From: Carcharhinus amblyrhynchos
Lineage: Eukaryota
NCBI GenBank assembly: GCA_965287045.1
Contig: OZ336872.1
Coordinates: forward strand, 104,966,001-105,030,000
Direction of reading: 5' to 3'
DNA length: 64,000 bases
Position numbers and translations under genes: made by a program. The notes under the pieces were generated by a model that saw only the letters and a list, made by a program, of their open reading frames with translations, was not told where the DNA came from and did no database searches. This document shows, in pieces, positions 1-64,000 of the stretch (within the stretch, counting starts at the first letter, position 1; every line of letters begins with the position of its first letter).

Positions 1-985
1 TGGGTTAATGGTCATTTTGAAATAACCACAAATACAAACTGAACCATCTGGTTTCATGGCAGGCTCAATGGAGTAACCCAGTCACTCACTGTAACCAGCT
101 CTAACACACCAGTGTTAACTAGTAATACTAATTCTTCTTCAACATTGAATTGCATATGGCACCACCCTTGCTATAAGGCTTTTTGGTTGATTATTCAGCT
201 TTATCTTGAGTTTCACCTAAAATCCCTTCGTGAGCCACTGTCTCTTTGCATACATTCTTATATTTATCCAGAAAGTGCTGTAGGTCTGTTTTGGCATCGA
301 CCAATCTGTTCACAGCATTCCAGTTAACTTTATTTTTTCCAACCATTATCTTCCAAATAGAGCTGGAAAATTACCTTGGACCATGTGGAGAAGCAACGCC
401 AGTTTGTCCACTCAACACTAAATTGACCATGATGTAACCTTTTGACTGCACAATTGCACCCATGTATGTCCTTAAAATTAAAACAGCTGGTTTTAAAGGA
501 AATTACATCAACTTTTTGTTGATGTATTGTCTCAAGAATTAAAGATACAGCAGCACCAGAATCAACCCTCATCCTAATAAGTTGTCCATTTAACTTTGGA
601 ATCACTCAGAATCTATGTGATTCACCTTGTACGGACAAGACATTCAGTTGGAGATCTTCATCATATTTCGAGACAGTCATAATTCTTTTCTTCTGTATTG
701 TTTTTTTTGTAGAATACAACCTGTTCTTCTTCTTGAAAGTACCAGATAATTCTTCTGAATATTCTTCTTGGGGGAAATTGGTCTAGCCCAACAGGCTTTT
801 GCAATGTGACCCATTTTACCACGACTCTTGCGTTGACGATCCTTGCTCCAGAAATTAATCAATGAATGTCCTATTTTGGCACATCTGTGACATACATGTT
901 GCTGAAAAATGAAATGATTCCCACTGACGGCTCTGACATAATTTCTAACCAGATGTTGAACTTCATTTACAAAAGTTTTTATGGC
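1..985 (-). mobile_element. Decayed Gypsy/Ty3 LTR retrotransposon gag-pol fragment (zinc knuckle, aspartic protease, RT start); continues left of the window
   Basis: Minus-strand translations: CHRCAKIGH and GHIAKAC (CCHC knuckle remnants), RMRVDSGAAVSLI (protease DSG motif), RVVPYA..VEEEL, and MKPDGSVCICGYFKMTINP (RT N-terminus). Frameshifts and stops present. Confidence 0.85.
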
Positions 986-1107
986 CATGAGAATCACACC
1001 ATGCCTGCAGTGGCCTCTCTCTGATTCACTCACTGTGGTTCCACTTAATCATGGGGGGGATCCATATAAACAGCTCCCCAGCATTTGTTCCACCATAACG
1101 GCAGGGA

Positions 1108-2560
1108 ATGGCAGCCAGGAAGCCCACACTATGTATCTCAGAGGGAGCCTGGGAGAGGCTTCTCAATGGAATGGAGCAGAAGTAGGATGCACCCTACCTC
1201 CACTCCAAGAGAAGGCCTCCCACAATGCCGCTCACTGCAAAAGAGGACAGGGCAGCAGTTCTGCAAGATAATGAATGATCTTCTGCACCCAGCTAGGGTA
1301 AGTGAGCCTCCTGCTGTCTTTTTCTGGACAACCTTACACAGTTCCAGCTTCATCTCTCACCCAGCCACTTTGGACTTTGCCAACACCTGTAAGGAGGCCC
1401 TTCTCCCCCCTCCCCAAATCACCATGTTCCCCATCTATTTGCTGCCATATTGCTCAAATTCCAGCTCCCATTCATGACCCACATTTGCCACAACTCATCA
1501 CAATCTTAAATGCTAGCACTCTCGTCTACACTGTCCCTATCTGTTTCATTGCAGGACAAAAAAAACCACAAATGTGAGAAAGCACACCCAGCCAGAGTAA
1601 TGTTGGAGCTTAGAATCCTCACTCCATTCAAGCAGAGAGAACTCGAACTGGCCAAGGAGGAGAAACAAAATACCTACACCGATGGTGAAGGGGTGGCAGC
1701 ACACAAAAATGAGAATCCCCAAGACCCACAGTCATTCTCCAAGTCTCAAGTGACTAATCAATGTTCTCTTCTTTGTCCTCTGTGATGCATTAATGCCATC
1801 GCCCTTCTCTTATCTGCAAAGCAACAAAGCAGGCTGAAACGTTCTCATGCCTCTGGACCCAATCGAGATAAGCAGCTCTGAGGGGGACTTGTTGGACCCT
1901 ACAGCTGAAGAGGCATCACAGCTGTCACCCACACCTGGCACTAGTACAGATACTCACACTTCAGTGGAATTGCTAAATAGACAGGCTTTTGGGTCACTCA
2001 CTGGTGAGCATCTCACAGCTGAAGATCTACAGCAGATGGAGGCAGGGATGTCCCATAGAATTGGAGGGATGCTGGACAGCCAGGACTCTACTGGGCCCCT
2101 GGCTGATGCCATGCCCCCGGATCCAGTCATCCCAGAGCTGATGGAGCTCCAAAGGGATCAGGAAGGGATGATGGCATCCCTTCTTGGATTGCAGGGTTGA
2201 CTGGAGGAGTTCCATCGCCTTCTGTCCAAGGAGATTGTGCTGTCACTCCAGTGCATTGAGGCCAACACAGAGGAGAATGTAGCATGGCATGATAACTGCA
2301 CCATGGGTCAGCTCATGACCTCCATGTTTGAGGGGATGAACTCCATGGTGCAGGACTTCAACTACATGGTGCAGGCATTTGTGGGAATCCATGAGTGTCT
2401 GCACCAGAGGACAGTGGGGCTTCTGGACCTCACTCTGGCTGCCCCTGTATCCTGTGGAGGAGCACTGGGTCCATCACGCATTCAAAGGGATGAGGATTGT
2501 CTGGTGCACGGCCCGGGGCCTTCCACCTGGGCCTATCTGAGCCCTCCCTTTCTGTGAGTG
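1108..2560 (+). pseudogene. Decayed Myb/SANT-like DNA-binding gene of a PIF/Harbinger transposon
   Basis: MAARKPTLCISEGAWERLLNG... and KRTGQQFCKIMNDLLHPAR|gtaagt (RT..QC.K..NDL motif plus donor). Next exon after gcag reads LRILTPFKQRELELAKEE, followed by a low-complexity/coiled-coil tail (ORFs 1847-2557). Confidence 0.65.
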
Positions 2561-2899
2561 ACACTCCTACAGCCCTACGCACTGGTGAGGGCAGCATGAA
2601 AGGGACCCAAGATGTAACTGTCCTGGGCACTCCCCAGGAAATGGGCATGCACATGTATGATTCACATTGATAGATATTGATGGAGGGGAATTGCTTGCTG
2701 TTCCTGAATGGCGCTGCATGTCGCCATGGTGACTTAAGAATCATGTGGGTGCTGTCTATCAGACTTTGCATCTGGGGCATCCCTGCTAGCTGGATGAAGC
2801 CTACGACTCTGCATCCTAGCTCGCCTACTCCCAGTCAAAGTTAATAAACATTTCAACCCTGGCATAAAGAGCATTTGCCACTTCACGAATACATAACAT

Positions 2900-3198
2900 G
2901 GGTGGCATGGTGGCACAGTCGTTAGCACTACTGCCTCACAGTGCCAGCAACCTGGGTCAGATTCCAAGCTTGGGTCATGTCTGTGCAGAGTCTGCATGTT
3001 CTCTCTGTGTCTGTGTGGGTTTCCTCCAGGTGCTCCAATTCCCTTCCACAATCCAAAAGATGTGCTGGGTAGGTGCACTGGCCATGCTAAATTCTCCCAC
3101 AGTGTACCCAAACAGGTACTGAAATGTGGCGACTAGGGGATTTTCACAGTAACTTCATTGCAGTGTTAATGTAAGCCTACTTGCCTCCCTAATAAATA
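2900..3198 (+). mobile_element. V-SINE (HE1-like head) with tail type A
   Basis: tRNA-derived head GGTGGCACAGT.GTTAGCAC, V-domain GTGGGTTTCCTCC.GGTGCTCC, tail GACTAGGGGATTTTCACAGTAACTTCATTGCAGTGTTAATGTAAGCCTACTTG...AATAAATA. Confidence 0.85.
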
Positions 3199-3239
3199 GA
3201 TGTATAAATGGAAAATACATTTGTAAGTGGCAAACTAGG

Positions 3240-5260
3240 TGATGCCACCGATGACTCTTAGCTAGCCTGAAACAAGCCACTAGCATAAAAGTTCAGAGTG
3301 ACTGTAAATATCAGAGTCACAGGCATTGGGTATCCTTCAGCTCCGTGCAGTGTCAGTGTGGCAGGGGTGGTCCACTGTCCGTGGGATGGACACAGTCTTC
3401 TCCGGCACTGCAGCTCAGACAACTGAAGCAGGAACATCACCGTCGGAAGATTCTTGGCTGGTACCGTCGCCGATGTTGCAACTCTAGGCGTGCTGCTGCT
3501 CCCTGAGCTATTTCAGGATGCTGATCCTGGCTATGCGCAGCAGCACGTCATTATCTCTGATGCTGGTCAATCCTGATCAGTAGAAAGGCCAACTCAACAG
3601 GCTCCAGGATTCTGGTGTATCATGCACTGAAAGCGTGAGAACATCTCAGCGAGCACTGAGGAGGTCTAACAGACTCCTGACCCTCATCACTTCGTGCATT
3701 TGTGACTTCCATTCCAGTTCTTTCCGTTACCTGGGTGAATTTCTGTTCTCCCTCACAGCACTTCCTCTGACACGACAGCCACATCCCTACATAGTTTCCC
3801 CTATACTCCAGCAGGATGATAGTGTCGAGCCTCTTTTGACTCATGGCATCTGACCCACACATTCTACCCCCCCCACCACCTCCCACCACCCACCCCATCT
3901 TTCAATCCCCCTCCCCCACCACCAGCCACAGAGCATAAGTCTGACCTCGCATAGCGTTATAATGCATCCAGGAGAATGCACGACAACAAGGCCTGCATCC
4001 TGACAGGGCAGCTCAAAATGTTACCAGCCATGATATTGAACAGGGGGAATGGTGTCACCATCCTTCCTTGCCTGGGGGTTCTCCGCAATGCAAGCTGTGT
4101 ACTGCTGAGGCTTGAATTGAAAGACGCATCTACCTTCTTGGGTCTTGGTGTTCCGAAGGGTTCACATTTGCTCTGGACTGTGCAACTTGATCTAGCTCTG
4201 AATATTAAACTGGCATGCTGGACGCCTCAAAGAATCATTAGTTATTCGCTCTGGCAATGACATTCACCCTGATGATATACAGCTGAATCCTGAGAGGTTT
4301 GCAATTAGCTTTGCAATCAATTCCCTAGAGGAGAGCCTCATTCTTTGGGGTCTTCAATGATGCGTAGTTATACAGCTTTGCACGAGAGCAGTATATGCCT
4401 TTGCATTCTTGCACTTGACAGTCAGAGTTTGCAGAGAAGTGGATTCAAACTTCCTGTCTAGTAATCCCCCTTTGGCCTCACACCAGTGAGGCTTGTAAGT
4501 TTCACTGAATTCACCGTTCCCCAAGTGAGAGGATCTTTAGACCTCATGAGGCAGGGTAGCTTCCCATCACTGATACCCCCACACTCCCATTGCAGTCTGG
4601 CCTCTCCTAAGGCAGAACCCCAGGACCCCATAGTTGCTCCCAGTACTGCCACTCTGCTGTGGGCACCTTCCACCTAGTTTGCAGCTCCCAGTAAGGAAGG
4701 GCACCCACTCAGCTACTGTTTGAGCAGTAACCCAGCATGGAGGAACTGGGAAACAATGCCTGCTTGGCAGCCAGAGCAGGGGGTAATCTAATTTGAAGAA
4801 AGGCTAAGCCTCTGAGTGTCCCACCCACATCCCAAACAATGTCCTCACTTGATGGTGACGGTGACCTTTATCCCCAGCCCTGAGCTACACTTCTGTTGAT
4901 CCCCAGCCTTCTTCCTGTTGCCCCTTGAATGTTGGACTGCGCAAGAAGTAATAGCCACCTGAGCACTCACTTCTAATATCCCCTTCAAACTTGATGTTGC
5001 CAAATTCAAGGTATAGCTGTTGTAAATGGCACAGATTGAGGTCATGTCAGGGTTAGGTGAATATTCAATGAGACCTCAATATGACTGTTCGCTTACTATA
5101 TGCTGACGCATATAATAAGCAATATGTTCCTCATCACTCCATGGGCGAGGTTTGTTTAAAATCATAAAACATAATCTGGCTGGTGAGAATTACATTTTTC
5201 TTCAGGTTTTGAGCCCACCCTGCCATTCCCACAGACGGAGAGTGGGCTCATGATCTCATC
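3240..5260 (-). mobile_element. Probable remainder of a Harbinger-type element (highly decayed transposase-side sequence)
   Basis: Weak minus-strand resemblance near 3970-4150 to HARBI-type motifs (CTHVALR.P; RKG.HS.N..LV). Adjacent to and convergent with the Myb/SANT gene. Confidence 0.3.
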
Positions 5261-5389
5261 GATTTATTTGAAGAGATGTTCCCTGGACTGCGTAGCATAT
5301 AAAACTGAAAATAAAACAGCGGCCTCTATCAAAACCCAAGTGACATCACCATCAAATCATGTGATCAGCTCATACACTAACCTGCAAAC

Positions 5390-6005
5390 CTCTTAAATAT
5401 ATAACATCTCCCATATTATACCCTCCATAGATTTAAAGTCATCCAAAACTCTGCTGCCCATGCCTTCAGTCCCCTTCTTCCTTACCTCTTGCTGAATAAA
5501 CGATGTTGGCTCCTGGTGAAACAAAGCCTTGACTTTAAAATTCTCATTTGTGATCTTGCCCTTCCCTATCTCTAGAAGCTCCTCCAGCCCCACAACTCTC
5601 CAATAAATTTGTTTTCCTTTAATTCTGGTCTCTTGTGCATACCCAATTGTAAATACCGCACCAGTGGTGATCAGTTACCTCTGCTCCAAGCTCTGGAATT
5701 CTCTCCCTGCACCTCTCCACATTTCTACCTTGCTTTCTTCCTTTTAGACACTCCTTGAAGCCTGCCCCTTTGATCTTTGGTCATCTGACCTACATATCAG
5801 AATTCTACCAGCCCACCTGCGACAGAATAGGAACGGGTGAGGGGTGGATAACAGAAACGCCTGTTGACCTCGGGTGGGAATTTCCAGTCTCGCTCAAGCG
5901 AGGCTGTAAAATCCCGCCCAGAATTTCCTTTGGTGGTTTTGGTGTCATACGTTGTGAAGCATCTTGGGAAATTGTTTTTTCTCTATAGAAGCTGATGTAA
6001 ATGCT
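5390..6005 (+). mobile_element. L2-like LINE 3' fragment with a MITE inserted at about 5797-5920
   Basis: CTCTGGAATTCTCTCCC...TCCTTTTAGACACTCCTTGAA and the 3' end TGTGAAGCATCTTGGG resemble L2 tails. The internal segment ends AAAATCCCGCCC. Confidence 0.5.
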
Positions 6006-6696
6006 ACCATACTTTTAGTATAAGTGTGACCAAGAAAACTCTAGCAAATATCCTAAATGTAGAAATGTAATTTAAACCTTTTCTTTAATATGAACAAAAT
6101 TGTTGCTCTCTGGGAATCAGTGATGGGTTATAGACTTGAATCACCGAACAGTGCCTTTTTGTCTTTGGAGTATGAAGTTGTTTCCCACATTGTGATACTC
6201 GTGAAATTTTCTAGTAACACTATATTAGATGTGGGGGAGGGTTTGAAGTACTGTAGTGAATATTGCTATATAGACTGATTTCCTCTATAAAGCTGCCTTT
6301 TGCTTTAGGCAACTACACTGCTCCCTTTGTCCGTTTTTTTTTAAAACACAAGCCAAACACAAGATGCAGTATTCCACGGATGAAAAGTAAAAGACTTCTG
6401 TACTGCAACGTTCCCAATACTCCTGAATTTCTTTTAAGATCCATTACATTGTAATGTTAAATCTGTGATAAACTGTTCCTTGCACACTAAATAGTGAAGT
6501 GTTGGCAGGAATTTGTCGTCATTAATCTCTGATGCACTGCAACCATCAAAGGAATAGAACTGCACTAATTCAAATAAGGAGACATGAAATAATAGCAGCT
6601 TGTCCATATGTTAAAAGATTAAAGTTTGCTTTGATTGCCCCTTTGCTTCATTTGCCCCTTTTCTGTGACTTTTAGTTACGAAATAAATTATGCTGG

Positions 6697-6973
6697 TTTA
6701 AATTTATTTGTGTCACAAGTAGACTTACATTAACATTGCAATGAAATTCCTGTGAAAATCCCCTCGTTGCCACACTCTGCTGCCTGTTCAGGCACTCTGA
6801 GGGACAATTTAGTATGGTCAGTGCACCTAACCAGCATGTCTTTCAAACTATGGGAGGAAACCCATGCTGACACAAGGAGAATGTGAAGACTCCGCGCAGG
6901 CAGTGACCCAGATTAGGAATCAAACCTCGGTCCCTGGTGCTGTTAGGTAGCAAGGCTGACCACTGTGCCACCC
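6697..6973 (-). mobile_element. V-SINE, tail type A
   Basis: Reverse complement of the 2900-3198 element, with a small internal deletion. Confidence 0.85.
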
Positions 6974-7514
6974 ATAAAAAAAATTGTTCTTGTTGTATAT
7001 TGCTTCCTATCGCACAAACATCTTTAACTAAGAACTATTAAGTTTTTCAAATGTATGAAAATAATAGATGAATATTCAGATTAATGTTAGTTTTAAAATG
7101 ATTTACGTCAACTGATACAATAATGAGGAATCAGCCACTTGGTCTGTGCCAATGTACAGATAATATCAAAACTTACAGAATGAAGATGAATGATAAAGTA
7201 CAATGAAGACCACGCCATATCGAATCACACATTTTAGTAATGAGAAAAGGAGAGAATAGCAAGATCACTCAAATATGCTTTTTTGCATCAAATAACAATA
7301 GTCTTAACAGAAGGCCATTTAAAAGCCCAGATCTTCATTAGGTAAAAGGTTAACAAAAGTTGTTGTTATACTTTGAAATGACTGTACACCAAACTGGCTC
7401 CAGATCCCAAACCACATTTGTACCACTAGCACATGTTGCTAGGCATTTGGATATCACTACATACAGTTCTGTCCTCTTGACTGATTTAATATTTGAATTC
7501 AATGGTAGTAAGGT

Positions 7515-8509
7515 TATTTTCCTTTATTCTTTCTGAGGAAGGCCAACATTTGTCACCAACCTCCAATCGTCCTCGAAGTGATTGGCTTCTGAGGCCATTT
7601 CAGAGGAAAGTTAAGAATATGGTACGTTGGTCTTCATAGCAAGAGGATTTGAATAGATGGATAGGGATGTTTTGCTGCGATTGTATAGGACATTGGTGAG
7701 GCCACACCTGGAGTATTATGTGTAGTTTTGGTGTCCTTTTCTGAGGGAAGATATCCATGCTGCACAGGCAGTACAGCAAATGTTTGCCAGGCTGATTCAT
7801 GGAATGGCTGGTCTCTCATATGAGAAGTTAAGTTGGTCTGGATTATATTCACTGGAGTTTAGAAGAGTAAGAGGGGACCTCATAGAAACCTATAAAATTC
7901 TAACAGGGTTAAACATGGTAGATTCAGAAAGAATGTTCCCAATGGTGGGGGAGTCCAGAACTAGAGGACATAAGGGATAAAACTTTTAGAATTGAGGTGA
8001 GGAGAAATACCTTCACCCAAAGGGTGGGGAATGTGTGGAATTCACAATTAGAGACAGTAGTTGAGGCCAAAACGTGTCTGATTTCAAGAAAAAATGAGAA
8101 AAAGCTCTGGAGCTGAAGGGATCAAAGGATATGGGGGAAAGGGGGATCAGGAGATTGATTTTGATGATCAGCCATGATCAAAATGAATGGTGGAGCAGGT
8201 TCAAAGGGCCAAATGGCCTTTTCATGTTTTTAGTTTCTATATTTCTATGAATCAACCATGTTGCTGTGGGGAGGTCACACCAGATAGAAATGGGCAATTT
8301 CCTTCCCCAAATGGACATGAATGAATGGGTTTTATGATAATCAACAGTGACTTCATGGTCACCATTTGACTGGCTTTTAATTGCAGATTTTTATTAATTG
8401 AATTTAAATTCCACCTACTGGGATTTTAACCCATATTGCCAAAGCATTATCCTAGGATACTGATTACTAGTCCATGCAGTGATATTACCACCATGCTATC
8501 ACCTCCCCA
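7515..8509 (-). mobile_element. Older tRNA-derived SINE interrupted by a CR1 fragment
   Basis: Host sequence GGCCATTTCAGAGG..GTTAAGA breaks at about 7618 and resumes TCAACCA.GTTGCTGTGGG at about 8251. Minus-strand head ends ACCACCATGCTATCACCTCCC. Similar to 20015-20380. Confidence 0.6.
7619..8250 (+). mobile_element. CR1-clade LINE (HER1-like) 3' fragment
   Basis: RT C-terminal motifs LVRPHLEY and GLYSLEFRRVRGDLIETYKIL...SRTRGH; (TTTCTAT)n tail. Confidence 0.9.
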
Positions 8510-10835
8510 TAAAGGTCCAATGTGTATGGTGCAAAAGGTAACATTTTTCAGCTTAAATTGACTTTGATAATCAACTATAAAACAAAAACATGTATTTTAT
8601 TATTTGGTAAAATAAACCTATAAATTCTGGTATTACCACACATTTATTTGGCAAATTATCTTTTTGATAGTGAGAAGGTTGATTTTTAAAGATATACAGA
8701 GTCTAAGAGAAGCCGTTTACCAAAAAATGTGAACAGGATGAGGCAGAAATAAAAAGACTTATCTAAATTGGTGTGTGTGTGCGTAGATCTGAAATAACTG
8801 TATCAAACTCTCAGTGCTTGAACAGGAACAGATAAAGTCCTGCCACATTACACCCATTAAATATTGTATTCATTTATGTTCCCATGAGCTTAGGGAGCAA
8901 ATCATGTTTTAAAGTTATTCAATTATGATACAGGCACATTTAAGCAATTACCTGTTTAATACAGTTATAGCTTGAATGTTTTATGTTTTAAATTACTCAG
9001 ATGTAGCAAAAAGTCTGAAACCTATTTACATTGCGTTATTGTATTTGAAGTCAAACCCATGTACGTTCTCTCCCTTTTGCCTACACAGCTTTGTCTTTTC
9101 AAAACTGATCATTAATCTCACGGGTTTTAGTGTTTTTTTTGCAATAAACTGTGACATTACAGAACGTGTATATTGATTGATGACTGTTAACATTCTGCAG
9201 GAAATAAGCTTCAAAGAAAATGCAGTTCTCAAGGAGTTAATGGGGCACATGCATGCTGTAAATTTCTGAATGAGTAGTTTCCTGTGTTTTTCTCTGCCAG
9301 AAAGCGGTTGGAGAATGAAACTCGTAATGAGGGGCTGTTAGCACAAAACAGCTACAAATCCGTTTTGAAAAGATCCTCACAGAGAGGGTCCATCATCACA
9401 CCTCAGGGTTAGACATGCAAATGATCACACCTGCCACCGTCAAATGTCACATACTCATGTGTTTGCAAAAGAATTCTCACCATTGCAGTGATAGGAAATG
9501 GAGCTTACAGAGAGATATTACTGAAGTTATGTATAATGTAATGAGGAAAATCTGTTTGAAATGTTGTGTGAGATGTACCATCCTAATGAAGATTGTCTGG
9601 ATAGAGGCAGTTAAGACAGATAATGGATTGAACTAAATCTTTTTGAGTAGAGATGTTCATTTTGAAACTAGTCTGATTTTTGTTTAGCTTTATATTGTCA
9701 GGGATCAAAGTTAACCCCGATGGTTTATAGAAAATAATGTAGTATTTTGTTAAATACACTAATGCTTCAAACTGAGGATGCTTTTAATTAGAGGTGTTAT
9801 TTATTATTATACATAGAAATTAATATAATATTGCATGAAGTGGCTTTGAATTTACACACGTGTCAAAAATTAATCAGTGTGCTTCAATGCAAGCACAACT
9901 CATCTCATGCCTTCCTGATAAAAGTGTGAAACTATTTTTAATGACAGGAAAATGATTTCAGAGGATATGGCTACCATTTTAAAACAAACTGGTGGCTGTT
10001 TCCCACTAATAATAACTGTGACCTAAAGTTCATTTCCATTGTTTCTGACTTGGACACTGAGAATGATACGAAGCAGCTTTTCTCCTGATGGCATTTGTAA
10101 CCTGGATGTGGATGGTCAGTTTTTGCCTTGCTCAGAACAGGATGGGTCTGGGCACTCGACTCATTGCTGTCATCTTGAATTGGAGAGATCTTTTAAATAA
10201 GAAAAAAAGAAAATAAACCGTGCCTAGAGCAACATCCCTGAACCCTTTTTATTTACTTCCTTTCTGGTTTCTATTCTGACCTTTATTTTATGTTAAAATG
10301 AATGGTAGTAAGAAGGCGCTGCTGAATACAATGGCATGTGCTTGAGATAGCAGATGGTTGTATGGTGACAGCAGTATTCGTAGGTGGACAGCTAGTACAG
10401 GTTAAATAAAACGTTCATCAGAAGAACCATCAGAAGAATGTGCCACTTCAGCAACAGAACAGACAACAAATCAACTTCTGGTTGAAAGAGAATGGAAAGA
10501 ATTTGAAACATAAGGTGCTGCCTGCACATTAATGTAAAACTTCAGTCTGCATTCCACCCCTGTGTGGTGTATGTGTGGGAGTGGGCAGTAAAGTACAATA
10601 GACTCAATTAGCAAAGTGTAGATCTTCCCGCTTTCGTTTGGTGAAAACTGTGCCTTTCAATTTCATTCTTGTTTAAACATCTCCTGAACTAACATGCATG
10701 ATTTATTTACACTGTTTCGACTGAACATCAATCCTGTAATCAATACATATTACAGTAAACCACAGAATGATCAAGACTGTCAATGGTAACTTTTCCATCA
10801 CACTTTAACCCCAAAGGAAGTGAAATGGACTGCAT

Positions 10836-11156
10836 TCATAGAATCACAGAATTCCTACAATACAGCAGGAGGCCATTCAGCCCATTGAGACAGCACCGAC
10901 AATAATCCCAACCAGCCCGATCTCTGTAACCCCACGTATTTACCCTGCTAATCTCCCTGACAAGGGGCAACTTAGCATGGTCAATCCACCTAACCTGCAC
11001 ATCTTTGAAGTGTGGGAGGAAACCGGAGCACCCAGAGGAAACCCATGCAGATACTTGGAGAATGTGCAAACTCCACACAGACGGTGAACCAAGCCTGGAA
11101 TTGAACCTGGGTTGTTGGCACTGTCAGCAGTACTAACCACTGTGTCACTGTGCTGC
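10836..11156 (-). mobile_element. V-SINE (HE1) with CR1-type tail B
   Basis: Head and V-domain, then minus-strand tail GGGCTGAATGGCCTCCTGCTG...ATTCTATGA. Confidence 0.85.
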
Positions 11157-11498
11157 ATCGTGTTTTGTGTAGGAGATTTATAACACATGAACCATTATTT
11201 CTCAATGTCCCCAGCAATTTGAAAATTATGTTATTTTCTTTCAGTTTAAACCATGCAGAATTTAACTTTTTCTTGATTGCCACACCCAAACAACAATCAT
11301 GAAAAATGAAAAACCTTTGAAGCAAACCAAGCTGAAGCCTTCTTTTAAAAACTATTAGCTACTTGATGATTATGTGCCCAGTGAAACCTCAGGTGATATT
11401 AAACATGCATGGTTAGTTGAAATGAACAATTAGAATTCAAATAGAGTAACATCACTTTCACAGCCATAGGCTGAGTTCTTGGGGCAGATTATCATGTA

Positions 11499-12470
11499 AA
11501 CATAAAGAATAGGAATAGGAATCGACCACATGGCCCCTGGAGCTTGCTCCACCATTCAATAAGACCTTGGCTGATCTTTTGTCTGGACTTCATCACTTTC
11601 CATTTCCTTTGATTCCCTGAGAGAGCTAAAATGTATTGATCACAGCCTTAAATGCACTCAACTTTGAAGCATTTGTTGGCGCAGAGAATTCCAAAGGTTC
11701 AAAATGCTCTGGGCAGGATTTTCTGGCCATGCACGCCCCAAGACCAGAAAATCCCGCCTGAGATCAATGGACCTTTGCATAATCTATAATTCCCATGGCA
11801 GCAGTGCTAACTACTGTACCACTGTTGCTGCACAGTGTTTTATGTGGGAGATTTGTAATACATGAACCATTACTTCTCAGTTTCTCCAGTGGGACGGGAA
11901 CAGTCCGCCCTCTCAGTGAGGAAATTTCTCCTTATCTCAGGCTCCAGAATCATCGACTCCTCATCCTGCGACTGTGTCCCCCATGTCCTTGATTCCCTAG
12001 GCAGGGGCAACAACCTCTTGATGTTTACCTTGTTTAGGCCCTTCCACAGTATTGCATTTTTAAATGAGATTTCCTCTTGTTCTTCTAAACTCCAGAGAAT
12101 ATTGATTCAGTTTAGCCATAGTTTTTTATGCACTGCCCTCCTTCAGCTCTCTGTGAAGTACAGAGCTCCTGAATGGAATCCTCAGTTTATTTGACTGGCA
12201 TTTAAGTTCATTGAGAAAGGGGGCATCTCTCTCAAATGCAAACAAAGGAAACAGAAGCCGGTGTAGACCCTGTGGCCTGCTGAAGTTGTTCCTCCATTCA
12301 ATGTGATCATGGATAACCTTCGGCTTTGACTCCACCCAACTTCTCCCCAAATCCCTTGATTCCTTGTGAGACCAGAAATCCATTGAATTCAGACTTAAAT
12401 ATATTCAATGATCCACTATATATATATATTCACAGTATCCACAATGATCTGGGGAAGGAAAATAAGGACA
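11499..12470 (-). mobile_element. Cluster of CR1 3'-end fragments (about 11499-11710, 11850-12110, 12240-12470) with a MITE piece at 11711-11790
   Basis: CATAAAGAATAGGAATAGGA..CCATTCAATAAGA.C.TGGCTGATC tails; GAAATTTCTCCTTATCTCAG; TTCTTCTAAACTCCAGAGAAT. Confidence 0.65.
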
Positions 12471-12479
12471 ATAAATATT

Positions 12480-13007
12480 GAGTGAGATTCTCTGGCCTCC
12501 CCAGCGTTTTTCTCCATGGCGAGAGATGACATGCCATTTGGTGGTACTGGGATCCTATTGGTCCCACCGCTATCACTGGGACTTCCCATTGAAGTCACTC
12601 AATGCCGCTGGGAAACCCGCAAAAGGGGGTGTGCCATTGATGGGATCAGAAAAGTTTTAACGCTTATTTATTAGTGTCACAAGCAGGCTTACGCTAACAC
12701 TGCAATGAAGCTACTGTGAAAATAGCCTAGTAGCCACACTCCAGCGCCCATTCGGTTACACTGAGGGAGAATTTAGCATGGCCAATATACCTAATCAGTG
12801 CGTCTTTCGGACTGTGGCAGGAAACCGGAGCACCCGGAGGAAACCCACACAGACATGGGCAAAACATGCAGACTCTGCACAGAGAGTGGCCCAAGCCAGG
12901 AATTGAACCCGGGTCCTTGGCACTGCGAGGCAGCAGTGCTAACCGCTGTGCCAATGTGCCGCCCCGAAGAGGATCCTGCCAATATGAACGGCCAGAGAAT
13001 TCTGGCC
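12480..13007. mobile_element. Short non-autonomous DNA element (MITE) split by a V-SINE insertion
   Basis: Inverted ends GAGATTCTCTGGCC ... GGCCAGAGAATTCTGGCC; related to 13630-13775. Confidence 0.55.
12664..12965 (-). mobile_element. V-SINE, tail type A (young; CpGs retained)
   Basis: Full head (B box GGTTCAATTCC on the minus strand), V-domain and tail ...GTGACACTAATAAATAA. Confidence 0.9.
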
Positions 13008-13629
13008 ATTGTATTACTCTCCCTTCTTCCATTGTGCAGTGCTCCTCCACCTCCATTATAATTGTAAACAAGGGAATACCTATGGGGAATGTCATAACAG
13101 CATTTGGAATTTCTTACCTTAGTAGCTGTGAACTGTTTCCATTGATCCCATCTGCTCGAAAGCTATTAGGTTCAAGTCCAGCTTCAAACAGGCAAAAGTA
13201 ACAATAAACATTTTAAAAGTTCTGTAACTCTGGCAGTCTCTCATGAAAGTTTCTTCAGCCTACAGAATATAGGTTCCAAAGTCAAACCCCGCTGCTAATC
13301 TCAGTTGCTACTGGCAATAAGCCTCTTTTATACTGTTGCAACTTACTTCTGATACATTGCCGGTGTAACTTCAAGGATTTTATTTGGTTAGTATCAGATT
13401 CCTGCATTTATATTTATTTAAAATAGCTGCTTGCAGAACCAGTGGCTGCACTAAGGTGGAAGTGCCGGTGACAATCAGAAGTTATGTCCCTGCAATAATT
13501 GGATGGAAAGCAACAGTAAAGGGTCTAGTACAGAAGTCCACTGCTGAAAATGCTTTTGTGCTAAAATAGAACCCCAGAAGTACAATAAAAAATACAACTA
13601 ATTTTGGAGTTACTATCTTCAGGACATCT

Positions 13630-14190
13630 TGGCTGGAACTTTCCAGCTGTTCATGTCAGTAGGATCCTCTGGTCCTACCTGTGGTGTGTGCTGTCATTGG
13701 GAAACCCCACTGACAGCGGCAAGACCAGAAGATCCTGCCATGAGAAACACAGTACGGGGATGCCAGAGTATCCCCCCCTCCCCCCGCCCCCACTGCTAAC
13801 CTGGAAGCCCCCGTGACCCACTGCTGTGATGTTCCAGAATCCAGGGTTACGGGCAGCCAAGATCCTAAACTCCAGAGGCAGCCCCTGGCATTGTTCAGAT
13901 GTGTCCCAACGTCTGTACGACACATTGTTCTGAACATGTTTCTTGCCGATGTGTTTTCCCACTGGAATCGTGGAGAATCTGGCGTGGGCAGAGTAGGGCC
14001 CGTTAATGGGATGCAAATGAGGTTCACTATGGCTTTTGGATGATCTCCTGACCCGCCATTGAGTGCACCAGTGAAAGATCCAGCTGTGAATTTATGCTGG
14101 TATGAAACCAATTTCTGGGCCTCCCACCATATTCTCCCACCCGACCCATCATCAAGCCCACCGACGGGGGCTCAGGAGAATTAGGCCCTC
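13630..14190. mobile_element. MITE / Harbinger-like non-autonomous fragments
   Basis: Termini GGCTGGAACTTTCC and GGAGAATTAGGCCC resemble those of other MITEs in the window. Confidence 0.45.
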
Positions 14191-15309
14191 AGTTAACAAC
14201 TGACCGATGTTAACATTTGGAAGTATTTTGATGAAAAAGGTGCTGTAACTGGGATTTGCATTAAAAAATTTTAAACAGTTCTTCTCACCAGTGTTTCAAG
14301 GTAGGGAGCAGGTTAATTTGGTGAAATAAGGGCACTCAGTTTGTAGCATGACCTTGTCAGGATGCTGATGCGATTACTGAAGTATTTCATTTAAGTTCAA
14401 ACATTTCCCCAATATAGAAAATTACAGAATGTAAAATCATCTGCAGCTCTTTGCGTGGATATGAAATTCTTCACCTGTATTTTTCTGCTGTCTTTCTGTT
14501 CCCTCCCCATAAATGTGGTATTCTTTCGCAGCATAACAGATACAATTTTTTCTCAATGCTGATTAATCAATCTATGCATTATTCTGGACAATTTTTTTAT
14601 TTTCATTTTCAAGGAAAAAAGTTACGAAATGAATTCCCACCATATCATTAGATTTGTTCTCGGAACTTATTTTTCTTACATGAATAAATATAATTTTGAA
14701 ACCTACCTGGGAATTTGATTTTTGGCATTTTAAAAATCTCGGCTCAAAATCAAATTATTTTCTCTCTCCTATCCACTGAAATTTACAACCAAGTCAGTGA
14801 TTGAGGCTGTGTACTGAAGCACTAGCAAATTGTTACTGACTGGGACAATTAATTCAGCATGAAGCTAAAAATCTAATGGAAACCAGGAATAATATGCTGC
14901 TGACAATTCTCATCCAATTGTCGGTGTTCTGAGAAGGATCAGTTGGTCTCACTTTGCTCAAGGTTGTTATTTTGGGATATTTTGTGTTCTTCAGAAATTA
15001 TTTTAGACTTACTGTCTTGATATAAATTCCACTATCTTTTGTTCTGTGGTTTTGGACAGCCCATGAGAGTACACCCCTTTCTTACTGTACTAAATGACTA
15101 AGAGTAATATTTTGAATTATTTTAGCATTAAATAAACACTCATCCCTCTCTTTCTTTTAGCCACTCCTTTATATTACAGAAATATTTAAATAACTCATGT
15201 GCTGGTCTTCATTTCTGATGCCTTTAAATAATTTACACTCACCAGGCACTTGGGCTGTGAAGCCACACTAAAACAAACTATTTCTCACAGTCAATCAAAA
15301 GAAACATCT

Positions 15310-15462
15310 TGGGATTTTCCGGCCCAAATCACTCGCCCCAAATCCAGAAATTCCGGCCTGAGGTCAACGGGCCTTTGCATGGTTTACCCTCCCCGCCGCT
15401 CGCTCCCCCCCACCCACGTGCTACAGTTCCTTTGGAGGGCTGGATGGGAAAACTCTCTCCCC
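15310..15462. mobile_element. MITE (GAGGTCAACGG.CCTTT family; also about 5797-5920, 11711-11790, 55895-56030)
   Basis: Shared internal motif CCAGAAATTCC..CC.GAGGTCAACGG.CCTTT and GGGATTTTCC-type termini in four dispersed copies. Confidence 0.6.
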
Positions 15463-15777
15463 ACTTAAATATATTTTTGAAGTATTGCACATCAGAATAG
15501 TGTAAATATTTCTTACAGCTCCATGCTCAGTGAATAGAAACTAAGTGTTCTGAGTAGGTTTTATATGTTCTAAAGTTGGTGATTTTCCACATGCTCCACA
15601 CAATAACATTTACTGACAGGGTTCTGACTTAAGTGTTGTACCTAAGAATGTATTATTTTCTTCATATGTCAAATTTCCACCTTTTCTGTGATTATATTTA
15701 AGTACAACTGCATTCTAGAGATGACTAGAGAATTCTATGAGACAGGTTGGACCACCACTCACTTCCAGCAATTTACA

Positions 15778-16095
15778 GTGGCAAGGTGGCACAGTGGTTA
15801 GTATTGCGACTTCACAGCACCAGGGACCTTGGTTCAATTCTGCTCTCGGGTCACTGTCTGTGCGGAGTTTGTATGTTCTCTGCGTGGGTTTCCTTTGCAC
15901 GCTCCAGTTTCTTCCAACATTCCATCGATGTACAGGTTAGGTGATTGGCCATGCTCAATTGCCCCTTAGTCTCAGGGAAATTAGGAGGGTAAATATGTGG
16001 AGCCATGGGGATAGGGTTTGGGTTAGATTGTTGTTGGTGCAGCCTTGATGGGCCACATCACCTCCTTCTGCACTGCCAATTCTATGATTCTATGA
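15778..16095 (+). mobile_element. V-SINE (HE1) with CR1-type tail B
   Basis: GGTGGCACAGTGGTTAG A box, GGTTCAATTC B box, V-domain, tail (TTCTATGA)2. Confidence 0.85.
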
Positions 16096-16164
16096 AAAAC
16101 TTTGTCTTCCTGTGGTCAGTCCATATACCATATAGTACTTCTACCAATGACATTCTCTCCAACA

Positions 16165-17560
16165 AAAGGTAAGAAATGTGGATATCCGCTGATGATTGAG
16201 AGTATTCAGTTCCATTTGCAATTACTCTGATAACGAAGCAGTCTATTCCCATAAGGAGTAAGATTTGGATACTGTCCAGACTTGGGCAATGTGACATGGA
16301 ACATTTGCATGACACAAGGCAATGACCATCTCCAACAACATGGCATCTAACTCCCTCCAGTCAAGATTTAATGGCATTACCACCATCAGGTTCCCCACCG
16401 TCAACATTCTAGAGGATTAGTATTAGCCAGGAACTGAACTGGATCAGCCACATAAATACTGGAGCTAGAAGGATAAGTCAGAGGATGGGAATTCTCCAGT
16501 GAGTGACTCACATCCTGATTGGCCACAATCTAAAAGCTACAAGTTGGGAGTTTGATGGAATATTCTCCACTTGCCTACATTAAGTGTGGCTCCAGCAGCA
16601 CTCAAGTAGCTCCATGCCATCCTGAACAAAGCAGCCCACTTGATTGGCACCCCATCTGCTACTTTAAACATTTGCTCTCTGTGACACTGGCACAAATGGT
16701 GGCTGCAGCGTGTACCAACGGCAAGAGGCACTGCAGCAACTTGTCAAGTTGCCGTATCTAAGGAAGGATGTGCTGTCTTTGGAAAGGGTCCAGAGGAAGT
16801 TCACAAGAATGACCCCTGGAATGAAGAGCTTGTCGTATGCGAAATGGTTGAGCACTCTGGGTCTGTACTTGTTGGAGTTTAGAAGGATGATGGGGGAATC
16901 TTATTGAAACTTACAGGATACTGCAAGGCCTGGATAGGGTGAATGTGGAGAGGATATTTCCACTGGTAGGAAAAACTAGAACCAGAGGGCACAACGTTAT
17001 GCTAAAGGAGCAATCCTTTAAAATTAAGATGAATTTCTTCAGCCAGTGAGTGGTGAATCTGGGGAACACTTTACCACAGAAGGCTGTGGAGGCCAGGTCA
17101 TTGAGTGTCTTTAAGACAGCGAGAGATAGGTTCTTGATTAATAAGGGGATCAGAGGTTATGGGGAAAAGGCAGGAGAATGAGGATGAGAAAAATATCAGC
17201 CATGATTGAATGATGGAGCATACTTGATGGGCTGAGTGACTTAATTCTGCTCCTATGTCTTATGGTCTTATTGTCAAGCCTTCATCGACAGTACTTCCCA
17301 AACCTGCAAACTCTGCCACCTAGAATAACAGGCAGGAGGTACATGGGAACATCACCATCTTCAAATTCACCTCTAAGTCACACATCACCCTGGCTTGCAA
17401 ATTCATTGCCCTTTCTTTAGTGCTGTATCTAGTCCCTGGAATCTCCTACCTAACAGGAGAATGGAAGTACCTACGCCACATGGACTGCAACGACAGCACT
17501 TTTCTCAAGGACAATTAGGGAGAGGCAAGAAATGCTGGGCCAACCAACATCCTGAGAATG
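16165..17560 (+). mobile_element. Older non-LTR retrotransposon 3' fragment (L2/CR1-group), interrupted by a younger CR1
   Basis: RT C-terminal-like MEYSPLA... and ELNW.SHIN motifs; sequence is continuous across the nested insertion. Confidence 0.6.
16749..17270 (+). mobile_element. 5'-truncated CR1 LINE with 8-bp target-site duplication TTGTCAAG
   Basis: PYLRKDVLSLERVQRKFTRM...LGLYLLEFRRM and (CTTATGGT)n tail. TTGTCAAG at 16741-16748 and 17271-17278. Confidence 0.9.
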
Positions 17561-18099
17561 CAAAACATATAACATGTTACTATTTAAGGTTAAATATTAC
17601 TTCAGATGCCAAATTCAACATAGACAGCCCAATTCGGCAAAGTCCTGCGCAAGCATGTTTGGATGCGTGACAAGGCTCCACTCCCTGGGTGGTAAATTAA
17701 ATAAATATCTTATTGAAAATGACAGCATAATGTTCAACTGGCACAGAAGGAATGAAAGAATTTGAAGCAACAATTTTCTAATTTGATGAAAGGAATGTCC
17801 AGGTGTATGGCAGCACAGTGATACTGGTAAAACTGCCCAGAGTTTGTGGGTTCATCTGGTTCCTTTTCAGCAAAAACTTCACCATCAAGCACTTGTAACA
17901 ACAGGGAAGGCAACACACCGCTCCATACATAGTCTGGCCCACAATGATTCCAATCCCAAAAAATCTGGGTGACTCTTAATGTGCACTGAAGCCCCTTAGC
18001 AATTATGATAAAGTAAAATCATAAGATAAATATCAAATGTAGGTTTATTGTAACTGATTCAGGCGTCAAATTAGGACAAATCTCAGGCAATTCCAGCCC

Positions 18100-19166
18100 A
18101 ATTAACTCTGCAAAGTTTTGAGATTTGTACAACGTGACTTTCAGAGACTTTCTCCCCCACGTGAATCCTCTGTTTTTGCAGTGCAGAGTGCACTAGCGTG
18201 ATCCACTCCAGAAACTAGCAGGCAGGGCCTAACGAGGCTGCCTGCCTAACGCTGAGTGGGCCACTGCACATCCGCAGATCTGTGAGTGCCGAGATTGTTA
18301 CATGTGCAGTGGCCCCTATTTGCTGGCCTCCCGATCACTGGACCCCGCACCCCCTCCCACAGCCCAATCACTGGCTCCCTGAACATGTCCAGGCCAGCCT
18401 TGACCACCATCCCTCCACAATCCCCTCAGTCCCAATCTCCAGATACCCACCCCCAATCACCACTCGCCCCCCACTACCCCCCACCCTGCAGTCCTGACCC
18501 ACTCTGCAGCCTCAACCCCCCCCAGCAGGCTGCTCCCCCAACCCTGATGGCCAGCCCCAATCGCTGGCCTCCCTCACTCTGTCACTCAGCCCAAAGTGTC
18601 AGAGTGGCAGCGAGACCCCCCACCCCCCCCAGGAGACCCAACCCGCCCATCAGGCCCCACCTCTATTAAACCCCACCCCCTTGGCATTACCCAATCCCTG
18701 ATGGGCAGTGCCAAGGTGCTCCCTGGGCATTGATACTTTACTCCTTGGGCAGTGCCAGGGGACTCTGGTGGACACTGTCAAGGTGACAATGGCCAGGGGG
18801 CACCACCTCCTCGGTGCTCCACCTTCTGGGGGGGTGACGATTGCCCCCCTTCACTCCAGCAGGGTCGGGCCGCTAGATCCCTGCATGTGGAGAGCTATAG
18901 TAAACCCCACTGGAGTGAAATATTCCTGGCAGTGGTGGTGGGATGGCAGGAGAGAGGGAGGAGTGGGTGGAGATGCTAGAGATAAATTACATTTAAAAGG
19001 AATGCGTAGGAGGATTTAAATAATAAACCAATTTCCCATGCGCAGCTGACAGCACCAGAATTCTGGCATCTGGAGATGCACAGGGAGCCCACTAAATGGC
19101 CTCCACACAAGTCTCCTGGCCCACTGCGTTACAAAAGCAAAGCAGTGGGATGGGAGAATTGCCCCT
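18100..19166. mobile_element. C-rich non-autonomous DNA-transposon-like element
   Basis: C-rich interior with GGCAGTGCCA(A/G)GG motifs also seen at about 55250 and 59840; terminal GGGAGAATTGCCCC. Confidence 0.4.
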
Positions 19167-19189
19167 CTTGTCTAAAGTATTGAAATGTT

Positions 19190-19320
19190 GGCCAGGATTT
19201 TCCAACCTCGCCTGTAGCTGGGATTCCCCGGTTCCACTGCAGTGAATGGAGATTGGGCTAAGCGCCAAATTCTCTGTTCTTACAGGCAGCTGGGTGTGCG
19301 AGACCGGAGAATTGCGGCCG
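19190..19320. mobile_element. About 130-bp MITE, family X
   Basis: TIR-like GGCCAGGATTTTCC...GGAGAATTGCGGCC. Internal GGCT.AGCGCCAAATTCTC shared with 36647, 48619 and 63257. Confidence 0.7.
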
Positions 19321-20014
19321 CTGTTTTTCTGTCTATAATGCCACTTTGTTCCATCCACCTGGTAATCACCAATTTTCAGTCTAGTGCTTTAAAATTGCCC
19401 TTAGCAGGATTAAAAAGGAAACTTCGTTGGATCAAAATTGGACAAGAATGTTTATAGTTATTGAGTGCTGTATAATTTAAGACCAATGCTTTCTTGTTAC
19501 AGTACTTCTGGCTACACCAGTCTCAAAGCAAAAGCTGTGTGTGCGTGCATGTTTATGCATGTGAAATACTTTATTCAAGTGTCCAAATACTGATTTTAGC
19601 AAAGTTAGAACATCCACTTTATCTTCGAAGTGATGTTTAAAATGTTCCAAGTTGACTGTTTGTAAACATTTTAATATTCAGTTCACTTCAATTTCAGTTA
19701 CATTGCAGCCGGTGCAAAGCCATTGTGACATGAGACTAACATTTTGACTGCTTCTGCTGAACTGAATCCAGTATGAACTAGCTAAAGTTGCACTGCCGGT
19801 TTTCTATTCATTCAATGTGAGTTTCACATTGTATCAATGTAAATTGTTGCAAAAAACTGAGGATTCAAAGTGACAAAATCCCATTATTTTGGCTGATTTC
19901 ATTTATTCCAAAATTTTTGCATTCTACAATGTAAAAGGTTGGGAGCCGCTCACTGTCTATCTGTGTCTTATTTTTATGGCAAATGTAATGTGAGTGGCTT
20001 CAGTGTGACTTGCT

Positions 20015-20380
20015 TTTTTTTTACTCATTCACAAGTTGTGGCCATTATTTGCAAGTCCAGTGTTTATTGTCCATCCCTAATTGCCCTTGAGCAGGTGTTG
20101 GTGAGGCTGCCGTCTTGGCAATTGAGTGACTTACCAGGCCATTTCAGAGGGTTTGCAAAGAGTCAATCACATTCCTTGGCTCTGGAGTCATATTTAGATC
20201 AAACCGTTGAAGAACGGCAGCCTATCTTCCAAATCGTGAACCAGATGAGTTTGAAAGGCAATCTGGTAGTTTTCATGGCCACCATTACTCATATTGGTTT
20301 TTTATTCTATACTTAATTCGTTTGGTGCAAACTGAACTCATGTTGCTTCAGTCCAGGTTTCTGGATTACTGGTCTAGTTA
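20015..20380 (-). mobile_element. Older tRNA-derived SINE, host of the tRNA/V-SINE chimera; resumes at 20772-20795
   Basis: TTTATTGTCCATCCCTAATTGCCCTTGA and GGCCATTTCAGAGGG motifs; similar to 7515-8509. Confidence 0.65.
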
Positions 20381-20688
20381 AAAATTTATTTATTAGTGTC
20401 ACAAGTAGGCTCACATTAACACTACAATGAAGTTACTATGAAAATCCCCTGAGTTACCATACTCCGGTGCCTGTTCAGGTAGACTGAGGGAGAATTTAGC
20501 ATTTCCAACGCACTTAACCACAGCATCTTTTGGACTGTGGGAGGAAACCAGAGCACCCAGAGGGAACCCACACAGACATAGGGAGAACATGCAAACTCCA
20601 CACAGACAGTGACCCAAGGTGAGAATCGAACCTGGGTGCCTGGCGCTATGAGGTAGCAGTGCTAACCATTGTGCCACTGTGCTTCCCC
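20381..20688 (-). mobile_element. V-SINE, tail type A (3' part of the tRNA-SINE chimera)
   Basis: Complete head with GGTTCGATTC B box, V-domain and tail ...GTGACACTAATAAATAAA. Confidence 0.9.
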
Positions 20689-20698
20689 AAAAGAATTT

Positions 20699-20771
20699 TG
20701 AGCTAGCCAGGAATCAAACCTAGAATCTTCTGATCTGCAGTCAGAAGCGGTATCCATTGCGCCACTGGCCC
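20699..20771 (-). pseudogene. tRNA-Arg(ACG)-derived pseudogene; anticodon position now reads GCA
   Basis: Minus strand GGGCCAGTGGCGCAATGGATACCGCTTCTGACTGCAGATCAGAAGATTCTAGGTTTGATTCCTGGCTAGCTCA (73 nt). About 8 differences from vertebrate tRNA-Arg-ACG as I recall it. T-loop GTTCGA is mutated to GTTTGA. Confidence 0.88.
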
Positions 20772-22043
20772 CTAGTTACAAAACCACTATTCTTATCATA
20801 TCACTATTTGATGTTCAAAAAGCCAATTAAAGTAAGGGGAAGATAAGGAAGAATTCAATGATCTCAACAATGTTAAGGACACATCGAGTAAGATTTGTTA
20901 TCAATAAGGTAAAACAGACTGGCAATTCAATTATGCCTTTGGAGTTCTGTTAATACTTACATAACCAAAACAGCTCACAGATTTAAATCAGAAGGAATGA
21001 TCATTACTGATTTAGAACCTATTAGCATTGGTGAACTAGTAGGCATAGCTTTATTTTAAAATTTCCTTTTTGAGAAATGACACTAACAACCTATATCTAT
21101 GGACGTCTATGGCTCAGAAAGTAATAGCCTTGCCTCTGAGCCTGAAACTCTGGTTTTAGTCCCAATCTGGAACTTGTTGCCTATTGAATGACTACTCCTG
21201 ATATGGTTCAACAGGTTGGTAAATCAGCTTGCTAATCCTTCCAACACTTCCCTGTTATCACTAAAGGGGAATAAGTGTTTGTGAAGATAGAAAATAATCT
21301 TAAATCTGTTTCTCTTTCACAAATGCTGAGTGTTTTCTGGACATTTTTTTGTTTCAGGTTTCCAGCAACCGAAATATTTTGCCTTGATTTGATTATATTG
21401 GGTAAGTTCAATGAAATCTATTTGAATTCTGTGCAGGGTAGAAGAAGGAAGCTGACCGGGAGGTGTGTTGTTACTGGGTATGGTAATGAAACAACTCAGC
21501 AGTGTTAATGGGGTGTTCTCAACATAAGCAAGAGACCTGAATTATCAACATAGCAATGTGCACAAAAAAGTTATAATTATTTATTCCTAGGTTGCTAAGA
21601 GAATGTTTGTGATAAGTGTCACTCATTCCGCATTAAGTCAAAAGATGATTGGAAGAAAGTAAAAGATCTTAAGTTGTTCTTTACAGAAGGTGAGCATAAA
21701 ATCTATTTAATTTTTTAAATTAAAATGATATAAGTTAAGTATTATTGGGAATGGTGGGATTCCAAATTTAGATCAGCCTGAAAAATTTGAATACTTATCT
21801 CTTTCTTATTCATCAATTAGCTCCCTATTGAGGTTCTGTGTCCCACTTAATGTCCTCTTTTCTATGATTTGCCACGAGCAGCCCTGTATGATAAATGCTT
21901 TAAACCATAGACATGCCATTATAAAATTCTTTAGGGAAATTATCATTTGATCCTCAGAGGAAGCAGTATTATCCTGTCTCTAAACTTACATCAAGTCTAG
22001 TTTACTTCTCCCCACCACCCTCCCCCTTCTCAGTGACTCAGTA

Positions 22044-22172
22044 AAAAGTCTCATAACACCAGGTTAAAGTCCTACAGGTGTTTTTGGAATTAAAAGCTTT
22101 TGGAGCACTGGTCCTTCATCAGGTGAGTGGGGCCCACTGACCTGATGAAGGGGCAGCGCTCCAAAAGCTTTT
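22044..22172. mobile_element. Penelope-like element termini in inverted arrangement, with decayed hammerhead-like cores
   Basis: Inverted repeat 22092-22172. Each arm carries CCTGATGAAGG..CAG.GCTCCAAAAGC; left flank AACACCAGGTTAAAGTCC.ACAGGT. Confidence 0.65.
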
Positions 22173-22394
22173 GTGTGGAATTTGCATGTCCCTCCCATAT
22201 CTGCATATTGCCTGTGTGTGCTACGATTCCCTCCCAAAGTGCAAAAGACGTGCTCGTTAGGTGCATTGGCCTTGCTAAATTCTCCCTGGGCGTAACCAAA
22301 CGGGTGCTGGAGAGTGGCGACTAGGGAATTTTCGCACAAACTTCATTGCTCTGCTAACGTCAGCCTACTTGTGTCACTGATAAATAAACTTTAA
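22172..22394 (+). mobile_element. 5'-truncated V-SINE, tail type A
   Basis: V-domain remnant plus tail GGCGACTAGGGAATTTTC...GCCTACTTGTGTCACTGATAAATAAAC. Confidence 0.8.
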
Positions 22395-22499
22395 ACATAA
22401 CGAGTGCTTTTTTAAAAAAAATTATTTTGGCATTTTGTATTTGCAGAACAAATAAGGACTTCCTGAAATTTTGCCTTGCTCCTGTGGTATATGTACTAG

Positions 22500-22513
22500 C
22501 CCGTAGGTGGCGC
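22500..22513 (+). promoter_or_regulatory. CTCF-like binding motif CCCGTAGGTGGCGC
   Basis: One mismatch to the CCASYAGRKGGCRS core consensus, CpGs retained. Sits at the edge of the repeat-free domain. Confidence 0.5.
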
Positions 22514-25500
22514 GACAGGCTTGGCTTTGAACCAGCGTTTCTCTTCCGTCCCCTTCTATGAACTGGCTTCAGGATACAGACAAGAAACAAATAACACGTT
22601 TGGCAACACATTAACAATATGCACCGGATGTAAACCTTCCTCTGTGTTATACTGTGTTATACTGAAGCCTGTCTATGAGTTAACAATGACGACTCATCTA
22701 TTACCATCCAGTATTAGCATATAGATTGCTGGACACACACACACACCACACAAATGGGAGGATTATGCATTTATCACACATATCTAACTAGCCGTGAATA
22801 AAGTGTTGGAGGAAGGGAAAGAGTACACACATTGCCTCTTGGTAACGTCAATAGAAATACACACCTGAAGGTTTACTTTGCTAAAAAGGTTCTCAGTAAT
22901 CGCTGCACCACATTTTCCCATAACTATTTGTTTTATCTTAAATACTTGTGTATTTCTCGACACGTACAACATAGAAATAAAATCTCAGTATTTGAGCAGG
23001 AATTTCACTCTGGCTCAGCAACCGATTTCCAGAGACTTCAGGTGCTCGGTAAAGTGACAATAAAGTGATAATGAAATTGTGAAATCCCTTGGCTTGATTT
23101 AATACTTCTCCTTAATCTGTGCCCAATCTGGGAGAAATACCGACTTTCAAATGTTATCATTAAACGATTGACTGATGGAAGGAAAAGAAAACAAAGGCAA
23201 AATTGACTTTTTTATTCATTGAATTCGGACTCCGAATAAACATGACTTTTCAACTATAGTTGCCTTCATTTTTTCTCTCTCTTGCAACGTTCAGTATCTT
23301 TAATTTAACATTGTGTGGTTCGAGACTCACAAAGCGCAAGCGTGTGAAGCCGGTTTCAGCTAAATTAACCTAGAACTTAATCACTTTGATGTCAATCCTT
23401 CAACTGAAAACCAAATCTTTTTTAAATTTCCCTGGAGCCGTTTAATCGATAGTTGGCCAACTCTGATCTTGCTGCATGTCCCATCCGATCCGGGAATGCA
23501 TAGCTACCGAATTATTTTGAACGAAAGTTGAGCCACGATATCGCGGGGCTGGAAGTTGGGGGGGGGGGGGGGGGCGTGGGGGAAGGTGCGGAGTGGGGAA
23601 GCAGAGACTTCATTCTCCCTGGATGCGTGCTGCGGGACAAAGAGCCGGGTAGGGTTTGAAAATGAGATTTCACAGTGAGGACATTTCCCAAAAAAACTGG
23701 CGTGGCCGCAACTCGCTTTGCTTACAGTGGATTGTACACTTAACCCCTTCATTTTCTCCTTTTTTTACTCGGCAAGTTTAAGGGGTTTCAATCTTGTTTT
23801 CTTCAACTTCAGTGACCACCCCCCGCCCACCCCACAAATATTTTGTGAATTCTAATACGGATGTTTGAAATCAGGAGTGAACCCCCCCACCCCCCAACTC
23901 AACACTAGAGGAAAATGACCCGATTAAACTCACAACTCTCTACAACACCGCTGCTCAGTTCATTCGCTTTCAGTTCATTTCTATCTGACCTTCAGCTCGG
24001 TAAAGTGACTGATAATAAGTTATCTGCTCACTTGTTTTTTGTAGAAAGATGTTTTCTTTTAATTGAATATCCAAATGTAATCATCTTTAATCGGCAGGCG
24101 TTATTGGTGTACAACTTTACACACGAACATGACACGGCGGAGTGTCGAAGTTGCCTGTTTTGGGTGTTAATATAAGTGTCCTTGGTCACAATGTGCTGCT
24201 CCTCATTTTCCTGCTATGCAAGTGGCACAGTGAGCATGAGTTGTGGCAGCTCCGAGTGTTGGGGAGGTGTTGGCTGGAGTGTAGCTTCGATGTCGGGTTC
24301 CAGTGACAGACAGGCACTCACAGGGTAGAGCGGGGAACAAAAAGGGGGGGACGGAACGGTACCAGAGTTACCCTCGGAATTTCTGATCACTGTTGTTTGT
24401 ACTTCATAAACCCGCCAGTACTGTAGGCGCACTGCAGTAGCTGCACCAGCAAAGGGGAAGCTATTAAAGTCAAACCTCGCTTTAACCTTTAGAATGAAAA
24501 CAGTGTTTAAGCACTCAACCTTATCTTTAACGCCTGGCTTTCACTATATATTTGAATAGGAAAGTGTCAAATTATCAGTTGATACGTTTATGCCTTAAAA
24601 TGGTTTGTAAACCTGATAGAGATTGTACGGGGACCAAGTGCTTACGTCAGGAGATATCTGACGAGCATTTTGCTTTGTGGAAGAATACAGCTTTCAGGTG
24701 AGTCAGAGCCGTTTCCAGTTGTTGCTCATTCACCTGTCTGATTCATTCCGAGAATCAGGAGAAACCGCAGTCACTGATTCATGACTGGAAGCAGTGATTT
24801 GGCCCCCCAATAATTCATGTTGTTACTGGAAATATTAGTGAAAAGAATGATCTTTAAGTGCAAATACTAATATTGCCCATTGCAAAAAGTAGAACGTCAC
24901 ATTGTAGCTTATGTACACATGCTCGCCCATGAATTAGAAAACAGCACCATCCATTGTGACATATCCTAAAAATGAACATTTAGTATGATGTGTTCATGTA
25001 AAATAAAATTTGATCAGATAGCCATGTATAATTTACAGTGCCAATAACAGTAGGCCATATTTTGGATGTATATGTGGACGACATGTTTCTGAAGAAAAAG
25101 TCAATGCTGGGATTTCAGGGAAGTTTAGGTGGGAAAGCACTCGTGAGCTGCTCTGAGCTTTCCCTTTTCCTGAATGAACCCGTGAAATATTTTTCTTTAA
25201 CAGAACAGTTACCACTTTTCTGTTTTAATTCGTGAAAGAAACTACCGTCTCCACGAGAGTATGAGAGGACATTTCAACGGTTGAAATGAAAGTCTAAAAA
25301 TGCAGGCCTTACAAGTATATGTTCCCCAGAGGTGGCATCACATTGTTAAAGGTTCTATTTACTTCAGGGGACAGTCTCCGCCGTGTGTCGCTTCTGATGA
25401 AACAGTAAATGGGACAAAGTGGATGAACAGAAAAATAAAGACCACCCCCCCCCCCCATTATCAAACGTTAGAAAAGTCGCAAGAAAACGCTTGCTAAAGA

Positions 25501-27449
25501 CATTTTGCTACAAACTAATAAAGAGGAAGTCTATGTGGAGATTAAACACAGAAAGAGTATTTTAACTCGAATGGAGAATTGCTTCAGCTTTGAACTGTAA
25601 AAATGCATATTAGCGATTAAGATGAAGACAGGGTCTTTTTTGGACATCTGTTTCAATGAGCATACCTATGCAATGATACTGTAAATTGAGGGGGGGGGGG
25701 GAAGAAAAACAAACAGCTAAAGTAGCGTGAGGGCTTGGTCATTCGGTATTATAATATATTTTTAAATATACTTTTATATATTTAAATTAAAGATTTGAAA
25801 GGACGTCCGTGATACATTAAAGTGGGAATAAACAGTATTGCTACAATGTAGCGTGCAAACTGCATGGCATAGACTGTTTAGGTGGGTTGGATTAGAATGA
25901 GAAAAATATGCTTCTAAGTAAACTTGCTGCTGGTTAATAGGGGCGGACTTGACCACACTTGTGGAATCACTGCACTTAATACATTGAAGGCAAATTTAAA
26001 ATTGCGATAAATTGTTTATTCAGCCGATTGCACTTAAATGTGTGCCCATTAAGCATGTACCTTTAAAAGCCAAATTTATCTCTATTATTTCTATAACTCC
26101 CATTTGTTAATTGTACAATAAAATATGTTTTCCAGTGAAGTATTTTGCTGACAAGCTCCCACATTTGTTTTAAATTATGCTGTGTTTCCCCCTGCCAAAC
26201 CTCAGCCCAGACTCATACTTCAAGGATTCAAATTCTGAACTGTCCCCATTGTTAACACGAAATAACACGGGTCTGACTCCCTCGTCAGACTTCTTGCCTG
26301 GGCGAATTTAGGGTTTTGGACGCTCACAGCTAATTATGTTTCCTTGTAATTGCTGTGACGATCAGTAATGCTGGGATGAAGGTGCTTATTTTTCAGCCAC
26401 AGGATGTGTCCAGGCTCAGGCTGTTTGTATTTTACAGGGTGATTTGTAAAACTATCGATGATGCCCAAATTGTCACCAAATGCCTGTGAAGTTCGCATGC
26501 CTCGGTGCACACTACAATCCGCACACACACATACACACAGTCACACACAAGCAACACCACTTGCATTGGCCTAACACAGAGAGAAGTCTTTAAAGAGGCC
26601 AAGCCAAGTATAGTGGAGTTCGTCCTACACAGGCGGGAACTTTCAGGGTGAATCAACATGTTATCCATCTTTTGTGGAGCCACAACATACAAAGTAAATC
26701 ACAGTCTCCCGCTGGACGTAGAATGTTTCATTCATTATCCCAGTGAATTCGTTTTAACTATTTCAAACGGTCATAGGTGTGATGTGATTGTTCCTCCTAA
26801 TGATTAAGATTTTATCACATAGCTCTTAGGAGTTTCCCACTCAACCATTGTTTCAATGCGATGATGACCCCTCCACCCCCTCCAAGAGGAAGCGTGAACT
26901 TACCGTCAAAATTGTGTCGCATATGTGTTTAGTACTTGCAAAGTCATTCATAAACAAAATGCTGTCTCTCTGAATGAAAGGCTCAAAGTATTGTGGCAAG
27001 GAAAGCGCATTGAACAGTAACAGAACGTTAATGTTTAGTTCCTGCACTATTTTCTGTTGTGCTGTTTTCATCTATTAAAGACTATAATTAAATCGAGCGT
27101 CAAGGAGCGACAGGTCTGTTTTACACCTGAACAGATGTGCGTTCCTTGTTAAAACAGCACTTTTTGTGTTTTGCAGTAATCACAACCTTCAGCCTTGAGG
27201 TCTGATTATTGTCAGCGTTATATACAGTATATATAAGAAAAATACTGTTTTTTCTTAAAATATCTCGGACTATGTAATTTTTATATCTATAAAAGGTACT
27301 TGAAAACACTTTAGAGAAGCACTCTGGCAATCTGGCGAAGCAATCACTATGTTTCCGAATTTGGTGAGCTGCCACTATGACAAGCAGACTGGACGATCGA
27401 TGAACAATCACTTGTATCCCTGTGTAATGACCTATTTGTCAATACCTTT

Positions 27450-27852
27450 TATACACTGCGTTGTAGTCAAGAGATTAGTAATATCTGCACGACCTTCAGT
27501 AATTTGAGCAATAAATCAATATATCCGTGCTCAACGGTGTTTTATTGTTAGAGAGAGCCTGGTGTGTCCATTTGTCCGCTTTGGGTTCAGTTTGCTGTGT
27601 GGCTCAGGCTGCTGCGGGACGTTAGGAGGCGCTCAGCGCACACAATCCAGCAGGCTGCAGCAATGAATCGCAGAGGCTGTGGGCGGACTGGTCTCCCCTG
27701 ATTGACAGTGTGTGAGTGGCTTTCCCAGCAAGCCGCACTCATTCACTACTGATTCCTGACCAAGTGCCAGAACGATCGGGAGAGCAGTGTGAGCTCAGCA
27801 CTGGACTAAGACGAGGCGAGGAGGAGAGGGGAAGGTGGCCACCGTTAACATT
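27450..27852 (+). promoter_or_regulatory. Probable core promoter / 5' UTR of ephb3
   Basis: GC- and CpG-enriched sequence directly upstream of the start codon, with a GC box (GGGCGG at about 27681). The TSS cannot be determined from sequence. Confidence 0.5.
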
Positions 27853-27907
27853 ATGGATATCTCGGTGTTTTTCTATTTCTTCTGCCCGCTGGCCATGGCT
27901 GTTGAAG
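27853..27907 (+). CDS. ephb3: EphB3 receptor tyrosine kinase, coding part of exon 1 (signal peptide MDISVFFYFFCPLAMAVE)
   Basis: ATG in strong context (attATGg). Hydrophobic 18-aa leader ends AVE+G|GTAGGG, a phase-1 donor. It joins exon 2 (AG ACT...) to give AVE-ETLMD, the typical EphB N-terminal junction. Lies in CpG-rich DNA. Confidence 0.85.
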
Positions 27908-30829
27908 GTAGGGGCAGCCTTTCAGAGGTCTCACTACTCTTTAAAATCCAGCAATTTCCATTTGGAGTCAAACGGGGGGGAAACGGAGAAGGCAACAAGA
28001 TCGCGGCAACTACATTACAAGTCTCTCTGAGTCCACTTGATAGGAAAACAGAGCGATCGAGATATGTTTCTCTGTTTTCCCAATGTATTCACATTCCAAC
28101 ACAGCCCATTCCGGATCTAGAGTGTGTATGGAAACGGTTGCTGCATAAACTTATGTCTCCGAGTTCATTACTTCACATTTTCTGGCATGATTTTGCGTGT
28201 TAATACAAGAAAGGGTGCGCACAGTTAACGTTTTAGATAGTTGCCCCCGTGTGCAGTTTACACTCGGGAAGAAATGCTCTTCAAATATACAGAGCGATTT
28301 CTTTTTATTTTCGGCAGCTCTACTGCCGATACTGCGTGGAGGGAGAGGCTGTGGGGGTACTGCGATTCTAAGATTTGATTCTGCACTGATTGTGGTTGGG
28401 TAATTGGTGGGTTGGGAGGAGGTGGGGGGGGGGGGCGGCGAGGTGGGACGCTCTTGTGAACCAAGTTTGCAATCGGCCCCGCTCGCCAAAGCTGCCCCTT
28501 ATACCTGGGCAGGCAAAAGCTCAACCTCCCGGAGTTCTCTCTTCCATGTCGGGGCCACTAATCAGTAACAGGGACCAGCCAGCACAACATGTTCACGATC
28601 CGCTGTGCTGTGTACCCTGCACTGCATCAATGTTCCGTCCGCTGCAACTTTAAACCGAAGGAGTGAGTGAGAAATTAAAGGAGTCCGGATCTTTAATTTC
28701 GGAAGTGCGGGAATTTTCTCTTTTTTTGGGAGGGGTGTAATTACCGAGTTTGGAAGTAAATAAAGCAACGAGGGAAACTTCTTAAGGACTGATGATTTTG
28801 AGGGTGGGGGGAGGGTGGGAGTTGAGATGAAGTTTTGTATGGGATTTATTTGCAAGCATTCACGTCCCCTTTTCACATTTCCACGGGACGGGTTTAGAAA
28901 CCCGAAGCATGCCAAGACTTTGAGGGTATCTAACCAATTGTGCATCTTGGCCACAACCGATGTCAATCAAAGTCTGGTAGCCCGAGGAATAAATATTCAT
29001 CAGTAACAAGTCTGGTCTCGATTGGCCGGGGTTGGGGAGAAACCAGGTTGACGGGGATGTGTATGGACTGGAATTCGAGAGCTGCTGAACCCGTATGTGG
29101 GAGCTGCTGTTGCCTCTTACAACCCGGGATAGGAGGGAAATTCTCGGGCAGTTCCAGTCATTGCAACTCCCAGGACAACATTGCAGCTTGTGCTCAGTGT
29201 TCGGCCACTTTACAATTCGACTGCGGACGCCAAAATGAAAATAAGGTCTTTTTAACTATTTGTTGTCCCCCCCAAATCAGTTTAGATGCTGGCGTCCACA
29301 TTGTTTTCCAAAACCCCTCAACTGGTCTCAAGCTTTCAAGCGGGCAGAGTATAAAAGTTAGTCAGTCAATGGACATGGGACTTCACAGGGACATTAATGA
29401 CATTTTACCGCGGCAAAGATAGATAGCTATCCCGGCTGTAGATTTACGTATGGTGAGCATAGATTGTAATTACCTTCCACACCCCCACCACATCAAACAG
29501 CTATGTTCAGTGGCTGCCCGTTACAACTAGAAGCTGTTCTGTTCTATATTTCATATTCTGTTAAAACTGTCAGGGTAGTCACAGTAGGGCTTGGGCCCTT
29601 GGTTAACAGGGCAACAATTAACATTCTCTCCATGAACACAATCGCTCCAGTTAGAGCAATGTTATTTTTTCGTGCTAAATTCGCCGCCTTGCCAATACAG
29701 CAGAGAGGAGCAATTGAATTACCGGGTGAAAACGAGCTGTGAGCCAACACGGGGCTTATTTGTTTCCCAGTGACGGTAACAAATATCGGTCATTTGAGAG
29801 CATTGCTTTACTTCAGACTAAATCTTCTCGTGATAAAACCCCGCATCAAATTCGACCTCAGTCAGCCCTATTACTTATCGCTGCTCCCGCAAATCGGCGG
29901 GGTGTTTTATTTCATTGTTTAATCTTTCCCTTAAAACTTCATCAAACAACAGCCGGTTTTCCAGGGCGGAATCCTGTAATTAGACATCATCAGTGCTAAA
30001 TTGCTACGGGATTCACAGAAAGTATGCACAGTTTGAGTGTTTTAACCTCAGTATATAATTTAAATATTCATAAAAAGCTGAGTCAAACATTTAAAAAAAC
30101 CTTTGCGTTGTCAACTTCTGCTATGGAGATAGCTAGTGCATATTATGCCTCCAGTGCATATTTGGGGAAAATGATATTTAAAGCAAAGGTTATCCCGTGA
30201 TCCAATCTCTGCACATTTAATACAATACTAAAGAATTCAAGTGCATGAGATCCTCTGACCTCAGCATAACCATGAAGTAAATAATTTGGTATCCATGTTA
30301 AAAGATGCATTATGCAAACTCAAAAGCGCTGACATTAATCACAGGAATTTTGATAATTTAACATCCCATTCAACAGCAAAATCAGCAAATACATTGCCCA
30401 AGACTTTTCAGGATTTCATTTTATAAAACTCAAAACGTCACATTTCTTGTTTGCGCTGCAGTTTACTCGAAAGATGACCTTTTATGGAAATAATCCTAAA
30501 GTGGGACTATTTTTAATAATTGATCAATGAGCCTTATGCTCAAATTCATATGAATGATGCTTTTATTTCTGGAATTATAAATTAACCCTCTACAATGTAC
30601 ACAGTGTAAAACATAATTTTCTACCCCTCAATTGCATTCTCTGCTCTGATATTTAGCTCTGGACCGGCAATCTTGATTAAAGTGGTGAAATTTCAGGTAC
30701 CGATTTCTAAGATTTGCCAACAGCAGACATGAAGTGCTCGATAAAGGGGTTTGTAAATGGGGACGGACTAGGAAATTGGTTGGGCCACTTGCTCGAAAGA
30801 GACGGGTCTCCTGCCTGTGTTGGCCCGCG

Positions 30830-31250
30830 CATTGGGGGAACTGTGTCATTGGGGTGTTGGGGATTGTCATTGGGACATGGGGCCTGTGACACTGGGGACT
30901 GTGTCATTGGGAACGCTGCTGGGGACTGTGTGATTGGGGATTGTATTGGGAACTGTGACATTGGGGACTGTGTCACTGGCGACTCAATTGGGGACTATGT
31001 CATTGCGGATTGAACTGGGGACTGCGTCATTGGGGACAGTGATATTGGGGATTTATTAGGGATTCGTCTGGGGACTGTATTGGGGACTTTGTTATTGGGG
31101 ACTGTGTCATTCGTGACTCTGCCATTGGGGACTGTGACACTGGGGACTATGTAACTGCAGACTCTATTGGGGACAGTGTCATTGGCGATTGTATTGGGGG
31201 CTGGATTGGAGACTATCACTGGAGACTGTGTTATTGGGGATTGTGCCACT
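30830..31250. repeat. Degenerate G-rich minisatellite, unit about 15 bp (ATTGGGGACTGTGTC)
   Basis: More than 20 recurring TTGGGGACTGTG-like units seen directly. Confidence 0.9.
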
Positions 31251-33075
31251 GAGTTCCGTGCTTTCTCTTGTCTGCATCTTCGATGTCCCGGCCGCACAGT
31301 TAGCTGCTAATGGGCTCTGCAGCATTTCCCTCTTCCAAGGCAGACAGACAGGGAAGGAGGCTGGGCGGTGTGAATTTCACTATGCTCCTGGGATCTTTTT
31401 TGGTCTGAAGTGAATTTCGCAGATTATTCTGGGCTTTTCCTCCCCCTTCCTTCCCTCTCTTTCCCCTTTGCATTTCCATCAAGGAAGCCGGTCTGTGGAA
31501 TACAGGCTGTTGGTTTTAAAAGCTGCTCATGTGGCAGTCCGGTTTAGACTCTGGTTTCAGCGTTGCGTGCCTGCTTGTTGTGGCGTTTTCAGCACAAGGG
31601 CTGGCGGATTTAGTTCCTTTCAGTGGATTTGTTTTAGAAGGAAGCAAATCCCCCAGATACCATGACAGCACATTAAGTAAACAACGGCAAGAAGATTGGT
31701 GTTTCACGGGTTTTCTTTCCTGAGGTGTGGTTCTCGCCTCATTCTAACCAACGGGCTGGGGATTCAGTTTACAGCATTTGGCAGTATAATGCAAGGCGAA
31801 CTTCCGGTTATTTATAAACGGCTCATCTCTAATCCAGTCATTTGATAATATTTTTATTATGCAGCGACACAAAGTAAATGGCAGCTCGCTTGCAACCGGA
31901 TACATTTTCGTGTGACTAAAATAAAAATCCTCGGGGCACCTCGAGCTATTGAAAATGAGTTGTCTGTAATCGCAGCACTGTGGATTGCCACGCAAGTGGA
32001 TTGGAGCACACATCTCAGGGTTTGGTGGTTATATATGTGGATAGATCATGACATACCCGGGTGCTGTATACAGACTTAACACAGATCAAAGCAACTTCAG
32101 CTGGCTAAGGCTCTCACAGAATTGATATTGCATTTCTAGTTGGCTTCAAGAACTTTCAGCTTCTGGCCAGGACAGGAGACAACATTACTTAATAATTACA
32201 AAAATAAATTAAGGTTGAATGATCACATAGGTCTTCGATTTTAATCTACTTTGGTGGCCTTGTTTTCTTTCCTGTTGAGCCAGGTTAACTTTGAATATAT
32301 ATTAAGGCCAATGTGTTGGAAGCCAATGAAGCTTCAATGGGGGTGGAATCAGTGCATATACACTGTCCCTTTGCACTAGAATGATGAATTGCAGATTTAA
32401 TGCACCGAGAGCTTGCAGTTTTTAATCCCGAGGCATGAACTGTCATCAAGAGGGCAGAGAGAGGTCGTGAACTTGCTGATGGGAAAGCAGAAATAGCATT
32501 GGCGCAATACCCACAGAGCCTTATTGGGAAAACGACAGGCAAATTGGATTAGGTTTGAAATGTATGATGAGTCCTGGCAGTGCAGGAGGCTGTTGGAAAA
32601 GAAAGGTCACATTAGTTTCTACCACAAGTTGTTTTAACATCACGGGGACGTCTTGTTCATATTTTATTAATTTTTTTTCATTTTTGTGCCATATTTCCTG
32701 AACCAATTTCTGTCCCTTTCAAAGAAATTTGCTGCACCATTATGTGGAATTTGCAGGCCCTGCATTGATGATTGAGGTAGTAGTGTAAGGTAGTAGTTGC
32801 AAGACTAGTATATATTCGAGAACGTTATTTTACCAGATTTAAATGCTAACAGTCAAATTAATTATAGAGATGGGTTGGATATCGGACTTAGATGGGGTGG
32901 GGGGGGGCGTGATTTTAGACTATGCAGCACTTAACAATGGCCTCACCAACAGTACAGCCATTAACTAAAACTTTAAGTAGTTCTGAATAGTAACAAGACA
33001 TTTTTAAAACGTATTTAACGTTGGCCCTCAAATGTAATCAAGATGCAAATGCTGCCTTTAACATACAGCATGAAA

Positions 33076-33186
33076 TCCTGAAATATGTTAGGTTTTCCCT
33101 AACATATTTCAGGAATATTAAAGCAGCTAGAGGAAGGGCCACCAATATGACCATTGGTGGCCCTTCCTCTAGCTGCTATAATATTC
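33076..33186. repeat. Two abutting near-perfect inverted repeats (17-bp stem; 34-bp stem with one mismatch)
   Basis: TCCTGAAATATGTTAGG-ttttc-CCTAACATATTTCAGGA; AGCAGCTAGAGGAAGGGCCACCAAT-atgacc-ATTGGTGGCCCTTCCTCTAGCTGCT, extended by GAATATTA/TAATATTC. Confidence 0.95.
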
Positions 33187-33478
33187 TAAGCTGAATTGGA
33201 TTAAGACTGCAATGAATGTTAAGGACACATATATATTACATGAATCAAAGTTCAGAAATCACAACATACAATCTAACTGGAAAGTACCACCACGCTAAGA
33301 AACAAAGTTTTAATCTGAACCTTGTATGCCATCTTTGACTTGCTATGAGAAAATGTCTTGCAATCTTGCTTTTAACGCTAATCCGTGCACCTTCGTTTCT
33401 TAAAAACGTGGTACTGACAATAGGCATATATACATATATAGGCTGCTTTATGCTGAAAGTCAATGGATCTAAATAATA

Positions 33479-33514
33479 GTTTCTTTTGACCTAATATTTT
33501 AGGTCAAAAGAAAC
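33479..33514. repeat. Perfect 16-bp inverted repeat with 4-nt loop
   Basis: GTTTCTTTTGACCTAA-tatt-TTAGGTCAAAAGAAAC. Confidence 0.95.
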
Positions 33515-34971
33515 AATTCAGTATGTTTGACTTTTTTCAAATAGCTTCTGCTCAAGTTGATGTTTTAAATAAATAGAGATGGTCTGTTTTTTGTGAGTGC
33601 ATAGTGAACATAATGAATCATAAATATATCAATGTCAGAATGGAACATGTGGTGAGCTGCGTTGCCATTTACATGAGAAAAAGTGTGAGAAAACCACAAT
33701 TTCCCAAAACTGGCTGTGATTTCTATTTTTTGGAGTAGGAAAAGGATCACGTTTAACTGTCAACTATACACATGCACAACCAGTGCCTTGATAGCACTTC
33801 ACACAACCCACTCTGCAGGAAAGCCTGTGAAAAAAGTCAATGACTCCCTCTGTCAAGGGCCCTCCCAGACAACAATGAGCATGAGTGTGCTTCACTGAGG
33901 ATGGGGAGGCACTCCACATCACTAATGGAGCTTTTGATTCCTCCCTTTGCAGGGCAGCAATTAGTGATCGATGGTGTGTGCAGCTGGCCAGATGTTTTAC
34001 AGTCAATGTCTGCTGCTTTTTTTTTGATGAACATCTTCAGTCAGTGAGAACTTGAAGTTAATGTGGGGAGAATGAATACAACAACATTGTGATAATTTGA
34101 TTAAAAATAGTAAAGATGCGAGAAGGGAATTAATGAAAGAGAAAGAACAACAAGGGACATATACAATGAGATCTGAGAAGAGGGGTTATTGAGCTGGAAT
34201 ACAGCATCTGATGGTGAAAGTATAAACACTAAAATAAGTTAATATCAAAATAGTTTTCTATAATCACACAGAAAATGCATGAAAAATTAAATAAAGAAAT
34301 TGAAAGAACAAAGTAATTAATATTGGTGTAAATCAATGGGCATGTTCAATAAGCCAGTTTATTTTTAATTGTATAAATAATTTTAGGTTGATTGTCAAAA
34401 TAAGAATTAATGGAAAATTTGCAAAATTATAACACACCAAATGTAATTTATAGTCAGGTATAACCAGGTTCAATTTGTCACATCCAGCATGAACTTTGTT
34501 TTATGATGGTTTAATTTTGTGTATTGCATCTACCCTCGAGATGAGAATAAAGGTTTCTTTTTTTTTAGAACACTTTCATTGTATCGTGTATCCTTTCTCC
34601 TTTGTCTCTACCTGCCTGTACTCCAGGAAATCACATAACGCTGCTGTGCTGGTTCTTTGTTGAGACTTGTGCAGTGGTAATGCAGGCAGCCAAATCCTGT
34701 AAAATCTTGCTAACATTCACCATCTCCCAATCTGAAAAATGAATGCATAAGATTAACGAATAATTGCTGTGAGTCGAAAACCCCCAATAATTCCCAATTA
34801 CTACAAATTATTGCACTCAAGAACAAATCATACAGTATCATCACAAGCGAGGTTTAGCTTCAAATTAAAAAGTCATTTTTTGTTATACTTTATTTATTGC
34901 ACCTATACTTAGTGCTGAGAACAAACTTTTGATATGAAATATCTCTTGTAATGGATTGCATTGAGCAAAGG

Positions 34972-35070
34972 TATGTGTTGTGTGTAAATGTGTATGTGTG
35001 TCTATATACGTATATGTGTGGATGTATATTTATATATATGTGTGTGTGTGAGTATGTGTGTATGTGTATT
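34972..35070. repeat. Degenerate (TG)n/(TA)n microsatellite
   Basis: Alternating TG/TA dinucleotide tracts. Confidence 0.8.
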
Positions 35071-36646
35071 TGTCATATGCACGATGCGTTTATCTTATGC
35101 ATGTGTGTGAAAGTTTGTTGAATTTGGAGACAAAAATGGCTAAAGTCACAAAACTGCCGATGAGAAAAGAAGAGTTTGATACTCAAATATATGTTTGGTT
35201 TCTGAATTACCAGACTTGCTGGACAGTAGAACATTCAGGCAGCTTCTATATGTGTATGCTGGTGGGGGTCAGAGGTTGAAGAGGGCAGTGGTGTGCTTTG
35301 CTGGGACGTTAGGTGTCACTCTGGGGCTGCTTCACTCTAAGGAGCCCCTTTGGGGCCTTAAGATACATGTATTGTAATCTTTCTTGTGTGTATAAGTGTG
35401 TTTAGTGTATTTATATAAAAATCTATACTGTGGGCGGTTTTATCTGGGAGAGGGAGGATGCTCTGTGGCAAACCGCTGATTACAAAATCTGGTCGAGGTT
35501 AAAAGAGAACAAATAATTTACAAGTATTACTTGTACAAATTGGTTCTGTGCGTCTGTAGGTTGTATAAGCTATGAATGGGATACATTATGCGATTAATTA
35601 ATGCTCTGCATTCTGTTTATACCAAAAGTATGGTATCAAAATGAAACTAAAATAAAATATTATTGCTATTAAATATTTGATTTTAGTCGAGGTGACGTAT
35701 GGCAGCGTCACAATATTTACCAGCTGAAATCTCCAGAAGGATTATATTCACCATTTTGAAAGTGATATTAGCAGAACTTGAAAATGCTAAGTTTATGGGT
35801 AACTGATTCCCAGTGGCTGCAGTTGTTAAATAATTGAAAGCTGCAGTTTTCAGAGCATCAACTGAGGCAGGAAACTAAGAATTAAAAAATGAAGCATTAA
35901 AAATATTTCCACTGTTGCGTACAGTTGACCTCAATATGAACATAGAGCAGTAGACAAAATGGCAGCACAGCCAGTGACTTGTCAGAGAAACTGCACCTGT
36001 TCAAGAAGTCTATTTTAAATTTAGCGACTGGTGCCTCATGATTTGTGGGTTTAGAATTCTGGCTTTTTTGAGTACTCACAAAAATGTCAGTCTAACCAAC
36101 CATAGAATATTCCAGAATCACAGTTACAATGGCATTATCTTGTTTATGGAAACTTTGAAGAGTTACAACAGGTTTTTTGGATAATGTTGTTCAGAATGCT
36201 TAGGGGCTTTATTTTGCAACATAATCTGTGGTGGTCCTTTAACTCCTGTCCAAAATGTTCAGTATTTCCAAAGAGTAGAAACATAACTTTTAGAGCTTCT
36301 AATCTTTCTTCATTTTCAGAAAAGTAACCAGCATTGAGGATCCTATTAGCTGATGCTGTGTGTGAAAATTCCTGTTTCTGCTAAATAAATATTCAAAACC
36401 TAATCATCAGAAAGCTGCTGCATTAACATTGCTTGCGAGGCCTTGTTTCAGTACATACAAAAGGGTTGAATTTTCTTGAGGTTGCAGAGAGTCATGATTT
36501 ATGAATCTTTTAGTGCTGAATTACTTGGGTCAAAGAAAAAACAAGCTTCTCCTCAGACTGATTCAGAGGGGTCTATCCCTCTTTGGGACACACACTGAGT
36601 CTGGAGGCCTGTGCGCAATATTCTCATCCCATCTATATCCGATCAC

Positions 36647-36785
36647 GGGCTGGATTCTCCAATCTTGCCCACAGCTGGGATTATTCAGTCTTGCTGCGTG
36701 GTCAGGGGAGATTTGGCTGAGCGCCAGATTCTCCGTTCTCTCTGGCAGTGGCAGCGGGGTGAGAACAGCCGAAAAGCTCTGGCCC
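36647..36785. mobile_element. About 135-bp MITE, family X
   Basis: GGGCTGGATTCTCC...GAAAAGCTCTGGCCC termini; interior shared with 19190 and 63257. Confidence 0.7.
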
Positions 36786-37242
36786 GTGTGTCCATTCTTG
36801 TTTCTTCAAGTCTTTTAGAATTTGTCACTGATAGAAAAATGGTGAACAAGAGAAAGATTCTAATCACTGAAATTCCAAATGCGTACACAAGTTTTATAAT
36901 AGTTAGTTCATTGAGTTAAAACTAGTTACTTTGTTCAAATAGAACACTGACACAATATTTCTGTTTACTTTCTTATTATGTTCAGAAGGAAAAGAATAAT
37001 ATTTATTAGTTTTTGTGTGCAATTGAGAATACCCCATTGCAAAACAACTTTGATAGTACATAACAAATAAGATATCAGAAAAAGTCTTCTTGAAAAGTTT
37101 GTACTCATTTATTCTGAAGTAACCACTGGTTGCGTTGTGAGATGAATATCATTTTATGTAGACTACAGTTTATCCAATACTCATTGGGCTAATGGATTAT
37201 GTGTTAATTACAAGATTTTTCCTTACATAAGTAAAAGAAAAT

Positions 37243-37793
37243 ATAAGAACATAAGAAATAGGAGCAGGAGTAGGCCATCTAGCCCTTCGAGCCTGCCCCG
37301 CCATTCAATAAGTTCATGGCTGATCTGAAGTGGATCAGTTCCACTTTCCCGCTCTCTCCCCATAACCCTTAATTCCCTTGTCTACCAGAAACCTATCTAC
37401 CCGTGACTTAAATATATTTAGTGAGGTAGCCTCCACCACTTTAACGGGCAGAGAATTCCAGAGATTCACCACCCTTTGAGTGAAGAAGTTCCTCCTCAAC
37501 TCTGATCTAAACTGCACCCCAACGCGCCCCCCCAGTTATCTTGAGGCTGTGTCCTCTAGTCCTGCTATCCTTTCTCTCTACCTCTACCCTATCCATCCTC
37601 TTCATTATCTTATATGTCTCTATAAGATCCCCCCTCATCCTTCTAAACTCCAACAAGTACAGACCCAGTCTATTTAGTCTCTCTTCATAGTCCAACCCCC
37701 TCATCTCCGGTATCAGCCGGAGAACCTTCTCTGCACTCCCTCCAAGGCCAATATATCCTTCCGCAAGTGCGGCGACCAAAACTGCCCACAGTG
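37243..37793 (-). mobile_element. Young CR1 LINE 3' fragment
   Basis: GLDYEERLNRLGLYLLEFRRMRGDLIETYKIM...RTRGHSLKI; FRSELRRNFFTQRVVNLWNSLP; (TTCTTATG)n tail. Near-identical to 61630-62001. Confidence 0.92.
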
Positions 37794-40700
37794 CTGAAGG
37801 TAGGGTTTAGTAAGTTCAGTTTAATATTGATAGCAGGTTTGATAATGAGATTTAAAAAGAACGTTCCAATTAGGATAATAATTTTAGATGCAAATAGTAG
37901 CTAAAATGGTTATTGGTGACAACTTTATTTTGTTGCATGATGATATGTTTATTGTGGAATTGTGTTGAGGAATCTAGTATTTTGTTTCCATTGGAAAGAA
38001 CTTAAGCAAGTGTAACAAAAACACTGTTGCAGAACCATGTTATCCGTTGGGAGCACTGTTACCACGGATGCATTATTTACTTCAATGCTAGAATTTTGCA
38101 ATGCCACTTCCACAATACCAACTATCCTTTACATTTTTTGTCCATTCAGTGATACAGTTTTACCACTGCTGATTATAATGTGCTGGCTAAATTTCCTCAC
38201 AGGACAGATTACTAAATAGCAAATCTCCTTTAATGAACAGGTACCATCTGGGCTTTACCGAGAAGTTAAATATCTGTGCGTTCAGAGGTAAACCAATTGT
38301 AACAGTTGTAGTAGACGCCTGTTAAACCACAGGCCTATAATTTTTTTATGGATGAGTCAGAAGATAAGAACAGCCTATAAAGATAATAGAAGAAAATTAC
38401 AAAACTCTTGTAAAATGTCTAGGTAACAGCAAACAGCTGTACTCTGGCCCTTGGGCCAAAAAATGGAAAATAGTCTAAGCAATTGTTACACTGATAAAAC
38501 AAGAATGCTTTCAGCACTCAAAGCAAATGTAACTCTTATTGTTTTTAATAACAGTTTGAACTATTGTTTTTATATAGCATAGTGAATATTAATTAGTTGC
38601 TTATAACTTTGGCTGCAGAAAAAGACCATGCAAAGTAGAAGATAAGGTGTATGTATTAATTAAACAGGGTAAAGTATGAGTCAAGGTTTCACAGGCTTTT
38701 TTTGCCTAGGGCTACCTTTGTGATCAAGAACTGGTTAGTGATTGTGCATTTCAGAAAACCAATGCCAAACTTAGACAGTAGTTTCTTTGTTACTGCACCT
38801 AGACCATCACCCATACCTAACCAAATTAAGGCGACTCATCCCTTTGCAACATTCTTTAACTTTCTGACTAGGTTCCAGGGTGTAGATTCAATTACTGCAG
38901 TTGTTTTTATGATCTTGCGGAATAAGTATATGTTAGTTTCGCTGGTTTACTGTAAATCCACTTCAGTCTGTTTATTTTAAATGCAAACATTTTGATTTGC
39001 TGACAAGAATTAGAAGCACTTAGTTGAATGTTACTTTCTAACCATTTTGCACCAGCAGGAGCCGGAATGAGGCTTCTGATACTTAGATTTATTTTATCTA
39101 TTTCCCAACTTGATATTACAATATAATCAAATAAATAATTTCAGAAAAGAGCTGTGTTGGACTTGCACTCGGTTTTAAATGTTAATTAATCACAGTATGT
39201 CATTTAGCAAGAATTCACATTGTACCATTGGCAACCGCAATTGTAATGTCTATGTGAAAAAATCCAGACAGACCATACCATGGTAATAAATCTACAGTAG
39301 ATTTATTTCATTCCAAAATGAATAAATTGGAAAAGAAGAAAGCCATGGTCTGTAAATTGTTCATTGTCTGTTTAATTATTCACACTTCTGCAGTGGCCAT
39401 AGGAGAACAGTTTAGCCCTATGTGCATTGACCGGGAGTGCTTAAGATTTATGAATGAATGGCTTATGGGGTGCATGGCTGTGGCAGGATGTAGCCTCGGA
39501 AATAAGAACTCATTAGGAAAATGAAAGTATATTATTTGGGTTATTAGTAAATCATGGGTAGAAAAGACATCTGATTGTATATTTTATGAGCAAAATAACT
39601 GATAATGCTCACTCAATTAAATTACAGTAAGGTAAAACATTACCAAAAGTTGCCCATCCCTTCTAATTTCAACATTCACCTATTGATCTATGCAGGCTGC
39701 TGACTAGGAGTGGTGAAAGGTACACTTTTTTCCATTCTTAGTAATTGATATCAGCATTAATTTGCCTTCGATCAGGCAGAGCAAATAATTTATTTTAGCA
39801 ACTTTTCCTGAGTGCTTTTTGCAACAGTATATAACACCAATCTCAGCAGTGTGAATTTTCCACTTTCAATGCCAGCCATCCCTAGAGTTTTTCTCAGTGA
39901 GACAGTGAACACATGGTGAATTTGGTTAAGATAATCCAGATTTCTTTCTATAATTGCCATCAGAAGGAGACACATATCATCAGCTAGAGTTGGATTCACA
40001 ACTGGATCCCAGGGATAAATCTGGTGTTGTGAAGCAATGGACCACCCATATACTGCATTATTTAAAATTTATGGCACTGAAGACACTAATATTTTAAACC
40101 AAGTGAAACTAGTTTGAATAAATTAGTGCCAGATAATTAAACTCCTTGTGTGCGCAAACAGAGCCAATTTGTTTTGAATTCAGGTATGCCCCACATATAC
40201 TGAAGCTTGACAAAGTTCATGTTCCAACACAGTGGTTTCATATATACATATAATTATGGTACAGGTTCTGATAAATAGCTGATTGTATTAGAGAAAAGCA
40301 TATCTTAGTGAAGGGAGGTTTTTTAAAATCAACTTTAGGAAATATCCAGTTTTTAATCAAACTCCAGGAAAAACCCAAAAGGGATCTAGGAGTCTGCTAC
40401 TTTTAACATGCTAAGACCTACTGCATGGCTTGACTATACTGTGATTTTCTTTCTTCTCAGATGAATTACTGCCTGCTGAGATGTTGCTCAAGTTCTCCTG
40501 AACTCTGCGGCATTTTCTTTCATTTGAGTCAAGGCTCACTGCAGATTGGCAGGCGAGAGACAAGCAGGGCAGCCTGTAGCTCATTAGCTGGTGAAATTAC
40601 CATTTTCACAGTTTTTTTTCCCCTCCGTGTAATTGTTCCTCAAGAATAGTTTTGTATAACTGACTGCACTCTGCATGCAGCAACTGAAGCAAGGGGCTGC

Positions 40701-41277
40701 TGTGTGTAAAAAAAAATAATTCTGTCTTGTGCAATTAACTATCAACTTTCTTTAGGAGGTGGACGATGCCACCATTGTTAACCCCTGTCAGATGCTTTTG
40801 TTCCAGGCCAGTGCATGCCTGAGTCCATTCTCAGAAGTCAATGTGCAATTTTTTTTCCCGGCCCATAGTTCTCTGTTGCCTTCATAGAAGTTCATGCCTT
40901 ATTGTATTCTGTTACGATACAAGCAAAATGTTAGAGTAGTAGAGGCCACACACAGAATGCTGTGTACATTCCCTCAATGCCCATCCTCAATACTTTTAAA
41001 CCGAATGCTCCTCCGATGCTTTTAGAATATTTTAACACACCAGGGGAATGTAATTCAAGTGTAAATCTGAGGGCATGATCATGAGTTCAACTAGATTTGA
41101 AATTGGTACTAGCTTTAATGGCTTTATCAAACCTATAGTTATGAAAAACACTTTAAACTAACCAGCGTAATGATAGAATTTTAATTGAAGAAAATCAACA
41201 AGCAGAAGCACTGACTGTGAACCCTTCTGAAAATAAAAATCACAATGTATTCGTAGAGCCTGTGATCGTGGGTAGAC

Positions 41278-41595
41278 AGGGTAGATTCAGAAAGAATGTT
41301 CCCAGTGATGGGGCAGTCCAGAGCTAGGGGTCATAGTTTGAGGATAAGGAGTAAACCTTTTAGAAATGAGCTGAGGAGAAATTTCTTCACGCAGAGGGTA
41401 GTTGAGGCCAAAACATTGTCTGATTTCAAGAAGAAATTAGATATAGCTCTCGGGGCCAAAGGGATCAAGGGATATGGAGGAGGAAGGAGGGATCAGGATA
41501 TTGAATCTGATGATAAGCCATGATCAAAATGAATGGCGGAGCAGACTTAAAGGGCTGAATGATCCACGCCTGCTTCTAGTTTCTATGTTTCCATG
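41278..41595 (+). mobile_element. CR1 LINE 3' fragment (same subfamily as 7619-8250)
   Basis: MFPVMGQSRARGHSLRIRSKPFRNELRRNFFTQRV; TTTCTATG tail. Confidence 0.88.
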
Positions 41596-42125
41596 AAAGT
41601 AATTTAATAAATTTGTCATATTATGAATACTGCATATTATGAGGTTTTATAAATATGCAGCAATATAAGTTAACACTAAACCTGATCTGAAACCTATTGT
41701 TTGATATATGGATTAGTCTGGCCCATGCTCAATATTTTTCAGGCTAATTTACAAACTAAGCCTGTCCCAAACTAATGTCAAGAAGTGTAGCTGCAGAATC
41801 TTCCTTTACTAGTATATACGAGGCAGTCACACACTGCGTGCCGACAGTGAGCTTGGCAAAGATTATGATCTTGCATTCACCTAGCTTAAAGTTTGAGTGG
41901 CAGAGATCATGTTCAGTAAGTGCATTGTGCCAATGTGCTGGCGTGTTCGCTGATCAAATATCAAAGGGTAGAAATAATAATACAAATATAGGGTCCAGGG
42001 GTAAAGTTAATCTCCACTTAGCACACCAAAATGATTTGAAAGCAAAATGTTTATTTTCCTCTCTTCAATTCTCTTACCAATTTTCTTCACATGGTGGAAG
42101 ACCCAGACCCATGGTAGAAGACCCA

Positions 42126-42430
42126 GGGCTGGTACCGTGGACAGTGGTTAGCACTGCTGTCTCATAGCGCCAGGAACCCAGGTTCGATTCCCGGCATGGG
42201 TCACTGTCTGTGTGGAGTTTGCACATTCTCCCCATGTCTGTTTGGGTTTCTCCGGGTGCTCCAGTTTCCTCCACAGTCTGAAAGACATGCTGGTTAGGTG
42301 CATTGGCCACGCTAAATTCTCCCTCAGTGTATCTGAATAGGAGTCAGAGTGTGACGACTTGGGGATTTTCACGGTAACTTCAATGTAGTGTTCATGTAAG
42401 CCTACTTGATACATGAATAATTAAACTTTA
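42126..42430 (+). mobile_element. V-SINE, tail type A
   Basis: CAGTGGTTAGCACTGCTG head, GGTTCGATTCCC B box, V-domain, type A tail. Confidence 0.88.
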
Positions 42431-42774
42431 AAAGACACTAGTGAACATGACCCTTCCCACAAATCTTATTAATATGCACATTTGCCAACAGTGTTACATG
42501 TTAGTAATTAATGGGAAGAAAACCTGCCTGTTTTCCTTCTAATTATTCTAAGGATGCTGAGACCATTCTGATCATGTTAACTGTCTTTCCAACTGAGATC
42601 AGCTAACTTGGAACATGTTGGAAATCAAACTTGGTACCTTCCTGGCTAAATACCACAGGAAGCAGTGAACCATTGAGACATTAGGGATGTTGAAGCAAAT
42701 GCTTTTGACTTCTTTGGCTTTAAGATCCTTTTCGCAATGATTAAAATCACTACTACCTGCCATCATTTGTTAAA

Positions 42775-43130
42775 ATAAAGACTTCATTTATACGCAGTTT
42801 TTCATGACTACTGGGCATTTCAAAGTGGTTTACAGCCAATTGAGTACTTTCTGAAGTGTTGTCACTGTTGCAGTGTAAGAAAAACTGCAGCCTATATTCA
42901 CTCAGCAAACTCCCAAGAACAGCAAAGCGATGATGGTCAGATAAGCCAGTTTTTGTAATGTTGATTGAGGGATGAATATTGGCCAGAACACAGGGGATAA
43001 CTCAACTGGTTTTCTTCAAAATAATGATGTGAGATCTCTCCTGTCCATCCAAGAAGACAGATAAGACCTTGGTTTAACTTCTCATTCAAAACACCACACC
43101 TCAGACATAGCAGTGCACCACTAGAGCATC
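42775..43130 (-). mobile_element. Deu-domain-type SINE (SacSINE1/AmnSINE1-like) with L2-like tail
   Basis: TGATTGAGGGATGAATATTGGCCAG.ACAC.GGGGA, CAGCCAAT.GAGTACTTT.TGAAGTGT.GTCACTGTTG and TTCAAAGTG.TTTACA motifs. Related, more decayed copies at about 53900-54290 and 56990-57275. Confidence 0.6.
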
Positions 43131-43276
43131 AATCGTGGCTTGTGTGACCTGATTCTGCCTGAAATATCTTAATTTGCAATGTTACTCTACCTCCAGTAAT
43201 GAAAAATACATGTCCTGTACGACATATCGGTTATATATGTACATCTGTTCTGTATCAAAAAACATACACAATAACA

Positions 43277-43488
43277 ATCATAGAATCCTTACAGTGCAGA
43301 AGGAGGCCACACAGCCCATTGAGTTTACACCAGCACTCCAACAGAGCACCTTACTCAGTCCCAAACCCCCTGCCCTATCCCTATAATTCCACATACTTAC
43401 CCCACTAATCACCCTAACCTACACATCTTGGGACATTAAGGGACAACTTAGCATGGCCAATCCATCTAACCTGCACATTTTTGGACTG
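43277..43488 (-). mobile_element. 5'-truncated V-SINE, tail type B
   Basis: TCATAGAATCCTTACAGTGCAGAAGGAGGCC...TTAGCATGGCCAATCCA.CTAACCTGCAC. Confidence 0.8.
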
Positions 43489-44203
43489 AATACTTGAAAC
43501 ATCCAATATATTCAAGTTAAAATGCCCTACAAAATATTTTGGAATAATTCTAAAGGGGAAAGAACATTGCCAAAAACATTTTTATTGAATCATTTTTCCA
43601 AAACAGCCAGTTAATTCAACATGCATTCAACGTACTGTTACCATAACCGATATTTTAAATTTAAACTCACATTTATAGAATTGTAGAAATGAAATATATT
43701 GAAAAGAGAGAAAATGTCTCGCAGAAGCCTTTATTTTCAAAATAATAAGACCAAAATGCAATCACATGACTTTATGTGGAGAAAGGTTCAAAGTAGACCA
43801 GCTCCCGTGCACTGAACCATGCAGTAACAATGTTTCATTAATGTTACTCAGTATGGGACTGGCTACTTGCAACACTTCTCATGCACTGCTGCATAACTCT
43901 GGCTGGATTGTAACAGCGTGAATGTAAAATATATCAACACCCGGCAAACACGCTGGATTTTCTGTCTGGGCTCATGGGCAAAGAGCCTCTTGTTGCATAG
44001 ATCAGAAAGTGGATATGGCACTGCAGCATACTAGTTGGCAGCAGTGAACTCCATCTTGGGATTTAAGCCAGTTGGTGAGCTGTCACCCTAATTCCCTCAC
44101 ACATACACACATGCACACACAGTATACAAATAGGAAAAGAGGATTTCTTAACCACATGAATGTGCCCTCTTACACTTTGGGCACCTTCAACATTTTTCAA
44201 TGG

Positions 44204-44345
44204 ACATAAGAACATAAGAAATAGGAGCAGGAGTAGGCCATCTGGCCCTTCGAGCCTGCCCCGCCATTCAATAAGATCATGGCTGATGTGTCGTGGCTCA
44301 GTTCCACATTCCCGCCCTCTCCCCATAACCCTTAATCCCCTCTCA
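44204..44345 (-). mobile_element. CR1 3' tail (same subfamily as 37243 and 61630)
   Basis: ACATAAGAACATAAGAAATAGGAGCAGGAGTAGGCCATCT.GCCCTTCGAGCCTGCCCCGCCATTCAATAAG. Confidence 0.88.
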
Positions 44346-46139
44346 TTTAAGTAATATTAGTGATCACTTAAGTGATACTAGAAAGTGATACTTGAAATTG
44401 TAGATAATCACTGGCCACCCGAAATAAGAGCTTAGTGCCATGAGCACCTGCCAGTCAAGGGACCATCTCCTGATCCGGTTCTCTCTGGTCACTGGGATAT
44501 TAGGACATTCCTGATCTTTCTCTGTAATCTGCTGCTCCATGCTGCCCCTTGAAAGCCTTGCTATCTGTCATTGTAGGGGAACGGTGAGACTGGTGTGCGT
44601 GAAAGGTGATATTGTCAGTGGAGAGCTTGAGGGTTGAGATGCTGCATTTTGGTGGAGAGCTCGAGGAGGACATGTTGCATTTTGGGGGGGGAGGTGTTGC
44701 TGCAGTCGGGGGAGTGGTTGGGAGTGGGAAGTTGGTATATCTAGTTGGCTAGAGAAATTGCAATACAACTGGTGGGTTCATGGTAAAGTCCAATCCTAAT
44801 GAGTAATAATAAAATAAAACAAATTCCATGATTAAAATCATGAAATAATCTGTTTTTTGTTGTTGTTGTGATATGGAATCTTGCCAGTGTATTAGATCAC
44901 ATAAATACTGCATTTATTGTCATGAGCCAATTAAAATCAGGTTTACCTTTCAACACTTGCAAACTCCATTGAAATTGTCGCTTATACAACTCTTGCAATT
45001 TTGCTTCTGCACAAAAAGAGCATTTTAAAAACGAGACAATGAACATGCTCCTCAAATGGATTTTCATGAAGAGAACTTGCCTAATCATATGAAGAGACAG
45101 TACAAAATAAAAGTTAGAGGTGCAGGATAGGGAGGCTGGAGACTGTGAGAGAAATACAGGTGGGGGAACGAGCTGGTGGGGACAGAGGGATGAGAGAGGG
45201 TTTTTACTGGTATTTGTAAAATTAGCAACAGCTGAACTGGTTCCAGCTGAAGTCGGCTGCAAAATATTGGTGCCCCAACTTGCCAGCTGGGAGACCCTGC
45301 TGGATTTTTGATGAGTCCAGTAGAATTACAAGTTAAGAGGCACCAACTGTGTGACTCAGAGTCATCAGTGTAATCCAGCTGACGCCAGTTTCTGCCAGTT
45401 CAAGCCAGATCTGGTCTGAAGTTACTTTTCGTTCTGGGAGGCCAGTGGCAGAAGGGCATATTCGACCTTTTACTCTAGGATGCGTTCCCTCGACCCATGA
45501 ATGTTTGGGCCCGGTATTCTTATCTGCATGGAAACAAGAGCTGCTTCATTCTTTACCTCGACCCTCAAAAGAGTTCTTCCTATCACTGTGCATTTCAAAG
45601 ACTAGCTTTAAGACTGTTATAACAACTAGGAGCAGTATACCCAGAATTAGTAATTTGCATTATTAGCAGACAAATGCATGGCCTGCCTCTGTTAATTTAA
45701 TATAAGCATTCACCTGCAGGCATCCATCTACCAGGTTTTAAATAGGTCAGTGCCTCTGTTAAAGTGGCAGGGTGAAGAATGTCTTATGGGCTTGTGAAGT
45801 GTGGCGTGTTAATATTGGCATTTCTAGGACTAAAGAGTCTAAGAAATAATGGGATAAGTGTGTGCCCCAGTTCTCGAAGTATATCCTCAGCAGATGACAG
45901 GCTGCTAGGCATACGGCGGATGAAAATTTACCCCTGTGGATTCGAATTAGCTTGTTGTCACAGCTGGCTGGACACAGAGAGACGGAGAGATTGGATTCAA
46001 GTTCAATTTCCAATGTGGTAGATTTCCAGTCTTTCTGGAACATCTGGGGACCCAAACACCAACACTTTCCTCACCTCCCCCCCCATTCCCCCATCCCACC
46101 TCATCAGAAAATTTAAGAAATAAAGCACTCGTTAAGTAA

Positions 46140-46345
46140 AAATGAAAATACTGGAAATCTGAAACCAGAAAACAGAAGATCGTAACATATAATAGGATGG
46201 TCGGCATCTGTGAGAAAATCAGACTATCTACACTTCTGGTTCATATCCATTAGAGCTTTGATGAAGGGTATGACCTAAAATATCAGTGGTTCTTTCCACA
46301 GATGCTGATTGACCTTGCTGTGAGTTTCCAGGTATTCCTCTGCCA
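46140..46345. mobile_element. Penelope-like element remnant (related pieces at about 21300-21365, 56890-56975, 59412-59730)
   Basis: CTGGAAATCTGAAA..AAAACAGAA and CACAGATGCTG..TGACC.TGCTG.GAGTTTCCAG motifs; TGATGAAGGG hammerhead-like core remnant. Confidence 0.5.
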
Positions 46346-48618
46346 CTTGGAAATCAATATCTTTGCCTAGTTAACCTATGAGTACTCTGTTCAGATAGAG
46401 GACATGTCTGTCAATATCTCATTCATTTTTGGCCATTCAGTTTCTGTATTTTTTTGTACTTTAGTGGTACAACCCCAGCCTCAAGTGTGTATCAGTGTCT
46501 TAGTCATTACAGTCTGAATGCACTGCTCGGTTATGATCCTTAGCCTGTCACTTGCTAAACAATATCGGGGGTAATTCTTTTGCTGCATGTCTTGTTAGAT
46601 TTAATCAGAGAAGGCTACTCAATTACTGTATGACAAAGGAATTTACATAACTTTAGTTGCAAAGTAAATCTATGAAGATGTGGTGCATTTTATAAGTGAT
46701 CATACTAATTCAATCTGTTAACATCTGGAAGATGTTGCTGGGGTTTATGAAAGGTCTGGATGTCTCTACTCTAATTCTATCTGTTCTTATAAAGTGATGC
46801 TAAACAATATAATTAATACAACTTATCTACATCATAAATAGCTGAGCACGACTTATGGGCCTTCAAATTATAACCCCATTAGGTTTGAGGTGTAAAATTT
46901 CACCCAAACTTATGCATGACATGTGAGTTAAAAAATCTGCTTTAATTCTATCAGCAACTATTCTGTGGAGAATATTTGTCAAGCCCTTCATAAATTAGAG
47001 CACATAGTTGTGAGCTATCTTTTACACAAGTCTCATTATATTTTTGCTTGAATTTTCAACCTTCTCATGCCTTTGCAGACACATGGTAAGTATAATCAAG
47101 AGTCAGGGATCATTTCATCACCTCTGATGAAGATAAATGACTTCCAGTACAGGAACTGAACCTTGTCACAAACCATTTGCATAAAATGGCACACTTGGGT
47201 TTTACATAAATCTGTAGGGAATAAGATGAAAACCGCAAGACAGCTCCTTGCAGGACGTGCATAGCTCCGTTTTTTTTTTCAAGTCTTTCACAGTTTTCGG
47301 TACATTAGCCAAAGCCCAGTTGTGTCACAGCAACAGTGTAGGAATGTCTGCATCATGTTTGACCCAGAGTATTCACTAAAGTGGTTCTGACTAAAATCTT
47401 ACCATTTTAAAAGAAATTCTCGCAAGCCTACCTCTTGAATGGGCTACTGTGCACTTTATAACAAAACATGCTCTGCACATGCCTCCATGTGTTGTGTGAG
47501 GTATGCAGAGTAGCAAGATAAAGTCAAAGATAAATTTGAAAATTATGCAGAGCAGATTAGGGGAACAGATATTGCAGAGAAGCTTTGGAGCACACAAACA
47601 ATCTGTTTAAACATTTCTGAATTGAAATAAATTGAAAGATAACTGAAGGAGGATGTGAAAGCAAAAAGGGCGACAAAACTATTTAATCTACATCTGTGAA
47701 AAAAGAAAGTAACAAGTGAGGAGACAGTCAGAGGCATAGCCATAACAATTCAAAAAACATAGATGTGCTGAATTGTAAAACACCAATTAAAGCAGAATGT
47801 AACTTTGTGGATCACAGATTTCTGGCAGCAATGAGCAATGAGAATCTATGACCACTTGTCCAATTCTGTTTCCCCATCCCCCCCTCTCTTAAACATTGCC
47901 CACAATACCTATTATTGTAGTGCGCCTTTAAGGAATATCAGCACATCATTAGAAGGGAAGTGTGCCATGGGATCCAGTTTTAATTTCACTTTTGCTTTTG
48001 AGCAGAACACATACCATTGCTATTAAACTCGTTTAGCTTTCTACCTTTGCATTACTGTTCCTATCTGTCTAGTCTAAATAAATGAACCTGCAACATGCTT
48101 ACACAATCCCTTATGTGTGACTGATGTTTATATGGTCACAACAACATGGCATGGTGCTCAGTGATGGTGAAATAGTCTTGCAACAATATTAAGAACAGGA
48201 ATGAATGGTGAACAGCCTTGGATCATGCTACATGGCGTGGGGTGACCCTCAACATAAAATGGCACACTTGGGTTTTACATAAATCTGTAGGGAATAAGAT
48301 GAAGACTGCAGCAGAGTCGGAGAATGTTGAAATTGCAGCGTGATGATTGCACAAAAAAGCTTTGAAGACACGGTGCCAGGATAGTGCTCCGATAAAGAGC
48401 TGGTAAGCAGATGGATCCATCATGGTCAGATTGCAGTGCGTAGCCTGTCAGTTTAGTGAATGCGATAGTGTATCGAGAGGACTAACACAGGGTTAGCTTC
48501 ATCAAGAAAGGTGAATAACCAAGGTGTGGGGCAGATCAATAGTAAGCCAGGAAGAGTCAAACAATGCCCCCCCACCCCACCTCCCCGAAACAACCATTAT
48601 TAAAATCTGGCCAAGTAA

Positions 48619-48755
48619 GGGTCAGGATTCTCTGATCTTGTTTGCTCTGCCACTGTTGCCAGCAAGAATAAAGATGTTGGCGCTCAGCCAAAACTCCATT
48701 CAGTGCAGCCGGACTAGAGAATACCAACCACAGAAGTGTCGGACAATTCTGGCCA
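48619..48755. mobile_element. About 135-bp MITE, family X (reverse orientation)
   Basis: GGGTCAGGATTCTC...GGACAATTCTGGCC termini; internal TTGGCGCTCAGCCAAA. Confidence 0.65.
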
Positions 48756-49029
48756 AGGTTGTGATTATAACTCGTGTAGCTTCAAAAAAGCACACGAAAG
48801 CAGCTACAGCAACATTCATCCCAGGTACAATAGAATAAGGGAGAACAAAAGAATATTGTCAAAATGTCATCAAAATTTCCTAATTTGAGTTGGGATACAG
48901 GTGACCCACAATCTAAAATCAATGTTTATACAGCGTTCAGAGCAATGGTTTCTTAATTCAGGCATGCCTGAACCAGGTAAGCAAGCCATAAAACATTGCC
49001 TTGCAATTGGGAATTAAGGGCTACAGAGG

Positions 49030-49172
49030 ACCATAAAATAGGAATAGATGTAGGCCATTCAGCCCCTCTGCCATTCAGTGACAAAATGTTTGAACTGATA
49101 TGATAATCCTCAAATCCACTATCCTGCCTTCATCCCCTTACTGATTAAAAATCTGCTTATCTCAATCTTGAA
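49030..49172 (-). mobile_element. CR1 3' tail nested in the Gypsy element
   Basis: CCATAAAATAGGAATAGATGTAGGCCATTCAGCCC... Confidence 0.7.
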
Positions 49173-50979
49173 TTTTTTTTACATTCAATGAATAATAACA
49201 TTCATGAACATGTGAAACTGTTCTGGTCTTACTGGGATGAGTTGTATCTCCGAGGGAGTATTTTTTAAAGGCATCCAGATCATCATTCCAGAATCGTTGT
49301 AACCTGATAGTCTTCAAAAACTTCATCACTCACATATGGGAATAGATTGGACAGGATGACTAGCAGGACTGACATTCTATTGGCCGGGAATGAATGATGA
49401 CATTGAAGTAAGAATAAAAAAGTGTGAGGCATGTCAAGAGCATATGGCAAATCAGCACAAAGCACCATTGATTCCATATAAAGTTTCTCCCATCATTGGT
49501 CGAAAATCGCATCTGGAATCTTTTATGTCTATGGTACTGACTTAATCATTAACTGCTTTGTCAAGTATTCCATTATTCAAAAAATACAGAATACATCAAA
49601 CACAACTGTTGCACACTCTAAGTGCTAGTTTCAGATTATTTAATACATCTAGAGTGACAATTACGGATAATGGTTTGTGTTTTATTGGGAAGCCATTTCA
49701 AGATGTGTGTCAGAAGTGGAATATCGATCACACCACGTCTTCTTTTTGTTATCCTAGATCTAATGGCTGAGTTGAAAGAACGATACACATGGTGAAATTC
49801 CTAATTCTCAAATGTATATAGAATAAGCAAGATCGACACATTGCAATGTTAAATCTGAGAGCAGTACCTTTAAGTGGCACCATTCCATTACCAGCAGAGC
49901 TCATGTTTGGCAGACCAGTGTGAAACAGTTTACGTACACTTAAACATTCTACTCTCTCCAGAAACTAGAGAACAACATTTCAATCTGCAAATGAAGTTAG
50001 CCAAGAGTAAAAATATGGGTACAGAATTGCCAAAGCTACAATTGGGACAACAAGTCTGCAGCCAAGATCCCACAGAAAATATGAGGGTACCAACTGTGGT
50101 GACAATGATTTGTTCAGAACCACATTGCTATAACGTCATTACACACAAAGGTGCAATGTTGAGTCATGAAACAGACAAACCAGATTCATTCCAGCTCTTT
50201 AACTGGCATACAGTCTGAATGCATTTTGGACAAGAAACCAAATGCATCCAGGATCAATATCGAAGAATGATAATCCCACAGATCACTGAGAGTAATTTTT
50301 TAAAAAATCTACAGAAAACTGTTGCAAGATCTCAGTGCATCAGCAGATTACCTCTACACTTTAGAGACTCATTAATTTATTCGTTCTCTCCACTTACGTA
50401 ATGGTAACTAAACATGAACATGTATTGTAAATAGTTATTTGTCTATGAGAGGGGCAATGTGCTTACAAAGAAAGGGGGGTACTGTACTTTGCGCTGAAGG
50501 GATAGCAGCATGACATCACTAGAAAGGAAGTGTCATGTGATTCAGTCTTAGTTTCAATTTTGCTTTTGAACAGAGCACAGACACACAGATCTGCTGCTTC
50601 AAACTGCCTACCTTTGTATAAATGTTCCCACGTGCTTACACTAAATAAATGAACCCATTTTCACAATCTCTTTTGAGTGAGTGGTGTCGATATCAATATA
50701 ACAACAAATTGAATTTACATCTCAGGAGTAAGAAATGAGAAGACAGCCAGGGGCATTGCTATATCGCTTCACAAAAACATTGTAGATCTGCTGAGTTGAA
50801 TTGTAAAACAACAATTAAAAGCAGAGTATGATTTTGTGCATTACAATTACAGCTTTCTGACGTCAATGGGAATCTACAACCACCTCTCCAATTCTGTTTT
50901 CTTCCCTTCTTAACCATTCCCCAAAATAGTCATCCTCTTCAGTAATGAATGCCATCAGCAAGATCACCATTCTGATTCT

Positions 50980-51292
50980 GGCATGGTGGCACAGTGGTTA
51001 GCGTTGCTGCCTTGCAGCACATTGGGTGCTGGGTTCAACTCTGGCCTCTAATGACTATCCGTGAGAAGTTTGCATATTCTCCCAGTTGCTCTTCTCCGGG
51101 TGCTCTGGTTTCCTCCCACAGTCCAAAGATGTGCAGGTTAGATGGAATGGCCATGTTAAATTATCCCTTACTGTCAGGGGACCAGCTTGGGTAAATGAAT
51201 GGGGTTGTGTGGATAGGGCCTGGATACGATTGTGGTCAGTGCAGACTCGATGGGCCGAATGGCCTCCTTCTGCACTGTCGGATTCTATGATT
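50980..51292 (+). mobile_element. V-SINE (HE1) with CR1-type tail B
   Basis: Head, V-domain and tail GATGGGCCGAATGGCCTCCTTCTGCACTG..GGATTCTATGA. Confidence 0.88.
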
Positions 51293-51324
51293 AGTCTAGA
51301 AAACTAGTTTGCAAAATTGTGAGA

Positions 51325-51633
51325 AGCAGTGATGGGATGGATAGTCAGAGGCTTTTTCCCAGGGTGGAAGGGTTGAGAACAAGAGAACACATGTTTAAGG
51401 TGAGAGATGGCAAGTTTAGGGGAGACATGGGGGGAAAGTTTTTCACACAGAGTAGTGGGTGCCTGGAACACACTGCAAGTTCAGCTGGTGGAAGAAGGCA
51501 TGTTAGCAATGTTCAAAGTGTATTTTGATAGATACGTAAACAGGAGGCGAACAGAATGATAGAAACCATGTTTCAGCCTCGGCTTGGTGGGCCGAAGGAT
51601 CTGTTCTTATGCTGCATTGTTCTTTGTTCTTTG
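51325..51633 (+). mobile_element. CR1 LINE 3' fragment (another subfamily)
   Basis: DSQRLFPRVEGLRTREHMFKVRDGKFRGDMGGKFFTQ; (TTCTTTG)n tail. Confidence 0.85.
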
Positions 51634-53431
51634 ATTAGTTTTTCCATGTGATACAGTAAAATCCAAACATGCAGATGTTTTTGTTAGTTATGGCCTTTGT
51701 TTAAGTTTCGAAATTCATTCCAAAGCCATACAATTTCTAGTTGAGGCTGAACTTATTTCTAAAGATTAACCAAATATGCTATTAGCTAAAGTCAACATAT
51801 CAATATTTTTGGTTGGCATGGATATTATTAAAGATCAACATTTTTTTTGCCAGAAATCATGATCCCCTTTCTCTTTTTAACTCTCCTTTCCACTTGAGAC
51901 AAAGAAAGCTGGAGAGACACCCAGTATCTGCAACCTATATTCAGTTTTTAAACTTATTGTTACTTGTTCTGATCTCCCAATATAGGGTGAAATGACTTTG
52001 TGATTGACATGCTGGTCTATTGCAGCGTAGAAATAAAAAAAAGATTACTTTAAATTCCATTCGGCTAACTTTCCAGTTCAATATTTCAAGAAGTAAATGG
52101 TTTTGGATTGTGATTTGTGCAACAGCTACTTCTCTTGAGGGTGAGGGTTATTGGTTCTGAGGAAAAAAATTGTCAGGCACGCAGCTTCAAATTCTATAGA
52201 TCAATTTGATATAAGTAACTAAAAGTGGATAGCGACCAAATGATTTTGCAACTGTGATTATTTGTACTGATACCTTGACCTTGTGATTTGTAAAAAAAAT
52301 GGAATGGGTCTGCTTCATAATACATTTTAAATCACAGATCATGCTGTAGCAATGACATAGATCACTGTCATGTTAAAACCAAAAAAGCTATAAGTATTGA
52401 TCAGTCATTTCTATGCTTGAATGTTTTAACATGATGAATGTTTCCATTTTATTTCAATAATGCTGTGAGTTAAAGCATGTTCTGTAGTCCAGCTTATTTC
52501 TGCTTTTTAGTATTCATCATTAGGAATTTGATTTTTTTCTTTAAGTATTTGAAAGGAAATAGTCCAGACAGGCAAACTTTCAATCTCGCAGTTAATTGTT
52601 GCATACTTTAAGAGCACTGGTGTTTATTAGCTTGATTTATTCTTGTTCATTTATGTAAAAGATTTAAACCAAGGGAGACCAATATCAAGAGCCAATTTTA
52701 GGACATCAAAAAACCCTGTAGGGTTTTCTTTTGTCTGTAACATTATGCCTCATATTAAACAACACAGTACATCACCCACAAAGGCAGCTTAATGTTTATA
52801 GCTGTGAAAAAATGCAGATGCTGTGCATGTTAAAGCTGACTTTAATGGCAATATTATTTATCTACTTTAAATTCACTGGAACAAACCAGAATCATTTATC
52901 TTCTGTCATCCATTTTTTTATATTATCTGTATTGTTTGAGCAAATGCTGAGCAAACAAGCAGCAGCAGCCTGATGTACTCAAATTTGCTTACATTGGCAT
53001 GTCTCTTGATCCCACTGACCAAGAGCTCCTGTCGATTTACATCTAATTATGGCACTAATTGATTTGTTTAGGCAACAAACAAATTAGGCAAAGGCTTTTC
53101 GTGAGTTACAATCCACATTAATTAGACAAGTGCATTTGTTAATATTTGAATGTTTGTCCTCCCTATTCATTGGTATTCAGCTATTGCTCAATCGCCTATT
53201 AGCACAATTACCTGTGATCCTAAAGCCAGGAGTTGACCAGTAATGATGTGCTTTTCACTGTCAGATAAAATAACATCAGAAAAATGTTTAATTCCAGCAT
53301 GAACTAAGGTTTGTCAGTGATGTAAAGCAGGAAATAATTCACTTTTTATTAAAAAAGAATGTTTTAAAATCAGTGTGCCTACATAATTTTCTATAGAACA
53401 TTATATAATCTTGGATCACACAATGTTTAAA

Positions 53432-53888
53432 TCATAAGACATAGGAGCAGAATTAGACCACTCGGCCCATCGAGTCTGCTCCACCATTCAATCAAGGCTG
53501 ATACTTTTCTCATCCCCATTCTCCTTACTTTTCCCTACAACCCCTGATCCCCTTATTAATCAAGAACCTATCTATCTCTGTCTTAATATTGCAGGATAGA
53601 ATAAGGCCATTTGAACCTGCTCTGGTGTTTTTCCCCCTTTGGCCACCTGATCCAATGCATAACCTATTCAGTTTTATACTCTTTAATTTTCTTTTTGCAG
53701 CTTCATTCAATTGGTAGTACTGTTACCTGCAAGACAGTAGACCATAAGATATAAGAGCAGAATTAGGTCATTCAGCCCATCACGTCTGCTCCACCATTTG
53801 ATCTTGGCTGATGTTTCTCAGCCCCAATTTCTTGCCTTTTCCCAGTAATCTTTGATCCCCTTACTGATCAAGAACCTATCTATCTCTG
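53432..53888 (-). mobile_element. Two CR1 3' tails in tandem (53432-53586, 53739-53888)
   Basis: Both read CATAAGA.ATA.GAGCAGAATTAG..CA.TC.GCCCATC..GTCTGCTCCACCATT...AAGAACCTATCTATCTCTG; same subfamily as 16749-17270. Confidence 0.85.
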
Positions 53889-54784
53889 ATTCGAAGTAAG
53901 TAAACAGTTCAAGATGCACTATAGATATGAGCATATAACCGAGACCCCAACATTTCATTGTTGGAAAGGCTGCCTTTTGGATGCTGGCAGAATGGCCTTA
54001 TCTCAGCTATAAATGTCTAGGATTCTGTGACTTGTAGCGCAACTGCAAAATATCTCACGATGCAATTTAAATAAGAGCACAAATTTTCCTGATGTGCTGC
54101 CAATATTACTCCCTTAACCAACATCATGAAAAAGCAGATAAATTGGCCAGTTTGTCGGTTATGTGTGTGATTTGGCTGCCACGTATGTTGACTTATCATC
54201 TGTGTCCTTCATCACTAATCCATAGGTTGTGAAATACTTTTGGGTCCCCTGAGGATGTAAACGTTGCTATGTAAACACAAATTCCTTCCTTAAAAACAAC
54301 AATGTCATTACCTTTATAAAAAATTGTGAACATCACTTCAGCAAAGGTTTATAGCAATGAATCCCATATTCCAACCATCATCTATATGAAGAATTTTTTT
54401 CTAACTTCACTTCTTTTTTTGTAATAAAGTCATATTTTCTGTCTTAAAATTCTGTTCTCTTATCAATGTTTCATTGATCAATATAAACTTAACTTTCAAT
54501 ACTTTGAAGACCTTTAATCCATTTAGTTCCACTTAAACACTCAAACTTATCAAATTTTCCTTCATAACTAATCTTTAATGCCTGATAACACCTTAATGAA
54601 GGTACATTTTACTTTCTCGTTGCTTTTGTGTGCTTCCTGCAACTGCCAGCTGACAAGTATTAAATTGAAATGTAAATGAGGCTTAATCTTATTTGCTTTT
54701 ACTTATTACTTTGTTTTTTATGTGCCTGTTGATACAATAGGAACAATTTAACATGCTTTTGATGGCCTTATCCACTTGTGTTAA

Positions 54785-54980
54785 GGGGGTCAGTTAGCTC
54801 AGTTGGCTGGACAGCTGGTTAGTGAGGGATGCCAACAACGCAGGTTCAATTCCTGTATCAGTTGAGGTTATCATGGAGATCCCACTTTCTCAACCTTGCC
54901 CCTCACCTGGGGTGTGGTGACTCTGTCAGCTGTCTCTCTCAAAGGGGAGAGGAGCCTCTGGGGCAGTGGTGACATTTGGT
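54785..54980 (+). mobile_element. tRNA-derived SINE of a separate family
   Basis: Pol III A box TAGCTCAGTTGG and B box GGTTCAATTCC, followed by a non-tRNA body. Confidence 0.7.
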
Positions 54981-56700
54981 TTCATTTCTATTTATGTTGC
55001 CTCCTATAATAACCCATGGGCAGCATTTTCCACTCTGCGCACAGAGTGTTGGCTGAGGCAAGAAAACCAGCATGCAGCTCTCCAGCTGCACAGTCGAGTT
55101 CTCTTCCAGATAATCTGGCACTTTGTGCACAAAAAAATCTGGAAGCATTGCCCATGCCATGGTGGTGGTGGGTCAGGGCCAAATAGAGCTGGCAAGGCCA
55201 GCTTCACAGAGATTGGGTCAGTGCCCTGATCTGAGCTTAGAAAAATACCAGGGGGCAGTGCCAGGGCACTGGGGAGGCATGTGCCTCTCCCTTCCAGGAG
55301 CTAGACATAGTTGTGCATCTTTGGTGGGTTCCTCTTGACTACTTAATATTTTTAAAAAGCAGTTGGCAAACTGTCATGTCAAGAATACGAAATGTAGGAG
55401 GATGACGTGGTGGGAAAGCAGTCTTCTGTGTTGAACAAAAGGGCCGAACCTTGTTATAACACCAGCAAGGGGTGGGAAAATCAGAAATTGAGATCTCGCC
55501 AGAGGGAATCCCATTTTCTGATTCCCGTGAGATTTTCTGCTGGCATTGCCATCTGCACTCGTGGCAGATATGGGCACAAATCTGCACCCAGTGCATCTGT
55601 GGACCAAGGCTTCATTACCCTTTCAAAAATCTTACAATTAACAGGACACTCCTATTTCTTCTAATTTTTTTCACTGAATTAGATTGTCTCTGTCAGTATC
55701 TGCCCATCCTGATGCCTATACTGGTCCCTTTGATCTTTCATAGTCCCAGTCATAGTTTCCCATTATTTCAAATAGATACCATCAGCAAATTTTGATGATT
55801 TTGTTTCTTTAATTTCTAAGTTAGGTTCATTTTTGCATGTGTGGAGTAAATACCAATAACCTTAAAACAAGCTCCAATGGATCATTAGTTATCATGGGCT
55901 GAACTTTCTGGTCCCGCTTGCCAGGGACCAGAAATTCCCACCCGAGGTCAACGGACCTTTTAATGGTCCGTTAAATTGTCCGTTCCCTCCTGCGACAATT
56001 CCCACTGTGGGTGAGAGTGGAAGATCCAAATGCTAGCCCCATACCTTTACAGCTTGATAAACTTGCCTTTACCTCTGACCTTCTCACGTGTCATCTTTCC
56101 ATCTGCCATGTCTTCTGTATGGATCAAAACGAGCTGTTTATGCTTGAAGTATATTTTGAGAAATCTATTTATCTACACAGATTTAATTCAAAAATAGCTC
56201 TTTATAATAGTCAAGTTGCAGAGCAGCTGGCCTTCATCATAGATGGCTACAGAAATCGTTCCTGTTTCACTGATTTGTAACAGTCGCTTTCTGCTGTAGG
56301 GCATCTTTAATGTGAATTATCCTGATTCATTTTAAAACCCTTCTGTGCTTTTGACCCTGTCCTCCCTCCCAAGCAATTTGTGCCCCTGGTTTCCTTAACC
56401 TTTGTCTTTTAAAGTGCTGATTTATGTGCTGAGACCCTCAGGTTGTATTTTGCATAAATCAAAAATTCTGTAGATAAAGCGCAAAACATTTGATTCAAAA
56501 GACATAAACATACCCTTTGCACAGTTCATTTCTCCATGCGTGGATGGGAAATTCGGGTTATAACTGCAGGGGAAAGTTGGCTCTGATTTATTCTTTGGGC
56601 TTTGGGAATACATGGGTTACTGTGACTCATCTTAGTATTTCACCACAGTTTTCTTCATTGTTAGATCCTACATTGATAATGCCTCCATTTTGGTCCACAG

Positions 56701-56765
56701 AGACTCTTATGGATTCGAGATGGGCAACTGCTGAGTTGGGATGGACTGCACACCCAGATTCAGGG
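56701..56765 (+). CDS. ephb3: EphB3 exon 2 (65 bp; ETLMDSRWATAELGWTAHPDSG), start of the ephrin ligand-binding domain
   Basis: Acceptor ...tggtccacag| and donor |gtaagg, phase 1 to 0. Translation matches the EphB exon-2 motif ETLMD..(W)..ELxW..HP.SG. Confidence 0.95.
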
Positions 56766-59729
56766 GTAAGGACAATTTACACAATAGATCATTGACTGAC
56801 ACAATGAAAACAATAAAACAACTTCTCAGAACTTAAGTACTTTGAAGTAATTACTTAGGCTGACATTCTGGTACGGTGATGAGGGAAATCAAAAGAGAAA
56901 ATGCTGGAAATACTCAGCAGATCAGGCAATGTTTATGGACGGCGGAACCAAGTTAACATTTCAAGTTGGTGATCTAATATTGCAGTGCTAGAGGTACTGG
57001 GCATTGATGGAACTATTGCCCTTTCTGTTCAGCTGAGGATCTGTCCCTTAAAATTGTTAAAGACACTTTAACACTGCATAAATAAGATTAAGAATCACAT
57101 CCTGGAAAATTAATATTGTTAAAAACAGACTATTTGCACTTTCATCTCGTTGTTTGTGGGACATTGCAAATGGAGAATGGTTGCTGCTTCTCTCTATATA
57201 ATGCCCCTTGCACTAGTGAAGTAATTAATTGTGTGAAACAGTTTGGAATATTTCAACATGAGGCAATGCAAAATAAAAAAAAAGGCGTCAGTTGCCTTGA
57301 AAACATCGTTCCTCAATTGAAATATTATATTTGAGTCAGCGGAACAGGAAGAGTTGTGAGCAGAGATTTTCATGGATCTGGGCCCAGGTGTATTGGGCGA
57401 GTGGGAATGTAGTGCTGTAACCAAGCCTGCTCAATTTTCTACAATTTCAATTAATTTGAGGATGAAAATTGAATAAATTACCTTACAGGCCTAAGTTTCA
57501 ACCTGGCTGAATTCCTGATATTCAGCCCATACAATACAGTGCAGCTGGGCACAAGTCCAGGAAAATGTCCCCTTTATCTATATATAATTGTTAATATGTA
57601 CATTATGAAAAATTTGTTCTTTTTTTCAATTATCCACCAAATCTTGCAAGTGCCATTGTTTGCACAGCTTCAGAGTAAGAATTCAGTCCAAGATCCCCAA
57701 TATTTGAATAATAGTGGACAATTACAAAGTGACTTGGAATCATATGAGGACATAAAACAACTTGGCTTAACTATTCAGTGTCAAGTAATAAATCAAATAT
57801 TCCAGCATATGTCAATAAAAATAGTAAAAGACAAGAGTTATAGTAATTCATTGAAAGGATTGTTTGCAAGAATGGGAATTAATTAGAAAGAATACTAAAT
57901 ACAGCCAAATCCTGGTACACGTATAACTAATTAGCCACAATAGAAATTCTGCCTCATTCAGCATTATATTTTAATTAAGACTGCACTAAACTACAAGTGA
58001 AATAAACTGGTGATGAGTACCACACAGAGCATTTTATCTCTGTCAGTAGCAATATGAGGAGGAATATTTGAATAGGTGTGAAACTTCTGAATAGAAAAAA
58101 AAGGGCAATGAATGAAATTATCATTAATCTTTCTCTGCCCTTTCATCATTCAGCCTGACAAATATTATAGATTTCATTTCTGCATTGGAAACACATGTGC
58201 AACGTATATATTTTCCCACCTTATCCATCGCATGACTTTTGTGTGCCCAATGTACACGGGTAATATTTCCATGGAACAAAACAAAACAGTCTTGTCTTAA
58301 GCAAGTCTGAGTTTCACTTTATTTTTGCTTCCAATAAATATTTTTGAAATGTTTAAAAACAAACACTGTTTCATATGAAAGTCCCAGAAAGACGGTGTTT
58401 GGATAAAATAAATGCATCAAGGCGCCTTCCTCAATTGTGTTTATCTTTGCCTAATCTGTGTTCGTAAATTAGTCGGGCAACTCCTCAATTCATATATGTA
58501 TACAAACATGCCTATGAAACAGATTGTGGTTGCCAAGCTTTTCGAAGCTTGCAGCATTAAGTAATTACTGCAACCACGAAAGTTACTTCTTAAGATGCAT
58601 TTGCAATAGCTCTGAAAGATAAACATAAGGATGTATGAAGTAGAACAAGAAGAGGCGGTTTAGCCTGTTGATTGCACCTCATCCAGTCACAAATATTTTA
58701 GTAGCATTGCATGCTGTCTTCTCTTCCTCTTCAGTTCTCTGATCCAAAGCATAGATTGGAATCAGTATTACAATGTATCTCAACTCCAAGGTCATTTTCT
58801 TTTGAGAAAAACATAATTAGCTGCACTGTGTGACTACAACGACAATTGTTTAATTTAAATTAGCTCATAAAGCAGAAAACAAATCTAATTAGATTTTTTG
58901 AAGTTGTTTCACTGATTAGAAAGAACTAAATTAACTTGCAATTTGTCCCTAAACAGTAGTTATGCATATTGTAAGCTGCAGTGATGTTCAGTAGGTCAAG
59001 CAATAATGCAATCTCACCTTTGAAAAATACCTTCACCTTCAGCAAGCTTAAGTTCAGAGTCCTGAGAGGGTCCAGCTACTTAAAAGGAAAAAGCAGCTTT
59101 GGTTATTATATTGACATGACTAGACTTGATGGGACCTCTGACCTTTAACAGCTATTAACTACTTAGTAAATCTAGCAGCCTGGACATCTATAATCACATC
59201 TTAGAAAACAAATCTTTGCAGTTATTTTAGTTTGCCTGAACCAGCAGCCTCAAATGTCAGTCTGTGTTCTCGGAAGTCAATCAGTAAAGATCACACAATA
59301 TTGCACCGTGAGTTGTCATGTACACATAACACCTCTATTCACAGAAACTTGTCTATTCAAAATGTTACAAAAGCTGATTAGAGGTAAGTTAAATATGTTG
59401 GGTGCTAATTGAAAAGCAGAGTACTGCGGATGTGGGAAATCTGAAATTAAAACAAAAAATTCTGGAAATAATCAATAGGTTATACATCACTTTGGGTCCA
59501 TGACCTTTCATCAGAACTGGAAAAAGTTAAAGATGATATAGGTTTCAGGTGAGGGGTGGGTGGGACAATGACAAAGAGAAGACCTGTGATAGGGTGGAAG
59601 ACAGGAGAGATTGGAAGACAGAAAGGTTAGTCTTAAAGGGCCAAAGGGAAAGGAGATGGTGCAAGAAAACAGTGAATAAAAGGATGTGCCTAGGGCATGT
59701 GTGCTCTGACTGCAAACAAAATGAGGCAT

Positions 59730-60365
59730 AGGCAATGACGGGGGGATTTCGGAAGCCAGGAATGGAGGCAGAGGTGGAGAATCGGCGGGGGGGAGGGGGT
59801 GGGTGGTGGGGGAGGGAGTCCCAAAACATTCATATCTGGGCAGTACCTGGCACTTCCCCAGGCACTGCCCTTAGCAAAAGTCAAGGTGTGGGATTCTGTG
59901 GAGGAGCTGCCTGAAGTTACATAGTATGGGGGGATACATGGTGGTTGTAAGGGGAGGGGGAGGAGGAGCGTGTTCTGTGGTGATGGGGTGGCTGCCTGCT
60001 TATTTCTACTTTTATTTTTTTACACTGAGGCATTCTTAGAGCCACTGTTACTGGCGATGCGGGCTCTGGATGGATCTATTCCACCAGTGTGACCTCGCGG
60101 GATCCGCCTCCTGGTTTTGCTTTTGGCAATGTGTTTCAATATGTGTCGGCAAAAGCTGGCAGTGCAGCCAGTGGGCTAAACACTGCTTTTCCTAACTGGG
60201 TTCACACTTTACCAAAAAATAGCAAAATTCTCCCCATTGGGTGGTAATTTCTGGTCCCTCCCACCAACGGGATCGCCCAGTCCCATTGACATCAATGGAG
60301 ATTTGGATGGTTTGCCACATGCACCACGGGGGAGCCTGCCACGGCAATGCCTGAAAATCCTGGTC
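59730..60365. mobile_element. Non-autonomous DNA-transposon-like fragments / MITE
   Basis: Terminal AAAATTCTCCCC at about 60235; the adjacent MITE 60238-60365 ends GAAAATCCTGGTC. Confidence 0.4.
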
Positions 60366-60481
60366 TACGGTCTAAAATGGTTGAACAATGAGGTGCTGTT
60401 CCTCAAACTTGGTTTGTGCTTCACTGGAACAGTGCCGTCGGCTGGTAATTGTGTTGCATGCTTGATAATATTTTGTTACAG

Positions 60482-60638
60482 CAGAATGGTACTAAAACAT
60501 GTATCACAAATTATCATAATATACATAGGAACTGCAGAATGGCATTAAAACATGTATCACATGTTGTCATAATATACATAGGAACAACAGAATGGCACTA
60601 AAACTTGTATCACAAATTATCATAATATACACAGGAAT
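60482..60638. repeat. 53-bp tandem repeat, 3 copies
   Basis: CAGAATGGYAYTAAAACWTGTATCACA..TT.TCATAATATACAYAGGAA units start at 60482, 60535 and 60588. Confidence 0.95.
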
Positions 60639-60858
60639 GCTGTCAGCAATGTTGTAGGGATTGAGTAACAACAAAAGGATTATTTTAAATGATATAGAAT
60701 GCTACTGATCAGAATGCCAACTATCAGTGTTACAGTACTAGACATTTGACTCCCAATTTACTGACTTTCTAGTTGATATATAGATGATACCAGAAACATA
60801 TTCAATTGTAAAATGACAGTTTTTTTTACAACAAATATTATTTGTTTCCTTTGTTCAG

Positions 60859-61531
60859 TGGGAAGAAGTAAGTGGATACGATGATGCAATAAATCCTATT
60901 CGCACATACCAGGTCTGTAATGTGATGGAAGCAAACCAGAATAATTGGCTTCGAACTACTTACATAGCACGTAAAGATGTTCAGAGAGTATATGTGGAGA
61001 TGAAATTCACTGTGCGGGACTGCAACAGCATACCAAATATCCCAGGTTCTTGTAAGGAAACTTTTAATTTATTTTACTACGAATCTGACACAGACTCAGC
61101 AACAGCGTCAACACCATTCTGGATGGAGAACCCTTATGTGAAAGTGGACACCATTGCACCTGATGAGAGTTTTTCCAAACTGGAGACTGGGCGAGTCAAC
61201 ACAAAGATCAGAAGCTTTGGTCCATTGGCCAAGAATGGATTCTATTTAGCGTTTCAGGATCTGGGGTCGTGCATGTCACTCATTTCCCTGCGAGTGTTCT
61301 ACAAGAAATGCCCATCTGTGATCGCAAATTTTGCCGTTTTTCCAGAAACGGTTACTGGAGCAGAACCTACATCACTTGTCATTGCTCCTGGTACCTGTCT
61401 GAGTAATGCTATTGAACTATCTGTGCCGCTGAAGCTATATTGTAATGGGGACGGGGAGTGGATGGTACCTGTTGGAGCTTGTACCTGTGCTCCTGGATAT
61501 GAACCTGCTGAAAAGGAGACAGCTTGCCAAG
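60859..61531 (+). CDS. ephb3: EphB3 exon 3 (673 bp), ligand-binding domain plus cysteine-rich (sushi/EGF-like) region
   Basis: Acceptor ttgttcag|TGG GAA and donor CAA G|GTAGG. Open frame [22 protein letters not shown]...[36 protein letters not shown]...[21 protein letters not shown]...[14 protein letters not shown]...[47 protein letters not shown] and [14 protein letters not shown] match my recollection of EPHB3 rather than EPHB1/2. Confidence 0.95.
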
Positions 61532-61629
61532 GTAGGAAAATTATCAAGTGATTCTGATACTTTTTTTTGTCTCTTTTCATTTCACTGCTTTAGAGATTGC
61601 CTATCTCATGAGAACTTGGCACTCACCTA

Positions 61630-62001
61630 ATGAAAGGGATGTATGGGGTAGAGGTGGAGAGATTCTTCCCACTTAGAAAGGATAGCAGGACTAGAGGGCA
61701 CAGCCTCAAGATAAGGGGGAGGCAGTTTAGATCGGAGTTGAGGAGGAACTTCTTCACTCAAAGGGTGGTGAATCTCTGGAATTCTCTGTCCGTTGAAGTG
61801 GTGGAGGCTACCTCGCTGAATATACTTAAGTCATGGGTAGATAGGTTTTTGACAGACAAGGGAATTAAGGGTTATGGGGAGAGAGCGGGAAAGTGGAACT
61901 GATCCACTTCAGATCAGCCATGATCTTATTGAATGGCGGGGCAGGCTCGAAGGGCTAGATGGCCCACTCCTGCTCTTATTTCTTATGTTCTTACATTCTT
62001 A
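61630..62001 (+). mobile_element. Young CR1 LINE 3' fragment
   Basis: RFFPLRKDSRTRGHSLKIRGRQFRSELRRNFFTQRVVNLWNSL; (TTCTTATG)n tail. Confidence 0.92.
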
Positions 62002-62928
62002 GGTCTATTTTTATGGAATGTTTCCTTTCAAAACTCAACATAATCATTAGAAAATCACACAATTTAATAATTTGATGGAAACTAGATATATCAAATCTTG
62101 ATACAGAATCCTGTGCCTTCCCTTTTGATGAATTTGATGGTGGGGGCATTTAATTGGATGGGGCAGGGTGGGGACCCTGCCACTTCACCTTCATCTCAAT
62201 GAAGTTCAGGACTTGTAGGCATTTGGACAACCTGACCATCCCATTACCAACTGAAGCCTTTGAGCTGGGAACTAATGCACAGTTAAGGGTTCCACCCTGC
62301 TGTTGCTGGTATTAATGCTGTGGCAAGCAGGAGGCTCATCATGCGGGGGGCAGGACAAGCAAAACATGGCATTTTTCTTTGAGGGCTCCCAGGACCCTTA
62401 TTCAAAGGCATTCAGTGCCTGATCGAGAGGCCAGTTAGAAAGGGATCGCCCACTGAGAAACACCAGCTGCATTTCTCCCTCTCCTGTGACCCCCTTCCTG
62501 AGACCTCCCTCCCTGCATTCACTCATCTGTTCCTGGAGCCCTTCTTGATCTGAAACTTTCGTTGGGTGTATTACCGGAAGCAGCCACCATCTGGTGCTGC
62601 TGAGTACAGAAAAACTGCTGGCCTCAGATTGGCCAGCAGCTCTAGGTGGGTGGGACATCTACTCCTTAGATTCTTGAGTCCAGGGAAAAGCTCACCATTG
62701 GCCTGTCAAGTGCCTGAGTGGCAAAATTGTGGCAGGGGATATGATATCTTTCCGGCTTGCTGCTGGTAACTGAGACCCCAGTCTCCTCCACAAGATTGTT
62801 TCTCCCAGAGTTTCACAACTGGAATAAGTAAAAGCTTGGCCAGGCTGCAAAGTTGTGCTCTGATTTTTTATGCTGTGTACGTTTTGGTTCAGAAGCAGGT
62901 GATAATGGTTTAGACTGCAGAGACTCTT

Positions 62929-63226
62929 TGAATCCCTACAGTGAAGAAGGACGCCATTGGGTGCATCGAGCCTGCACCACCAACAATCCCACCCAAGCCA
63001 TTACCATTCTAATCCCCTGACAGTAAATGTCAATTTAGCAGGGCCAATCAACCTAACCCACACATCTTTGGATTGTGGGAGGAAACTGGAGCACCCAGAG
63101 GAAGCTCACACAGACAAGCGGCGAATGTGCAAACTCCGCACAGACAGACATCTGAGCTTGGAATTGAACCTTGATCCCTGGCTTTGTGAAGCAGCAGTGC
63201 TACCCACTGTGCCACAGTGTTGCCCC
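62929..63226 (-). mobile_element. V-SINE, tail type B
   Basis: Reverse complement of head, V-domain and CR1-type tail. Confidence 0.85.
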
Positions 63227-63256
63227 CATGTCAGATCCAAATGAAGCCAAACTTAT

Positions 63257-63386
63257 GGGCCAGATTCTCCAACCTCACTCGCAGCCAGGATTCTCCTGTC
63301 TGGCTGCAGTGAAGGGAGGTTAGGCTGAATGCCAAATTCTCCATTATCATTGGCAACGCCAGCAGATAGCCGGAGAACCTTAGCCC
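63257..63386. mobile_element. About 130-bp MITE, family X
   Basis: GGGCCAGATTCTCC...GGAGAACCTTAGCCC termini. Confidence 0.7.
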
Positions 63387-63816
63387 ATCTGTTAATTATG
63401 GCCTCACTTGAGTGGACTTTGTCAATATGCAGTGGATGCAACAAATGTTTACATTAATTTTAAATTTTCTTTTTTTCAGCTAGTTGCATCTTTATTTCTC
63501 ATTAGTTATCCTAATCTTTCTTAATTCCCTCTCCTGCACAATTGGTGAATCATGGGGCTAAGTCATTGATATGGCTTTGTTTAGGTCTAAAAGTATTGAA
63601 AAACATTGGTTCATAAAACTTGTTCTTACCTGAACAATTGGCACCATAGGAACGTGATGCTCAGGAACGCAACTGCAACTGAATGAATTATGTAGTAGGA
63701 ATGATTAAATCATTATTTTCAAGTGCTGATTAATTTATTTCTGAGTGTGACAGTAAAAGGTTTTGCAGAAACCTTTTAGAAGATATGTCAGGATAGTCCA
63801 TGATAGGGCAGAACAT

Positions 63817-64000
63817 TCATAGAGGAATCCTTATAGTGCGGAACGAGACAATTCGGCCCATTGAGCCTGCACCAACAACAATCCCACCCAGGTCCTATCC
63901 CCGTAACCCCATGTATTTACCCTACTCTGCCTGACACTAAGAGGCAATTTAGCATGGCTATTCAATCTAACCTACACAGCTTTGGACTGTGGGAGGGAAC
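63817..64000 (-). mobile_element. V-SINE, tail type B (runs off the window end)
   Basis: Tail plus start of the V-domain TTTGGACTGTGGGAGG. Confidence 0.8.

Follow-up and report, generated by a model that had tools for sequence, protein, structure and literature searches.

A composite insert on the minus strand

Within the window, by which we mean the whole 64-kb stretch of DNA analysed here, a composite insert lies on the minus strand between two copies of a short direct repeat. Read in minus-strand order, the unit comprises TAACTAG (20778-20772), a 73-nt tRNA (20771-20699), the linker AAATTCTTTT (20698-20689), a 308-nt SINE (20688-20381) and a second TAACTAG (20380-20374). The tRNA forms the 5' part and the SINE the 3' part, and both have the same orientation. 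The two outer repeats, one 5' of the insert (20772-20778, minus strand) and one 3' of it (20374-20380, minus strand), are read as a target-site duplication. On the plus strand the repeat is CTAGTTA, exact over seven bases on both sides, with the match failing at base 8. A 7-mer match of this kind, sought within 11 offsets, arose in 0.14% of 200,000 random pairs, a chance probability of about 0.0014. At the junction between the two parts, the T4 of the linker is flush with the G-run at which the SINE copies of the window begin. This is the only tRNA-trailer-SINE junction in the 64 kb, and a search of metagenome contigs, among which this genome is not likely to be represented, gave 0 matches to the junction pattern. 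Parts of 18800-22400 are present in 23 sequencing runs from 10 studies (organisms coded A-H and four unlabelled runs), six of which contain at least half of 380 words; none of the runs listed is an RNA run, and these shares carry no weight in what follows. A first-pass annotation of this DNA had described CTAGTTA around the whole unit, a start at tRNA position 1 (20771), a 73-nt tRNA-Arg(ACG)-like sequence without CCA, a short trailer between tRNA and SINE, and a complete SINE. All of these elements were recovered here, and the comparisons with real tRNA genes and with other SINE copies that bear on them are given below.

The insert may interrupt an older SINE, which the first-pass annotation had described as continuous across it. 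On its 5' side lies the presumed 5' stub of this host element (approximately 20779-20795, minus strand), proposed from its sequence, which includes a D-loop-like AGTGG. On the other side lies what is presumably the 3' body and tail of the host (approximately 20014-20373, minus strand), which ends in an A-run and whose tail has homologues in the window. These homologues are weak (17486-17562, E 0.0067; 7568-7606, E 0.003) and cover the tail only: neither nhmmer nor blastn found a full second copy of the host element in the window, and a 19-nt motif from the host head gave no further window match at 3 mismatches. The host is presumably a SacSINE1-like tRNA SINE that was split within its head. 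In the reconstructed empty site, ARAGORN finds no tRNA down to -ps80, and the hairpin seen there at anticodon-arm spacing is one of eight such hairpins.

The surrounding window is vertebrate DNA with 41% GC, and its SINE types would suggest a shark. Two plus-strand exons, one near 56700-56765 and one at 60853-61530, belong to an EphB3-like receptor gene; the second of these is 85-87% identical to its best matches, which are named ephrin type-B receptor 3-like where they are named at all. Relative to this gene, the insert is on the opposite strand, some 36 kb upstream of the earliest exon located. No exon 1 was located in the 64 kb, so the insert would lie either in intron 1 or in upstream DNA. 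Two tandem arrays were also observed in the window. One is a G-rich array at 30874-31245 with overlapping periods of 15, 27, 42 and 69, and the other, at 60478-60637, consists of three 53-bp units with 86% similarity; the large EphB exon follows some 200 bases downstream of it.

The tRNA copy and the linker

The minus-strand tRNA at 20699-20771 is the sole tRNA of the 64 kb, detected using both ARAGORN and Rfam (53.1 bits, E 1.4e-8). Its anticodon is now GCA, and ARAGORN calls it as Cys. A functional tRNA-Cys(GCA) was ruled out, as the body of the molecule is that of Arg(ACG). The real genes used for comparison were obtained by scanning metagenome contigs with a 21-base motif, which gave eight loci; two of these (L003 and L007), with tRNA-Ser calls, were removed before counting. 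The six loci retained are tRNA-Arg(ACG) genes that serve as stand-ins rather than as the parent gene of the copy. They are identical to one another over 73 bases, and the copy is identical to them at 65 of the 73. The first base of the copy is position 1 of the real genes, its last base is the discriminator, and CCA is absent, such that positions 1-73 are present in full.

The eight changes relative to the real genes are A22C, G26T, A34G, G36A, C56T, C59T, G68A and G73A. Three of these (G36A, C56T and G73A) are CpG deaminations, leaving A22C, G26T, A34G, C59T and G68A. A functional tRNA gene was ruled out by this load of changes, which includes the anticodon and C56, and by the folding comparison against shuffled sequences, in which the copy had a z score of 0.06 versus -1.60 for a real gene. 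Folding beyond that of shuffles was likewise not found for the SINE head (z 0.30) or for tRNA and SINE head together (z -0.57). As judged from its sequence, the element is a dead tRNA-Arg(ACG) copy, and the locus is most likely inert today.

The 10-nt linker (20689-20698, minus strand) ends in T4 and is best read, from its own sequence and from the trailers of real genes, as the 3' trailer of a pre-tRNA with its Pol III oligo-U end. A T4 follows the gene end within 15 nt in each of the six real tRNA-Arg(ACG) genes, and of 10-mers drawn at random from the window, 1.1% have T4 at their end. The trailer of one real gene (L002) starts AATTCTTTTT, which is offset by one base from the linker; this likeness may be partly a matter of chance among A/T-rich trailers.

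Some features of the reference loci themselves were also recorded. L003 and L007 lie on contigs 107 and 56 kb long, and at both of them positions 30-223 hold two calls in succession, tRNA-Pro(cgg) of 91 nt and then tRNA-Ser(gct) of 73 nt. The first 21 bases of the latter are those of tRNA-Arg(ACG), and the lack of a long variable arm is unusual for a Ser tRNA. The tRNA-Arg(ACG) genes L002 and L008 have different trailers and a nearly identical downstream flank, and this shared flank suggests a multi-copy tRNA array.

The SINE and the number of insertions

The 3' part of the insert (20381-20688, minus strand) is a full-length, tRNA-headed SINE as judged against the other copies in the window. 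It has A and B boxes of its own, its middle is conserved, and its family tail terminates in AATAAATAAA(C/T)TTT. It has 11 other blastn matches in the window, none of which is a LINE carrying the focal tail. Nine long copies were aligned, and two short ones (29 and 20 nt) were left out. The focal SINE is 69-82% identical to the nine and is complete up to the G-run where the other full copies begin. Motifs resembling A and B boxes were read directly in its first 65 bases and are kept in the window copies; the head gave no tRNA match in Rfam at the gathering score. None of the nine copies (0/9) is preceded by a tRNA. The conserved middle is common to all aligned copies. The focal tail is found in five of them (2910-3201, 6702-6971, 12664-12965, 22172-22392 and 42134-42429), each of which contains an internal T4, as does the focal SINE, and another tail is found in four (10963-11154, 15786-15972, 50986-51168 and 63032-63226). 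The focal tail motif had 0 matches in viral contigs and 0 in prokaryote contigs, collections not expected to contain this genome.

Two further observations concern this family. The presence of two unrelated 3' tails on the same head and middle, in five and four window copies respectively, points to a tail swap between partner LINEs. At 22000-22392 (plus strand) there is a headless copy of the SINE that is fused on its 5' side to a different sequence, presumably the end of a Penelope-like repeat. The focal SINE is putatively a V-SINE (V-type), likened to V-SINEs and to HE1 by description, and its tail is probably of a type other than the HE1 tail. In PMC4824008, V-SINEs are defined by an 80-bp central domain, and HE1 is given for sharks and rays. 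As in the V-SINE superfamily and HE1 (PMC4824008 and PMC6887750), the focal SINE is tRNA-headed, and it has a conserved middle that occurs with either of two tails.

The two parts of the insert have decayed to the same extent. The tRNA differs from the real genes at 8/73 positions (11.0%), and the SINE differs at 34/289 sites (11.8%) from a leave-one-out consensus, which is rough due to the few copies it is built from; Fisher's test gives p = 1.0, with low power on 73 bases, which is consistent with a single date for both parts. As the linker resembles the last bases of the SINE, an inner duplication was sought around the SINE alone, which the first-pass annotation had named as the mark of two independent insertions. 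None was found: the linker and the SINE end share only the 5-mer AAATT, which lies in the family tail. The last SINE bases are those of this tail, recognisable in the five other same-tail copies, and they abut the outer duplication directly. A clean duplication of at least 7 bp was present in none of the eight other window copies examined (the copy starting at 22172 was left out, and the ends of the other-tail copies are approximate), and so the focal duplication is untypical of the family as seen here.

A single duplication, equal decay and the lack of an inner duplication together make a single insertion of tRNA, trailer and SINE as one unit the best reading of the sequence. If there had instead been two independent insertions, a pre-tRNA retrocopy would have arrived with the 7-bp duplication, and a SINE would later have inserted at the end of its trailer. 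The shared AAATT could be taken as a trace of such a history, and pre-tRNA retropseudogenes are reported in human (PMC5322556 and PMC4476161). Furthermore, most SINE copies in the window lack clear duplications, which would allow a blunt SINE insertion. However, the second insertion would need to have landed precisely at the boundary and with matching orientation, the SINE ends in a family-encoded tail that meets the outer duplication with no inner one left, and tRNA and SINE have decayed equally. We consider two insertions to be distinctly improbable.

Routes to the fusion

The first-pass annotation had proposed that a 5'-matured, 3'-unprocessed pre-tRNA was retroposed jointly with a SINE, and this proposal is supported by the one duplication, the equal decay, a trailer like those of real genes, the lack of an inner duplication and possible modification footprints, which are discussed at the end of this section. 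The insert is real and most likely a single chimeric retrocopy, an unusual form of a known by-product of reverse transcription. In La-bound pre-tRNAs the leader is removed before the trailer, and LINE enzymes are able to jump end-to-end between templates. We lean, with limited confidence, towards a one-off event in which a LINE reverse transcriptase jumped from a SINE RNA to the UUUU end of a pre-tRNA. A LINE-encoded enzyme would have nicked the old SINE, begun target-primed reverse transcription at the tail of a full-length SINE RNA and continued through to the first base of this RNA. From there it would have jumped end-to-end to a nuclear pre-tRNA-Arg(ACG), stripped of its leader but not of its trailer, whose UUUU-3' terminus was free. 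The pre-tRNA would have been copied as far as position 1, with the enzyme perhaps reading inosine-34 as G and misreading dimethyl-G26 as T. Joining of the second strand would leave the single 7-bp duplication, and the inert copy would decay afterwards. The sequence itself shows the anatomy, the identity of the tRNA, the one duplication and the equal decay, while an RNA intermediate, the template jump, the LINE partner, the way in which the two changes arose and the single-copy status of the locus are inferred. Chimeras of small RNAs with SINEs, within duplications of 1-9 bp, are reported for L2-type systems (PMC4476161). Counting against a jump to a tRNA, template switching may be limited to U6 and U6atac among human snRNAs, as Doucet et al. 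suggest (PMC4476161), and the tRNA/L1 chimeras known so far are mostly antisense halves (bioRxiv 2025.02.02.635956).

Of the routes named in the first-pass annotation, template switching and read-through both stand, and RNA ligation appears to be the least likely on the basis of end chemistry. Read-through would start from a tRNA-Arg gene with a SINE inserted into its terminator or immediately after it: Pol III would pass the remaining T4, RNase P would cut the leader, and the fused RNA would be retroposed, once or a few times, before trailer cleavage. This would predict the same anatomy, the single duplication and the modification footprints. The T4 would be no firm stop, because all six same-tail SINE copies, the focal one included, have an internal T4, and the linker T4 could be a split terminator, since a run of at least five T is found within 20 nt in four of the six real trailers. 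Against this, a SINE insertion exactly at the terminator would be required first, together with escape from 3' trailer cleavage, and a second copy is absent from the 64 kb, although this last is a weak point. Overall, we regard read-through as unlikely. The tolerance of internal T4 in same-tail copies also speaks for an undescribed dimeric family, in which a tRNA-Arg head joined to a V-type SINE would be amplified from a master gene. The start at tRNA position 1 and the full length are what copies of a family would look like, and head additions have founded families before (PMC4494074 and PMC7245038). The head is, however, seen in front of no other aligned copy in the window, and its changes amount to neutral decay plus possible misreads and none further. 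The linker T4 would speak against one Pol III unit, even if internal T4 appears passable, and such a family was not found in the literature searched. A dimeric family is in our view quite improbable. RtcB-type ligation joins a 2',3'-cyclic phosphate to a 5'-OH. The 3' terminus of a pre-tRNA is UUU-OH, and the 5' terminus of an intact Pol III SINE RNA is a triphosphate. These ends would be unsuited to such a ligase, and nothing is missing from the first bases of the focal SINE. If pre-tRNA and SINE RNA had been ligated ahead of reverse transcription, a route that has been proposed for U6/L1, the final anatomy would be identical, and ligation is one route named for sense full-length chimeras (bioRxiv 2025.02.02.635956); even so, we hold it to be very improbable indeed.

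Among known systems, the locus is at the sequence level closest to U6/SINE chimeras, with a single duplication, a 5' small RNA in the same orientation and no inner duplication. In the U6/SINE and U6/L2 retrocopies of platypus (Mon-1) and Anolis (AnolisSINE2), an oligo-U-ended Pol III RNA likewise lies 5' of a SINE within a short duplication (1-9 bp in platypus), and the authors ascribe these chimeras to template switching by a LINE other than L1 (Doucet et al. 2015, PMC4476161). The present case differs from them in that the 5' partner is a pre-tRNA with its trailer and in that both partners are full length, while the platypus U6 parts are nearly all 5'-truncated. Human tRNA/LINE-1 chimeras (Law and Burns, bioRxiv 10.1101/2025.02.02.635956), with 21 loci, likewise join a tRNA and a retroelement in one duplication through a single event. 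Those are mostly antisense tRNA halves with L1, attributed to twin priming, whereas here we see a whole tRNA with trailer, in sense, with a SINE. The tailless and pre-tRNA retropseudogenes of therians likewise point to nuclear, unprocessed tRNA as a template for LINE reverse transcriptase, but they are 3'-truncated, stand-alone and L1-mobilised (PMC5322556); in the focal copy the whole 3' end is kept and is fused to a SINE. A small RNA was similarly added 5' of an existing SINE in SINEU, the tree-shrew Tu types, the 5S-headed DeuSINEs and hagfish SINE1-1_EBu, for which template switching has been proposed (PMC4494074, PMC4824008 and PMC7245038). Those elements were amplified as uniform families, whereas ours is a single copy within 64 kb.

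The acquisition of new SINE heads via fusions of this type is a published model (PMC4494074, PMC4824008 and PMC4476161), and so the locus is an illustration of the model, not its discovery. The literature searched contained no fusion of a whole SINE with a whole tRNA in sense orientation, trailer included; as Repbase, Dfam and most subscription papers were outside this search, the absence speaks weakly for novelty. The tRNA heads of SINEs are customarily explained by template switching onto a tRNA, which is usually deduced from the consensus sequences of old families. An unamplified copy with both partners whole points to the RNA that was used, namely a trailer-bearing nuclear precursor and not a mature CCA tRNA.

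Finally, the changes in the tRNA copy were considered as possible traces of base modification in the template. Sites at which reverse transcriptase misreads modified tRNA are G9, G26, C32, A34 and A58 (PMC4697793). I34, which is read as G, is present on human precursors that still have a leader or trailer (PMC4446420), and in yeast the dimethylation of G26 is suggested to take place during La occupancy of the pre-tRNA (PMC5737608). Two of the five changes in the copy that are not CpG deaminations are A34>G and G26>T. The sites G9, C32 and A58 are unchanged, G26 lies within a CpG, and the changes are scored against stand-in genes rather than the parent. That A34>G and G26>T are misreads of inosine and dimethyl-G is suggestive only, a lead and not a result. 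If true, the footprint favours an RNA template, but it does not favour a template jump over read-through. It is possible, if rather doubtful, that the locus belongs to an undescribed class of chimeras between whole pre-tRNAs and SINEs that arises repeatedly and parallels the U6 chimeras, with the two changes as misreads; at the far and quite improbable end of this reading, the unit would have founded a dimeric family. Such copies would then record germline pre-tRNA modification in fossil form, and SINE head acquisition would here be caught at the stage of the La-bound precursor. Were the changes at positions 34 and 26 to recur across tRNA retrocopies, they would provide a genome-only test of RNA origin, as well as a readout of the behaviour of LINE enzymes at modified bases. 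For this copy, the probability that at least two of five changes fall on the five misread sites is 0.038 when calculated by position. Using per-base rates from four SINE copies, the probability of any change at two or more of the five sites is 0.093. For exactly A34>G with G26>T it is 0.0008, with the directions having been picked after seeing the data.
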